Below, in pieces: positions 1 to 64,000 of a stretch of DNA of 64,000 nt. The notes under the pieces were generated by a model. That model saw nothing but the letters and a program-made list of their open reading frames with translations. It was not told the origin of the DNA and ran no database searches. The position numbers and the translations under genes are program-made. The number at the start of each line of letters is the position of its first letter. The stretch's first letter is position 1. Source of the stretch: an uncultured delta proteobacterium (GTDB lineage Bacteria; Desulfobacterota; Binatia; UBA9968); assembly GCA_963847445.1 (NCBI GenBank), contig CAWJZV010000048.1, forward strand, positions 1-64,000. Reading direction: 5' to 3'.

Positions 1-533
1 ACGCGCCGGGTCTTGTGATAGGGCGGCATTTCCGCCTGGGCCATGCTGATATCCTGCGGCACTTCGATGATCACCGGTCCCGGCCTGCCGGAACGCGCCA
101 GCGTAAAGGCGCGGCGAAACACTTCGGGAATTCTTTCCGCCGACGGCACGCTGAACGTCCACTTCGCCATCGTCTGAAAGGTGTCGAGGTAAGGCACTTC
201 CTGCAGCATGCCTTTGGCCAATTGGTGGCGCGAACTATGGCCGAAGATCACCACCAGCGGCACGCAGTCGGTGAACGCATTGACGATGGCGGTAAAGGCA
301 TTGCAGCGTCCCGGCCCCTTGGTCACCATCGCCACGCCGACCTCGCCGGTGCTGCGCGCGTAGCCGTCGGCGATGTAGACCGTCGCCTGTTCATGGCGTG
401 TCAGGATCAACGGCACCCGGCCATTTTCATGGAGCGCGTCGAAGATCGGCAAGATGTCGTCCCCCGGCAATGTGGAGACGAACTTCACGCCTTCGGTTTT
501 GAGAATATCGACCAGTGCATCGGCAGCGCGCAT
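1..533 (-). CDS. Thiamine-diphosphate-dependent enzyme, acetolactate synthase large subunit-like (runs off the window start)
   Basis: Manual translation MRAADALVDILKTEGV...RHEQATVYIADGYARSTGEVGVAMVTKGPG...ARSGRPGPV, the N-terminal motifs of the TPP enzyme family. Confidence 0.85.
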   Translation of the reverse strand, partial: MRAADALVDILKTEGVKFVSTLPGDDILPIFDALHENGRVPLILTRHEQATVYIADGYARSTGEVGVAMVTKGPGRCNAFTAIVNAFTDCVPLVVIFGHSSRHQLAKGMLQEVPYLDTFQTMAKWTFSVPSAERIPEVFRRAFTLARSGRPGPVIIEVPQDISMAQAEMPPYHKTRR

Positions 534-545
534 ATTTTGTTCTTT

Positions 546-1550
546 CTATTTGCTGGCAAATTTTTTGAAGAAGCCCTCTTCTTCGAGCTTGCGAACGAAC
601 CGCATATCGACGAAGTCGGCGGGATTTTTGTTGATTAAATTGGGCTGGCGCTCGGCGTAGTGGTCGAGCACGAAGCGAATCGCCTTCGAGGGACGGCGGC
701 AGGTTTTGGTTCAACAGTTGGCCGACGGTGCGCTGCGCTTCGACCAACGCCGGATCGTCCTTGGCGACGCGCATATACTTGGCCACCACCGGCACGGTCA
801 GCTCGGGGCGGGTCTTGTACAGATAGATCGCTTCGCACGTCGCGCGCAAAATATTGAGAATCACCTCGGGGTTGGCGTCGATGAAACGGCGCGTGCTGAC
901 CACCGATATCACCGGGAACGGAAAGTCGAGACTGGCGAGATCGAAGATTTCACGATGGCCCTGTTTCGCCGCCATGGTCGATGTCGGCGGCGTCAGCACG
1001 CCGGCTGAAATTTACCTTGGAGCAATCCGGCCAAAACTTCCGGCGATCCGCCCGCCGGGGTCACGCCGACATCGCGATTGGCCACCCAGCCGAATTGCTT
1101 GAGAAATACCAAAGCGGCGAAATAACTATTGCCGCCGACGGCGCCGGCGGCAATGATTTTGCCCTTAAGATCGGCAATCTGCTTGATCTGCGGACTGGCG
1201 TGAATCGCGAAGGTCAGCCGGGTAAACACGGTGCCGAGTATCGAAATCTCCGCCCCTTGCGCCGACGCCGCCACCGCTGCCGCGCCGCCGACCTGCGAAA
1301 CATCGATGGAGCCGCCGAGCATCGCCTGGATCGGCCGCGAACCACCGACATAGACTAGCTCGGTCTCATAGCCGCCGTATTTCTCGAACAGTTTTAGTTC
1401 ATGGGCGATCCAGAACGGCGGATTGGCGTAGGCGAAGGCGCTAAAGGCGAGGCGCAGCTTCTTTGGCTGCGCGGCTTCGAGGCGCTGCGCAATGACAACC
1501 GGCGCGCAAACCAGCATCGCGAGAAGGATGCGAGTAACGATTCGTTTCAT
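546..1550 (-). CDS. ABC-type substrate-binding protein, SsuA/NMT1/THI5-like (frameshifted)
   Basis: ORFs 993..1592 and 427..999 join; signal peptide, PFWIAHELKLFEKYG, DLKGK, C-terminal FVRKLEEEGFF. Confidence 0.8.
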
Positions 1551-1705
1551 TGAATGCACCGCTCGGATGAACAGCCTGAGACATATTGGCAAACGATTCG
1601 GCAGTCAAGGCGATTGCAACTTCGACATTCTCGCAACCGGCGAACTGTGATGTCATCCGAGGCAGCCGAGTGAATTTGCAAAGTATCGCTAAGATGTCTG
1701 ACTTT

Positions 1706-1785
1706 CGTCACTCCCGCGAAAGCGGGAATCCGGATCGTCCGCGCTAGTTCAGAATCGCCTGGATTCCCGCGGCGCGGGAATGACG
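1706..1785. repeat. REP-like inverted dimer (CGTCAYTCCCGCG..GCGGGAATCC family)
   Basis: cgtcactcccgcgaaagcgggaatcc at 1706 and ggattcccgcggcgcgggaatgacg at 1761 in opposite orientation. Confidence 0.75.
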
Positions 1786-1813
1786 GAACTGCTCCTGTCG
1801 CAAGCAAGGAATT

Positions 1814-2708
1814 TCAACCATCCGCAATGGGTAATGAGAATTCGGCATGAGAGATTCTAAGCAGCGATTTTTTCGCCAGCACGTCCCGCGCCCTAACCGC
1901 GACCTCGGCGATCAACGAGCCCATCTTCGGATGCACCGGCTCGATGTCGGGCTCGATGCCAAACTGGCGCAGGACCTGAGTGCACACCGGGCCGACCGAG
2001 CCAATGACGATCTTGTTAAAACCCTGGCGCAAAGCATCGGTGGCTTTATCGAAGCCGGCAATCTGAAAAACATGATCGACCTGGGCGCCGTTGGTAAATA
2101 GCGCCACATCGGCGTCGCCGTGAACAATCTTCACAATGGCGTCGCGCAGCGGCGCCAGATCCTCGGGCAATGCCCAGCGATAGATGGGAATCGCGGTGAC
2201 GATGGCGCCGCGCTGTTCCAATGCGGCGATAAGCTCGGGATTGGCGATGCCGTATTCTTGAATCGCGATGCGCTTGCCGCGCACCTCGACAGCGGTGTCC
2301 AGGGTCGAGAGAATTTCGCGCCAGGTGTTGGGTTCCGGCACGGTTACCGCCGCTTGCAGTGCCAATTCCTTTAACGCGGCGACCGGCTTGGGGCCGCGCG
2401 CGACTAATTGGACCTTCTTCAATGCGGCGAGAATTCTTTCTTGGGCAAACTGTGTGAGTAAGAATCTCATTGAGCGTCCTGGTGCCGACACCGGTCATGA
2501 GGATAAGCATCTCGAACCCGCCCGCTTCGATCTGCGGCACGAGTTCGAGCGCCGCGCGGTTTTCGCTGAGCGGCACCTCGCGCATGGACGGCGCGACCAG
2601 CGGCGCGCCATCGTAACGGCGGATCAGTTCCGCCATCTCTTTGGCGCGCCGGCTCTCGAAGCAGACGACTGTGAGCCCCTGGAGACTCCCGCGGCTAGGC
2701 GATTCCAT
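1814..2708 (-). CDS. hemD: Uroporphyrinogen-III synthase (frameshift near 2470)
   Basis: FESRRAKEM, TGVG, ARGPKP, IYRWALP, FTNGAQV, SVGPVC motifs; lies in the siroheme cluster. Confidence 0.85.
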
Positions 2709-2725
2709 AGAAAGTTTATTCCAGC

Positions 2726-3355
2726 TTACGCTTCTACGCCCAATTCGCGCAGCAACAGCGCCTTGGCGCGCGCGACATCGCCGCGCATCAGCAGTTGGCG
2801 CACATCGCCGCTCAAGGCGCGCCGCCAGGTTTCGAAGGGCACGCTCACGCCGCGCCCATGCAGCTCGGCGCGCGCCTCCGCGGCTAGTTTTGCCAGCAAT
2901 GTATATTCATCGGTGAAGTAAAGCTCGAGTTCTTCGCGGATGGTGCGCGACAGCGCCGGGCTGGTGCCGCCGCTCGACACCGCGATACTGAGAGCGCCGC
3001 GGCGCAAAACCGACGGCAAAATGAAATCACAATGTTCCGGATCGTCCACCGCGTTCACCCACACGCCCAACCGCCGGCCGTCGCTGAACACCTGCGCATT
3101 CACTGCGCCGTCATCGGTGGCGACAAAGACGATTTCATGTTCGGTTAGATCGCTGGCCTGGTAGCGGCGGGCGATTAGCTCGATCGCATGATCTTTCGCC
3201 CAGTGCGCGATGGTATCGGTGATCGCCGGACTGACGACAGTCAGTTTGGCACCGGCCTCAAGCAGGCCGGCGATCTTGCGCTCGGCCACCGCCCCGCCGC
3301 CGATCACCAGACAGCGCCGTTCGTTCATGTTCAGATAGATGGGATAATAGTTCAT
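2726..3355 (-). CDS. Precorrin-2 dehydrogenase/sirohydrochlorin ferrochelatase (SirC/CysG N-terminal type)
   Basis: YYPIYL, GGGAVAERK, VNAVDDPEHCDF, AVSSGGTSPALSR. Confidence 0.9.
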   Translation of the reverse strand: MNYYPIYLNMNERRCLVIGGGAVAERKIAGLLEAGAKLTVVSPAITDTIAHWAKDHAIELIARRYQASDLTEHEIVFVATDDGAVNAQVFSDGRRLGVWVNAVDDPEHCDFILPSVLRRGALSIAVSSGGTSPALSRTIREELELYFTDEYTLLAKLAAEARAELHGRGVSVPFETWRRALSGDVRQLLMRGDVARAKALLLRELGVEA

Positions 3356-3536
3356 CGGCGTTTCCACTCGGTGTTAGAAGTATCGCTGGTTGCGAATCTA
3401 ACCCGTGATGGCTATCCCAGACAAACGGTTGGTCGCCGAAATAATCCATTCCCTGGGCCCAGTCCATGAGTTCCTCGGTCGCCAATCGTTCGAGATCGCC
3501 GCCCCACTCTCCGGCTTCTGCAAATTCACGCGCCAT
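3352..3536 (-). CDS. Possible small acidic hypothetical protein; 3' end uncertain
   Basis: ATG 2 nt after the cobA stop; MAREFAEAGEWGGDLERLATEELMDW fills the gap in an otherwise tight operon. Confidence 0.3.
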
Positions 3537-3538
3537 AT

Positions 3539-4360
3539 TCACGCACCTCGCGACGCCGTTAACGAATCGTTGGAAACCGTCAGCCGATCTAGATCCGCCG
3601 GCGCCGCATCGTTGAGCGAATTTGGCAGGAACCAATCGAGCGTACTTTTCAAGCGAACCACGTCACCGACCACGATCAGCGCCGGCGCTTTGATGGCAAA
3701 CGAACGTTCGACGATATCCGCCAGCGTGCCGGTCACGGTCGTTTGTTGCTGCGTCGTTCCCTGGCGAATCACCGCCACCGGCGTATTCGGCGAACGGCCA
3801 TGGGCCAGCAGCTTGGCGACGATCGCCGGCAGATTGTGCAACCCCATCAAGATCACCAAAGTGTCCACCGCCGTCGCCAGCTTCGCCCAGTCGACGGAAG
3901 ATTTAGCCTTGATCGCTTCATGGCCGGTGACCACGGCGAACGACGAAGCATAGTCGCGGTGCGTCAGCGGAATGCCGGCGTAGGCAGGAACCGCGACCGC
4001 CGAACTCACGCCGGGAACGATTTCGAAGGGAACACCGGCGTCGGCCAGCGCTTCGGCTTCCTCGCCGCCGCGGCCAAAGACAAACGGATCGCCGCCCTTC
4101 AAGCGCACGACTTCATGACCGCGCCCGGCGTAAGCGATCAAAACCTCGTTGATCTCCGACTGAGCGATACAATGGTGACCGGCCTTCTTGCCGACAAATA
4201 TTCGCTCAGCGTCGACTGACAGCTCATCGAGCAGCACCGGATTGACCAGTTGATCGTAAACCACGACTTGCGCACTGCGGAGCAATTGCAAACCGCGCAC
4301 GGTCATCAACCCCGGATCACCCGGCCCCGCGCCGACGAGATAAACTTTGCCTGGTTTCAT
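3539..4360 (-). CDS. cobA: Uroporphyrinogen-III C-methyltransferase
   Basis: [44 protein letters not shown]. Confidence 0.95.
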
Positions 4361-4382
4361 AAATCGATTCCCTATTAAGCCT

Positions 4383-5121
4383 TCAGGCGCCTTCAGTATG
4401 CAGCCCGCATTCTTTGCGTATCAGGATTTTCCCACCACCAGCGCCCGGCGCGCAGATCTTCGCCCGGCTGCACCGCTCTCGTGCAAGGCGCGCAGCCGAT
4501 ACTCGGATAGCCGCGCGTGTGCAAACGGTTAAACGGAACATTCTGCTCGCGAATGTAAGACCACACCTCGTCGTGACTCCAATCCGCCAGCGGGTTGATC
4601 TTAACGATACCGTCGTGCCCCCGGTCCACCTCAACCTTAGGCACGGCGCTGCGGGTCACCGCCTGTTCCCGGCGCAGGCCGGTCATCCAAGCATTGAGAC
4701 CGTTGAGGGCGCGCTTGAGCGGCGCGACTTTGCGAACCGCACAGCAAAGCTTGCGATCTTCCACCGAGTTGTAAAACAGGTTCAACCCTTTGGCCCGCAC
4801 CATGGCTTGCACTTCAAGGGCGTCAGGAAAGTAGACTTCGACGCCGACGCCGTAGCGCGCCCGGATCGCGTCCATGCAATCGTAGGTCTCCTGATTAAGC
4901 CGCCCGGTGTCCAGAGTGAAAATACGGAAATCGCTGCCGCGCAACCGGTGTATCATATCGATCAGCACCGACCCCTCGGCCTGGAATGAACAGGCCAGCG
5001 CAATGTGCGGCGAAAACGTCTCGAGCGCCCAGCGCAAAACCGTTTCAGCCGGGGCTTGCTCTAGATCCGGGGTTATTTCTGTGGCGGCTAATTCAATGGC
5101 GTTCGTCGTTGTCATAATCAT
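4383..5121 (-). CDS. cysH: Adenylyl-sulfate/phosphoadenylyl-sulfate reductase (C-terminal frameshift)
   Basis: LDTGRL, CCAVRKV, YPSIGCAPCT, RAGRWWWE and ECGLH in the shifted frame; CC plus CxxC indicate the Fe-S APS-reductase type. Confidence 0.92.
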
Positions 5122-5128
5122 CCATGAT

Positions 5129-5704
5129 CTAGTTTGCGGGCAAATTCTCCCATGCCTTTTGCACATCAACGGCAACGGAACTCTTCACGTGCAGATTCAA
5201 TTGCCGGCGCGAATCGCCGTCGCGCTCCACGCTCACCGTGGCGCCGCCGAATAATTCCTTGGCCACTGCTTCGACATCGCCTTTGAGCGCGTCGAACGCC
5301 GCTGGCGAATTCTCGCCCACCAGCCGGTCGTTGACCGACACCACCGCTTCGTTGGCGGCAAAGTGCAATTTGCCGCGCAGCGCCGGTTCCGCTTCGAGTT
5401 TGCGGCAGTTGTCCAGGGCGGCGCGAATCACCGCACTGAGCTTCTCCTGATTGGACCCGGCGAGGGGCGCTTTTTGGCTAAACAGCAATCCACGGCGAGC
5501 GCCGCTTTCGTCGATGCTGACGTTGGCGTGATTGGCGATGAGAACGATCCCAGGCCCGGCCTGCATGTGGCTGTAATCGGCAACGTCGTGGTAAACCCCA
5601 TCGGTGGCTTGAATCCACGAGTGAAAGATCTCGATGAAATCGGTCAGCGCAATGGCATTTGGCTGCTCGACGAAGAACTTCACGTTTATTTTTTGCAGTT
5701 CCAT
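5129..5704 (-). CDS. Conserved hypothetical protein in the sulfate-assimilation cluster
   Basis: Intact 191-aa ORF with GGAG RBS; FHSWIQ, DVADYSHM, GPGIVL motifs. Confidence 0.7.
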   Translation of the reverse strand: MELQKINVKFFVEQPNAIALTDFIEIFHSWIQATDGVYHDVADYSHMQAGPGIVLIANHANVSIDESGARRGLLFSQKAPLAGSNQEKLSAVIRAALDNCRKLEAEPALRGKLHFAANEAVVSVNDRLVGENSPAAFDALKGDVEAVAKELFGGATVSVERDGDSRRQLNLHVKSSVAVDVQKAWENLPAN

Positions 5705-5730
5705 ATTCACTCCAGATCGTCGCTGCGAAC

Positions 5731-8170
5731 TCAATTCGCAGCCGATGCAGATGCGAAGAAAATCCCCCTTGATCCCCCTTTTTCAAAGGGGGAAACAAGT
5801 CCGCGAGTTCCCCTCTTTGGAAAAGAGGGGTTAGGGGAGATTTTCTTACTAGCCAACTTGCGCCCAATATGCATCACGCCCCCGGCTGCGCCGCCGGTCG
5901 CGATCGCCGGTGCGCCGGCAATACCGCCGCGCACCTTGTTATGACAGTCATGGGCCGCGTCGATGAACAATTGGGCTTCTTGCAATAGTTGCACGGCGCG
6001 GTCGGCGTCCGCGGTCTTGCCGGCGCCGACAAACTCCTTGGCCTTAAATAAGTACTCGGCGAACTTGCCGCCGGCGTACTTGTCCCAGAAAAGCTGCGTG
6101 TCGTAAAAACGCTGGGTAAACTCAATGACGATCTGCTCGTCGTTTTCTGAAATCGCCGGGTTTTGGTCTTTCACCAAGCCTTGCGCCGCGCGCACCATGG
6201 ACGCGTAAGCCGCCTTCACCGCATGTTGTGCGTAGCCGGCGTCCAACAACAACTGCGCTTCGAACAGCTCGCGCTCGCTGGCGGCGAGCGTGAATTCCGC
6301 CTGGCTCACCACTTCACCGGCGCACTCGCCGACGCCCATGTCCGCCAGGGTAAACTCGCGCGGATCACCCCAGTCGCTGTAAAAACTCCGATCGACATCG
6401 TGGGCGGGAATCTTGGTCAGATCTTCGAGCAGGTCTTTAACCGCCTTCTTGCCGATGCGCGCGACGAAATCTTGGAACCTTTCGTCCTTCAGCCGCTGGC
6501 GCATGTAGAATTCGGTGATCGTCAACAGCGCTTCGGGAATCCGCTTCGACGGCACGGCGCCGATGGCGACGCCGTATTCGCCGGCGTTGTCGTGAAACTT
6601 GCCGCCCAGGATCACTTGAAAGTGCGGCACCTGAAAACCCTTGACGTTGCGGTTGATGCCGTAAAAGCCGATATCGGCGATATGGTGCTGGCCGCAGGAG
6701 TTAAAGCAGCCGCTGACTTTGATGCGGAGATTTTTCACCGCTTCGTCCAGTTGCAAACTTTTTTCGCCCAAGCGCTGGCGCAGCTCCCGCGCCAGGCCGC
6801 GCGACGAGGCGATGCCGAGCTTGCAAGTGTCGGTGCCGGGGCAGGAGGTCACGTCGACGATGGTCGCCGCGTCCGCCGCGCCCAGACCGATGGCCTTGAT
6901 CGCCTGGTAAAACTCCGGCAGATCGGCTTCGCTGACCCAGCGGAACAAAATATTCTGCTCCACCGTCGTGCGCAGCGTGTCTTTGACGAAGCGCCGGGCG
7001 ATGTCGGCCAAGCGCGCGCAGTTGATCGGCGCTGGCATCGCCCAGCGGCAGCGACACCGTCGCGGCGACGTAGCCGGCTTGACGCTGCTTATAGACATTG
7101 GTCTTGTACCAGGCGTCGAAGCCTTCCGGCCGTTGATGGCCGTTGAGACTGATGCCGGCCTTGAGCGCTTCCTCGGTCGGCTTATTGACCGACGTTAAGA
7201 AATCGGTCCAGCGCGCATCGGCCGCCAATTTCTGCCGCTCTTCCGCCACCAGTTTCTTGAATTCGTCAACGCCCAGATGCGCGATTAAAAATTTAATGCG
7301 CGCGCGGGCGCGGTTACGCTTCTCACCGAGCCGGGCGAACACCCGCGAGATCGCCTGCATGGTCGGCAGCAGCTCTTCCTCGGGCAAAAATTCGTCGAAC
7401 AGTTTCGCCTTGTACGGCACCGAGCCCAGACCGCCGCCGACATAGAAAGCAAAACCGCGCACCTGCTTGCCGTCGACAACTCTGGTTTTCGCGATGGCGC
7501 CCATGTCGTGCATGGTCACCAGGCCGCAGGGATTTTGCTCGCAGCCGGAAAAGGCGATCTTCACCTTGCGGCCGAAGTCCTGGGTGTCGGGATGACCCAT
7601 GAGAAACTTGGCGCAGGCCTTGGCGTAGGGCGTGGTGTCGAAGGTCTCTTCATGGCAGATGCCCGCCAGCGGACACGCCGTCACGTTGCGCACGACGTTG
7701 CCGCAGGCTTCCTGGGTCGTGATGCCGACGGCGGCCAGCCGGCGCATCAGTGCCGGGGTGTCGTCGATGTGAACATAGTGAAACTGAAAATCCTGGCGCG
7801 TCGTCACATGAGTGACGCCGTCGGAATACTCCTCGGAAAGATCGGCCAAAGTCTCAAACTGCTCCGGCGTCACACCGCCGAAGGGAATCTTGATGCGCAC
7901 CATGCCCGGCGCATCCCAGAGTGTCTCGGGCCCTTTGACTACATCGGCGGAGAGTTTGAGCTTCTGCACGCGCTTGCCGTCGTGGCGCTGGCCGTTGTCG
8001 TAGCGCTGGCCGTAGATGCCGCGGCGCAATCTGGTTTCCGCGAAAACTTTTTCATCGATCTTGCCCTGCTTGCGCAGCTCCATCTGCTGCTCGAAGATAT
8101 CGATCTCGCGGCCAAGCTCGGCGGGGATTTTGTCGGCAAGTTTTTCTTTCCAGGTTAGCTGCTTTTCCAT
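5731..8170 (-). CDS. Siroheme nitrite/sulfite reductase with C-terminal HEPN-like extension (frameshift near 7020)
   Basis: RLRRGIYGQR, HVTTRQD, CPGTDTC, SGCFNSCGQH; next to cysH and siroheme genes. Confidence 0.9.
5759..5844. repeat. REP-like palindromic dimer (CCCCCTTT..AAAGGGGG family)
   Basis: aaatcccccttgatccccctttttcaaaggggga and tcccctctttggaaaagaggggttaggggagattt arranged as inverted copies. Confidence 0.75.
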
Positions 8171-8224
8171 GATTCGCCTCCGGCGATTTTTATCGGCTGC
8201 GCGCCTCAGAGCTGCAATGAAAAG

Positions 8225-8250
8225 TAAGTTGATCTGTTTAGTCAGTTATT
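8225..8250 (-). promoter_or_regulatory. Putative Rrf2 (IscR/CymR-type) operator upstream of the sulfite reductase
   Basis: Minus strand ATAACTGACTAAACAGATCAACTTA resembles the AT-rich IscR-type imperfect palindrome; adjacent Rrf2 gene. Confidence 0.5.
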
Positions 8251-8275
8251 ATCGCAAAAAATTTTCGCGGCGAAT

Positions 8276-8710
8276 TCAGATGTAATACATGTAGGATTCC
8301 TGCTCCGGCTTACACAGATCGGCGAGCGTGGTATCTTCCAAGACCGACTCCATCGCCGCCACGCCTTTAGCCCAGGTCTGGATTAAACGCTCGGTGGCCA
8401 ATGCGCCGCTGCCGCCTTTTTTCCGGGCGCGCATCTCAAGGGTAGCGAACGGCCCTTCCAAGATTTCGATGACTTCTTTGACCGTAATCGTCTCCGGCGG
8501 CCGCGCCAGGATATAGCCGCCGCCGGGCCCGCGCGAGCCATGAACTAAGCGCGCGCGATTGAGCAAGACCATGATCTGACCGAGATATTCCGAAGGAATG
8601 TTTTGATCCTTGGCGATCTCCTTCACCTGGGTGGTGCGGTGGATCTTATAATTGCTCGCCAACTCGACCAAAGCGAGGAAGCCGTAATATGCTTTTGAGC
8701 CGACTTTCAT
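8276..8710 (-). CDS. Rrf2-family transcriptional regulator (CymR-like)
   Basis: YLGQIM, SRGPGGGYILARPPETITVKEVIEILEG; lacks the three Fe-S cysteines of IscR. Confidence 0.9.
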   Translation of the reverse strand: MKVGSKAYYGFLALVELASNYKIHRTTQVKEIAKDQNIPSEYLGQIMVLLNRARLVHGSRGPGGGYILARPPETITVKEVIEILEGPFATLEMRARKKGGSGALATERLIQTWAKGVAAMESVLEDTTLADLCKPEQESYMYYI

Positions 8711-8733
8711 GGTTCCAGTCCTCAGGAAAGGTT

Positions 8734-8762
8734 AAACTAAGTAATTCAGTTAACAAAGTCAA
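8734..8762 (-). promoter_or_regulatory. Sigma70-type promoter for the Rrf2 gene, overlapping a possible autoregulatory box
   Basis: TTGACT-17 bp-TAGTTT, ending about 23 bp upstream of the ATG. Confidence 0.5.
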
Positions 8763-8823
8763 GAATAGAATTAGGCAGTGATTTTGGCCGACTGCGAGGC
8801 CCCAACAGAAGCTCGGAATTATT

Positions 8824-8992
8824 TCCCGCAAAGGCGCAAAGACGCAAAGGTGCGGAAGCATCATCACCGAGTGAAAGTTCAGCGAACGATTTCTCATCTC
8901 GGTTGAAATGACTTCCCAACCTTTGCGTCTTTGCGCCTTTGCGGGAGAATATCCTGATTTCTTCTTTTGTGCCCTTTGCATTCTTTGCGGCC
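8824..8992. repeat. REP-like cluster: perfect inverted repeat of 9-bp-periodic CGCAAAG arms enclosing a GTCATTTC..GAGAAATC element, plus a third arm
   Basis: tcccgcaaaggcgcaaagacgcaaagg (8824-8850) is the exact reverse complement of 8920-8946; inner element at 8888-8912; further arm at 8968-8992. Confidence 0.85.
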
Positions 8993-9108
8993 ATTCCCTC
9001 CTCTTGCTTGGCTGTTTTTAATTTGCTTGGATCGATCGATTGCAGCTATATTCCGACCAACTGCGCGGCAAGCAATCGACGTAGAGCAAACTCTCGGAGG
9101 CTGGTGCC

Positions 9109-10134
9109 ATGAGACAAATAACCCGATTCGCATTACTCATCATCACGGTCATCTTGGCATCGAATAACAATCTCGCCGCCGCCCCCGGCGAGGCGATCAT
9201 CTCCCACGCCAGCATGAGCACTTCGTCGATCCCGCTCTGGGTCACCCAGCGGCGAAACTTTTTCGGCAAATACGGCGTCAATTCGAAAGTCGTCTGGGTG
9301 CGCGGCAATCCGGCGCAGATCGCAACGCTGGTTTCCGGCGACACCCAAATCGCTTACGGCGGCGCGACCACGGCATTGGCAGCAGCGGTGGGCGGACGCG
9401 ACATGAAGATCATCGCCAGCCTGAGCAGCCGCGAGAGTCTCGATATCGTCGCCCGGCCCAACATCAAGAGCCCAAAAGAGCTGTCCGGCAAGCGTTTCGG
9501 CGTGCAAAGTGTCGGCGGCGGTGTGTGGAAAACCGCGACGGTTTGGCTCGAACATTTCGGCATGGACGAGAAACGCGACAATATCCAGATGATCGTCATC
9601 GGCGACGTCACCGTCCTCGCGCAATCGCTCGAAGCCGGCCTCATCGATGTGACCGTCGTCCCGCCATTTCTCAGCCGCCGCTTGGCGGACAAAGGCTTCA
9701 CGGTATTGGGCCGCTGCGAGCAAACCAAACTGCCCTCGGTGGGAATGACCGTGCTCGTCGAAAGGCCATACTTGCAGCAAAACGCCGAGACCTTGCAAGG
9801 CGTCATGATGGCGCTCATCGAAGGCATGGCCTTCATCGGCCATCCGCGCAACAAACCTGTCGTGCTGGAAACCCTAACGAAGCAATTCAGAATGACCGAC
9901 AGCGCCGCCGCCGAAGGCGCCTACCAGGACGTCGCCACGTTGGTGCGTCTGGAAGAAGGCCGCAAACCCTACGTCTCCCTCGAAGGCATGCGCATCCTGC
10001 AGCGCCTCTTGGCACCGCAGAACCCCAAGATCGGCAGCATCAAAGTGGAAAATTTGATCGACTCCAGCATCATGAAACGAATCGACGACAGCGGTTTCTT
10101 TGAAAAAATGGCGGCGGAATACGGCGGGAAGTAG
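9109..10134 (+). CDS. SsuA/NMT1/THI5-like substrate-binding protein (WLEHFG subfamily)
   Basis: Signal peptide, PLWV..FFGKYG, GKRFGV, WLEHFGMD, C-terminal DDSGFF. Confidence 0.9.
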   Translation: MRQITRFALLIITVILASNNNLAAAPGEAIISHASMSTSSIPLWVTQRRNFFGKYGVNSKVVWVRGNPAQIATLVSGDTQIAYGGATTALAAAVGGRDMKIIASLSSRESLDIVARPNIKSPKELSGKRFGVQSVGGGVWKTATVWLEHFGMDEKRDNIQMIVIGDVTVLAQSLEAGLIDVTVVPPFLSRRLADKGFTVLGRCEQTKLPSVGMTVLVERPYLQQNAETLQGVMMALIEGMAFIGHPRNKPVVLETLTKQFRMTDSAAAEGAYQDVATLVRLEEGRKPYVSLEGMRILQRLLAPQNPKIGSIKVENLIDSSIMKRIDDSGFFEKMAAEYGGK

Positions 10135-10157
10135 CTTTCTAATCAACCGGGCATTTC

Positions 10158-10253
10158 GCGATCGGGGTATGAACCCCGCTCGCGACCAAAGGGGATGTTC
10201 AACCCCCTTTGGAAACCCCAGCAATTTTGTTTCCGCAGCAAGCTGCGGGGAAT
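10158..10253. repeat. Cluster of three hairpins (terminator or REP/IS200-IS605-end-like)
   Basis: gcgatcgggg..ccccgctcgc; aaagggg..cccttt; ccgcagcaagctgcgg. Confidence 0.45.
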
Positions 10254-10351
10254 ATTAGATTTCAAGCGGGATTCTACGATCTCGAAAAATCGATAATCGC
10301 CAAACTGAATAAAATTTTTCTCGGCGATGTTTCAGGAAGGGATACGCCGCT

Positions 10352-11191
10352 ATGACTATCGAAACCCGATTGTTAAGCTTCAAAACCAGCGACAAAGAAA
10401 CTCTGCACGGCCTGCTGTTCACGCCGCGCGAGCGCAAGTCCGATGTCGCGCTCCTGCTCGTCCATGGCGTGGCGATGAATTTTTATCTGCCGCCGCTCGC
10501 CACCTTCGGCCAAGCTTTGGCCGAACGAGGGCATCATTGTTTCGTCATCAACACGCGCGGCCACGACTGGATCAACCGCGCCGGCGATCTCACCGATTTC
10601 TGTGGCGCGACCTATGAAAAATTCGAGGACAGCGCCCAAGACTTCGACGGCGCCTTGGAATGTTTGAGCCAGCAGGGCTACAAACGCTTCATCCTGGTCG
10701 GCCATAGCCTGGGCTGCATCAAGTCGCTGCTCTACCAAGGAACCCGCCGGCGCCAGGACGTAATCGGCGTGATCTCCTGTTCCTGTCCGAAAGCAGTTCT
10801 ACTCGGCGCGCGCCGCCGAGCAGCCCGAGTTCAAAGCGATCATGGAGCAAGCCGAATCCATGGTCGCCGCGCGGCAAGGCCAAAGAATTTCTCTGGGCGC
10901 GCGCCAGCGGCGCCATGGCGCTCTTCTCGCGCCGAGACGTTCGTGAATAAATACGGCAAGCATGAAAACAACGACGTGCGCCCCCACGCCGGCCGCTTAG
11001 GCTGCCCGCACCTCGCCATCGCCGGCGGCGCCGAGCATCCGTTCTTCCCGGAATATGCGCAAGAACTCGCCCAAGCCGGCGGCGCCAGCGCAAGCTACAA
11101 AATCGTTCCCGGCTCCGATCATTTCTACCACGACCATGAAGCCGAAGTGATCGACATCCTCGCCGACTGGCTGAAGCAATTCAAAAGCTGA
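10352..11191 (+). CDS. Alpha/beta-fold hydrolase (compensating frameshifts about 10790-10925)
   Basis: VHGVAMNFY, GHSLG nucleophile elbow, C-terminal DHFY. Confidence 0.85.
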   Translation: MTIETRLLSFKTSDKETLHGLLFTPRERKSDVALLLVHGVAMNFYLPPLATFGQALAERGHHCFVINTRGHDWINRAGDLTDFCGATYEKFEDSAQDFDGALECLSQQGYKRFILVGHSLGCIKSLLYQGTRRRQDVIGVISCSCPKAVLLGARRRAARVQSDHGASRIHGRRAARPKNFSGRAPAAPWRSSRAETFVNKYGKHENNDVRPHAGRLGCPHLAIAGGAEHPFFPEYAQELAQAGGASASYKIVPGSDHFYHDHEAEVIDILADWLKQFKS

Positions 11192-11284
11192 GTTGGAGTC
11201 TACCGACGAATGCGAGCGATCTCCTCTGATCGCTTCGAATCTTCGGGACGACTCACTTTATCGGGGATGAGCCGCGAGATTAAG

Positions 11285-12046
11285 TTATGTTTTCTCGAAG
11301 ATGAACACGTCGTTTTCGGCGAGCTTCGGAAAGTCCGGGTGCGCGGAACTATGTTCGCGAAGGGAGTCGAGACCTTCGCGAAATGCGGCATCGTCAATGC
11401 ATTCAAGATCGGAATAGGTACGTAGTGCAATCTTGTCGACGTATTCGGTGGCAGATGCGGCAATCTGATGACTAAGAGTTTCAATCGCGACAGTACGAAA
11501 TCCACAAGAGCTTACCACCCCGCCAAGTTCATCACGGCAAGGAAGACGCCGCTCATCGACTGCGCGAGCCGCAGGAAAAAATCGCTGGTAAAAATAGCTA
11601 TCGAGATTTTCTCGCGTAGTTTGCCGGATGCACAAACTCCCATTTGACTTCAGAACCCTGCCAATCTCGCGGAGCGCCTTCGGACCGTCCGGCAAGGTGA
11701 TGCAAAACTTGTGACATGAAGACGAGGTCGACCACACCATCGTCGAGCGGTATGCTTTCGGCTTGACCCTGAACGAAACGCATAGTGGCAGGATGGGACT
11801 TAGCTTCAGCTGTGAGCACGCATGTTAGCCGCGGGTTCGACGCCGAGCACTTGCGCTGCAAACGCCTCCGCCAACGCAGCCGTGAATCGCCCAGTGCCCG
11901 AACCGAGATCGACTATGAGATTGACCGGTCGCGCTACATAACCTCGGAGTAAATCCACCAACGCATCAGTCGCGTCAGACGTAAGCGTTGCGGCCGAGGT
12001 CGTAGCGCCGGTGCACGTCGGATTCCTGGTAAGCGAAAGTAGCCAT
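11285..12046 (-). CDS. Class I SAM-dependent methyltransferase (several frameshifts)
   Basis: Joined frames give IVDLGSGTGRF, QGQAESIPL, DLVFMSQVLHH, EIGRVLK. Confidence 0.8.
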
Positions 12047-12143
12047 TCCGTCTCTAATCCAAACCGAAGCACAATCAAAATTCGGATCAATTGCTTGGGT
12101 AAGGCTCGTATGGACTCCCAAATTTTTAGCTGAGTGCGAGTCA

Positions 12144-12201
12144 GTTTAACGCCGCGTTCAGCCGCGCGCTTCAGCGCGTCGGCTGCAGCGGGTAGTTAGG
12201 T
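12144..12201 (-). mobile_element. Integron attC recombination site
   Basis: Minus strand ACCTAAC (RYYYAAC, contains the upstream gene's stop codon) ... GTTAAAC (GTTRRRY), with inner palindrome cagccgacgcgctg/agcgcgcggctg; 58 bp. Confidence 0.8.
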
Positions 12202-12840
12202 GCAGCCCAAAAGGGTATTGATCGCAGCGGCATCATGTCTCGCATCATAGCAACTCTTGTCGGGTTCGGGGTGAGCAGGGTCGACCCATCTCCGTAAGTC
12301 TACGAATAGCTTATTGTCCATCTGGGGGACCCGAAACCGAAGAGGCACATCGAGAGCATCTAGCGCAAAACGTGAAGCTTCCTCCACCAAAAGGTAGTAA
12401 GCCAAGCGGCCTCGGACGAATCTAAGTATTGACGTTCCAGCGATTGCCATGCACCCCGGCTCAAAGATGGCGCCCATCTCGATTACCGGGCACACCTCCT
12501 CACTTGCGAATGGGAGCCATATCCCAAATAAGTCACTGGTTCCATAATCCCCGATTACCAAGAGTTCTTCGGGAATCGGCCAGCTCTTCTCTCGAAGCCA
12601 ATCCGATGCTCCGCACACCGTCAACGGACCGTCTCCGTCTAGCGGAAAGAAATTCAAATTGCCACACACTAGACTAGGCCCATTCCAGTTGGTGTAGAGG
12701 GTGCGCAGCTCCTGCGGTAGTCGGGTTCGCACACCATACTCCACCTTCTCTATAGCCGCGGGTTCGGCGGGCGCTGGCAATTCGTGTAGTTCTGATGATG
12801 CGGCAACCGCAGCCACAATTGCTTCAAGCTCAGTCTTCAT
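12196..12840 (-). CDS. SMI1/KNR4 (SUKH)-family protein, gene cassette
   Basis: PAEPAAIEKVE..RLPQELRTLYTNWNG, LLVIGDYGTSD; atypical codon usage; ends in the attC. Confidence 0.8.
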   Translation of the reverse strand: MKTELEAIVAAVAASSELHELPAPAEPAAIEKVEYGVRTRLPQELRTLYTNWNGPSLVCGNLNFFPLDGDGPLTVCGASDWLREKSWPIPEELLVIGDYGTSDLFGIWLPFASEEVCPVIEMGAIFEPGCMAIAGTSILRFVRGRLAYYLLVEEASRFALDALDVPLRFRVPQMDNKLFVDLRRWVDPAHPEPDKSCYDARHDAAAINTLLGCT

Positions 12841-13076
12841 GATTCAGAAATAACGATCATGCAGCTAATAATATACGGATCCATGTTTACTGATAATAGT
12901 ATCGGAAAATGCTGAATGCAAAAGTTCTTCCACGAGCGCGCAATGTAGGAGACAACCGTTTCCGTTCACGTCAAACCGACCAAGTAGAATTATTTGGTAT
13001 CACCTTCCCGCCCGTCAGCACCAATCACCTTGACAGCCGTCACCTCCCATATCATAAGAATCGTTAGAAATTATTT

Positions 13077-13914
13077 ATGAACTACCAAACCCAAATCCAC
13101 ACATTCAAAACCGCCGACAACGAGCGGCTCCACGGCGCATTGCTCACGCCGCCGCACGAGCACATCGGATCTCGGCCTGATCTTCGTTCATGGCGTGGCG
13201 ATGAATTTTTATTTGCCGCCGCTGTTCAACTTCGGCCAGGCGCTGGCGCAGCGCGGTTATCATTGCTTCGTCATCAACACGCGCGGCCATGATTGGATCG
13301 CCCGGGCGGGCAATCTGCAGAAATTCGGCGGCTCGGCCTATGAGAATCTCGAAGACTGCGTCGCCGATCTCGACGCGGCCATCGGCTTTCTCAAGCAGCA
13401 CGGTTACAAACGCTTCATTCTCATCGGCCATAGCCTCGGCGCCATCAAGTCGATCATCTATCAGGGCACGCAGCGGCGCAGCGATATCGCCAGCATCGTT
13501 TCCTGCTCTGCGCCGAAGCAGTTCTACTCGGAACGAGTCGAAAGACAGCCGAAGTTTCGCGAGCTGATCGCCACGGCCGAGCAGATGGTCGCGGACGGCA
13601 AGAGCGAAGAGCTGATGATGGTGCCGGTGGGCGTCAATCCGGGGCTCTTCACGGCGCGCACGCACTTGGACAAATACGGCAAAGACGACGGCAATGACTG
13701 CCGGCCCCACGCGAAAAACGTCGGCTGCCCGGTGCTGGCCATCGCCGGCGGCGCCGAGCCGCCGTTTTTTCACGAATACGCCAAGGAAATCGTCGCCGCC
13801 GCCGGCGGCCAGTCGATGTATCAACGTGTCGACGGCGCCAATCACTTCTACAACCGCCACACCTCCGAGATGGTCGAAGTCATCGCCCAGTGGCTGGAGA
13901 AATTTCGAGATTAA
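13077..13914 (+). CDS. Alpha/beta-fold hydrolase, paralog of 10352..11191 (frameshift near 13160)
   Basis: HGVAMNFYLPPL, NTRGHDWI, GHSLG, ANHFY shared with the upstream paralog. Confidence 0.85.
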
Positions 13915-13919
13915 GAATT

Positions 13920-14228
13920 TAACCACAAAGAGCTTAGCGTGGCATAAGCGCAACCAAAAGAAGAATGGCCGCAAAGAACGCAAAGGGCGCAAAGTTCGGA
14001 TTTCTGTGTAGGGGCGTATTGCATACGCCCTGGGGTGGCGGCGCGGCAATCGCATGATTGCGAAGTTCGCGCAGGCGACGCAAATTATCATGGATAGTAG
14101 TACCAAAGACACAAAGTAAACGAGTAATCGGATTCGGCCGATTTGCCGCAACGAAACGTAAGCGTCTCTCACGCGGCTCTCATCCCAATCTCATTATTAC
14201 TATGTGAACTTTGTGCTCTTTGTGGTTA
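13920..14228. mobile_element. Composite repeat copy A: REP arm interrupted by a non-coding insert (13934-14101) containing a GTAG hairpin
   Basis: Ends and inner gtaggggcgtat-NNN-atacgccc hairpin shared with copies at 21.3 kb and 63.0 kb; partner inverted arm at 14203-14228. Confidence 0.65.
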
Positions 14229-14257
14229 GATCACTGCGAAAGGACTTTCCAGAACAA

Positions 14258-15289
14258 ATGAAACGAACTCAGCGTATTTTATTTACCACGCTCCTCACCG
14301 GAGCCATCTATTTTCTCTGGACTCTTTCCGGCTTCGCCGCAGTCACACCGACCAAGGTCGTCATCGGCTACGCGGCCATGAACGCCCGCGTCGCGCCGCT
14401 GTGGATCACCGAAGAGCAAGGCATCCTGGCAAAATACGGCCTGCAATCCCAGCAAGTCTATCTGCGCGGCGCGCCGGTTTTGGTCGCCGGCATGGCCTCG
14501 GGCGATATTCACTTCGGCCGGAGCGGCGGCAGCGCCACCCTCGCCGCGGTCGGCGCCGGTCATGACTTCAAGGTCATCGCCAGTTTTTCCAGCCGCAACA
14601 GCTACGATCTGATGGCCCGGCCCAATATCAAGCGGGCTGAAGAGCTGCGCGGCAAGAAAATCGCCGTCACCAGCATCGGCGGCAGCTCCTGGATGGGCGT
14701 GATGCTCTGGCTCGAACACTTCGGCCTCGACGCCCAGCGCGACAACATTCAACTGCTAGTTGTCGGCGATCAGCTCGTGCAAATGCAGGCCGTCGAAACC
14801 GGCATCGCCGATGCCGCCGGCCTCGACGGCGTGTTCAGTAAGCAGCTGCGCGCCAAGGGCTTCAACCTGCTCGGCGAGTACTCTGACTTAAAAGCCGCCA
14901 TCGTCGGCCAAGCGATGGTGGTGCCGCAAGCATTTCTCACCCGCCATGGCGACATCGCAGAGAATTATCTCAAATCCGAGGTCGAGGCCCTGGCATTCGC
15001 CACGGCGCCTAAGAATAAGCCGGCGGTGATCAAGCTGCTCATGAAACGGCTCAAGACCGACGCCGCCGGCGCCGAAGAAGGCTATCAAGATCTCCTGCGC
15101 GGCGTCGATCGCAAACCGTTTCCGTCCTTGGAAGGCATGCGCAATATTCAGCGCATTTTGAAGCCGCGCAATCCCAAGCTCGGCGATATTAAAGTGGAGA
15201 ACGTCATCGACGACCGCATCATGCGCAAGCTCGATGAGTCCGGCTTCATCGACCGCGCCTACGCCGCCCAGGGCGTAAGTTTGAAATGA
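14258..15289 (+). CDS. SsuA/THI5-like substrate-binding protein, tandem copy 1
   Basis: PLWITEEQG, RGAP, SSRNSYDL, WLEHFGLD, DESGFID. Confidence 0.9.
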   Translation: MKRTQRILFTTLLTGAIYFLWTLSGFAAVTPTKVVIGYAAMNARVAPLWITEEQGILAKYGLQSQQVYLRGAPVLVAGMASGDIHFGRSGGSATLAAVGAGHDFKVIASFSSRNSYDLMARPNIKRAEELRGKKIAVTSIGGSSWMGVMLWLEHFGLDAQRDNIQLLVVGDQLVQMQAVETGIADAAGLDGVFSKQLRAKGFNLLGEYSDLKAAIVGQAMVVPQAFLTRHGDIAENYLKSEVEALAFATAPKNKPAVIKLLMKRLKTDAAGAEEGYQDLLRGVDRKPFPSLEGMRNIQRILKPRNPKLGDIKVENVIDDRIMRKLDESGFIDRAYAAQGVSLK

Positions 15290-15357
15290 TGCGTTAATCA
15301 CAACGCGCGCGGCAAGAGTTCTGGGCGCGCAATATGAATCTCACGGAAAGACATACC

Positions 15358-16389
15358 ATGAAACACCGCCATCACCTATCCAGCGTGATCTTCTTCACTC
15401 TGTTCACCGGCCAGCTCCTTTGCGCCCTGCCTGCCTTCGCCGCCGCGCCGGCGAAGCTGGTGATCGGCTACGCCGCGATGAGCGCGCGGGTGATGCCGCT
15501 GTGGGTCGCCGAGGAGCAAGGCATTCTCGGCAAATACGGCATCGAGTCCGATCAGATTTTCATCCGCGGCGCGCCGACCCTGGTGGCCGGACTGGCGTCG
15601 GGCGACATTCACATCGGCAGCACCGGCGGCAGCGCCATGTTAGCCGCCATCGCCGCCGGCCATGATTTGAAGATGCTCGCGGCCTTTTCCAGCCGCAACA
15701 CTTACGATCTCGTCACCCGGCCATCGATCAAGAAAGCCGAAGAGCTGCGCGGCAAGCGCTTCGGCGTCACCAGCATCGGCGGCACGGTCTGGATGGGCAT
15801 CATGCTCTGGCTCGAACACTTCGGTCTCGACGACCAGCGCGACAAGATCTCGATCCAGGTGATCGGCGACCAGACGATCCAGATGCAAGCGTTGGAAAAC
15901 GGCACCATCGATGCCGCCGTGCTCGACGGCGTGTTCAGCCGGCGCTTGAAGCAAAAGGGCTTCAACATCACCGGCGAATTTGCCGAGCTCAAGCATCTTT
16001 ACACCAGCCAGGCCATCGTCGTGCAGGGCAAGCTGCTGCAACAGCGTCCTGACATGCTGGAGAATCTCTTGAAAGCTCAAGTCGAAGCGATCGCCTTCTC
16101 GCTGGCGCCGAAAAACAAACCGACGGTCATCAAAACCTTCATGCGCCGGCTGCGCATCGATGCCGTGACCGCCGAAGAAGGCTATGCCGACCTGCACCGC
16201 GCCGTCGACCGCAAGCCCTACGCTTCCGTGGAAGGCATGCGCAACGTGCAGCGGCTGATGGCGCTACGCAACCCGAAAGTCGGCGAGGTCAAGATCGACA
16301 ATATCGTCGACAACCGGATCATCAAGAAATTGGATGACAGCGGCTTTATCGATAAAGCCTACGCCGCCCAAGGCACGAGCTCTAAATAA
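15358..16389 (+). CDS. SsuA/THI5-like substrate-binding protein, tandem copy 2
   Basis: Same motif set as copy 1; intact ORF. Confidence 0.9.
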   Translation: MKHRHHLSSVIFFTLFTGQLLCALPAFAAAPAKLVIGYAAMSARVMPLWVAEEQGILGKYGIESDQIFIRGAPTLVAGLASGDIHIGSTGGSAMLAAIAAGHDLKMLAAFSSRNTYDLVTRPSIKKAEELRGKRFGVTSIGGTVWMGIMLWLEHFGLDDQRDKISIQVIGDQTIQMQALENGTIDAAVLDGVFSRRLKQKGFNITGEFAELKHLYTSQAIVVQGKLLQQRPDMLENLLKAQVEAIAFSLAPKNKPTVIKTFMRRLRIDAVTAEEGYADLHRAVDRKPYASVEGMRNVQRLMALRNPKVGEVKIDNIVDNRIIKKLDDSGFIDKAYAAQGTSSK

Positions 16390-16427
16390 AAGCTATAGCC
16401 GCAAAAACGCAAAGTTCACAGAAGGAT

Positions 16428-17463
16428 ATGACACCGATGCGCCGCCAAAAGTTTGCCAGACTTACTCTTTCGCTCTTTTTATTGTTGCTTTGTTACGGGC
16501 TTCCGTCGATCGCCAATGCAGCGGTTCCTGGCAAGATCATTCTCGGCTACGCCGCGCCCGCCCGCGCGCTGCCCTTCTGGGTGGCACAAGATCTCGGACT
16601 GTTCCTTAAATACGGCGTCGATGTCGAACCGGTGTTCATTCGCGGCGCGCCGATTCTGGTCGCCGGCCTGGCTTCGGGGGATATCCATGTCGGCAGCACG
16701 GGCGGCAGCGCCACCCTAGCCGCCATCGCCGGCGGCCAGGACTTGAAAATCATCGCAACCTTCGGCAGCCGCAATACTTTCGACTTGATGACTCAACCCA
16801 ACATCAAGCGACCGGAGGATCTGCGCGGCAAGCGCATCGGCCTGACCAGCATCGGCGGCACCACTTGGATGGCGTTGTTGCTCTGGCTCGAACATTTCGG
16901 CCTCGATGTCCAGCGCGACAAGATGCAGCTCCAGGCGATGGGCGAACAGGCGATCACCGTGCAGTCGCTGGAGGCCGGTATCGTCAATGCGGCGATCTTC
17001 GAAGGTATCTTCAGCCGGCGGCTCAAGGCCAAAGGATTTAACACGCTGGGCGAATACTCCGCGCTCAAACATCAATTCCTCAGCCAAGCCCTGGTGGTGC
17101 AGCGCAGCTTTCTACAGCAGCGCAGCGATACGTTGGAAAATCTGCTGAAAGCGGAAATCGAAGGAGTCGCCTACGTATTGGCGCCTAAGAATAAACCCGC
17201 AATGATCAAGACCTTGATGCGGCGCATGAAGACGGACGCCGACGGCGGCCGAAGAGGGCTATCTCGACCTGCTGCGTGCCATGGAACGCAAGCCCGTGCC
17301 GACGGTGGAAAGCATGGTCCATGTGCAGCGCTTGATGAAAATACAGAATCCTAAAATCGGCGACGTCAAGCTCGATGACATCAACGACGCGCGCTTGATC
17401 AAGAAACTCGACGACAGCGGCTTCATCGACAACGCCTTCGCGGCGCAAGGGATGAAACCGTAG
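16428..17463 (+). CDS. SsuA/THI5-like substrate-binding protein, tandem copy 3 (frameshift near 17245)
   Basis: ORFs 16428..17354 and 17281..17463 join to give the shared motif set. Confidence 0.88.
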
Positions 17464-17470
17464 TAATTTC

Positions 17471-17501
17471 GTTCAAGGTTCAAGGGTTCAAAAGTTCAAG
17501 G
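17471..17501 (+). repeat. Short tandem GTTCAA(R) repeat
   Basis: gttcaaggttcaagggttcaaaagttcaagg. Confidence 0.6.
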
Positions 17502-17571
17502 TCGGACCGCTGAAAGAAGTCAACCACGTCTGCCAAGGAGAGACTATTTCAATGCCCAGACTCTAGAATTA

Positions 17572-18601
17572 TGTACGATTAGCCAGAAAGTTTTGCTGCA
17601 CAGCGATTCTCGGATTTTTGCTTCTCGTCGTTCCCACGAACATTCACGCCGCCGCGGCGCCGACCAGACTTGTCATCGGTTACGCGTCGACCACGCCGCG
17701 GCTGATGCCGCTTTGGATGGCGCGCGATCAAGGCTTCTTCGCCAAGTACGGCATCGAGTCGGAACCGGTGCTCTTGCGCAGCGGCGCGACGCTGGTGACC
17801 GGCATGGCGTCGGGCGATATCCAGATCGGCCGCACCGCAGGGGCGGCGGTTCTGTCCGCGGTGGCCGCCGGTCATGACATCAAGATGCTGGCAACCTTCT
17901 CGAGCCGCAACTCCTACGACGTCGTCACTCGCCCCCATATCAAACGAGCCGAAGACCTGCGCGGCAAAAAGCTCGCCATCAACAGCATCGGCGGCGGCAC
18001 ATGGATCGGCGCCATGTTGTGGCTCGAACATTTCGGCCTCGACTTGCAGCGCGACCAGATCCTGCTTCAAACCATCGGCGATCAAGGCATGCAGTCCCAG
18101 GCCTTGGAATCCGGCGTCGTCGATACGGTTTTCGTCGACAGCGTCTACAGCAAACTGTTAAAGCAAAAAGGCATGAACATCATCGCCGAGTCGCACGAAC
18201 TGAAACAGCCGCTGGTCAGCCAATCGACGGTCATGCCGCATAACTTTCTGCGCCAGCACCCGGACATCGCCGAGGGTTACGTCAAAGGCGAGATCGAAGG
18301 CATCGCCTTCGCCACCGCGCCGAAAAACAAAGCGGCGGTGATCAAAATTCTCATGCGCCGGCTGCGCGTCGACGCCAACACCGCCGAAGAGGGTTACACC
18401 GACATGTTGCGCGGTGTCGACCGCAAACCGTTCGCCTCGTTGGAAGGCATGCGCAATCTGCATCGACTGCTGAAACCGCGAAATCCCAAGATCGCCGACG
18501 TGAAAGTCGAAGACGTGGTCGATAACCGGATCATGCGCAAGCTGGAAGAGTCCGGCTTCATCGACAAAACCTTCGCCGCCCATGGCGCTAGCTTCAAGTA
18601 G
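17572..18601 (+). CDS. SsuA/THI5-like substrate-binding protein, tandem copy 4 (start uncertain, frameshift in the signal peptide)
   Basis: PLWMARDQG, SSRNSYDV, WLEHFGLD, EESGFID. Confidence 0.88.
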
Positions 18602-18604
18602 GAG

Positions 18605-18670
18605 CGATCGGCCGTCAGCAATCGTCTCTCAGCTTTGATCTTTGCGCTGGCAGCTGATAGCTGATTGACG
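18605..18670. repeat. Inverted heptamer-type repeat (TCAGC/GCTGA)
   Basis: gatcggccgtcagc..tctcagc facing gctggcagctgatagctgattg. Confidence 0.5.
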
Positions 18671-18687
18671 ACGGTTAACGGAGGCCG

Positions 18688-19746
18688 ATGTCTATGAAGA
18701 GTTCTAAACAAATCGTCTTGGGCAAACTCACATTGGTTATTTTCACTTCCATCGTGATGCTCGCCTTCGGCGCTCATAACGCGCGCGCCGCTGCGGCGCC
18801 GGCCAAGCAGGTCGTCGGTTACGCCACCTTCACCGCGCGCATCGTGCCGCTCTGGCTCGCCCAGGAGCAAGGCTTTTTCACCAAGTACGGCATCGAGGTC
18901 GAACCGGTTTTCATCCGCGGCGCACCGACGTTAGTCGCCGGTCTAGCCGCCGGCAGCATGCAGATCGGCCGCACCGGCGGCAGCGCCATGCTGGCGGCGG
19001 TGGCCGCCGGCCATGATTTCAAAGTCGTCGCCGCTTTCAACACGCGCAACACTTACGACCTGGTCGTCCGGCCCAACATCAAACGCGCCGAAGATTTGCG
19101 CGGCAAGACTTTTGGCATCACCAGCATCGGCGGCACCAGCTGGATGGGCGTGATCCTGTGGCTGGAGCACTTCGGTCTCGATGAAAAGCGCGACAACATT
19201 CGTTTCCAAGTCATCGGCGATCAAAGCGTGCAAGTGCAATGCGTCGAGACCGGCCTGTGCGACGCGATTGCCGTCGACGGCGTCTATACCAAACAGGCGA
19301 AGAACCGCGGCATGAGCGTGCTGGGAGAATACACGCAACTTAAATCTCTGCTGATCGGTCAATCGATGGTGGTGCCGAGCGCGATGCTGCAACAGCGTCC
19401 GGACGTCGCCGAAGCCTATCTGAAGGGCGAGATCGAAGCTTTAGTCTTTTCCCTGGCGCCGAGAAACAAACCGGTGGTGCTTAAAACCTTGTCGAAATGG
19501 CTCAAGGTCGACGCCTCCGGCGCCGAGGACGCCTACCTAGATCTCGTCCGCGGCGTCGATCGGAAACCCTTCGCCGTCCTCGAAGGCCTGCGCAACGCCC
19601 AACGGCTGTTGAAAACCCGCAACCCCAAGAGTAGGCGAAGTCAAAGCCGAAGACGTGATCGACAGCCGCTTGATGAAAAAACTCGACGACAGCGGCTTCA
19701 TCGACAAGCTGTATGCGAGCTACGGAGTGAAGCCCGAAATAGCTAA
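18688..19746 (+). CDS. SsuA/THI5-like substrate-binding protein, tandem copy 5 (frameshift near 19630)
   Basis: PLWLAQEQG, NTRNTYDL, WLEHFGLD; DDSGFID in the shifted frame. Confidence 0.88.
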   Translation: MSMKSSKQIVLGKLTLVIFTSIVMLAFGAHNARAAAAPAKQVVGYATFTARIVPLWLAQEQGFFTKYGIEVEPVFIRGAPTLVAGLAAGSMQIGRTGGSAMLAAVAAGHDFKVVAAFNTRNTYDLVVRPNIKRAEDLRGKTFGITSIGGTSWMGVILWLEHFGLDEKRDNIRFQVIGDQSVQVQCVETGLCDAIAVDGVYTKQAKNRGMSVLGEYTQLKSLLIGQSMVVPSAMLQQRPDVAEAYLKGEIEALVFSLAPRNKPVVLKTLSKWLKVDASGAEDAYLDLVRGVDRKPFAVLEGLRNAQRLLKTRNPKSRRSQSRRRDRQPLDEKTRRQRLHRQAVCELRSEARNS

Positions 19747-19960
19747 GTAATAATACGAAGTTAATGAACGATTCGGATAGTTCACCGCGACAGCACGGAT
19801 AACGCCGAGCACGCCGGGCTAAGAACAAAACATCTCTAAACAAAGGAACGCGGCCCTTGCTGTCCGCGAGCGGGTTAGAAAACCCGCGCTCCGTTAAATG
19901 CAACAGAGCTTGGACCAGCTATACCCATACTCGGTTCAGGGTGATGGCGAGCTCCTATCT

Positions 19961-19986
19961 GTCATTTCGAGCGAAGCGAGAAATCT
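19961..19986 (+). repeat. REP-like element GTCATTTCGAGCGAAGCGAGAAATCT
   Basis: Hairpin; same family as the element at 8888-8912. Confidence 0.55.
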
Positions 19987-20151
19987 TTCCCATTCCGGTA
20001 CACTACGGCCAAAATCAAACTGAGCTATCAACTCGACGGAGCAAGTCTTGACGGCACAAGTTTCTATGTACTAAGTCTGAGTCGATAGACGCCAAATTCA
20101 AACCCGAGCTCTGCTCACAGAAGCGTCACCTAACCAGCGAAAGGAACTCTT

Positions 20152-21270
20152 ATGGCGATCATCGATTTCGACTCTCACCTGCGCGACGGCTGGCTGCTCG
20201 ACGAGATTTATCAACTGCCCGAACCGTTCGCCAAGCATTCGCCGCGGCGCATCGGCGACGGCAAATATTTTTACTCGAAGTTCGAGCATAACCTTTCGCC
20301 GATGGAAGATCCGGTGGCCAATGCCAATTTCAAGAAGCCGGTGACGCACCAGGTGTTTTACAACCCGGAAGCCAACGCGCGCGGCAACGAGGTGATGCGC
20401 TGGCAGCAAGGCGGCTACGACATGGAGTATCGCTTGAAAGACAACGCCCGCGAAGGCGTCGACTTTCAGTTGATCTTCCCGACGTCCATCGAAATTCCCT
20501 CGCAGAACCCCGGCCCCCTCGGCGCCGCCGTGGCGCGGGCTTATAACAACTGGGCGCATAAACTGGTCGCCGGCCATCGCGACAAGCTGTCGCCGGTGGC
20601 GATGATCCCCGCCGGCTGTCCGGAAGAGATGGCCAACGAGCTGCGCCATTGCGTCAAGACGTTGGGCTGTAAAGCCGCCCACCTGGTGAGCTATACCTTG
20701 GACAAGCAGATGGAGGACCCGGCGTTCTTCCCCTTCTACGAAGCCGCTCAGGAGCTCGATATCCCGCTGTTCTGCCACCCGAGCACCTTGGGTGCGCAGG
20801 GTACGTTGATCAATCGCCAGACGCATTTCTTCCCGATGCATATCCTCGGCCGGCCGCTCAATTGCGTGGCGCCGCTGGTCGCCATGGTATTGGGCGGCGT
20901 GTTCGAGAAATTCCCGCGCCTGAAAGTCGTCTTCTTCGAAGTCACGGCGGAGTTCTTGGTTTTCTGGATGCACCGCATGGACGACGACTACGAGGTCATC
21001 AAAGAGGCCGGTATGTGCCCGCAATTGAGCATGCTGCCGTCCGAGTATGTCAAGCGTAACTGTTATATTACTTGCGAAGCCGACGAGAAGTGGCTGCCGC
21101 TGGCGTTGTCGGAAGTCGGCGATACCCATGTCGTCGTCGCCACCGACTACCCGCACTTCGACTCGACGTTTCCGAAAACCGTCAGCGGCATCCGCGAGCG
21201 CCCGGATCTCTCGCCGAAGCAGAAAAAATTGATCCTAGAAGACAACGCGCTCAATCTGTTGCGCATGTAA
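20152..21270 (+). CDS. Amidohydrolase-2 family protein (ACMSD/LigW-like metal-dependent hydrolase or decarboxylase)
   Basis: IIDFDSH, ARAYNNW, PLFCHP, GGVFEKFPRLK, ATDYPHFD. Confidence 0.9.
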   Translation: MAIIDFDSHLRDGWLLDEIYQLPEPFAKHSPRRIGDGKYFYSKFEHNLSPMEDPVANANFKKPVTHQVFYNPEANARGNEVMRWQQGGYDMEYRLKDNAREGVDFQLIFPTSIEIPSQNPGPLGAAVARAYNNWAHKLVAGHRDKLSPVAMIPAGCPEEMANELRHCVKTLGCKAAHLVSYTLDKQMEDPAFFPFYEAAQELDIPLFCHPSTLGAQGTLINRQTHFFPMHILGRPLNCVAPLVAMVLGGVFEKFPRLKVVFFEVTAEFLVFWMHRMDDDYEVIKEAGMCPQLSMLPSEYVKRNCYITCEADEKWLPLALSEVGDTHVVVATDYPHFDSTFPKTVSGIRERPDLSPKQKKLILEDNALNLLRM

Positions 21271-21285
21271 TCGCGGAGAGCTTCT

Positions 21286-21583
21286 CACCACGAAGGACCC
21301 AGCGCGGCGCAGCCGCAACCAAAATGGATTCGGAATCGGAGAATTTGCCGCAAAGAACGCAAAGGGTACAAAATAAATACGAAGACGAATTCCGACGTAG
21401 GGGCGTATGGCATACGCCCTGGGGTGGCGGGGCGGTCACAGCGTGGTCATAAATTTTGCGCAGGCGACAAAAACTCTAATGTATAACAATGCAAAGAAGC
21501 AGAAGAGAATTTGGATTCGTACAGGGGGCGAGGTTGGAAATCCGCCATTCCGAAACCTTCGTGTCCTTCGTGGGCTTCGTGGT
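21286..21583. mobile_element. Composite repeat copy B: REP arm interrupted by a non-coding insert (21299-21490)
   Basis: caccacgaaggac|ccagcgcggcgcagccgcaacc ... GTAG hairpin at 21397-21419 ... tttgcgcaggcgac; partner arm at 21557-21583. Confidence 0.65.
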
Positions 21584-21608
21584 AAAAATGAAATTAAGGA
21601 GAACCTCG

Positions 21609-22615
21609 ATGATTCACCCACCGGCAATCTTGTTTTGTCGCTACCTTGCTAATTTCGTCCGCCGCGTTCGCCCAGGACGCCAAACTCATCGAGGCGGCGA
21701 AAAAGGAAAGCGGCAAGATCATCGCCTACGGCTCGATGGAATCCAACACCGCCGAACCGATCATCGAAGCGTTCATGAAAAAAACCGGCCTGCAGGTCGA
21801 GTACTGGCGCGCTTCGGCGACCAAAGCGATGGACCGGGCGCTCACCGAAGTGCGCGCCGGCAAGCATCTTTACGATGTCATGATCAACAACAGCGGCGCC
21901 ACCACGGTGATGCACAGGGAAGGTATCTTCGCCAAATACAACTCGCCGGCCGCCGGCGTCCTTCTCCAAAGATGTCATCGATGCCGATCTCGGTGTCTCC
22001 TACCGCCACACGCCCATCGGTATTTTTTACAACAAAGGCATGATCAAACCAGCGGACGCGCCCAAGTCTCTCGAAGATCTGTTGCATCCAAAATATCGCG
22101 GCAAGTTCGTCATGCCCGATCCGACCCAGCACACCACCACGCTTCAATGGGTCGCCAGCCTGTACAAAATCATGGGCAAGGAAAAGGCCGACAAATTTAT
22201 CCGCGACCTCGGCGCCACCAAGCCGCTGCTCGTGGAATCCTTCGCCCCCTCAGCCGAACGGGTTGCCACCGGCGAAACCCCCATCGCCCTTTCGTTGATT
22301 CGCTACGTCGTCACCTACGGTGAAAAAGGCGCGCCGGTCGACTACGTGCGCTTGGGAAAGTTCCTGAGCACCGGCCAGTATTTAAACTTGAGCCACAAAG
22401 CGCCACACCCCAATGGCGGCAAGGCACTCATCGACTTTTTCCTCGGCGAAGAAAGCGCGCGCATCCTCGCCAAAGCCGGAGAGTTCGTCACCCGCAGAGG
22501 CATCCATCCGCCGGTGCCCGATGCCGACAAAATCCAAGGCGTCGAGATGGACGACTTCGAGGCCAAAGAGTTCAAAGAGAAGAGCCAGGAATTTCAGAAG
22601 ATCTTTTTGAAGTAG
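21609..22615 (+). CDS. Extracellular solute-binding protein, Fe3+/thiamine/polyamine-like (frameshifts)
   Basis: LIEAAKKE, PKSLEDLLHPKYRGK, APHPNGGKALIDFFL. Confidence 0.85.
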
Positions 22616-22650
22616 ATCGGCGCGACACCAACCATTTAGGGGGAATCGAT

Positions 22651-23019
22651 ATGAATGCACCTCTCAAAGTCAGCGGCATCGACCATATCGTCTTTCATGT
22701 CAAGGATCTGCCGCGCGCGCGAAAGTTCTATGTCGAGTTTCTCGGCATGGAGGTCGATCATGAGAGAGGCTGGCAGTGTTTTTTGAAATGCGGGAACCAG
22801 GGAGTCGCCCTGTTCGAAGTCGACGACGACGACGAAGTCCACGCCGGCAGCGAAGTGAATCATCTGGCGCTGCGCCTGGCAGCCGGCGACCACGCCCGCG
22901 TCAAAGCGACCCTGGAAAACGCCGGCATCGCCGTACGCGACCGCGCCAACGATCCGCATTGCCTCTACTTCGACGATCCGGACGGACACCAACTGCAATT
23001 TTTGCTGCCGAACGAATAA
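22651..23019 (+). CDS. VOC/glyoxalase family protein
   Basis: IDHIVFHV, ARKFYVEFLG, NHLAL, LYFDDPDGHQL. Confidence 0.9.
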   Translation: MNAPLKVSGIDHIVFHVKDLPRARKFYVEFLGMEVDHERGWQCFLKCGNQGVALFEVDDDDEVHAGSEVNHLALRLAAGDHARVKATLENAGIAVRDRANDPHCLYFDDPDGHQLQFLLPNE

Positions 23020-23188
23020 CCTTCTCGATCTCCAAGGATTGCCGGGCTTTCGAGTTTCGCCGTACTTTCTGGATCTAATCGCGACAACAATAGCTTTACG
23101 CGATAATCCAGCGACAGAACTTTCCTACGACGCTCCGTTGGGTCAGCGACGTCTTGCATTTATTTTCGCGAGGCTCGACCCTGTCTCC

Positions 23189-24928
23189 ATGAATCAACGC
23201 TCCGACGCTCTTACCGTCGCCCTGACCGGACAGCTGCCGTTTATCCTGGTCATCGCTGCGCTTCTCGCGTTTGTCGCATCCTTATTAATGCTGCGCCTTT
23301 ACCGGCGTAGCGTGATCAAATCGATGCGCCGGCGCGGCCGCAGTGACATGCTCGATGCCAAGGGTTATCTCCCGCCTGAACCCGAGCATAACCCCAACGA
23401 AGCGCCGTTGAGTTTCAACTTCGTCGCCCGTCGGCAAATCCCAGTGCGTGCCGACGCCGACAAACTTTATCACCGCGCCCGGCGCCGCCGTTGGCTCACG
23501 GCGTTCATTCATATGCTCGCTGGCGCTTGTTTCGCGGCAGTGATGACCGCGGCATTTTTGTCTGCCGGCAAAATGGAATTCCTGCCATACCGCTTCATCT
23601 ATCTTACCTGGATCAACTTCTGGCCCGCGCTCATCGCCATTGACCTGACCCTTGGACCTTCGCGGCGCAGTCGCGTGTCTGGACTATTGGGCTACTTTCT
23701 GTCTGGCGTCGCGGTCGGCGCAGTTTTGTTATCGAGGAATGCCGGGCTCCCTGCCGGACAGTTGATTTATCTCTGGCTCGAATATGAACGCCATCCCCAC
23801 CGTTCTGCTGCTGATCTTTCTGAATCGCCGTATTCGTGCCGTCGGGCCGCTGGTGTTGTTGTTCATGATCGTCGGCGTTATCGGCGCAACCTTCACGACG
23901 AGCTTGGTTGGCGACCATCCCAATTTACTCAAGGCGGTCGGCGAGCTTAGCTATTCCATCGGCTTGAGCGCCACCGGCACGATAATCGGGCTGCATCTCA
24001 TCGGCTTCGCCGTCTTGGCGATCGTTGGCTGGTTGATGCTCGAATTGCTGCGCCGGCTCTACGAGAGTAAACGCATCAGCGAACAATCCATCACCATCGA
24101 CGCCATGTGGCTGCTCTTCGGCATCGTCAATTCCATTGGCTTGGTGTTTGAAGGTTACCGGTGGTTCGCCAGCGGTTTCGTCGCCTTTACGATTTATAAG
24201 ATCGTCAGTGGCGGCGTTGTTTGGTCTTTGCGGCATGTCGCGGCGGGCAAAGGAGAATGGTTACCGATTATTATTGCTGCGTGTCTTCGCACTCGGCAAG
24301 CGCAGCGAGCAGCTCTACGACACCCTCGGTAAGTCCTGGCGCACCGTCGGCAGCATCCAGATGATCGCCGGCCCGGACTTGGCGACCACGACCATCGAGC
24401 CCCATGAATTTTTGGATTTCGTCAGCGGCAAACTCGACCGCCGCTTCATCGACACCGGCGGCACACTCGACCTGCGCATCGACCAGATGGACTTGGCGCC
24501 CGACCGCGAAGGACAATTTCGCGTGACGGAATTCTTCTGCCATGACGACACCTGGAAGATGACTTTGGCGCGCTTGGCCGACGATAGCGACGCGGTGCTG
24601 ATGGATTTGCGCGGCTTCTCCCAGGCCAATGCCGGATGCGTTTTCGAGATCCATGAGATTTTCAACGTCGTGCCGCTGGCGCGGGCGGTGTTCGCCATCG
24701 ACGAGAGCACCGATCGACCTTTCATGCGCGAGACCATGGAACAGGCCTGGCGTCAAGTGAAAGACCGCTCGCCCAATCGCCGCCTCGAAACCGGCACAGG
24801 TCGAACTGGTCCGTATAGGTGACGCCGGAGGCATGCAAGATTTGTTGTATGCCTTATGCAGCGCCGCGACCGGAGGTGCGACCGGCCGGCCGCCCTTGCC
24901 CAGCGAAAAAACCCAGCGAGACTTTTAG
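23189..24928 (+). CDS. Multi-pass membrane protein with a C-terminal alpha/beta (TIR/NDT-like) domain (three frameshifts)
   Basis: Three overlapping ORFs join; many hydrophobic segments followed by LLLLRVF..SDAVLMDLRGFSQANAGCVFEI. Confidence 0.7.
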
Positions 24929-24937
24929 GCCGTATTC

Positions 24938-25888
24938 TTAATGCCGGTTATGCCCGAAGGTCTTGTCGTAGTCGCGCTGAAGCTCTTTGGGAATGAAGTC
25001 ATCTTCGAGTTGTATGATCTTCTTCGCCGGCAGAATCGGATCTTGAGTGCGCGGCACCATGCCGTATTTCGACGCCTGGGCTTTCTTGTTCCACTCGTCG
25101 AGCACCACCGGGCCGCGTTCCTTGACCTCTTGCAATACTTCCCAAGTCGATTGCAGACCGTTGGCGGTGGTTAAGCTCGGATAAAGCACCGCCGACACGC
25201 CGAGCTTGTGAAATTCATCGAAAGTCGGCGACGGCTTCGGCCCGTAATAGGGCGCGATCACCGGCACCGGAATGCGCCGGCACGCCTCGGCAATTTGCTC
25301 GCGCTCGGTCATGGTATTCATCCAGACGGCATCGACGCCGGCATCCTTGGCGTAGGCGACGCCGCGGCGCACCGCGTCTTCGAAGTTACCGCCATCGGAG
25401 CCGACCGAATCGCAACGGGCGCAGACGACAAAGTCGGCGTCGAGTTCCTGTTTCGCCGCCACCGCCGCCCGGTATTTGCCCACCGCTTCTTCCACCGAGA
25501 TCAAGCGCCGTCCCGCCAGCGTCCCCGATTTCTTCGGCGCTTCTTGATCCTCGATATGCAAACCCGCCGCGCCGGCGCGAATATAAGCTTGCACGGTGTA
25601 GTAAACGTTCACGGCGTTGCCGTAACCGGTGTCGGCATCGGCAAAGACCGGAATGTCGGTGACGTTGGTGATGCGCCGCACCGACTCGACCATCTCGTTC
25701 AAGCCGAGCAAACCGACATCGGGATAGCCATAGACATAGGCCGCCACCTGGGAGCCTGACATGAAGAAAGCTTGGTAGCCGGTAATCTCCGACATGCGCG
25801 CGTGCAATGGGCTAAAGCCGCCAGACATGACGAGCAGCTCGGGCTGCGCCAACAGTTCTTTCAAACGAGTGGTCGATTTCGTCTTCAT
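24938..25888 (-). CDS. Isocitrate lyase/PEP mutase family protein (PrpB/oxaloacetate decarboxylase-like)
   Basis: PDVGL, ADADTGYG, HIEDQEAPKKSG, ARCD. Confidence 0.9.
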   Translation of the reverse strand: MKTKSTTRLKELLAQPELLVMSGGFSPLHARMSEITGYQAFFMSGSQVAAYVYGYPDVGLLGLNEMVESVRRITNVTDIPVFADADTGYGNAVNVYYTVQAYIRAGAAGLHIEDQEAPKKSGTLAGRRLISVEEAVGKYRAAVAAKQELDADFVVCARCDSVGSDGGNFEDAVRRGVAYAKDAGVDAVWMNTMTEREQIAEACRRIPVPVIAPYYGPKPSPTFDEFHKLGVSAVLYPSLTTANGLQSTWEVLQEVKERGPVVLDEWNKKAQASKYGMVPRTQDPILPAKKIIQLEDDFIPKELQRDYDKTFGHNRH

Positions 25889-26166
25889 AGTGACTTTCCA
25901 TTATCACATCGCTTGCCGCGGAGAAATGCTTGCGCGCAGCTTCACCGGTAAGTTGGCGTCAGGCTATGTCGGTGATCGCGGGATATCGCAGTACAGTTTT
26001 TGACACGCCGGACAAAAGTGTTTCCCTTTTAGTTCTGAGTGAGTCCATAAAAGGCATTTTTAGGCGAGCTTAGAGGGTAGCGACAATGGCCTAGTTGTTG
26101 CTCCGATACCGCGTGGAAGTGTCCTCATTTAACCAGCGTTAGCGACTAGCGTTTGGGTTACGATCC

Positions 26167-27095
26167 ATGGCCGATATTTTCCTCAGCTACGCCCGAGAGA
26201 ATAGCGAGATCGCCAAGCTCTTAAGTGAGCGCTTGGAGCACCTCGGCTGGTCGGTGTGGTGGGACTGGGAGGTCCCGGCGGGCCAAAACTGGCGCGACAT
26301 GATCGAGCAGTCGCTGGCCAGCATGCGCTGCATGATCGTCCTGTGGTCGATGGATTCCATCGACAGCGACTGGGTCAAGGAAGAAGCCGAGAAAGGCAAA
26401 GCCCAACGCAAGCTGGTTGCTGCGCTGATCGACGAGGTCAAGCCGCCGATGGGCTTCCGCGACCTCGAAACCGCAAATTTGATTGGCTGGGATGGCTCCC
26501 TAGATTTTCCTGGATTTGGCAGTCTCATCGACGCGTTAGAAGCGCAGATCGGTAAGCCTGTCAAAATTCCCACTGCCGAACCGGCAACCGCTAGCGAAGT
26601 CAATGCACCGCGAGGCCGGCAACCGAGTTCACCGGCTCGATTCGACTCTTCTGAGCTATGCCATATAGCCAACCGGCTACCCTGGCGGTCCTATGCCAAG
26701 GCAATCGTTCTGCTCATCATCTTGATCGCCGGCTCCATCGAGCGACGGAGCGCGCACCAGGGACAACTTTGCCGGCCTCGCTGCCGGTCACAACTCTCGA
26801 CGCTGGTGAAATGCCGCCATCGCCACCCTTGACTATCAGGGGACCAACGATTGCGCCGCCCGCACAAGCGCAATTTCCGGAATTCGCGCCGCCGTCGGTG
26901 ACCGGCCATTCACGGCATTTATTACCGAAGCGAAAGCCAGCCAAAAGAATTGACGCGTCGCGCCCGAGAAACGCCGCGATCCCAAATACCGCGCCGAGCG
27001 CTCATCGTTGTAGTGAGATTTTTGCCGGCGCGCAGCTCGGCGAGGCGCCGGCGGACGGCGACCGAGAGACGCTGAGAAAGGACTGTTCATCATGA
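26167..27095 (+). CDS. TIR-domain protein with TM segment, Pro-rich linker and small two-Cys C-terminal domain (frameshift near 26750)
   Basis: DIFLSYARE, VWWD, VLWS..SDWVKEEA; IVLLIILIA; RCSEIF...LRKDCSS. Confidence 0.8.
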
Positions 27096-28382
27096 AACTC
27101 ATGGTCCAAAACTTACGCCGCGTGAGAGCGCTGACCCGCGCGGTCTTATTAGCGTCGCTCGGCGGTTGCACAACCACGAGTGAAACGCCGCCGCCGGCGC
27201 TTCCAGCACCCACCGTCGAAGCCGTCGCAGCGGCGCCGGCGCCAGTGGCCGCACCAGCGACCGCCGCGGTCGCGCGCCGCTTCGAAGAAGCGCTGACCCA
27301 TGCCGCCAACACATTGTTCTCACAAATCCGTGCTTCGGCTAACGGTGAAAAACAGCTGCTCGTCATCGATCCCCTGATCGACGGCGTTTCGGGCATGCAG
27401 TCCAACGCCACCAGAACCATGGCTTCGCGCATCGGCGAACTGGTGCGCGGCCATTATCCGCAGTTCGACCTGCAACCCTTCTCCGCCGCCAATGTGCGCC
27501 GGTCGCCCAAAGTTTTGGTCGGCACCTTCACAGCGGTGAATAGCGAGGGCGATACCACGGGCACCAGGGAAGCCTATCGCATCTGCCTGGCTCTGGCAGA
27601 TTTAAAGTCGGGCACCGTGGTGGCGAAGGGAACTGCCCGCGCGCAAATGCCAGGCGTCGACCACGTCGCCGACGCCGTACTTTCAAGATAGTCCGGCGTG
27701 GATGAAAGAGGCGCCGACCGAGGGCTATGTAAATACCTGCCAGACCAGTAAACCTGGGGACGCGATTCAGCCTGCTTATCTCGATAGCATTTTGGCGGGA
27801 ACCTTGATCAGCGACGCGATCGCTGCTTACGACGCCGGCCGCTATGCCGACGCCCTCGACCGTTATTCCAGCGCCCTCGAACTACCCACCGGCCATCAAT
27901 TGCGGGTTTTCAATGGCGTCTACCTCGCCAACTTGAAACTCGGCCGGCAGGCCGCGGCCAACGATGCCTTTAGCCGGATCGTCGCTTATGGCTTGGCGAA
28001 AAATCGTCTCGCCGTGAAATTTCTTTTCAAGCCGGGCAGCACCGCGTTCGTGCCCGACAAGCAGGTGAGCGCGCACTATCCGATGTGGATGAAGGAAATT
28101 GCCCGCGGCGCGATACAAAGCAAAAGTTGTCTGGAAGTGATCGGCCACACCAGCCGCTCCGGCGCCGAACCACTCAACCAACGATTGTCTCAATTGCGCG
28201 CCGATTACATCAAGAAAAGACTCGAGGGTGAAGCGCCGCCATTGGCCAAACGCATCACCGCCCAGGGCGTCGGCTCGCGCGACAATCTCGTCGGCACCGG
28301 CAAAGACGATATCTCCGATGCCTTGGATCGCCGCGTGGTTTTCCAGGTGACCGCGTGCGGCGGCGGCACGCAGTACTATTGA
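27092..28382 (+). CDS. Lipoprotein with a TPR-like segment and C-terminal OmpA-like domain (frameshift near 27665)
   Basis: Lipobox-like LGGC; F.PGS, VIGHTSRSG, NQRLSQLRA, DRRV; ATGA overlap with the TIR gene. Confidence 0.85.
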
Positions 28383-28553
28383 TTATCACTTGCTTACTTG
28401 TTTTCCACGCCCTGACACGACGATCGCGCCAGGGCGTTTTAGTTTGCGATTTCTCCAGCCAACGATTTCCCCTTGACGCTCACGCTTATCATCGACTAAG
28501 TTTTCGCTGCGAACTCAGATCGGTATCGGCTTCCCAACAACGAGGAGGATCGC

Positions 28554-29552
28554 ATGGTTGTAACGAGACGAGCCCGTGTGTGGCGATTGTTGCTAACGAC
28601 TGCGGTGATCTTGCTAGCTGGTAAAAGCGCACACGCCATTGCCGCCGACAAGATTCGTATCAGCTACACCTCCCCCGGACCGCAGCATGGCATCCTTTGG
28701 ATCGCCGACGTCAGCGGTCTGTTCAAAAAAAACAATATTGACCCGGAAATCATTTACATGCCCGGCAATATTTCCGCGCCGTCAATGATGGCCGGCGAAG
28801 TGCAGTTCGGCCAGATGACCGGCGCGCTGATGTCGCCGCTCCGCTTACAAGGCGGCGACCCGGTGATGCTGGTGAGCATTCAAGAGCTGCTCGACGACCG
28901 ATTGATGGCCCGGCCCAACATAACCAAGCCGGAGGAACTCAAGGGGAAACGCATCGCGATTTCTCGCTTCGGCGCAGCATCCCATATGCGAGTGCTCAAT
29001 ATGTTGCCCCGTTTCGGTCTCACCGAGAAAGACGTGACGTTCTTGCAGATCGGCGATACCCCGGCGCGGATCATCGCCATGGTCGGTAACTCCGCGGATG
29101 CTTCAAGCTTCTCTCCGCCCGATCATCTCGCCCCGCAACTCACGGGCATGAGAACTTTGCTCAATATGGCGGAGTTGAATATTTTCTATCAAGGCACGGG
29201 ATTAGTCGCGACCCAGCGCTACATCGCCAAGAACCGCGAAATCGTCAGGCGTATGGTGAAGTCCTACATTGAGGCGATCCACATCGTTCGGACCAGCCCC
29301 GAAGAAGCCAAGCGCGCGTTCGTGAAATACCGCAAGACCAAGGATCCCAAACAACTCGAAGATGCCTATCAAACCCTGCGCGAGACCGTGAAGCTCAAGC
29401 CTTACCCCAATATGGAATCTTTCAAAACGATATTCAAAGATGTCAGCGACCGCATCCCAGCAGCGAAGACGGCGAACGCGAAGGAATTCGTCGACACCAG
29501 TTTTCTCGAGGAACTCGACAAATCCGGCTACATCGACGGGCTGTATCGATAG
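28554..29552 (+). CDS. SsuA/NMT1/THI5-like substrate-binding protein
   Basis: Signal peptide, GLFKKN, ELKGKRIAISRFG, LDKSGYIDGLY. Confidence 0.9.
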   Translation: MVVTRRARVWRLLLTTAVILLAGKSAHAIAADKIRISYTSPGPQHGILWIADVSGLFKKNNIDPEIIYMPGNISAPSMMAGEVQFGQMTGALMSPLRLQGGDPVMLVSIQELLDDRLMARPNITKPEELKGKRIAISRFGAASHMRVLNMLPRFGLTEKDVTFLQIGDTPARIIAMVGNSADASSFSPPDHLAPQLTGMRTLLNMAELNIFYQGTGLVATQRYIAKNREIVRRMVKSYIEAIHIVRTSPEEAKRAFVKYRKTKDPKQLEDAYQTLRETVKLKPYPNMESFKTIFKDVSDRIPAAKTANAKEFVDTSFLEELDKSGYIDGLYR

Positions 29553-29627
29553 CGGGTTGCGGAATTGGCTTTATGGAGTGTTGGCAACGGAATCCCAACA
29601 CTCCATAACTCTCATTCTTCTCCGGTC

Positions 29628-30678
29628 CTAGTCCGCTCCCAATAGTTTTTTCATCCGGGCTATGATGTCTGCTGGCTGGCTCATGACGTCCTTGACGATC
29701 CTTTCGAGCTCTTCACCTTTGACCGGGTCGAGATCGAAGCTGCGCTTATCTAAATCGGCAAGGAACTCCTTGTCCTCCATGGTTTTGTTAAACGCATCGC
29801 GCAAGATTTTCACGCGATCGGCGGCAAGCCCCGGCGGCGCGAGCATCGGCCGGCCCAGGGCACCTGACGCCAACATCACACTCGCCAAGCGGCGTGATGC
29901 TTCCGGCGTCTTATACTTATCCATCAGCTCCCAAACTGTCGGCGTTTCCGGCATTTTACTATCGCGTTTTTTGCCGGTTTGAATAATATTGCGAACGAAT
30001 CCCTTCTTACGCCAGGTATGATAGGGCTCCCGCGATAAGAACGCTTCGATAGTAAAGGAGCGGCAATGAATCTCGCCTCTTTCGACCGCCAGATCGATCT
30101 CGGGACCGCCGGGATAACCTTGCACGAGATTGAACTTGGTGCCGATCAGCTCCTCGAAAAGCTTCGGCAGATAGTAGGCCGAGTCCGAGGTTCCCTGGGC
30201 GCCGCAGCGCGGCGGCTCCTTGGCGTTGCGCACGTCTTCGATGGTCTTGTACGGCGTGTCGGCGCGCATGTACATCTGCGACTCGCCCTGCACCGGCGAG
30301 CCGATCCAGGCGAACTTCGCCCAATCGAACTGCGCTTCCTTGCGGCCGACCAGTTGATCGAAATAGAGCGTCGGCACGATCGAACCGATAATCGTCAAGC
30401 CATCGGGTTTGCTCTTATTGTAAACATAGTTCGCCGCAATCATGTGACCCGCGCCGGGCATGTTCTGCACGATCAAGTCGGGTTTGCCAGGAATATGTTT
30501 GCCCATGTGCTGCGCCAACAAACGTGACCACTGATCGTAAAGCGCTCCGGCAGTAGTCCCGGCGATCACGGTAATCGTCTTGCCTTTGTAGAAGTCGGCC
30601 TGCGCGTGCAGCGACTGTCCCCAAACCAATAAACCCGACGAGCGCTATGAGCGCCGCCATCGTTCGAATTGATTTCAT
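29628..30678 (-). CDS. Tripartite tricarboxylate transporter substrate-binding protein (TctC/Bug family; frameshift in the signal peptide)
   Basis: FYKGKTI, KHIPGKP, VQNMPGAG, GYPGG..LAVERGE. Confidence 0.9.
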
Positions 30679-30820
30679 AAAAATACTCCTTGTGGTTGAA
30701 CGGGAATACCGAATTAACCAGGAAGATAATCAGTTTTTTGAATAATTGAAAGCTCCATAAGCGCCACGCGCGGCGCCTATAAAGTGAAGGACGACCAACT
30801 TCCCGGCAACCGCCGGCGCG

Positions 30821-32138
30821 CTAAGCCGCATCGACGATGGCCGACTCGAAGATTTCCACGGCGGTGCCGATCTGTTCTTCAGTTACAATCAACGGCGGAC
30901 AAAAACGCAGCGTGCTTTCGCCGCAGCTCAGCAGCAGCAAGCCTTTCTCGAAGGATTTCTGCATGACACGGTCGCGCAATTTTCCATCCGGCTTGTGGTT
31001 GCGCATCTTCGAAGTCGACGCCGATCATCAGGCCCAGGCCGCGCACGTCGCCGATCACCTGATGGTCCGGTTTCAGCGCAGTGAGTTTGTCCTTTAGCAC
31101 CGGCCCGACTTCGGCGGCGTTCTCGATCAAGCCTTCTTCCAGTAATTCGATCGTCGCCAAGGCCGCGGCGCAGGCCACCGGATTGCCGCCGTAGGTGCTG
31201 CCATGGGTGCTGTCTGTCCAGGTGCTGATCTCGTCGCGGGCGATCATGGCGCCCAGCGGCATGCCGCTGGCGATGCCCTTGGCGGTGCAGAGAATATCCG
31301 GCTCGATGCCCCAATGCTCGCAGGCGAACATCTTGCCGGTGCGGCCGAAGCCGGACTGAATCTCATCGGCGACCAGCAAGATGCCGTACTTGCGGCATAG
31401 CTCCTGAAGCATCGGCAGATACTCCGGCGGCGGCACGATGTAGCCGCCTTCGCCTTGCATCGGCTCGACGAAGATCGCCGCGACCTCCTCCGGCCGGACA
31501 TCGTGGCGAAACACCACCTTCTCCAGAACGTTGACGCATTCGATGCCGCAGGAGCCATATTTCAATTGATACGGACAGCGATGGCAGAAGCCGTAGGGCA
31601 CATGATGCACGCCGGGAATCAGCGGCCCGAAATGGGCGCGGTGCGACGCCCGGCTGGCGGTGAGCGATAGCGCGCCCATGGAGCGGCCGTGAAAGGCGCC
31701 ATGAAAAGCGATCACATGCTGGCGTTTGGTGTGATAGCGCGCGAGCTTGAACGCGGCCTCGACGGTCTCGGTGCCGGAATTGGTGAAGAAAACTTTTTTG
31801 CCGCCGTTACCCGGCGCCATGCGCGCCAGCTTCTCGGCCAGCTCGACCATCGGTTCATAGTAAAAATCGCTGCCGCAGATATGGAGAAACTTGCGCGCCT
31901 GCTCTTCGATCGCCTTGACCACCCGCGGATGCGCGTGACCGGTGTTCGCCACCGCAATGCCGGCCATGAAGTCGAGAAATAGATTGCCGTCGACGTCTTC
32001 GATCACACAGCCGCGCCCTTCCTTGACCACCAACGGATAGACACGGCCGTAGGCAGGCGCGGTGCATTTCTCATCGCGCTCGACGATCGCTTTGGCTTTG
32101 GGACCGGGAAGCGCTGTTTTGATATCGGGAATTTTCAT
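30821..32138 (-). CDS. Class III PLP aminotransferase (4-aminobutyrate/acetylornithine-type; C-terminal frameshift)
   Basis: NSGTE, FHGRSMG, EPMQGEGG, DEIQSGFGRTGK, AKGIASG. Confidence 0.9.
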
Positions 32139-32221
32139 AATCAATCCGCTTGGGTTAATCGAGTACCAGTGGCGATGGTTCCAATTCGCGGCGTCGATCA
32201 CTCCATTTCTCCAATTTCATG

Positions 32222-33713
32222 CTATTCCGCGTTATCGATCTGTGCCTTCTGCAGTTTGCCCGAGTAGTCGACGTAGATCGACTTCCACTCGGTGAAAATA
32301 TCGTACACCGTGGTGCCGGCCTCGCGGTGGCCGTTGCCGGTGTCTTTGACGCCGCCGAATGGCAGATGCACTTCGGCGCCGATGGTCGGACCGTTGATAT
32401 AGGTAATGCCGGCCTCGATGTCGCGCATGGCGCGGAACGCGCGCGTCACATCGTTGGTGTAAATCGAGCTCGACAGTCCGTACGCCGTGTCGTTGAGCAC
32501 AGCGATGGCTTCCTCGAAGCTGGAGACTTCGATGATCGACAGCACCGGGCCGAAGATTTCTTCCTGGGCGATGCGCATGTTGGGCTTCACCTGGTCGAAG
32601 ATCGTCGGCTGAAAAAAGAATCCCTTGGCGCAAGCGCCGCCATCGTAAACCGCGCCACCGGTGCGCAGGCGCGCCCCTTCGCTCTTACCGATCTCAATGT
32701 AGCGTAGAACTTTTTCACGCGCGGCTTGATTGATCAGCGGTCCCATCTCGTTGCGCTCATCGAGGCCGTCGCCGATCTTGATTTTCTCCGCCCGCGTTAC
32801 CAACGCATCGATAACCTTTTTTGCCACGTCGCGATGGACGATCAGCCGGCTGGTCGCCGTGCAGCGCTGGCCGGTGGTGCCGAAGGCGCCCCATAGCGCG
32901 CCTTCGACGGCCAAATCGAGATCGGCATCTTCCATGACGATCTGCGCGTTCTTGCCGCCGAGTTCGAGGGATACGCGTTTGAGATTCTGGCCGCACACCG
33001 AAGCGATCTCGCGACCGACTGCGGCGGAACCGGTGAACGAAACCAACTGCACGTCCTTATGACGCACCAACGCCGCGCCGACATCTTCGCCGCGGCCGTG
33101 TACCAGGTTGACGACGCCCGGCGGCACGCCGGCCTCGCTGAGGATCTCGACGAAGCGGGTTGCCGTGTGCGGCGTGTCCTCGGCCGGTTTGAGAATCACC
33201 GTATTGCCGCAAATCAGCGCGGGAAATAGTTTCCAGGTTGGAATCGCCAGCGGGAAATTCCACGGCGTGATCAGTCGCGCACACGCCGATTGGCGTGCGC
33301 ACCGACATGGCGAATTTGTTGGGCAACTCCGCCGGCGTAGTCTCGCCGAACAGTCGCCGCCCCTCGCCGGCATTGAGAAACGCACAGTCGATGCCTTCTT
33401 GAACATCGCCGCGGGTTTCCTTCAACACCTTGCCCATCTCGCGAGTCTCGATCTGCGCGAGATCTTCCTTGTGTTTTTTTAACAGGTCGCCGACGCGGTA
33501 TAGAATCTCACCGCGCTTGGGCGCCGGCACCAGACGCCAAGCGGCAAAGGCTTTCTTGGCGGCTGCCACGGCAACATCGACATCATCGGCTCCCGAGGCG
33601 GGAAACAATCCGATTAAGTCGTCGGTATTGGCAGGATTACGGTTTTCGAAGGTTTTACCGGAACCGGCCGCCTGCCACTTTCCGTCGATAAAATTTTCGC
33701 ATTGCTGCGCCAT
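32222..33713 (-). CDS. NAD(P)-dependent aldehyde dehydrogenase (frameshift near 33280)
   Basis: [33 protein letters not shown]. Confidence 0.92.
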
Positions 33714-33916
33714 AACGAATCTCCTGCAACCACAAGCCTGATCGCTCCGACACGAGCATTCTAAAGGGCCACAACGATGAACACAACGTAAAATTGACCG
33801 GCGGGCCAGATTCAAACCCGGTCCGATCGACAGCGAAGATGTTCTTTACAATTAACCCTAACATTGATATTGACCGACGAACATTTAGCCCCTGTTTGTA
33901 GAGGTTTCGGTTAATT

Positions 33917-35946
33917 ATGGACATGGTCTCCGCGCTGTTTTCCGGACTCGTACAAGTTTTCAACTGGTCGACCTTCAGCTTGATGATGGTTGGCATCGCC
34001 GTCGGTTTCGTCGTCGGCATTCTTCCCGGTCTCGGCGGCCCGACCGCGATGGCGCTGATGCTGCCGTTCGTCTTCAAGATGAACGCGGTCGAAGCCTTCG
34101 CTTTTCTTCTCGGCATGACGGCGGTCACCGCGACCACCGGCGACATTACCTCGGTCTTGTTCGGCGTCCCCGGCGAGCCGACGACCGCGTCGACCATCGT
34201 CGACGGCCACGCCATGTCGCGCAACGGCGAGGCGGGGCGCGCCCTCGGCGCGGTGCTGATGAGTTCTCTGGTCGGCGCAGTCTTTGCCGGCTTCGCGCTT
34301 GGCGCCGCGGTCCCGGTCATCCGGCCCCTGGTGCTCTCCTTCGGTTCACCGGAATTTTTCATGCTGGCGATCCTCGGCATATCGTTCGTCGCGGCATTGA
34401 GCGGTGAAGACCCGTTAAAAGGCATCATCGCCGGCGGCATCGGTTTGATGCTGGCGACCATCGGCCTCGATCCGATCTCGGGCATCCAACGTTACACCTT
34501 CGGCCAACTTTTTCTTTGGGACGGCATCGGCTTAGTGCCGATCACGATCGGCTTCTACGCCATTCCCGAAACCATCGAACTCGCCGTCCTGGGCAGCAGC
34601 ATCGCCAAGAAAGAAGTCGGCGAGCTCGGCGGCGTCATGGAAGGCGTCAAGGATACCTTTCGCCATTTTTGGCTGGTGATTCGCTGCAGCGCTCTCGGCA
34701 CGGTCATCGCGATCATTCCCGGCATGGGCGCGGCGACTACTCAGTGGCTCGCCTACGCCCACGCGGTGCAAAGCTCGCCGAACAAAGAACGCTTCGGCAA
34801 AGGCGACGTGCGCGGCGTGTTGGGACCCGGCGCGGCGAATAATTCGACCCTCGGCGGCAGCTTGATCACGACCATCGCCTTCGGCGTCCCCGCCAGCGTG
34901 GTCATGGCGATCCTGCTCGGCGCCTTCATCATTCAAGGCATCGTCCCCGGCCCCGACATGCTGCTGCCGCCGCCCAAGGGCAAACTCGACCTGACCTTTT
35001 CGTTTGTCTGGGTCATCATCATCTCCAACATCATCACGGTGGCGATTTGCTTTCTCTTCCTAAAGCCGCTGGCGAAAGTCACCCAGGTGCGCGGCGGCAT
35101 CATCATCCCGATCATCCTCGTGTTGATTTATCTTGGCGCATTCGCCGAAAAAAACGCTTTCGAAGATATGGTGATCTGTTCTGGCTTTCGGTGCCCTCGG
35201 CTGGATCATGGAGAAACTCGATTGGCCGCGGCCGCCGGTGCTGTTAGGACTGGTGCTCGGACCGCTGTCGGAAAACCGTTTGTTCCTGTCGACGGATAAT
35301 TACGGCTTGGCGTGGACCCACCGTCCGGGAGTCATCGGCATATTTATCGTGACGTTGATCGGGATTTTTTATCCGATGTATAAGAACCGCAGGGAAGCGC
35401 GAGCAAGAGCGTCGGCGCCAGGCAACGGCAATGGATTAGCGGACACACCGCGGCATGGCGGGCTGCAATTCGGCAACGCAACGATGTTCACTGGCGCGCT
35501 GATCCTGATACTCGCACTGGCGCTCTGGCAGAGCCGCAACTTCGGTTACCGCGCCGGCCTGTTTCCCTGGGTCATCGGCATACCGACGTTTGTCCTTTGT
35601 TTCTTGCAGTTGGCGCGAGATCTGCGCGGCACACATAAAAAGGCCGCGGCACACCTCGGTGAAGAACCCGAGGTTGAAATCACCCGGGAAGTGGTCAGTC
35701 AAAGAACCATCGCGGTGATCGCCTGGACCCTCGGCTTTTTCGTCGCCATCTGGCTCCTGGGCTTTTCCATCGCCGTGCCGCTGATGATCCTGTTGTATTT
35801 GAAAATAGCCGGCAAAGAGAGCTGGCTGATGACGGCGCAGGTAACCTTTTTCTCCTGGCTGTTTTACTGGGGATTATTCGAAAAGCTACTGAACGTGCCG
35901 TTCCCCGAAGGGCTCTTGATCGGTCTGCTTCAAAGGCGGGCAGTAG
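33917..35946 (+). CDS. TctA permease, apparently fused to a C-terminal TctB-like domain (frameshifts near 35180 and 35930)
   Basis: GILPGLG, GVPGEP, GAANNS, PVLLGLVLG, followed by four further TM segments ending LNVPFPEG. Confidence 0.85.
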
Positions 35947-35952
35947 GGATGA

Positions 35953-36041
35953 TCGAGATCGGAAATCAGATGACGGAGGTCAGAATTCCCATCCAATGCG
36001 GGTTCCGCTCTGACATCCGACCTCTGAATTCCGATCTCTGA
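35953..36041. repeat. Inverted heptamer-type repeat between convergent genes
   Basis: gatcggaaatcaga..cggaggtcaga facing tctgacatccgacctctgaattccgatc. Confidence 0.6.
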
Positions 36042-36053
36042 CTCGTCAATCGA

Positions 36054-38348
36054 TCATTTCGCGCGCGCCGCCAAGCCGCGCCAAACTTTCTCCGGCGTTA
36101 GCGGCAAGTCGTACATGCGCAATCCGGTGGCGCGATAAACCGCATTGCCGATGGCCGCAGCCACCGGCATTAAACCGCCCTCGCCTGTGCCCTTGGCACC
36201 GAACGGCCCCGGTCCATTGTGACTCTCGACCAGAATGGTTTCGAAATCCTTGGGCAAGCTATTGAAACTCGGCACGCGGTAGTCGACCAGGTTGGGGTTT
36301 AGCAGCTGGCCATCCTTATAGACCATCTCTTCCATCAGACTATGGCCGATGGCGTTCATGACGCCGCCTTCGTCCTGGCCCTCGCACAACACCGGATGAA
36401 TCGCCCGGCCGACATCGGCTAAGGAAACATACTTGAGCAACTTGATCTCGCCGGTGTCGCGATCGACTTCCACTTCCGCCGCGCCCCAGGCGATCTCCCA
36501 GAAATTGGTCGGCGAGCCCAGAGCAGCTTTGGCGCTCTTGAGCGACTGATAGGCGCCGTGGCCGACGAGCTCGCCGGAACGCGACAAGAAAATTTTCTGC
36601 ATCAGCTCGACAAATGACAGAGTTTGATTCTTCGGCCCGACAATCTTGCCGCCGCTGAGCTGCAACTGTGCCGCTTTGGTTTTGAGAATCTTGGCGGCAT
36701 GGCGGACAATCTGCCGCTTCAAATCCTGCGCCGCGCGCTGCACCGACAAGCCCATCACGACCATCGAGCTGCTGGCGTTGGTATTGACATCGTAGGGCGT
36801 GATCTCGGTATCCAGTTGCGCCACGGTGACGGCTTCGAAAGGAATACCCAACTCCTCGGCGCACACTTGGCTCAACGCCGTGCGCGCCCCCTGGCCGACT
36901 TCGACGGTGCCGGTAAGCAGCACGACGCTGCCGTCGGCATTCATCTTCACCGCCGCCGACGAGACTTTGTAGGTGCCGCCGCCGTCTTTCATGCACACCG
37001 CCAGGCCGCGGCCGCGATTGGGTTTGGTAATCTTTTGCTTCCAGCCGATTTCCTCGGCGGCTTGCAGCAGACCCGCTTTGAGATCGCAGTCCACCGGCGT
37101 ATCCCCCGGCGTGTACAGGTCGCCTTTCTTGAGCAGATTCTTGATGCGGAATTCGAGGGCATCGAAGCCCAACTTGTCGGCGATGATATCCATCTGCGAC
37201 TCATAAGCCCAGGTCACTTGCAGCGTGCCGAAACCGCGGTAGGCGCCCGCCGGCACGGTATTCGTATAAATGGTGTACGCGTCGGTCTTCATATGCGGGA
37301 TGCGATAAGGCCCGAAGCAGCGATAGCCCGCCTTCTGCGTCACCCGCGGACCGGCGTCGGCATAGGCGCCGGTTTCCATGTGGATCAGACATTGGCGCGC
37401 CACCAGTTTGCCATCCTTGTTCACGCCGGTCTTAATCCGCACCCGCGCCGGATGGCGCGTGACGGTCTTGAAACTCTCTTCGATCGTATGGGCCAAACGC
37501 ACCGGCCGCTTGGCCTTCCACGACAACACCGCGGCCAACGGCTCGGTCTTCACCGCCAGTTTGCCGCCATAGCCGCCGCCGACGTAGGGCACGATGACGC
37601 GAATCTTGCTCTGCGGCAGATGAAAAATATCCGCCAGATGTTCGCGCAGCGTGAACGGCTCCTGAGTGCCGGCCCAGAGCGTCAAGCGGTCGCCGGCGAA
37701 ATCGGCCACGGTCGCATGCGGCTCCATGGAGAAATGCTGCACCCGCGGAAAGGTAAAAGTGTTTTCAAAAACATGATCGGCATTTTTAAAGCCGGCCTCG
37801 ACATCGCCGTTGGCATAACTGAAACGATAGCAAAAATTACTGCCGCTGAATTCTTTCGGCGTTTCGTAGCGCTGCCCCATGAGCTCGCCGCCGCTGGCCG
37901 GCGCCTCGTGCACCAGCGGCGCGTTTGCCGCCAGGGCCTCATCGATACTGGTCACCGCGGGCAAATCTTCGTACTCGACTTCGATCAGTTCCAAGGCTCG
38001 CGCCGCCGTCGCTTCGTCGACCGCCGCCACCGCCGCCACCGGATCGCCGGCGTAGCGCACTTTGTCGACGGCAACGATGGTTTGATCTTTGTAAGCGGCG
38101 CCGAACATGCGCAGTCTTTTTTGATCTTCGCGCGTGATTACGGCGAGCACTCCCGGCAACATTTCAGCTTTGCTGCCATCGACGCGCACCAGCCGCGCAT
38201 GGGCGTAGGGACTGCGCAGGATCTTGCCATGGGCCATGCCGGGCAGATCGACATCGACGGTATAAAGCGCTTTGCCGGTTACTTTCTCGGCGCCGTCGTT
38301 GCGCAGTTCCGCTTTGCCGATGACCTTGTAGGATTGGGCTTTTTTCAT
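36054..38348 (-). CDS. Xanthine dehydrogenase family molybdopterin-binding subunit
   Basis: LRSPYAHA, GGGYGGK, AYRGFG, EVGQG, GAKGTGE. Confidence 0.93.
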   Translation of the reverse strand: MKKAQSYKVIGKAELRNDGAEKVTGKALYTVDVDLPGMAHGKILRSPYAHARLVRVDGSKAEMLPGVLAVITREDQKRLRMFGAAYKDQTIVAVDKVRYAGDPVAAVAAVDEATAARALELIEVEYEDLPAVTSIDEALAANAPLVHEAPASGGELMGQRYETPKEFSGSNFCYRFSYANGDVEAGFKNADHVFENTFTFPRVQHFSMEPHATVADFAGDRLTLWAGTQEPFTLREHLADIFHLPQSKIRVIVPYVGGGYGGKLAVKTEPLAAVLSWKAKRPVRLAHTIEESFKTVTRHPARVRIKTGVNKDGKLVARQCLIHMETGAYADAGPRVTQKAGYRCFGPYRIPHMKTDAYTIYTNTVPAGAYRGFGTLQVTWAYESQMDIIADKLGFDALEFRIKNLLKKGDLYTPGDTPVDCDLKAGLLQAAEEIGWKQKITKPNRGRGLAVCMKDGGGTYKVSSAAVKMNADGSVVLLTGTVEVGQGARTALSQVCAEELGIPFEAVTVAQLDTEITPYDVNTNASSSMVVMGLSVQRAAQDLKRQIVRHAAKILKTKAAQLQLSGGKIVGPKNQTLSFVELMQKIFLSRSGELVGHGAYQSLKSAKAALGSPTNFWEIAWGAAEVEVDRDTGEIKLLKYVSLADVGRAIHPVLCEGQDEGGVMNAIGHSLMEEMVYKDGQLLNPNLVDYRVPSFNSLPKDFETILVESHNGPGPFGAKGTGEGGLMPVAAAIGNAVYRATGLRMYDLPLTPEKVWRGLAARAK

Positions 38349-38357
38349 CCACCGACC

Positions 38358-39665
38358 TCAGTTGCTAAACTTTGTCTTGATCCATTCGATCGCGTCGTCG
38401 CGGCTGTGCAATTCGCCGCCCAACTGCGCATCTTCGACCTGGCGCAAGATTTCCTTGAATTGCGGCCCCGGATTGAATCCCAGTTCGATCAAGTCGCCGC
38501 CGCGCACCAGCGGTTCGGGACGAATCTCTTCGTCCTTCAACTCGCCGCGACGCTCTTGGCAGAAGCGATAATAACTCAAGTCGCCATTGGACGACAACGC
38601 GTCGATGCGCGCCAACTCAAGCAACTCATCGATGCCGTCCTCGCGCAGAAAACGCTTCAACGTGCTCAAGCGCATCTGCGGCGCCTGCACCTGGCGCAGG
38701 TGATTGCGCACCAGATAGGCAACTCGCTCCCACACCGCGCGGCCGCGCTTGAGCCTTTTAAGAATTTCCTCGGCCATCTCAGCGCCCTGTTCGGTGTGGC
38801 CGTAAAAAGTGATGCGCTGCGCTTCCTGGCGAATACAGAGAGGCTTGGCGACGTCATGGAGCAGACAACCGTAAGCCAAAGTTTCGCTAGGATTTTCCAA
38901 ATGGCTGAGTAGCAGCATGGTATGCGTGAATACATCGCCCTCGGGATGAAAGTCTGGCGTCTGCGCGGTGCCCTTCATGGCGACGATCTCCGGCAAGATA
39001 ATTTTCAGCAAACCGCTTTCGTCCAACAGCTCAAAGCCGCGCCTGGCGCCGCCTTCGGTCAAGATGCGGGTAATTTCCTCGCCGATCCGTTCCCCGGAAA
39101 TCACTGCGATGCTGGGCGCCAAGTTTTGTATCGCGGCAAATGTCGGCGGGTCGATAGCGAATTTCAGACTGGCGGCAAACCGCACCGCGCGGATCATGCG
39201 CAAGCGGTCTTCCTCCAGGCGCGCTTGGGGGTCGCCGATGGCGCGAACCAAGCCGCGCCGAAGATCCTCTTGCCCGCCGACCAAATCGATGACTCGATCT
39301 GCGATCGGATCGTAGACCATGCCGTTGATGGTAAAGTCGCGCCGGTGAATGTCCTCCTCCAAAGTACCGTAACGCACCGCACTCGGCCGGCGGCCATCGA
39401 GATACGGGCCGTCATGACGGAAACTCGCCACCTCATACGGCGCGCCGTCGAGCATCACCACGATCACGCCAAATTGCGCTCCCACCGGTATCGTGTTGGG
39501 AAAAATGCGCTGGATGTCTTCAGGCCGGGCGCTGGTCGCGATGTCGTAGTCCTGCGGCTCTTTGGCGAGCAGCATATCGCGCACGCAGCCGCCGGCGAGA
39601 AGGCACTCGTAGCCTTCCGTACGCAAACGCTGGACAATCGAGATCGCTTGGGCGCGGGTCGACAC
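38358..39665 (-). CDS. cca: CCA-adding tRNA nucleotidyltransferase with HD domain
   Basis: GGCVRD, DYDIAT, RRDFTING, EDRLRMIRAVRF, HPEGDV, LHDVAK. Confidence 0.88.
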   Translation of the reverse strand: MSTRAQAISIVQRLRTEGYECLLAGGCVRDMLLAKEPQDYDIATSARPEDIQRIFPNTIPVGAQFGVIVVMLDGAPYEVASFRHDGPYLDGRRPSAVRYGTLEEDIHRRDFTINGMVYDPIADRVIDLVGGQEDLRRGLVRAIGDPQARLEEDRLRMIRAVRFAASLKFAIDPPTFAAIQNLAPSIAVISGERIGEEITRILTEGGARRGFELLDESGLLKIILPEIVAMKGTAQTPDFHPEGDVFTHTMLLLSHLENPSETLAYGCLLHDVAKPLCIRQEAQRITFYGHTEQGAEMAEEILKRLKRGRAVWERVAYLVRNHLRQVQAPQMRLSTLKRFLREDGIDELLELARIDALSSNGDLSYYRFCQERRGELKDEEIRPEPLVRGGDLIELGFNPGPQFKEILRQVEDAQLGGELHSRDDAIEWIKTKFSN

Positions 39666-39735
39666 TGCTATACCGTTCCGACTGAGATAGTAATTCTAAA
39701 TAATCAAACGACCGACTCTAACCGGCGATCACCGG

Positions 39736-40122
39736 TTAGGGGGAGAAGGTGACATCGACGGCAGGGATCAGTTCCTTTACCTTTCCTTGCAGCTCTTGAA
39801 AAGTAAAGGGCTTGACGATGTAACTGCTGCATCCGGAAGCCATACAGTTTTGCAAATCGGCGTCGCGAAACAACGCCGTCGCCGCCAGAATTGGAATATC
39901 CTTGGTCGCCGCGTTGGCTTTGAGCTCGCGCGCCGCTTCCCAGCCATCCATGCCTGGCATCATGATGTCCAAAATAATCAGGCGGGGATTCTCCGACTGA
40001 GCCTTTTGCAACCCTTCGCGCCCCTGCTTTGCGGTGACCGCGGCATAACCCATCAACTCGATTTGCCAAGTGAGCAACTCGCGCATATCGGCGTGGTCTT
40101 CGATGATCAGGATTTTATTCAT
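39736..40122 (-). CDS. Single-domain response regulator (DivK/CheY-like)
   Basis: IIEDH, LDIMMPGMDG, ATA, KPF. Confidence 0.9.
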   Translation of the reverse strand: MNKILIIEDHADMRELLTWQIELMGYAAVTAKQGREGLQKAQSENPRLIILDIMMPGMDGWEAARELKANAATKDIPILAATALFRDADLQNCMASGCSSYIVKPFTFQELQGKVKELIPAVDVTFSP

Positions 40123-40163
40123 GGTTGTGGAATCAATTATAACTGCGACACAGTTCAAAGCAA

Positions 40164-40178
40164 GCACAACCCATGCCG
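40164..40178 (-). promoter_or_regulatory. Possible sigma54 (-24/-12) promoter of the response regulator
   Basis: Minus strand CGGCATGGGTTGTGC, GG-N10-GC spacing, about 40 bp upstream of the ATG. Confidence 0.3.
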
Positions 40179-40325
40179 CTTAATCAGCGCCGGACCAGCT
40201 TTAAATAACTGTATTACGAAGAGAATTGGCCCCGAATATAGTCCAAAGGTAGCCATTCGGGTCACCGTCAGCAAAATTGACAGCCGCCGCCGCCAACTGG
40301 CAGATGGTTCCGGTTAATTTGGCAC

Positions 40326-41645
40326 CTATTGCACGGTGATTTTCTGTTGGTTACCAACAACGACCGTAATAAAGTTTTCCGGGCTTAGGTGCGTACGCGC
40401 CACCCGCTGAATATCGGCACGGCTGACCTTGCGGATGAGTTCGCCATAGCGATCGGGATAATCAAGGCCAAGTTCATAATACTCGACCTGGCCCAAAAAC
40501 CCGGCAATTTTGCCATTGGTATCGAAACGTAAAGGGAAGCTACCGATTAGATAATCCTTGGCGTCGCTCAGTTCGACCTCACTTACCAGCTCCTCACGCA
40601 TGCGCCGAATCTCCTCACGGGCCAAGCGTATCGCTTCTTGCGCGCTCTCGTTCTTGGTCTGCATGACGAATTGAAAGCTGCCATGGCTTTTCTCAGCAGC
40701 GAAATGACTGTAGACGGAATAGGCCAAGCCGCGCTCGTTGCGGATCGAGTCCATCGCCCGCGACGAAAACCCGCCGCCGCCGAGTATGTAGTTCATCACC
40801 TGGATCGCGTAGTAGTCAGGATGGCCCCGCGGCACCCCGCCATGACCGAGGATGATATTGGCTTGCGTCAGATCCTTGTTGACCCGCAGGATTTTCGCAA
40901 CATCGCTCTGCACCGGCGCCGTCGGTGCTTTACTCGGTTCTCCTTTGGACCAGTTCTTGAGTACTTGGTTGAGCGCCGCGCTAATCTCCTGCTCGGAAAC
41001 ATCGCCGACCACCGACATGATCGTCCGGTTGGGACGATAGTAGCGCTTAAAAAATTCTTGCACCCGTTGCCGATCCAGCCGTTTTACCGAAGCTTCCGTC
41101 CCCTCCACCGGCCGGCCATAAGCGCTGCCGGGAAACAATGCCGCGGCAAACACATCGCCCGCCACGGTGCCGGGATCTTCTGCTTTGGCCTTGATCGAGG
41201 CAATGATCGCTTGCTTTTGCCGGTCGATTTCCGCCGGCGGAAAGCTCGCACCGGTGAGGATTTCGGCGAGTAACTGCAAACCAACGCCCAGGTCCTTCTT
41301 GAGTATCGTCAAGCTCATCGTCGCCAAGTCGTCGCCGCAGCCGGTATCGAGACCGGCGCCGATGAAATCCAACGTCTCGCTGATCTGCAGAGCGCTTCGC
41401 TTGGCCGTGCCGTCGGTCAAAAGTTGCGAGGTTAGATGAGCCAGGCCGGTATGTTCCGCGCTCTCATGGCGCGCGCCGGCATCGATCAACAACTCGATGG
41501 CAACCGTCGGCAAAGCCCGCTGCTCGGAGGTCAGCAACACCAGGCCGTTAGCGAGCACGGTGCGTTTCGGCACCATCGCGGCATGTGCCGGCATGCCCTG
41601 CGTCAACAAACTGAACAAAAAAAGACCGATCAATCCACGCATCAT
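40326..41645 (-). CDS. M16 family peptidase, non-catalytic subunit
   Basis: M16 fold motifs, HxxEH degenerate (HLTSQ), ILGGGGFSSR, RNERGLAYSV. Confidence 0.9.
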   Translation of the reverse strand: MMRGLIGLFLFSLLTQGMPAHAAMVPKRTVLANGLVLLTSEQRALPTVAIELLIDAGARHESAEHTGLAHLTSQLLTDGTAKRSALQISETLDFIGAGLDTGCGDDLATMSLTILKKDLGVGLQLLAEILTGASFPPAEIDRQKQAIIASIKAKAEDPGTVAGDVFAAALFPGSAYGRPVEGTEASVKRLDRQRVQEFFKRYYRPNRTIMSVVGDVSEQEISAALNQVLKNWSKGEPSKAPTAPVQSDVAKILRVNKDLTQANIILGHGGVPRGHPDYYAIQVMNYILGGGGFSSRAMDSIRNERGLAYSVYSHFAAEKSHGSFQFVMQTKNESAQEAIRLAREEIRRMREELVSEVELSDAKDYLIGSFPLRFDTNGKIAGFLGQVEYYELGLDYPDRYGELIRKVSRADIQRVARTHLSPENFITVVVGNQQKITVQ

Positions 41646-42971
41646 TAGTTATTCGCTTTAGTCGGAATCAAGGTGCCAACCGTACGGTTGTCCCGTTGGA
41701 GATATTTCTGCGCCACACGGCGAAGATCTTCCCGAGTGACTTTACGCATATTGTCGAGATAACTATCGACCAAGCGCCAGCCACCGACCATTTCGTAGTA
41801 ACCGACCTTCATCGCCTGGCCGAAGATCGAGTCTTGGGCGAAGATAAAGGCCGCTTCGATTTGATTTTTGGCTTTCTGCAATTCGCGTTCGCTCACCAAC
41901 GCGACTTTAACCTTGTCGAGCGAGCGGTCAATTTGCTGCTCGACATTGGCCAGCTCAGCGCCGGGCAACAGTTGCGCGGAAATTGAAAACCCCGTGGCGT
42001 CCATGGACACCGCGCTGTAGTCGGCATCGATGCCGCGCACCAAGCGTTTTTGGTACACCAGCTCTTGATACAAACGCGAACTCTTGCCGCCGGCCAACAC
42101 GATTGACAGCAGATCCAGCGCAAAACTGTCGGGGCTATGGAGGTTGGGCGCGTGATGAAACAGCATCAGCATCGGCAGTTCGGCCTCTTTTTTCAGCGTC
42201 ACGCGTTTTTCACCGCGCTGGGACGGCTCGACCAGCGTCAGCTTTGGCGGTGCGGAGCCGCGCGGAATCTTGCCGTAGGCGGCTTTGATCTTGGCCAGCA
42301 TTTCGTCCGAATCGAAGTCGCCGACCATGACGATCACCGCGTTGTTGGGCGCATAGTAAAGTTTGTAAAAATCCACCAAGTCCTGGCGCGTCAGGCTTTG
42401 AATATCCTCCATCCAGCCGACCACGGGACGGCGATAAGGATGAATGGTGTAAGCCACCGATGCGGCGATCTCATAAAGCGCCGAACCGGGATTGTCGTCG
42501 GTGCGCAAGCGGCGCTCTTCTTGAATCACTTTCTTTTCCGGCTCGAAGTAAGTGTCGCCCAACAGCGCATTGGCCATGCGGTCAGCTTCCAGTTCGAGCT
42601 GAATATGAATCTTGTCCCGGCTCATGGTCGCGAAATAGACCGTCATGTCCGAACGTCGTAAAAGCGTTGGACCGGCCGCCGTTCTTGGCGATGATCCGCG
42701 AGTACTCTTCCGGCGCCGTCGTCGGCGTGCCCTTGAACAGCATATGCTCGAGAAAATGCGCCAAGCCGCTTTTGCCATCTTTTTCATTGCGCCCGCCGAC
42801 CCGGTACCACACTTGAAACGTCACCGCCGGACTCTTGTGATCTTCCAAGAGCAGCACTTTCAAACCGTTGTCGAGGATGAATTCTTGGACTTGCGCGGCG
42901 TAGAAGCGGCGGCGAATGAGTGAAGCAAGAACAAAGCGATCAAGCAGCGTGAATCGACGAAGCCAAATCAT
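41645..42971 (-). CDS. M16 family zinc peptidase, catalytic subunit (frameshifts)
   Basis: GLAHFLEHMLFKGT, NAFT, EERRLR, YYAPNNA. Confidence 0.9.
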
Positions 42972-43064
42972 GCTGACAAAGCTAAAGGATGAGGTCTCAA
43001 AGTCAAGCGAATCGTGAAGAGGCCGCAAGCGGATTCGCTTCGCAGCGGAATTCCCGACACTCCA

Positions 43065-44338
43065 TTACGGCAACACTGCAATCAGCCCGGCCGGCGCGCA
43101 AAAAAGACCAGCAGCGGCGGACAGCAGGTAGCTGGTGAGAAAAAACAGCAAAGCGGCGCGATAGTTGCCGCTCCAATCGAAGGCCACGCCGGCCACCAAG
43201 GCGCCGACGCCGAGGCCGCCTTTGTGAAACGGTTCGAGCACACCACTGATAGCGCCGAAGGAGCGCCGGCCGAAATAGTGCGCCAGCATGATTTGGGTCA
43301 ACACCGCCGTGCCGCCGCGCGCGCTGATGCCAAAGAGTACACCGAACAGATAGGCCGTGAGCGGCGTATTGACATGCATCAACAACGCCACCGACGCCGC
43401 CGACAGCGCCGTCGTCGTCACGCTCAAACTGCGCGGTGAAAGCCGCTCCGCCAAGGCGCCCCAGATGCCGTTGCCGAACGCGCCCGAGAGCGCCATCACG
43501 CTCACCGCGCCGGCGGCGACGGCCGGTGGAATCTGCACATCGGTAAAATAAGCGACGGTGTGAAAGGCGATGCCGCCGGTGCCAAGCGACGCAAGAAATA
43601 CGCTCGCCACCAGCAACCACAGCGCACTCGTCTGCACCGCTTCGCGCGCGCGTCCAACTGCGCTCGGCATTCGACCGAAGTCGGCGACCGCAGCCGTCGA
43701 GATCGCGTCAGGGTGTAAAATGGGCGCCACGCCGTCGGGATACATGCCCAGATCTTCGGGTTGGCGGCGCAGGAAAATCGCCGCCGGCACGACGACCAAA
43801 AGCAAAAACGCCAAGCCTAAAACTAGAAACGCACTGCGCCAGCCATAGTGGGTGACGAGAAATTGATAGATCAAAGTCATCGCCGCCGAACCCAGCGGTG
43901 TCGACATCGCCACCAACCCCATGGCGCGCGGCCGCTTGACGTGAAACCAATTGGCGATCGCCGTGTACGGGCACGACGCCGCAAAGGAGAAATTCCGTCA
44001 GTGCCCGCGCCGGAATAAACGTCGCGTAAAACTGCCACGGCGCCGTGCTCAGACTCACGCCGATGGACAGCAGTGCCGACCAGAATACCACCGAGCGGCA
44101 ACAACACCCGCGGCCCATAGCGATCCGCCACCGGGCCGAACAACGGCGACAGCAGGCCGCCGCCAAACGATCCCAAGGTAATCGCCGCCGCCGTGACGCT
44201 CCGGCTCCAGCCGAGATCTTCGCTGATCGGCTTCAACACCACCGCCATGGTGACATTGCTCACGCCGGATGAGATAAAACCCGCGACCATGGCGATGGCG
44301 ACAATGATCCAGCCGTAGAAGAAGGGAAACTGCACCAA
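43065..44338 (-). CDS. MFS transporter (frameshifted)
   Basis: FYGWIIV, GWSRS, ADRYGPR, YFGRRSFGAISG; multiple TM helices. Confidence 0.88.
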
Positions 44339-44507
44339 GCTGTCTTACTATACTTCCGAAATAAATATCAGCTGGATTCTTGCAGATCGGGTTGGCGCAG
44401 CGTAACCCGAGACTTTGGCGGCGCATAGCCCACACGAATGCAACGTCTCGCATGTTGGATCACGTCGACGTTCATGAAGATGGCAATCACATCCCGCCAT
44501 CCTTGGA

Positions 44508-44536
44508 TTGACTCCCCTCTCCCGCCGCCATACTAT
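44508..44536 (+). promoter_or_regulatory. Sigma70 promoter of the UbiD-family gene
   Basis: TTGACT-17 bp-TACTAT followed by AGGAGG RBS. Confidence 0.65.
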
Positions 44537-44558
44537 TGCGCCAATTTAGGAGGAACCA

Positions 44559-45991
44559 ATGGCTGACGTTACCGACATGCGGGGCTACATCGAAGTGCTC
44601 AAAGAGATGGGCGAGCTGCGCGAACTTGAGCGGCGTGGATTTGGACTTGGAGGTGGGCGCGCTCACCGAGCGGGCGGCGGAAAAAGAAGGCGACGCGCTG
44701 CTGTTCAACAATTTTAAAGACTATCCGTCGGGTTTTCGCGTTATCACCAACGTCTTTCGCACCTGCAAGCGCACCGGTCCGGCGATGGGCATCGCCGCGC
44801 AAAACGGCATCGATTTTCTCCACGAATGGCGCAAAAAGCTCGCGGCCTACAAACCCGTGCCGGTACAGCAGGTCGAAGGCGGCCCGGTGATGGAAAACCA
44901 GATGGTCGACGATCAGGTCGATCTCTACAAATTTCCCACGCCCAAATGGCATGATCTCGACGGCGGGCCGTTCATCGGCACCGGCTGCGGCGTCATCACC
45001 AAAGATCTCGACACCGGCAAGATCAACGTCGGCACCTACCGGGTCATGGTGCAGGACAAAAATCACGTCTCGGTAAAGATGAACATGGGCAAACATGGCC
45101 GGCTTGCTTTCGAGCGCGCCCGCGATGCCGGCAAGCCGTTGCCGATCGCAATCACCCTGGGCCAAGGTCCGGCGGTGTTTCTCGCCGCACAGATGCCGTT
45201 GCCGCCGGATGTCAACGAGTTTGAATTCGCCGGTTATCTACAAGGCGCGCCGGTCGCCGTCGCGCGCGGCGCGGTCACCGGACTGCCGATTCCGGCCAAC
45301 GCCGAAATTGTTCTCGAAGGCGAACTGCCGCCGATGAAAGATGAAGACATGCCGAAGGAAGGTCCCTTCGGCGAGTGGCCGGGATATTTCACCGATGAAA
45401 ACGTCGGCGAGACCCCGGTGATGACGGTTAAGCGCGTTTACTATCGCAACGATCCGATCCTGCTCGGGCGCGCCGCCGCTCAAGCCGCCGGCGAGTTATC
45501 TGCCGATGCCGCTGGGCGCGGCGACTTTGTGGGAACAGTTGGAGAAAGCCGGTATTCCCGAAGTCAAAGGCGTGTGGGGTTTTGTTTACGGCGGACAGCC
45601 CGGACCATTCACCGTGGTCGCGATCAAGCAGCGCTACGCCGGCCACGCCAAACAAGCGTTACTGGTCGCCGCCGGCGCCCGCGCCGGAGCTTATGGCGGC
45701 AAGTTTGTCGTCGTCGTCGATGACGATATCGACATTACCAATCCAGGCGAGGTGATCTGGGCCATCGCCACGCGCTGCTACGTGCGCGGCGGCATCGACA
45801 TCGTCAAAGACGTTTGGGCTTCGGTGTGCGAACCGGCGATGCCGCCGGAGGAACGTTCACCGCGCGGTTACACGTCGGACCGCGTGCTCATCGACGCTTG
45901 CCGGCCGTATAAATGGATGGATCAGTTCCCGGCAGTCAATGCCTTCGAAAAAGAGTTCAAGGACAAGATCGCCGATAAGTTTAAGCTGTAA
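44559..45991 (+). CDS. UbiD-family prFMN-dependent (de)carboxylase (frameshifts)
   Basis: NVGTYR, AEIVLEG, EGPFGEWPGY, VVDDDIDI, WAIATR. Confidence 0.9.
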
Positions 45992-46094
45992 GGGAACTTT
46001 ACCCCATGGCCCGCAGGGAGACGCAATATATCGCTGGAATCAACGTCAAACTAGGTAGTATCTAGCGGTCGCGCGACCAAAAAGGAGCCAGCAG

Positions 46095-46747
46095 ATGGGC
46101 ACGATCGAAGCCTTAAGCTTGGCCATGGGGACGGCCTGGACCTCGGGCATCAATCTTTACGCTACGGTGGCGGCCTTGGGTATCGCCCGGCAGATGGAGC
46201 TGATCCAACTGCCGCACAATCTCGAAGTCCTCGCCCATCCGGCAGTGATCGCCATCGCCTGCATCATGTACGTCATCGAGTTTTTCGCCGACAAGGTGCC
46301 CTATGTTGGACAGCGGTTGGGATGCCCTCCACACATTTATCCGTGTGCCCGCCGGCGCCATCCTGGCGGCGCGCGCACTGGGCGACATGAATCCGGCGCT
46401 GGAATTAGCCGCCATGCTCGCCGGCGGCACCATCACGCTTGGCCGCCCATGGCGCCAAAGCGACCACGCGCTTGGCGATCAACGCCAGCCCGGAACCGTT
46501 CACCAATTGGACCGCCAGCGTCACCGAGGATGTCGCCGTGCTTGGCGGCATCTGGATGATTTTCAATCATCCGATCCTCATGGTAATTTTCGTCGTGGCT
46601 TTCGTCGGGTTGGGAGTTTGGATCGTGCCAAAGTTATTTCGCCTGGCCAAGCGCGGCTTTCAAGCGCTGCGCGATCGCCTGAGCGGCAGCAAACCGGATC
46701 AGACCGCGCCCAACGCCGGCTCGCCGCCAGCGGTGGTGAATTCTTGA
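46095..46747 (+). CDS. DUF4126-like membrane protein (frameshifts)
   Basis: SGINLYA, EFFADKVP, WDALHTFIR, SPEPFTN. Confidence 0.8.
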
Positions 46748-46770
46748 ACCACAGGAAGTAAGCAGACCGA

Positions 46771-47632
46771 ATGAAACAGCAATCGACACCGAGTCAAATC
46801 GACGATCTGCCGGCGACACCGCTCACCCTCGACGGCTCCTATCTGCTGCATCAGATGTTTCGCGTGCGCTGGCCGGCCTGGAAATCGCTCGGCCAAACCC
46901 AGCAGAAACAGGTCTTGGAAAACGCCGCGACTCTGTTCAGGAGTTGGAAGTGAATAAGCAGGCCGCCACCGGGCTCTTCTCGATGCTCGGTCACAAGGGC
47001 GATCTGATGGTCGTTCACTTCCGCAAGACCCCAGACGACTTGAACGGCGCCGAATTGGCCATCGCCCACAGCCAGTTGAACGAGTATCTCGAACCGACGA
47101 CTTCTTATCTCTCGGTGGTCGAGCTCGGCCTCTACGAGGGATCGGTGAAACTCTATGCCGAACTGACCGCCAAGGGTCTTAAGCCCGGCACCGCCGAGTG
47201 GAATCGCGAGATCGAAGCGGAGCTGGCGAAACAGCGCGAAGCCGCGGCGCCACGCCTGTGGCCGGAAATTCCCCTGCGCCGCTATCTGTGTTTTTATCCG
47301 ATGAACAAGTATCGCGGTGAAGCGAAGAACTGGTACAGCGAGCCGATCCGCGAACGCCAGCGCATGATGCGCGATCATGGCATGATCGGCCGCCACTACG
47401 CCGGCCGGGTCACGCAGATCATCTCCGGCTCCATCGGCTTCGACGATTGGGAGTGGGGCGTCGATCTGTTCGCCGACGATCCGCTGGTGTTCAAGAAACT
47501 GGTTTACGAAATGCGCTTCGACGAAGCCAGCGCGGTCTACGGTCTGTTCGGCACTTTCTACGTCGGCCTGCGATTTCCCGGTCAACCAGCTCGAAGTTCT
47601 TTTTTGCCGGCAAGACGCCAAGCTTCAGTTAG
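46771..47632 (+). CDS. hemQ: Coproheme decarboxylase (chlorite dismutase-like family; frameshifts)
   Basis: [52 protein letters not shown]. Confidence 0.85.
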
Positions 47633-47688
47633 TTTCCCATCGGAGAATTTTGAATTGCGCAGCACCCGGGCTCGGCAACGGAGGATCT

Positions 47689-48452
47689 ATGCGGCTCAAA
47701 GACAAAGTCACGATCATCACCGGCGCTGCCCATGGCATCGGCAAAGCCTACGCCCGACGTTTCGCCGAAGAAGGCGCCCACGTGGTGATCGCCGACATCG
47801 ACGCCGCCGGCGGCGAAGCGACGGCCAACGCGATCCTCGACGGCGGCGGCTCGGCCTGGGCGCGCAGCAACCGACGTGCGCAGCCTGCCCGACCTCCAAG
47901 GGCTGATGCAGGAGACCGTGAAAAAATTCGGCCGCGTCGACGTCCTGCTCAACAACGCGGCGATCTATGTCACACAGAAACTCTGGAAAGGCCCGGTGGA
48001 AGATTTAGAATTCGACGAATGGGATCGCGTCATCGAAGTCAATTTGAAAGGCGTGTTTCTTGTGCAGCAAGGCGGCGATCCCGATCATGAAGCAGCAGCG
48101 CTCGGGCAAGATCATCAACATCGCCTCGGGCACTTTTTTTAGCGGCTCGGGCAACATGCCGCATTACACCACGGCCAAAGGCGGCGTGGTCGCGCTCACC
48201 CGCGTCATGGCGCGCCAGTTGGGCGAGTACGGCATCAACGTCAACTGCATGACGCCGGGCTCGACCATGAGCGAGGAAAACGTTTCCGAGGATGTTCTCA
48301 AACGGCGCGAAGGCAGCATCGACAAGCGCGCCTTCCGCCGCATCGAAACCCCCGCCGACATCGTCGGCACCGCGCTGTTTCTCGCCAGCTCGGACAGCGA
48401 TTTTGTCACCGGACAACTTTTAGTCGTCGAAGGCGGCGGCGTCATGCACTGA
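47689..48452 (+). CDS. SDR family oxidoreductase (frameshifts)
   Basis: [24 protein letters not shown]. Confidence 0.9.
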
Positions 48453-48501
48453 CGTCCGCTTCAGCGACAACGAGTGACAATCTCTCGATCGGGAAGACGG
48501 C

Positions 48502-49021
48502 TTAGTTGGAGTTTCCGGTCACGCCATAGACATGACCACAGGCGTTACAGAGCACGACGTTGAAGGGCGCCAAGACGAAATGCTTGCCGTGCGCGCTGCC
48601 GGAGCGGCCTTTACGCGAGACAATATGATCGATTCCGACCACCGAGCAGGACGGGCACTTGGGTTCCGGTTCGAGCTTTCTGTTTGAATTCTTGATTGAA
48701 AAATTAGCCGCTGGCCGCTCGCATTGGCCGTTGCTCGTTGGACGGTTGCTCTTTTTCTCTGGACTCTTCTTCGGCCGGCTCTTCGCTCTCCTCGGCCCCG
48801 CCGGGTGATTGATACCATCGTAAGACTCGCCGTTTCAAAGCATCCGATAGTACCGCGTAGGCGTCGCGCACTTGAGTGAATTTGTCGGCGGCTTCCGGAT
48901 TGTCCGGGTTGCGGTCCGGATGAAAGCGAAAAACCATCTGACGGTAGGCGCGCTTGATGTCGTCCACCGAGGCGCTGGGCTTGACTCCAAGTATCGAATA
49001 GTAGTCGACGGAAGTGTCCAA
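48502..49021 (-). CDS. J-domain protein with C-terminal zinc ribbon (frameshifts)
   Basis: DYYSILGV, HPD motif; manual translation of the 3' part gives KCPSC...LCNACGHVYG. Confidence 0.75.
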
Positions 49022-49074
49022 TTTCGCAGGCCTTCAGTAGTTTTCTAGTCTGTAATCCTCGAAGTTCGAATGCA

Positions 49075-49593
49075 TTACTTTGAGCGGCATCGGCCTTCGG
49101 TTCCGGTCAATTTGCCGCGTTGCTTGTACATGGCGACGCACATGTCGTAGATCGCCGCGCCGGCACGGTCGTCGATGACATGTTCGCCGTCACGGCTGAG
49201 TGTATTCGACAATGAATGTCAACTCCTTGACGCGCCGGTCATTGTTGGATAACCGCACCAGCTTTGCTTCATTGCGATCGAGAAATTCGCCGATCGTCCG
49301 AAAGATTTGCGGTTGATTGAGAAAATCCTTCGACGGCGCCATCTTGCCGCGCGAATCTCGCACCGGCCCGGTCCAATTCTTCGATGTCGCCAGGACAATA
49401 CTTCAATTCCACCGGAGTCGCCGCCGGCGGCTCCTGGTAGCCGCATAGGGCGACAAACTCCTCGCCGTCGAAACGGATGTCAAAGGTCTTCAGACCTCGA
49501 CGTTCCAAATCTTGGCCGATACTGCGCAGCGCCGTGGCAAAGGCGAAATTCGCGCGATTTGCCTCTCGTGAACGGGCGCGGTTTGGTAATCAT
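49075..49593 (-). CDS. Hypothetical protein with an internal duplicated motif (frameshifts)
   Basis: Joined frames give ALRSIGQDLE and IFRTIGEFLD, ending MCVAMYKQRGK; AGGGAG RBS. Confidence 0.55.
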
Positions 49594-49751
49594 GGCTCCC
49601 TGGAAGGAACTTTTTGACGTCAATGGTAAGAACAGTAGCGCAAAAAATCAACAAAAAAGATCGGGCCGCCGTCCACAAAGGGAAGCGCCGCCGAGTCGCG
49701 TAAATTCTGCGCGAGTGAAGTTGATGGAACTTTTGAGCTGTTAGCGAGACG

Positions 49752-50370
49752 CTAATCGGGAAGCATTGGCAGAGCATCCATGACGCCGATCATGCTGTCT
49801 CGCGTCACCAGTTTCGCCAAATCTTCCTCGCTCCAACCCTCGGTGCCAGCGGGACGTAGCGGCATGACGATATAGCGAATGTCGGCGGTGCTATCGTGCA
49901 CCCGCACTTCGACATCGTCCGGGAACTCCAAACCGAACTCGCGCATGACGCCGCGCGGGTCCGACTACCGAGCGCTGGCGGTAGTTGAAACTCTTGTACC
50001 AATCCGGCGGACGGCCCAGGATCGGCCGCGGGTAGCAGGAACATAAGGTACAGACCACCATGTGGCGCACTTTCGGCGTGTTTTCCAAGACGACGAACTC
50101 GTTGAGCGCCGTGGCGTCGATGCCGATCTCGGCACAGGCCGCTTTGGGATCGTCGATAAAGCGCGCTTTGAACGCCGGATCGACCCAGGCCTTGGCAACC
50201 AGTTTTGCGCCGTTGGCAGGAGTGCGCGCCTCCTGGTATTCGATCTGGCACTGAATGTCTTTCTCGGTGATCACGCCCTTTTCGACCAACAGATCGCGCA
50301 TGGCATAAATCCGTTTGGCGTAGTAGCTCAATTCATGCTTGGGATGATCATGTCCATGGTCGTCGCTCAT
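49752..50370 (-). CDS. Co-type nitrile hydratase alpha / thiocyanate hydrolase gamma-like subunit (frameshift near 49960)
   Basis: [39 protein letters not shown]. Confidence 0.92.
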
Positions 50371-50379
50371 AACATCTCC

Positions 50380-50675
50380 TTATGCCAGCGGATCGAGCCA
50401 GTGATCGTAGATATCGACGAGGACTTTGTCTTTCGGTACCGCGTGACTTGCCGAACACGTCACCGTAATCGAAGGCGACCAGATAAAGCGTCTTCTTGGG
50501 CAAGCCGTCCTTGCCGAAGGCGAGCAAGTTCAGGATTGAGAAAGTCGCCGTAGACCCGTTCGATCCAACCGCTCTTGCCGCGGATATACCAGGGAGTGCG
50601 CAGATGGCCGGGACGATCTTCGAATTTAACTTTGACTCGATCGCCGGTCTGAAATCTGCCGGTGGCGGAAGTCAC
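50380..50675 (-). CDS. Nitrile hydratase beta C-terminal SH3-like subunit (frameshifts)
   Basis: FQTGDRVKV, GHLRTPWYIRGKSG, VDIYDHWLDP; GTGA overlap with the upstream gene. Confidence 0.85.
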
Positions 50676-50987
50676 GGCTCGCCCCACTTGGATTCGAAGT
50701 CGGCGAGCTTCTGGTCGATCTCTGCTTTGGTGAGAATATTTTTTTCGATGAGGATCGCTTCGATGCTGGCGATCCAACGCTCGTAGTAAGTCATGTCGCG
50801 GTACGCCGCGGAATCCATCTCCTCGCGCGCCCGGCGCATCTCGTCGGTGCGCTTGATGCCGCGCGCGCCGAGCGCCTGGTTGACCGCGTCGGCGAGAATT
50901 TCCCAATCGGACAGTGGATGCTCCGCACTGATCGATGGCTCGCCCGCTCCGGGCAAGCCCGCCGACATCGTGATGACCACGCGCCAT
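50672..50987 (-). CDS. Nitrile hydratase beta N-terminal-like subunit (frameshift near the 5' end)
   Basis: HHDVGG, DWE, DEMRRARE, YYERW. Confidence 0.85.
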
Positions 50988-51002
50988 ACAAACTCTCCTC
51001 GG

Positions 51003-52778
51003 TTATCCTTTGAGACGGTTGGCGAGCGCGCTATGCTCTTCCTTCATACCCGCCGGCAGATGATCGCCGAAGGTGTCGAAGAAGTCGCTCTGGCTCTTTA
51101 AGATTATTTTTCCAGCCGTCGCGATCCACCGACACCAGTTGATCGACATCGGCTTTGGCAACTATCGAGCCCATCGCCGGTTAGGCTCGAGGCCTTGGGC
51201 ACAAAGCCGATCGGCGTCTCGTCGGCCGGCCGCCGCCCTTGGAGCGCTCGACGACCCAACGCAGCACGCGGAGATTTTCGCCGAATCCCGGCCAGAGAAA
51301 GCGGCCCCGTTCGTTACGCTGGAACCAATTGACGCGGAAAATTTTCGGCGGATTGGTCGCCTTTTTGCCCATCGCCAACCAGTGCGCCCAATAATCGCCC
51401 ATGTTGTAGCCGCAAAACGGCAGCATCGCCATCGGATCGCGCCGCACCACACCGACGGCGCCAGTCGCCGCCGCCGTGGTCTCGGAAGCCAAGGTCGCGC
51501 CGAGGAAAGTGCCATGCTGCCAATTGAAGGATTGGTAGACCAAAGGAATGAGTTTCTGCCGGCGCGCGCCGAAAAGAATCGCGCTGATCGGCACGCCTTC
51601 GGGCTTTTCCCACTCCGGCGAATAGGTCGGACACTGTTTGATCGATACCGTAAAGCGCGCAGTTGGGGTGTGCTGCCGGGGTGCCGCCCTCGGGATCCCA
51701 GGGCTTGCCGCGCCAATCTTGCGCGTTGGCCGGCACCGGATCGTCGTGGCCTTCCCACCACACCGTGCCGTCGTCGCGCAGCGCCACGTTGGTGAAGATG
51801 GTGTCCTTCTTAACCGTCTTCACGGCGTTGGGGTTGGTATTCGAGCCAGTCCCCGGCGCGACGCCGAAAAATCCCGCCTCCGGATTGATCGCCCAGAGTC
51901 TGCCGTCGGAGCCAACGCGCAACCAAGAGATATCGTCGCCGACGGTGTGAATCTTCCAACCCTTCATGCTCGCCGGCGGCACCAACATCGCCATATTGGT
52001 CTTACCGCAGGCACTCGGAAAAGCGCCGCACACATAGGTGATCTCGCCGTCGGGACTTTCCACGCCGACGATCAGCATATGCTCGGCCATCCAGCCTTCT
52101 TGTTGGCCTAACTTGCTGGCGATGCGCAGGGACAAACATTTTTTCGCCAGCAGGGCGTTACCGCCGTATCCCGAGCCGACACTCCAAACCGTGTTGTCTT
52201 GAGGGTAATGGCAGATGAAACGGCGCTCCATATCGAGATCGGCCTTGGAATGGAGGCAGCGGGTAAAATCGTCCGAGTTGCCGAGATGATTCAAAGCGAT
52301 TTTGCCCATGCGCGTCATCAGCCGCATGTTAAGCACTACATAGACGCTATCGGTCACCTGGACACCGACTTTGCTGAAACTACGATCCCGCCGGCCCCAT
52401 GAGAAAAGGAATGACGTAAAGCGTCCGCCCGCGCATCGAGCCGGCGAAGATCTTGCCGAGCTTGTCATAGGACTCCGCCGGCGCCATCCAGTTATTGTTG
52501 GGACCGGCCTCTTCCTGTTCGTCGGTACAAACGAAAGTCAGATTCTCCGTGCGCGCCACATCGTTCTGCGCGCTGCGGTGCAGGTAACAACCTGGCATTT
52601 CCTTCTGATTGAGCGGCAACAGATCGCCGCACTGCACGGCGATCTTGGTCAGCTGCTCTTTTTCTTCTTCCGAACCATCGCACCAGTAGACGCTCTCGGG
52701 CTGGCACATCGCCGCCACGCTGTTAACCCAATTTTGAATATGTGAATTTGCCGGCACCGTTCCAGTAACGTTACTCAT
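51003..52778 (-). CDS. pckG: Phosphoenolpyruvate carboxykinase (GTP) (frameshifts)
   Basis: [47 protein letters not shown]. Confidence 0.95.
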
Positions 52779-52941
52779 GGGTGATAGCTGCTTCCTTTCC
52801 GAAATGCGCTGGCGAGGTTTGTGAATCAGCCTCGCAACCGCTGTCCAAGACAGCGATATCGTTAACGTTCAATAGGGTTCGTAGGGTATCTGATTGGCCC
52901 GGTTGATGTCAATAAACCGTGCCCGTCGGCGCGCCAAAACT

Positions 52942-53845
52942 TCAATGAAAAACCCGGTACAGTCGCCAGCGGGCGCCGGGCAAATCCTCGGTCCATCGCA
53001 CCAGCGCAACCAGCTCGCCGGCTTGATCGAGAATCGACAGTAGAGATGCGCCGTGAGCTGGAACCGTTAGTTGCGATAACATTTCCTGCTGCCCCTGGCG
53101 CAACCGCGCGATCGACCGGCTGTCCCAAACCACCGCCGGCAGATGGCTCAAGGCTTTCGCCAGCGTGACCAGCGGCACGACACCGCTTGCCATCGCAACT
53201 TCCAGCTGGTCGATGGTCGTTGCTTGCGCCAGCGACAGATGGTCGCAGGCCAGGCGCCGAAGCTTGATCAGATGGGCGCCGCAACCCAATTCCGTCCCCA
53301 TATCCGCAGCCAATGTCCGCACGTAGGTGCCGCGCGAACAAGTCACCTCGAACTCGATCTCAGTGTCGCTGAGACGGCGCAAGTTCGAGCCCATCGACCT
53401 GTATCGACCGCGGCGCGCGCTCGATTTCTTGCCCTTGCCGGGCGAGTTCATACAAACGCACGCCATCTTTTTTTAACGCCGAAAACATCGGCGGCACTTG
53501 GGTTTGCGCGCCGGAAAATTTCTCTTCGAGACGGCGCAAATCGCTATCCGCCAAGACCGGAACCGGCCGCTCGTCGATCACTTTCCCGGTGGCGTCTTGG
53601 CTGTCCGTGGCAACTCCCAAGACCATGACGGCGCGGTAGCTCTTGGCGCCGCCAAGAAAAATATCGGCGATCTTGGTGCCCTCGTTGACGCCGATCGGCA
53701 GCAAACCCGACGCGAACGGATCGAGAGTCCCCAAATGGCCGACCCGTTTAGCGCCGAGTATTTTTTTGACGCGATGAACCACATGAGCCGACGACGGTCC
53801 TTCGGGTTTATCGATCAGTAAAAGACCGCTTTGGATATAAGTCAT
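52942..53845 (-). CDS. truB: tRNA pseudouridine(55) synthase (frameshift near 53430)
   Basis: DKPEG, GHLGTLDPFASG, PPMFSA, CSRGTYVRTL. Confidence 0.95.
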
Positions 53846-53928
53846 GATCTCGCGGCCACCCGCTGTGACAAGAAATTCGCCGCGAAAAGGTACCCAGCAT
53901 CGAAGATTAATTTGCCGCGGCCGCGAAA

Positions 53929-54282
53929 CTAGTCCTCAGTCTTGTTGACCTGCTTGAGCAGCGCATCGATGCGCTGCGCTTCATCGGCGGACTCGTCGTA
54001 GGTAAACTCGATGTTCGGAACGAAACGGAGATTCAACTGCTTGGCCGCTTTGGTACGAATGAAGCCGCTGGCGCTTTTGAGGCCCGCTGCGGCATCGTCA
54101 TGGTTTGCCGATCCGCCCCCGAGCAGATTGAAATAAATGCGCGCATGGCGCAGATCCTTGGACATTTTAACCGCCGTCAAAGCAACGTCGCGGACCCGTG
54201 GATCGCGGATCTCGCGACGCAAAAGCTCCGAGGTCACCTCCAAAAGCAAATCGCCGACGCGGTCTGAACGTTGGTATTCCAT
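53929..54282 (-). CDS. rbfA: Ribosome-binding factor A
   Basis: RSDRV, IRDPR, SKDLRHA, LRFVP; position after infB. Confidence 0.93.
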   Translation of the reverse strand: MEYQRSDRVGDLLLEVTSELLRREIRDPRVRDVALTAVKMSKDLRHARIYFNLLGGGSANHDDAAAGLKSASGFIRTKAAKQLNLRFVPNIEFTYDESADEAQRIDALLKQVNKTED

Positions 54283-54309
54283 GCGGGTTTACTTTGACAA
54301 AAATTTATT

Positions 54310-54376
54310 CACCACGAAGGACACGAAGAGCACGAAGCTGCGGACTGCCAAATTTACTGTTGCGTTCTTTGCGGCA
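54310..54376. repeat. REP-like 9-bp-periodic arms (CACGAAG/CGCAAAG family)
   Basis: caccacgaaggacacgaagagcacgaag (an uninterrupted arm) facing gttgcgttctttgcggc. Confidence 0.7.
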
Positions 54377-54403
54377 AACCGAATTGTGACCGAGAAATCT
54401 TAT

Positions 54404-54691
54404 TCAGCAGTGGAAAAACTCGACACCAGCCTCGCCGACTTCGGCTAACCCCAGCGCGTCGACGAAGTCGACGATCTTGCGCAATGACGCTTCGACGATG
54501 GGCCGGCTGGTGCCGGCGATGGCGAAGCCGAGAAGCGAACTTTGCCAGAGATCCTGATCGCCGCATTCGGTGATCGACACGTTGAACCGCTGCGCGACGC
54601 GCGCCTGTATGCGTTTCAAGACGCCGCGCTTGCCCTTCAACGAATGGTTTTCAGGGATCGCCAGTTGCAGCTTCAAGACTCCCACAACCAT
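54404..54691 (-). CDS. DUF503 (YlxP-like) protein
   Basis: HSLKGKR, RFNVS, DLWQ; typical position between infB and rbfA. Confidence 0.88.
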   Translation of the reverse strand: MVVGVLKLQLAIPENHSLKGKRGVLKRIQARVAQRFNVSITECGDQDLWQSSLLGFAIAGTSRPIVEASLRKIVDFVDALGLAEVGEAGVEFFHC

Positions 54692-54737
54692 GAAAATACG
54701 GCGCCGGGATTAACTGCGGCAAGCGGCTAGACGCCGC

Positions 54738-57484
54738 CTAAACTCGCGCTTCGCGGCTCGGCTGCGTCGGGGCGATGCGCCGGATCACGGGAATCCGCTC
54801 GAACGCCTCGACCACGTCGCCCTGCTTGAGATCCTGATACCCTTCGAGGGAAAGACCGCACTCATAGCCCGACGCAACTTCGCGGACATCGTCCTTGAAA
54901 CGCTTGAGGCTGGCGAGCTTGCCTTCGTGCACCACTACCTGGTCGCGCAGCAGCCGGACCAGATTGCCACGGGCGATTTTACCCTCGGTGACCGCGCAAC
55001 CGGCGATGGTACCGATCCCGGCGATATTGAAGATCTGGCGGATTTCGACCCGGCCGAAAACCTGCTCGCGGAATGTCGGCTCCAGCAAACCTTCCATGGC
55101 GGCGCGCACGTCGGCCACCACTTCGTATATGATCGTGTAGAGCCGCACGTCGACGCCCTCTTTTGCCGCCAACGCCGCCCCCTTGGATTCCGGCCGTACG
55201 TTGAAGCCGATGACGATGGCGTTGGAAGCGGCAGCGAGCAGGATATCGCTCTCGGTAATCCCGCCCACTGAACCGTGCAGGACTTTGAGTTTGACGTCGC
55301 CGGTGGACATGCGTGTGAGCGCGTCAGAGACCGCCTCGACCGAGCCCTGCACATCGGCCTTGAGCACCACTCTGAGTTCCTTGACGTCGCCGGCTTTGAT
55401 CTGACTGTAGAGCTCGTCCAAGGAAACTTTGCTCGACTTGACCAATTCGGTTTCGCGTTGCTTGCTGTGGCGGAACTCGGCGACTTGGCGCGCTTTGGCT
55501 TCATCGGCGACCGCGACAAACGAATCGCCCGCCAGCGGCACGCCCTGCAAACCAAGAATCTCCACTGGGAACGACGGCGGCGCGACATCGACTTTCTGGC
55601 CATGATCGTCGATCATGGCGCGCACTTTGCCGTAGAAGACGCCGCAGACAAAGGCGTCGCCGACGTGCAACGTCCCTTCCTGAACCAGAACGGTCGCCAC
55701 CGGTCCGCGGCCGCGATCAAGTTTGGCTTCAACGATGGTGCCGCGCGCCAGTTTCTCCGGATTGGCTTTGAGTTCCAAAATATCGGCTTGCAGTTGCAAC
55801 ATTTCCAACAGGTGCGGAATGCCTTCGTGAGTCTTCGCCGATACCGGCGCGAACACCGTGTCGCCACCCCAATCCTCGGCAGCCAAACCATATTCGGACA
55901 GACCCTTTTTTACTTTTTCCAGATTGGCATCGGGCCGGTCCATCTTGTTGACCGCGACGATGATCGGCACTTCGGCGGCGCGCGCATGGTTGATCGCTTC
56001 GACGGTCTGCGGCATGACGCCATCGTCGGCGGCCACCACCAGCACGACGATATCGGTGACTTTAGCGCCGCGTGCGCGCATGGCGGTAAACGCTTCGTGG
56101 CCTGGCGTATCGAGAAAGGTCACGCTGCGGCCGTCCACTTGCACATGATAGGCGCCGATATGCTGGGTGATGCCGCCATGCTCTTGGGCCGTCACATTGG
56201 TGCTGCGAATGGCGTCGAGCAACGACGTTTTGCCATGATCGACATGACCCATGATCGTCACCACCGGCGGCCGCGCCTGCAAAGCGGCTTCCTCTTCCTC
56301 GGCACCGACCGGCGTTTCTTCGAGCGCGCTGTCGGCATCGAAGGCGACGTTTTCGACTTGAAGATCGAACTCGGAGGCGATCAGTGTCGCGGTGTCGGCG
56401 TCGAGCACCTGGTTGATGGTGGCCATCATGCCCATGCCCATCAGCTTCTTGATCACCTCGCCGGCCTTGACGCCCATCTCACGGGAGAGATCGCCGACCG
56501 ATGATCACTTCGGAGATTTTGATGACGCGCTTGCTCGCCCGCGGCACGGTGATTTCGGTGCGGCGCACCTCTTTGCCGGGCATGACTCGTTTCTTGCGTC
56601 GGAATGCCACGGCCGCCGCGCACTTCTTTTTCGCGCGACTCGAGGACATCTTGTTTCTTGACGACGCGCTTTTTGTGTCGCCCGGCCTTCGGCTTGTCAT
56701 CGCCGGCACCCGGTTCCACCGGCGGCAGCTGCCCGGGGCACCGGCGGCCGCGGCACCAGGAGCGGGCCGGCGCAATACCGGCGTCGGCGCCGGTTCGACG
56801 CGCATTGTCTGCTGTTTCAGATCGATGCGGCCGAGGATGCGCGCACCGCGCGGCGCGGTGCGCTGCAAGGCTTCCATGGTTTCGGGTTCAGGGCGCCGGT
56901 CGGGCTGCGGCAACCGGCGGCACCGCCACCGGCTCCGGTTTAGCTTCGATAATTTCCGGGATTACTTCGGCTGTGCCAGCTTCGACGACCGGTTCAACCC
57001 ACGCGGGTTCTTCAGTCGGTGCCGGTGTTTCAGCAGCGGCTTCCACCGGCATTTCCTCTCAAGTCGGCTCAGGGGCGGCCGGCTCAGCGCTGACCACCGG
57101 TTCGGCGAAAATTTCAGGCTCGACAACGGGCGTAGCGACAGTTGCTTCAACAGCGCCCTCGGGCGGCGCGACTTCAACCCGGCTGGTGCGCCGACGAATG
57201 ACATTGGTACGGACCCGGCGTTCGACGACGGTCTCGCGCGACTCGACGCTGCCCTGACCCTCTTCCTCGGTCTTGACCACACGAGCGATGACTTTTTCTT
57301 CGCCGATATGGACATGCGGCTTTTCCTGGGCTACTAACGCAGCGCGCACGCGCGCCACTTCGTCATCTTCCATCGCGCTTTGGGCCTTCCGACCGCGCAT
57401 CCCCAACTTGTCGAGCTGGGCGATCAAATCCTTGGTCTCGATGCCCAATTCTTTTGCCAGCAGATGAACTCTCGTCTTTCCCAT
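54738..57484 (-). CDS. infB: Translation initiation factor IF-2 (frameshifts in the N-terminal region)
   Basis: [40 protein letters not shown]. Confidence 0.97.
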
Positions 57485-57499
57485 TTTACTCCCCGTCGT

Positions 57500-57769
57500 T
57501 TAAGCCCCGAGACTGTCCTTCAGTTCGCGCAGCAACTTTTCCTTGGCCGGCTTGGCGACTTCAACGCGAAACGCCCGGAAGTGGCTCTTACGGCCGACAA
57601 AACCGCTCCAACACTCCACCCGCCGATGTAAATAACCACCGCGCTGCCCTTGGGCGGCGACTTCCAGTTGGCCAGCGGCGTTGACGATTAGGCGAAGCAG
57701 CCGCGCTTTGCGATCACGCGCGCCACAGCCTAAACAGGTTCGCTCCGGCGCATCTCCCGGCTTCGCCAC
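57500..57769 (-). CDS. YlxR/DUF448 RNA-binding protein
   Basis: PERTCLGC, LLRL, RGGYLH. Confidence 0.85.
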   Translation of the reverse strand: MAKPGDAPERTCLGCGARDRKARLLRLIVNAAGQLEVAAQGQRGGYLHRRVECWSGFVGRKSHFRAFRVEVAKPAKEKLLRELKDSLGA

Positions 57770-57776
57770 CGGACAC

Positions 57777-59135
57777 TCAAGACGGCTCTTCCGGCGCCGC
57801 AGTGGCTTCGGGCGCCACATCGGCGTCGGCAGCCACAGCCGCTTCAGGTTCCGGCGCAGGCGGCGGATTGGCCGCCAACTCCGCCTCCTTGGCGCGCTTC
57901 TCCGCGACATATACGACCGCCGATTTGTGCACCGCTTCGGCCTTTTCTTTGCTGATGCCTTCGATATCGAGCAACTCCGCCACGTCGCTGTCAGCCACGT
58001 CTTCGGCCGACTTAAATCCTTCTTGGTAGATCAACTCGGCGGCGATATCGCCGACACCGGGAATCGCACCGATGGACTGACGCGCCCGCCGCGTCTCTTC
58101 TTCCGCTTCCGCCTCGTTGCACACGTCGATGCGCCAGCCCGTCAAACGCGACGCCAAGCGGACGTTCTGGCCCTTTTTACCGATCGCCAGCGACAGCTGG
58201 TCGTCCGGGACGATCACTTCCATGGTGTGATCTTGGTCGTCGATGATGATCTTGGAAACTTTGGCCGGCGCCAAGGCGCGGCAAACATATTCCGCCTGGT
58301 CGGGAATCCAGTGCACGATGTCGATTTTCTCGCCGCGCAGTTCTTGCACCACCGACTGAACTCGCGTGCCCTTCATGCCGACGCAAGCGCCCACCGGATC
58401 GACATCATGGTCGTGGGAAACTACGGCGATCTTGGCACGGCCGCCAGGTTCCCGGGCGGCGCCTTTGACTTCGACGATGCCTTCGTAAATCTCCGGCACT
58501 TCTTGAGTAAACAATTGGATCAACATGCCTGGATGGGTGCGCGATAAAACAATCTGCGGGCCGCGGCTGGTGATCTCGACGCTGACGATGTAGGCGCGAA
58601 TCCGGTCGCCTTGGCGGTAACGCTCCCGCGGCACCTGTTCTTTTTCCGGCAGGATGGCGTCGGTGCGGCCGAGATTGACGATGATGTTGCGCTTCTCGAA
58701 GCGCTGCACGATGCCGTTGACCAGCTGCCCTTCGCGGCCTTTGAACTCGTTGTAAATAATTTCTCGCTCGGCGTCGCGCACACGCTGCACGATATTCTGC
58801 TTGGCCGCTTGCGCGGCGATGCGGCCGAATAGACTCGAATCCAGCTTGGTCAGCAGCTCGTCGCCCACTTCGGCGTCGGGATCGAGGTTTTCATGGGCCG
58901 TTGCCAAAGTGATCTCGGTGGCCTCGTCCTGCACGGTTTCGACCACCGTCTTGGCTTCGAAGAGCTCCACTTCGCCGATCTCGGCGTTGAACTGCGCCTC
59001 GATCTTGCGCTGATGGCCGAAAGTTTTCTTGGCCGCCGAGATCATGGCATTCTCCAAAGCGCTGATGAGGATCGCTTTGTCGATGCCCTTTTCCTTGCTG
59101 ACCTGTTCGATGACTCGATTGAGATCCTGCTGCAT
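57777..59135 (-). CDS. nusA: Transcription termination/antitermination factor NusA
   Basis: [37 protein letters not shown]. Confidence 0.97.
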
Positions 59136-59136
59136 A

Positions 59137-59607
59137 TTAGGCACTCCAGTCGTGCTCGTAGTTGGACTTTTCGATTATTGAAAATGGAATTTCCCAGCGC
59201 CTGCCGTCTTGATTGATCGCGATGGTCTGCGGCGTGACTTCGAGCAAGTTGCCAAGAAAGGCGCGCCGCCCGTCGATCGCCTCGCGCGTGCGCACTCGGA
59301 CTCGCTTACCGACGAAACCGGCAAAATGCTCTGGCCGCTTGAGCGGCCGATTGACACCGGGCGAGGAAACTTCCAGGGAATAAGCACCCTCGACCACATC
59401 GTCGTTCTCGTCGAGCAGATCGCTCAGGCTGCGGCTGACTTTGGTTAAGTCTTCCATCGCCGGGCCACCCTCTTTGTCGAGATAGACGCGCAATACCCTG
59501 CCACCCCGGCTGCCTTCATGTTTGAGTTCGATATCGACGACTTCCATTCCCTCGCTGGCCGCCAGCGGTTCGGTCATTTGCCAGATCCGGGTGAGGGTTG
59601 CATCCAT
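59137..59607 (-). CDS. rimP: Ribosome maturation factor RimP
   Basis: LRVYLDK, YSLEVSSPGVNRPL. Confidence 0.95.
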   Translation of the reverse strand: MDATLTRIWQMTEPLAASEGMEVVDIELKHEGSRGGRVLRVYLDKEGGPAMEDLTKVSRSLSDLLDENDDVVEGAYSLEVSSPGVNRPLKRPEHFAGFVGKRVRVRTREAIDGRRAFLGNLLEVTPQTIAINQDGRRWEIPFSIIEKSNYEHDWSA

Positions 59608-59626
59608 GTTTTCTTGCCCCAGAAAC

Positions 59627-59651
59627 AAAAAAAGCGGGCAAAGCCCACTTT
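59627..59651 (-). terminator. rimP-leader hairpin / attenuator
   Basis: Minus strand AAAGTGGGC-TTT-GCCCGC followed by a T-tract just upstream of rimP. Confidence 0.7.
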
Positions 59652-59779
59652 GAGTACAACTCCTAAGTGTAGAGAATTTCTACCATGACGATCACCGCCA
59701 ATGCAAGGGGCGAGAGCCGATTGGCCGTTGCGCCACCGCGGCCATCTGCTATGATTTCGCCACGTTAAAGCCAATTTTC

Positions 59780-60889
59780 ATGAAAGCCGCGAGTCATTCC
59801 AAAAAGCCCGCGCCGGCGCAGATCTCTTGGGAGCAAATCCTCAGCAACCTCGACGATGGCGTGATCACGGCGGACCCCACTGGTACGATCAAATTTTTCA
59901 ATGAAGCCTCGGAAGTCATGATGGAAATTTCATCGGCCGCCGCCACCGGACAAACCCTGGAGCAAATTTTCAAACGCGAACCCTGGTTGATCGAGCTGGT
60001 CGGCAAGACCTCGCCGCCGCGCTGCGAGAGCGCCCGCGGCGAGGGCGATTTCGTCACCCGCTGGGGCGGCAAGATCCCGGTCAGCGTCACCGCCTCGCCG
60101 TTGCAGGATCGCCAGGGAACATTCTCGGGAACCATCCTGCTGTTGCGCGATCTGCGCCACCAGCGCGAACTGGAAGAGGACTTGAAACGGGCCGATCGCC
60201 TGGCGACTCTGGGAACCCTCGCGGCGGGCCTCGCCCACGAGATCAAAAACCCCCTGGGCGGAATCAAAGGCGCGGCGCAGTTGCTGCGCCGTAGCGCTGA
60301 AAGCGATCCGTCGGTACGTGACTATACCGACATCATGATCCGCGAAGTGAACCGGGTGAACACGCTGATCGAACAGCTGCTCGACCTGTCGCGGCCGACT
60401 GAGCTCAACTTGGAAGCGCTCAACATTCACGAAATCCTGGAAGACGTGCTCTTGCTCGAAGGTCAATCAGAAGCGGCGCAAAAATGTCTCATCAAGAAAA
60501 AATTCGATCCCAGCCTGCCGGCGATCCGCGGCGACCGGAGCCGGCTGACGCAAGTATTTTTGAACCTGGTCAAAAACGCCTTTCAATCCATGGAACGGCC
60601 GGGCGCGGTAACGGTGACAACGCGATTGGAGACCGATTTTCATATCCGCGGCAGCGGCAACCGCCGCCGGCGGCTGATTTGGGTGGACATCGCCGACCAA
60701 GGCGCCGGCATCAGCGACGAAGATCTGCCGCATATCTTCTCGCCCTTTTTCACGACTAAGATGAATGGCACGGGCTTAGGCCTGGCGACCTGTTACCAGA
60801 TCGTCAAAGAGCATGGCGGCATGATTCGCGTCGAGAGCAGCCCGGGCAAAGGCAGCGTGTTCAAAATTTCACTGCTGGTGGCAAATTAA
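59780..60889 (+). CDS. PAS-domain sensor histidine kinase, NtrB-like
   Basis: LAHEIKNPLGGI, NLVKNA, DQGAG, FFTTK, GTGLGL. Confidence 0.9.
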   Translation: MKAASHSKKPAPAQISWEQILSNLDDGVITADPTGTIKFFNEASEVMMEISSAAATGQTLEQIFKREPWLIELVGKTSPPRCESARGEGDFVTRWGGKIPVSVTASPLQDRQGTFSGTILLLRDLRHQRELEEDLKRADRLATLGTLAAGLAHEIKNPLGGIKGAAQLLRRSAESDPSVRDYTDIMIREVNRVNTLIEQLLDLSRPTELNLEALNIHEILEDVLLLEGQSEAAQKCLIKKKFDPSLPAIRGDRSRLTQVFLNLVKNAFQSMERPGAVTVTTRLETDFHIRGSGNRRRRLIWVDIADQGAGISDEDLPHIFSPFFTTKMNGTGLGLATCYQIVKEHGGMIRVESSPGKGSVFKISLLVAN

Positions 60890-60891
60890 AA

Positions 60892-62337
60892 ATGGATCAA
60901 GGCAAAATCTTAATCACCGAGGACGAGGAATCGTTGCGTTTCGTACTGCAAAAAGCTCTCGAAGGCGAAGGCTATTGGGTGCAGACCGCCACCAACGGCG
61001 CCACCGCCCGCCGGCTGTTGAACGAAAACCGATTCGACGTCTCGCTCATGGATATTAAACTGCCCGACGCCGACGGGCTAACCTTGTTGAAGGAATTCAA
61101 AGACAGCGGCATCGACACCGCGATGATCTTGATGACCGCGCAAAACACCATGCGCAACGCCATCGGCGCGATGAAAAATGGCGCCTTCGATTACATCACC
61201 AAGCCCTTCGATCTGGACGAAGTGCTGGTCTTGGTCAAGCGCGCCATGGACAGCCGCAAGCTAACCCGCGACTTCCGTGAACTAAAAGAAGAAGTCAAAA
61301 AACGCTTCGAGCCCGGCGTCAACATCATCGGCACCAGCTCGTCCATGCAGGGCGTCTACAAAATCATCGGCCAAGTGGTCGACAACACCGCGACCATCTT
61401 GATCTTAGGCGAGAGCGGCACCGGCAAGGAACTGGTCGCGAAAACGATCCATTACAATTCGCCGCGCTGGAACCAACCGTTCATCGCCATCAACTGCGCC
61501 GCCATACCCCGGGATCTTTTAGAGAGCGAGCTGTTCGGCCATGAGAAAGGCTCCTTCACCGGCGCCATGGACCGCCGCCTGGGCAAGTTCGAGCTCGCCG
61601 AAGCCGGCACGCTGTTCTTGGACGAAGTCGGCGACATTCCCCTCGACCTCCAGACCAAACTCCTGCGCGTCCTCCAGGATCACGAGTATAGCCGCGTCGG
61701 CGGCCGCGACATTCTCAAAGCCGATGTGCGCATCCTCGCCGCCACCAATCAGGATCTGGAAAAAGCCGTCAAAGAAAAACGCTTCCGCGAGGATCTCTAC
61801 TTCCGCCTGAAAGTCATCCCGATCCATCTGCCGCCGCTGCGCGAGCGGCGCGGCGATATTTCGCTCTTGATCGGCTACTTCATCGAAAAGATCAACCGCG
61901 AGATGGGTATCCAGATTTCCGGTATTTCGCCCGAGGCGCAAAAGCTGCTCGAAGATCACTCCTGGCCCGGCAACGTCCGCGAGTTGGAAAACACTTTGAT
62001 CCGCGCCGCCGTGCTGTCCTCCGGACCGATCCTCTTCCCCAAGGACTTCACGCTGCAGAACAAGCCGGCGGCGACGACATTGGAAGTCGACCAACTTTCC
62101 CTCGAAGAAATCATTCGACATAAACTGGAAGACTACTTTCGGCGCATGGAAGGCGTCGATGTCGACAATCTTTATTCGTTGGTGATCGAACGAATCGAAC
62201 GGCCGCTGATCGAACTCACGCTCAAAAAAACCAAAGGCAATCAAATCAAAGCCGCGGATATCCTCGGCATCAACCGCAATACCCTGCGCAAAAAGATCTC
62301 CGACCTGGGCATCGAGCTGAAGAAGGATCCGACCTAG
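60892..62337 (+). CDS. ntrC: Sigma54-dependent response regulator, NtrC-like
   Basis: Receiver domain, GESGTGKE, ELFGHEKGSFTGA, WPGNVRELEN, Fis-type HTH. Confidence 0.8.
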   Translation: MDQGKILITEDEESLRFVLQKALEGEGYWVQTATNGATARRLLNENRFDVSLMDIKLPDADGLTLLKEFKDSGIDTAMILMTAQNTMRNAIGAMKNGAFDYITKPFDLDEVLVLVKRAMDSRKLTRDFRELKEEVKKRFEPGVNIIGTSSSMQGVYKIIGQVVDNTATILILGESGTGKELVAKTIHYNSPRWNQPFIAINCAAIPRDLLESELFGHEKGSFTGAMDRRLGKFELAEAGTLFLDEVGDIPLDLQTKLLRVLQDHEYSRVGGRDILKADVRILAATNQDLEKAVKEKRFREDLYFRLKVIPIHLPPLRERRGDISLLIGYFIEKINREMGIQISGISPEAQKLLEDHSWPGNVRELENTLIRAAVLSSGPILFPKDFTLQNKPAATTLEVDQLSLEEIIRHKLEDYFRRMEGVDVDNLYSLVIERIERPLIELTLKKTKGNQIKAADILGINRNTLRKKISDLGIELKKDPT

Positions 62338-62341
62338 TTCA

Positions 62342-62965
62342 ATGGCGCTCACGCTCCCACCGCTCTACGCCATCCTGGATCCGGAACAGGTCAAAGGCCG
62401 GGCCACCGAAGAAGCGCTGCGCGAGTTGTTGCGCAGCGGCGTCACGATGCTCCAGCTGCGCGTCAAGTCGCTGGCCGCGAAAGATTTCTTGGCACTGGTC
62501 GCGCGCATTCGCAAAGAAACCGAAGCGCACCGCTGCCGGTTGATCGTCAACGACCGCGTCGATATCGCCATGGCATGCAACGCCGACGGCGTTCACCTCG
62601 GCCAAGACGACCTGCCGCTCCACGTCGGACGCAAGCTGATGGGCAATAAGATCATCGGCATCTCGACGCACGACATCGAGCAGGCCCAGCAAGCAGAGCG
62701 CGGCGGCGCCGACTACATCGGCTTCGGCCCCATGTTCGGCACAACCACGAAAGATACCGGCCTAACCGCTCGCGGCATCGACATGCTCAAACAAATCCGC
62801 GCCGCGGTGACGATTCCCATCGTCGCCATCGGCGGCATCAACGAACAAAACGTCAGCCAAGTCTGGCAAGCCGGCGCTAATTCGGCGGCGATCATCAGCG
62901 ATATTCTCGGCGCCGCGGACATCGCGGGGAAAGTCGCGCGAATATTTAAGGCCGGTCAGATGTAG
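62342..62965 (+). CDS. thiE: Thiamine-phosphate synthase
   Basis: QLRVK, VNDRVD, GVHLGQDD, STH, TTTK, AIGGI. Confidence 0.93.
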   Translation: MALTLPPLYAILDPEQVKGRATEEALRELLRSGVTMLQLRVKSLAAKDFLALVARIRKETEAHRCRLIVNDRVDIAMACNADGVHLGQDDLPLHVGRKLMGNKIIGISTHDIEQAQQAERGGADYIGFGPMFGTTTKDTGLTARGIDMLKQIRAAVTIPIVAIGGINEQNVSQVWQAGANSAAIISDILGAADIAGKVARIFKAGQM

Positions 62966-63010
62966 AAGCTGTCTCGTGGCCAATCTAAGGACAAGTTATA
63001 GACAACACTC

Positions 63011-63297
63011 CAAGGGCGGCGAAACCGCAATCGAAAAGAAGAATGGCCGCAAGAACGCAAAAAGCGCAAAAAGAATCGAGAGCGTAGGGGCAGGTTGAAA
63101 CCCGCCCTCTTGGCTTTGGCGCATCGAGAGATTTGCGAAGCCGCGCAAACTATCACGGATAGTAGCACAAAGAATGCAAAGGACTTCAAAGAAAGAATTC
63201 CGATGTAGGGGCGTATGGCATACGCCCAGGGATGGCGGAGCGGTGATCGCCCAAAGACAAAATTTGCGCAGACCACATAAATTCTCATGGGTGGTAT
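63011..63297. mobile_element. Composite repeat copy C: one left end, two GTAG hairpins and two right ends (nested or tandem)
   Basis: caagggcggcgaaaccgcaatc; right ends at about 63132-63166 and 63263-63297; GTAG hairpins at about 63084 and 63205. Confidence 0.6.
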
Positions 63298-63320
63298 AAA
63301 AGACGCGATACCACAGCCGC

Positions 63321-63551
63321 ATGAACAAAGTAGCTAACGAAATTCTCACCGAAGCGATGCAGCTCTCGATTATTGAGCGAGCGGAGATCGCCTCCGCGCT
63401 GCTTGCCAGCCTCGATGGCGAGCCTGACGATGGCGTCGAGGCGGCATCGGCTGTTGAGATCGAGCGGCGCATTGAGCGTATTAAGTCTGGCGCGGCCAAG
63501 GGACAACCTTGGGTCAAGGTTCGCAAACGTCTTGAGCGGTCTCGCGGGTGA
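63321..63551 (+). CDS. Addiction-module antitoxin component
   Basis: AMQLS..ERAEIA..LLASLD, EIERR, PW motifs; 76 aa. Confidence 0.8.
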   Translation: MNKVANEILTEAMQLSIIERAEIASALLASLDGEPDDGVEAASAVEIERRIERIKSGAAKGQPWVKVRKRLERSRG

Positions 63552-63638
63552 GCCAGCAGATCATCGGCCTTTTTTTGAACTGTCATATTCGCACACGAGA
63601 ACCGTACCGGTTATTGGCGTGACCGGTTAGATAAATAA
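63548..63638 (+). pseudogene. Remnant of a RelE/ParE-type toxin with the core deleted
   Basis: GTGA overlap with the antitoxin stop; out-of-frame tail VIFAHENRTGYWRDRLDK* resembles the AHxxRxPGYW terminus. Confidence 0.5.
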
Positions 63639-63667
63639 ATAGAGATACCGCAGCAATCGAAGGAATC

Positions 63668-64000
63668 ATGAGCAGTTCATCTTTTTCCACTTCCCCCGAC
63701 AACCGCTATTTCGAAGATTACATTCCGGGTGCCGTGCATGAGTTCGGCACCATCGCCGTCGACGAACAGGAGGTCCTCGACTTCGGCAAGCGCTTCGTGC
63801 CGCTCTCCTACCACGTCGACAAAGAAGCCGCCAAGAAAAGCATCTACGGCGGCGTCATCGCCAGCGGCTGGCACACCGCCGCGCTGATGATGCGCATCTA
63901 CACAGAGAATTATCTTTCCCAAGTCGCCAACCTCGGCTCTCCCGGCGGCGACGAACTGCGCTGGGACAAACCGGTCTTTCCCGGCGACGAACTCTCCGTG
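63668..64000 (+). CDS. MaoC-family dehydratase (runs off the window end)
   Basis: Manual translation RYFEDY, HVDKEAA, IASGWHT, LRWDKPVFPGD. Confidence 0.88.
   Translation, partial: MSSSSFSTSPDNRYFEDYIPGAVHEFGTIAVDEQEVLDFGKRFVPLSYHVDKEAAKKSIYGGVIASGWHTAALMMRIYTENYLSQVANLGSPGGDELRWDKPVFPGDELSV

Follow-up and report, generated by a model that had tools for sequence, protein, structure and literature searches.

Two adjoining genes on the forward strand of the window, i.e. the whole 64,000-nt stretch of DNA analysed here, encode a membrane-anchored TIR protein that ends in a short tail bracketed by two cysteines (gene A) and a lipoprotein with an OmpA-like domain (gene B). The same pair recurs in other genomes with the enzyme swapped for another one, which suggests an undescribed coupling of cell-envelope state to signalling or cell-death enzymes. 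In the reading that we favour, the lipoprotein docks the tail and couples the state of the envelope to proximity-activated effectors, here a TIR NADase, and we give this reading about an even chance of being correct. The features of the locus are collected in Table 1.

Table 1. Features of the gene pair, in positions of the window
Feature	Position	Strand	Evidence
Gene A (TIR, TM, linker, two-Cys tail)	26167..27095	+	ORFs 26167-26832 and 26658-27095; two frames
TIR_2 domain	26176..26490	+	Pfam PF13676, 4.6e-21
Single TM helix, WRSYAKAIVLLIILIAGSI	26683..26739	+	sequence; model helix 173-191 of orthologue P0122
Pro-rich disordered periplasmic linker	26748..27005	+	translation; pLDDT <50, residues 193-279 of P0122
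Two-Cys C-terminal tail, RCSEIFAGAQLGEAPADGDRETLRKDCSS	27006..27092	+	tail HMM, 4.4e-8
Gene B (LpoB/FlgO-like domain, TPR-like helices, OmpA-like domain)	27092..28382	+	ORFs 27092-27691 and 27702-28382; two frames
Signal peptide and lipobox LLASLGG-C	27092..27169	+	sequence; Cys codon 27167-27169
Alpha/beta domain, LpoB/PelC/FlgO-like fold	27272..27650	+	structure alignment, 4q6l and 5t10
TPR-like helical region	27702..28004	+	model helices 206-301; 2avp Z 5.8
OmpA-like domain	28005..28352	+	Pfam OmpA, 5.5e-8; Pal 4g4v; YfiB 4zhv
Frameshift in gene A, one A missing relative to relatives	26746..26747	+	contigs of runs X4 and X10
Frameshift in gene B, one extra T relative to relatives	27666	+	contigs of runs X2, X4 and X10

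The preliminary description of this locus, made from the sequence alone, had placed a TIR domain with a conserved Glu in the motif SDWVKEEA at the start of gene A, and both are present. Residues 4-108 of the ORF at 26167-26832 match PF13676 with 76 bits (Pfam; cut-off 28), the intact orthologue P0122 matches TIR_2 with 76.5 bits, and the structure model of P0122 has a pLDDT >90 over residues 1-130. A Glu at the corresponding site is catalytic in AbTir and SARM1. When AbTir (7uwg, 6.4e-6) is aligned, its Glu in WTNYE falls on the second Glu of the motif (Glu73, codon 26383-26385); this second Glu is invariant in 33/33 TIR-type relatives, and from the alignment we regard it as the putative catalytic Glu of gene A. 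The one hydrophobic segment, the Pro-rich linker and the tail RCSEIF...LRKDC that had been described all lie where they had been placed; kinase-type and TIR-type relatives likewise have one hydrophobic peak, placed after the domain, and the length of the linker differs among relatives. In the window the frame of the tail differs from that of the TIR domain, with the junction near 26746. Intact orthologues of gene A (P0122, P0124 and others) are 309 aa long and carry TIR domain, TM helix, linker and tail in one frame, so in these the tail is indeed in frame with the TIR domain. The 13 intact clusters, of 306-309 aa and with 63-91% identity, argue for purifying selection on gene A. More distant relatives of its TIR domain carry FGE-sulfatase, PF07603, DUF805 or PASTA parts.

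The tail (RCSEIF...LRKDCSS before the stop, Cys codons at 27009-27011 and 27084-27086) is 28 aa long and is predicted to fold as a helix-loop-helix hairpin whose two ends each bear a Cys; in the model of P0122 its helices span residues 281-290 and 297-306 with a pLDDT of 72-74. Both Cys are invariant in 63/63 tails, the spacing between them is 24 residues in 47/62, and 0-2 residues follow the last Cys in 62/62. A disulfide between the two invariant Cys probably closes the hairpin. With an HMM built from 54 tails the tail is found at this locus, and a search of the own genome returned it as the sole copy (9.9e-14), with no further copy below E 0.3. No Pfam family matched the tail, and no sequence relative in the PDB was found below E 0.089. 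Across the wider library, a tail profile (A5) matched 635 cluster representatives at E <= 0.001. Among the matches listed, the tail ends three residues or fewer from the C-terminus in 148/150, and those of at least 200 aa (91) comprise 26 with Pkinase, 20 with TIR_2, 11 with caspase and 2 with DUF4384 domains and 32 without a family.

The ATGA overlap of stop and start that had been noted between the two genes was confirmed at 27092-27095, with the stop TGA of gene A at 27093-27095 and the ATG of gene B at 27092-27094. Conservation of the tail merely through this overlap with the start of gene B was ruled out, because conservation at the protein level spans classes; it is also contradicted by one locus (L077) in which the lipoprotein gene precedes the tail gene and the tail is still conserved.

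Gene B had been described as a lipoprotein with an N-terminal alpha/beta region, a pair of TPR-like helices and a peptidoglycan-binding OmpA-like domain. All three parts are recovered by the structure model of an intact orthologue, and the OmpA-like domain also by Pfam, whereas peptidoglycan binding is uncertain (see below). Intact orthologues (P0016 and others) are ~427-429 aa long. The lipobox Cys (Cys26) is invariant in the lipoprotein alignment, the protein is probably anchored in the outer membrane, and residues 1-57 of the model have a pLDDT <50, i.e. a long disordered tether follows the lipid anchor. For the stretch 27092-27691 no Pfam family was found at E <= 0.1, and the alpha/beta domain is placed by structure: it aligns with the LpoB structures 4q6l (Z 8.6, rmsd 2.9, 109 aligned) and 2mii (Z 6.9) and with 5t10 (Z 6.5), and its structure neighbours in the Atlas belong to FlgO/CsgG clusters (TM 0.44-0.48). 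Lipoprotein positions 253-308 give profile matches to designed PPR repeats. The C-terminal piece matches OmpA (PF00691) with 33.5 bits in Pfam (cut-off 27.2), and the OmpA-like domain aligns with Pal (4g4v; Z 11.3, rmsd 2.1, 110 aligned) and with YfiB (4zhv; Z 10.1, 121 aligned), Foldseek adding 6jfw (3.1e-7) and 4zhy of YfiB (6e-6). Thus modelled, the folds of the lipoprotein match those of proteins that act between the outer membrane and inner-membrane partners, namely LpoB, Pal and YfiB.

In structures of AbOmpA, the Asp of the motif HTD and the Arg of LSxxRA hold diaminopimelate. The family consensus reads GhtsrtG...lsllRa against GHTDNTG...LSLARA in AbOmpA (3td3), i.e. the Arg is kept and the Asp is replaced by Ser; hence peptidoglycan binding by the OmpA-like domain is uncertain and may be altered. 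Between classes the lipoproteins share 50-60% identity, which is unusually conserved for an immune sensor and counts against our main reading.

The genomic association of the two proteins extends far beyond the window. We examined 80 loci that contain the lipoprotein gene, taken from three proteobacterial classes (Gamma, Beta and Alpha) and from the lineage to which the window belongs, and in 61 of them the tail HMM matches the gene adjoining the lipoprotein gene, so the pair is conserved in other genomes and across phyla. The window itself fits this module, with a C-terminal R-C-x24-C tail encoded on the same strand next to the lipoprotein gene. The preliminary description had raised the idea of partners that carry interchangeable effectors on a shared tail, and this is what the loci contain: the 63 tail genes encode Pkinase (22), TIR_2 (19), caspase (14) and cyclase (1) domains, with 7 unresolved. 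The stop of the tail gene lies a median of 81 nt upstream of the lipobox Cys codon (44 loci), so the two genes abut or overlap. No third gene family recurs around the loci in more than ~8 of them. On a lipoprotein tree (quick IQ-TREE, SH-aLRT support) the well-supported branches require a minimum of 6, 4 and 3 changes in the type of enzyme. In four of four Bradyrhizobium-type loci tested, genes for caspase-FGE-sulfatase proteins adjoin the lipoprotein gene.

TIR and kinase versions have the enzyme domain first and then one TM segment, and caspase versions start with an N-terminal signal peptide; with this topology the tail is extracytoplasmic in every version. It also follows that the caspase enzyme is itself periplasmic and that the module is not always a relay to the cytoplasm. 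Such a relay cannot be the general mechanism, as the caspase versions are wholly periplasmic, and this is a point against our main reading. Judged by their motifs, the enzymes of the module look active: 14/14 caspases have the His and Cys motifs, 18/22 kinases have HRDxK and DFG, and the Glu of the TIR-type relatives is invariant, as noted above. The remaining 19 of the 80 loci show no tail, which also counts against our main reading. At least 4 of them lie at contig ends, in at least 7 others the lipoprotein gene still neighbours one for a TIR or caspase protein, and in two (L041, tested, and L049, by sequence) the lipoprotein gene adjoins T6SS genes. In the species-genome collection, at least 461 lipoprotein relatives were confirmed among the 602 pattern-matched stretches listed, and strong matches occur in 5/24 other genomes of the genus that were searched. 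At the locus of the window, the pair is embedded in a block of conserved synteny with transport and metabolic genes (SBP, glyoxalase, PEP mutase, NMT1, TctC, aminotransferase and aldehyde dehydrogenase) and not in a defence island, which again speaks against our main reading. A scan of 25850-28650 for promoters and terminators found nothing above shuffled sequences.

Natural fusions bear on how the two proteins might meet. Seven clusters of caspase-lipoprotein fusions, of 661-865 aa, were found, one of which (P0184, locus L084) reads signal peptide, caspase, tail and lipoprotein-like region (blastp 2.7e-78, 36% identity). The tail is kept in 2/7 fusions, and 5/7 have no Cys pair at that place. 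Loss of the tail upon fusion is expected if its job is to hold two proteins together, and its loss in most fusions thus argues that it is a docking piece. From the gene fusion and these losses we infer that the hairpin tail may dock on the lipoprotein. Prediction of the complex of P0016 residues 58-429 with a 36-aa tail, run without controls, gave ipSAE values of 0.00 and 0.02, which we weigh neither in favour of binding nor against it.

In the mechanism that we propose, gene A would be an inner-membrane protein with its TIR domain facing the cytoplasm, and its long flexible linker would take the 28-residue hairpin across the periplasm, where the lipoprotein would receive it by docking. Docking and, with it, the clustering of the membrane-anchored partners would be altered by changes of the envelope, for instance when peptidoglycan and outer membrane lose integrity or shift in distance, or when the lipoprotein changes its state. 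TIR domains, Hanks kinases, caspases and class III cyclases are all known to be activated by dimerisation or higher-order assembly. In the window, the output would be a TIR domain cleaving or converting NAD+, and the outcome after a breach of the envelope may be growth arrest or a nucleotide signal, i.e. a defence-like or damage response.

Neither the tail nor its pairing with the lipoprotein is described in the curated families, PADLOC or the literature searched; supplements may list such neighbourhoods. The pair had not been recognised as a named defence system in the preliminary description, and this holds up, as PADLOC gave matches at the level of domains and NCBIfam gave nothing above cut-offs. 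No system in PADLOC-DB v2 was matched full-length by both proteins: stretches of the TIR domain match PDC-S66, SAVED-TIR and Aga TIR, the OmpA-like stretch matches ZorB, and the tail piece and the N-terminal piece of the lipoprotein match nothing. The likeness to ZorB, the MotB-like, peptidoglycan-binding unit of the antiphage system Zorya, is that of an OmpA-like domain in an envelope defence system (PADLOC 3e-7; 8vvn Z 8.2) and stays at the domain level; ZorA and the ion-channel stator architecture are absent here. Thoeris and other TIR antiphage systems share the TIR_2 domain with its conserved Glu, and there are weak ThsB-type matches (Pfam ThsB_TIR 21.5 bits, cut-off 21.2; PADLOC ThsB E 0.0016). 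However, the protein of gene A is membrane-anchored, the match to NCBIfam Thoeris type III ThcB4 (34.7 bits) stays below the cut-off of 220, and no ThsA-type neighbour was found.

Closer in layout are lipoproteins that reach across the periplasm. LpoB is an outer-membrane lipoprotein that activates PBP1B, reaching this partner in the inner membrane. The likeness of gene B to LpoB lies in the fold of the alpha/beta domain and in the long disordered tether; sequence profiles do not place it in the LpoB family, so the likeness is one of fold. Unlike LpoB, the domain is here fused to TPR-like and OmpA-like parts, and the partner is a TIR, kinase or caspase protein instead of a peptidoglycan synthase. 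RcsF-IgaA and NlpE-CpxA are cases in which an outer-membrane lipoprotein reports the state of the envelope to an inner-membrane sensor. In the excerpts of PMC13713981 and PMC6075780, TagQ/TagR-PpkA of the H1-T6SS and QseG-QseE, respectively, are similar in that a kinase-type sensor of the inner membrane learns from a lipoprotein about the state of the envelope or about damage to it. In all four cases, however, the proteins are unrelated to ours and have no two-Cys tail and no TIR or caspase outputs. In YfiBNR (TpbB) of Pseudomonas and E. coli, as the excerpted text of PMC4655355 has it, an OmpA/Pal-like outer-membrane lipoprotein passes a periplasmic or envelope cue to an inner-membrane enzyme. 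YfiB differs in that it sequesters a soluble periplasmic repressor, YfiR, with a diguanylate cyclase as output, and in that it has no LpoB-like part, TPR part or two-Cys tail; gene B scores 21.5 bits against the YfiB family NF053585, whose cut-off is 128.

Two papers (Kaur et al. 2020, PMC7159879; Dore et al. 2024, PMC10907252) place in predicted conflict systems receptor-like proteins in which a TIR, caspase or kinase part is joined to an extracytoplasmic FGE-sulfatase (C-type-lectin) domain. As there described, the same three types of effector are exchanged on a constant extracytoplasmic part, as in our module, but the sensor is in the same polypeptide and is often hypervariable via diversity-generating retroelements. 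Here, in contrast, the constant part consists of a 28-aa tail and a separate, slowly evolving lipoprotein, and the NTPase or vWA partner is absent. PMC3501461 notes OmpA in 14 metacaspase operons, and a preprint (bioRxiv 10.64898/2026.10.19.760177) refers to a caspase-based system, as yet unpublished, that has OmpA or SPOR-linked domains.

A stronger form of the docking model is that the pairs are widespread, undescribed trans-envelope guard receptors of diderm bacteria, in which the conserved lipoprotein would sense whether peptidoglycan and outer membrane are intact and would switch on proximity-activated death or signalling enzymes via the stapled hairpin on its flexible tether. The monitored event would be a breach by phage entry, T6SS or lytic attack, and the enzyme switched on would be the TIR NADase, the caspase, the Hanks kinase or the cyclase. 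In layout, the TIR version would then resemble Toll-like receptors, whose sensor is extracytoplasmic, whose TM helix is single and whose TIR domain is cytoplasmic. We advance this form tentatively, at well below an even chance.

With the same architecture and the same docking, the role may instead be ordinary envelope-stress, cell-cycle or developmental signalling and not defence or regulated death. Kinase, cyclase and TIR would then be regulatory outputs, to which the lipoprotein would relay the state of the envelope. Consistent with this, the Hanks kinase is the commonest effector, both in the 63 tail genes and in the 91 longer proteins among the matches listed, a class III cyclase occurs once among the effectors, conservation of the lipoprotein is high, and the locus of the window is syntenic amid metabolic genes. 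The excerpts cited above for YfiB-YfiR-YfiN (PMC4655355), QseG-QseE (PMC6075780) and TagQ/TagR (PMC13713981) offer parallels of this kind. However, TIR and caspase domains, here with their catalytic residues conserved, are typical of death or immune effectors, and the distribution within the genus is patchy. Moreover, the repeated swaps of effectors and the decay of the genes in relatives (see below) are both more in keeping with accessory or conflict genes than with core signalling. On these grounds we consider ordinary signalling rather unlikely, although it is the alternative that survives best.

Another alternative keeps the docking and drops the regulation: the tail would be a mere address label that tethers enzymes to a peptidoglycan or outer-membrane scaffold, for example so that they sit at a particular site of the envelope, without affecting their activity. 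Permanent attachment is tolerated, as the fusions show; a caspase that is periplasmic can do without a transmembrane signal; and the lipoprotein has the conservation of a structural protein. Yet a cytoplasmic TIR or kinase domain has no obvious gain from a periplasmic tether unless its clustering is controlled, all four types of enzyme are activated by proximity, and long flexible linkers of varied length suit mechanisms that reach and sense. Thus, we regard a mere address label as improbable.

The two reading-frame interruptions of the window leave room for a further explanation, that the pair is here a decaying remnant of two true pseudogenes and the locus has no function in the organism. 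Placing an A behind 26746 gives the reading IERQERAPG, as in P0122, and removing the base at 27666 gives the reading GVDHAPTPYFQDSPAWMKE, as in P0016; indels aside, the window reads as the intact orthologues do, and its gene A is 91% identical to P0122. Both indels are absent from contigs of three other studies that are 95-99% alike. Moreover, at least 7 frameshifts lie within ~12 kb of the window, and the genes affected include those for an aminotransferase, an aldehyde dehydrogenase, a binding protein and a membrane protein, each of which has a single frame in relatives. The near-identical relatives without the indels and the density of frameshifts make an assembly error likely. The best-matching run, X1, which is possibly not independent of the window, gave pieces of 56-113 bases that agree with the window at 27666 and do not cover 26746, and this agreement, like the presence of one frameshift per gene, favours true pseudogenes.

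Real decay in relatives favours them too. One relative in the genus (G014) has lost TIR domain and TM helix and another (G021) the TIR domain, both with an intact lipoprotein; in a third (G019) only lipoprotein fragments with stops remain, and in the G004 lineage Ile replaces the catalytic Glu. The deletions and the Glu-to-Ile replacement indicate that the lipoprotein is independent of an active TIR partner, which weighs against our main reading. For the window itself, the signs of assembly error make a non-functional remnant quite unlikely. Finally, chance adjacency or an ORF artefact, the tail being a meaningless reading of GC-rich spacer, has in its favour only that the tail is absent from Pfam, and is refuted, with practically no probability left, by cross-class conservation of the tail at the protein level with both Cys invariant, by its linkage in 61/80 loci, by its 635 clusters library-wide and by its single copy in the own genome, exactly at the locus.

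If the docking model is true, the pair would provide a means, compact at two genes and very widespread, of linking the outer envelope to effectors of four classes, all with central roles in immunity and regulated death throughout the domains of life, and the 28-residue stapled hairpin and the lipoprotein would form a defined, portable docking pair. The effector swaps, the fusions that drop the tail and the lineages that lose the TIR domain offer natural experiments, and one question becomes directly testable, namely by what means a cue outside the cytoplasm switches on the TIR, caspase and kinase proteins that bacteria anchor in the membrane. A role would thereby be given to a large family that is annotated only as 'OmpA family protein'.

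The four open pieces on the forward strand of the window at 26167-28382 amount to two genes: gene A, encoding a TIR domain, a transmembrane (TM) segment, a proline-rich linker and a 28-residue C-terminal tail bracketed by two cysteines, and gene B, encoding a lipoprotein with LpoB/FlgO-like, TPR-like and OmpA-like parts. The preliminary description had read this pair from sequence, frameshifts included, and our reading together with Pfam bore out every element of that anatomy.

Features of the pair in the window and in models of related proteins
Feature	Position	Strand	Basis
Gene A start and TIR_2 domain	26167	+	Pfam 4.6e-21, 76 bits against a cut-off of 28, residues 4-108
Gene A single hydrophobic segment WRSYAKAIVLLIILIAGSI	after TIR_2, before frame loss	+	reading of sequence
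Gene A continuation, other frame	26658-27095	+	Pro-rich stretch, then ending RCSEIFAGAQLGEAPADGDRETLRKDCSS and stop
Gene A stop/gene B start overlap, ATGA	27092-27095	+	sequence
Gene B 5' part, signal peptide and lipobox LGGC		+	sequence
Gene B frame change	near 27666	+	frames meet as ...GVDH / TPTPYFQDSPAWMKE...
Gene B end, OmpA match		+	Pfam 5.5e-8, 33.5 bits against a cut-off of 27.2
Lipoprotein, disordered tether	residues 1-57		G014 orthologue model
Lipoprotein, alpha/beta domain	residues 61-185		G014 orthologue model
Lipoprotein, TPR-like helices	residues 206-301		G014 orthologue model
Lipoprotein, OmpA-like domain	residues 304-419		G014 orthologue model; Pal 4g4v Z 11.3; YfiB 4zhv Z 10.1; Foldseek 6jfw 3.1e-7
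P0122, TIR fold	residues 1-130		pLDDT above 90
P0122, helix read as TM segment	residues 173-191		model
P0122, linker	residues 193-279		pLDDT below 50
P0122, two short tail helices	residues 281-290 and 297-306		pLDDT 72-74

Gene A is intact in 13 protein clusters (306-309 aa, 63-91% identity), in which TIR, TM segment, linker and tail share a single frame, so the tail is in frame with the TIR as supposed from the broken copy; gene B is intact in many proteins of 425-429 aa, and protein P0016 is almost identical to the window's gene B reading. Logan contigs of four sequencing runs from four studies were compared with the window stretch. Contigs of runs X4 and X10 have an additional A behind 26746, and those of X2, X4 and X10 have one base fewer at 27666; these are exactly the break points of genes A and B, and the corrected reading, IERQERAPG and GVDHAPTPYF, matches the orthologues. 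These indel-free contigs belong to relatives at 95-99% identity, of one or more strains other than the window's, and run X1, possibly not independent of the window, gave only short pieces, with no indel at 27666 and 26746 uncovered. Moreover, about 12 kb of the window (21600-33400) contains at least seven single-base frameshifts, at least five of them beyond genes A and B, which also split genes for a solute-binding protein, a membrane protein (three pieces), a class III aminotransferase and an aldehyde dehydrogenase; every gene split in this interval has a single frame in relatives. Due to the intact orthologues, the indel-free contigs of relatives and this clustering of frameshifts in genes that relatives keep whole, assembly error is a highly probable explanation and much likelier than pseudogenes, and the window's copy was probably intact in life. 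That it is truly dead is distinctly unlikely, a separate question compatible with any of the three readings of the two-gene module weighed below. The error-prone look of the assembly is thus a caveat for any broken gene in the window.

The layout proposed for the lipoprotein is seen in the model of its intact orthologue from G014, a genome of the window's genus (pLDDT 78.4, pTM 0.77). Its alpha/beta domain resembles the C-terminal domain of LpoB (4q6l; Z 8.6, rmsd 2.9, 109 aligned), PelC (Z 6.5) and the TolB N-domain (Z 5.9), and the structural neighbours of the Atlas's own lipoprotein model are of FlgO/CsgG type. In AbOmpA, the HTD Asp and the LSxxRA Arg hold diaminopimelate; by profile alignment, the lipoprotein family has Ser in place of this Asp and retains the Arg. 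Fifteen diverse members share four invariant Cys, plus the lipobox Cys. The family is large and slow in evolution (1569 proteins at E <= 0.001 with 8000 scored; 50-60% identity to proteobacterial members), and no NCBIfam model reaches its cut-off against the lipoprotein. The shape of the tail-bearing protein was taken from the model of P0122, in which Cys282 and Cys307 lie at the outer ends of the two tail helices, an arrangement that fits a hairpin with putative disulfide closure.

In a scan with one genome per species, a lipoprotein relative is encoded in at least 461 stretches, of which the best 80 were taken as loci L017-L096. The conservation on which the preliminary description made its proposal depend was found: at 61 of these best 80, an HMM built on 54 tails matches an ORF adjoining the lipoprotein gene. 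The tail gene is directly upstream on the same strand at 60 of the 61 and downstream at L077. Since its stop precedes the lipobox Cys codon by a median of 81 nt (44 loci), the two genes abut or overlap as in the window. Both tail Cys are invariant (63 of 63 tails), the gap between them is 24 residues long in 47 of 62, and in all 62 the protein ends 0-2 residues beyond its last Cys. No third gene family is seen at more than roughly 8 of these 80 loci, which leaves a module of two genes. Two loci have two tail genes each, encoding signal peptide, caspase, coiled linker and tail in tandem before one lipoprotein gene (L082, 1547-3061 and 3214-4656; L083, 1248-2753 and 3169-4620).

The tail is shared by different enzymes, as had been conjectured. 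Pfam assigned the 63 tail genes to Pkinase (22), TIR_2 (19), Peptidase_C14 caspase (14, at 12 loci) and class III cyclase (1); the seven without a family are contig-edge pieces, one frameshifted gene and two decayed genus relatives. In TIR and kinase versions the enzyme is followed by one TM segment and then the linker, with 87-447 residues from TM segment to C-terminus, and caspase versions start with a signal peptide, so that the caspase itself would be periplasmic. The tail is accordingly placed outside the cytoplasm in all versions by sequence-based prediction. All 33 TIR sequences keep the Glu, all 14 caspases keep the His and Cys motifs, and 18 of 22 kinases have both HRDxK and DFG; another alignment, with 28 sequences, shows Ile replacing the TIR Glu in P0134, from the G004 lineage. 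In a quick maximum-likelihood tree built from 74 lipoproteins, enzyme types cluster and change on well-supported branches (kinase at least six times, TIR at least four, caspase at least three), thus tail and lipoprotein have stayed constant while the enzyme was repeatedly replaced. A tail profile of 34 positions, searched against 1.84 billion cluster representatives, gave 635 matches with E <= 0.001, 15 of them with E <= 1e-10, and among the matches listed 148 of 150 stop at most three residues from the C-terminus. For those listed with at least 200 aa (91), Pfam assigned 26 to Pkinase, 20 to TIR_2, 11 to caspase and 2 to DUF4384; the other 32, among them many fragments, matched no family. P0298 and P0301 end in the tail with DUF4384 in place of an enzyme domain, and DUF4384, LPP20 and FlgO are combined in an Atlas cluster structurally like the lipoprotein N-terminal domain. 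The window's genome has one tail copy, at this locus.

At locus L084, signal peptide, caspase, linker, tail and a lipoprotein-like region (36% identity, 2.7e-78) form one polypeptide, P0184, and a separate canonical lipoprotein gene comes after it. A search limited to long proteins gave seven fused clusters (661-865 aa), all with a caspase domain; two retain the tail (P0184 and P0186), and five have no Cys pair from caspase to lipoprotein-like part. Covalent joining therefore seems to render the tail dispensable, and the fusions are the strongest indirect evidence that it serves to keep the partner attached to the lipoprotein.

The tail was not found at 19 of the best 80 of at least 461 loci. 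At least four of these are at contig ends (L078, L079, L089, L092), a TIR gene lies upstream at L056 and L091, and L086 includes a caspase gene whose tail is degenerate. At all four Bradyrhizobium-type loci tested (L059, L063, L072, L085) the tail gene is absent and the lipoprotein gene adjoins a convergent gene for a signal peptide-caspase-FGE-sulfatase protein of 734-998 aa. Also without a tail gene, the lipoprotein gene adjoins TssK/VasE and DotU-OmpA type VI secretion genes in Niveibacterium (L041, 1513-4279), and type VI secretion genes at L049. P0183 (348 aa, metagenome), a distant TIR_2 relative (31% identity) with one hydrophobic segment and then an OmpA domain, unites TIR and peptidoglycan-binding part in one protein.

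In the window's genus, the locus lies within a block of transport and metabolic genes that is conserved, in the order SBP, glyoxalase, membrane protein, PEP mutase, the pair, NMT1, TctC, aminotransferase and aldehyde dehydrogenase. Of 24 other genus genomes searched (counting G005, unpublished), 5 have a strong lipoprotein match, and the 16 genomes from the order's two other families have no match. At the syntenic site in G019 (L016, 5767-6295), three fragments of the lipoprotein C-terminal half with stop codons are a decayed copy. The gene upstream of the lipoprotein is readable in four genomes: it is a TIR gene with one frameshift in the window's own (G000); in G004 the TIR has Ile for Glu, the linker is shorter and the tail is out of frame; in G014 TIR and TM segment are deleted, leaving a stub of ~85 aa that is still tail-ended; and in G021 the TIR is deleted, TM segment, linker and tail share one frame, and two lipoprotein genes follow. 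The latter (L013, 6885-8195 and 8462-9781) are ~55% identical, in tandem behind the single TIR-less tail gene. Among 31 genus genomes, unpublished G005 included, TIR orthologues are limited to G004 (69% identity) and a partial piece in G022. Patchy presence and broken copies thus mark the module as accessory and decaying in some members of the genus; metagenome contigs of related origin often have it intact. The window's genome has three more TIR_2 paralogues of 32-48% identity (C25:66409-67881, L100; C14, L101; C3:15488-15877), one of 490 aa with TIR, TM segment, two Big_2 domains and TPR, and one of 316 aa with TIR, TM segment and a further region. Such proteins occur in 23 of the 31 genomes (again with G005), and the genus seems to have an expanded set of receptor-like TIR proteins.

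The logic of the module is similar to that of LpoB-PBP1B, YfiB-YfiR-YfiN, TagQ/TagR-PpkA and QseG-QseE. Similar effector swapping is described for receptors that combine a TIR, caspase or kinase with FGE-sulfatase domains (Kaur et al. 2020, PMC7159879; Dore et al. 2024, PMC10907252). Membership tests place the pair in neither YfiB nor LpoB, and the searches matched it to neither Thoeris nor any PADLOC system, in line with its first description as no named defence system. A 2012 survey reports OmpA in 14 metacaspase operons (PMC3501461), and a 2026 preprint refers to a caspase-based system, as yet unpublished, that has links to OmpA or SPOR domains (bioRxiv 10.64898/2026.10.19.760177). No description of the tail, the lipoprotein or their pairing came up in the literature searched.

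In the mechanism we propose, the tail would dock on the lipoprotein, their contact would set the proximity of anchored enzymes according to envelope state, and the window's output would be a TIR consuming or converting NAD+. On such docking and coupling with a damage or defence-like output our confidence is evenly balanced. TIR and caspase effectors, repeated enzyme swaps, patchy distribution and decay in relatives argue for defence; that the lipoprotein evolves slowly, that its neighbours in the window are not defence genes and that kinases are the most frequent effector argue against it. That the same architecture serves ordinary signalling is a less probable alternative, and a tail acting as a passive anchor seems improbable. 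The finding itself is real. The window's pair belongs to a widespread two-gene module, apparently not described before, which has known domains and known logic, but a new, predicted docking pair.
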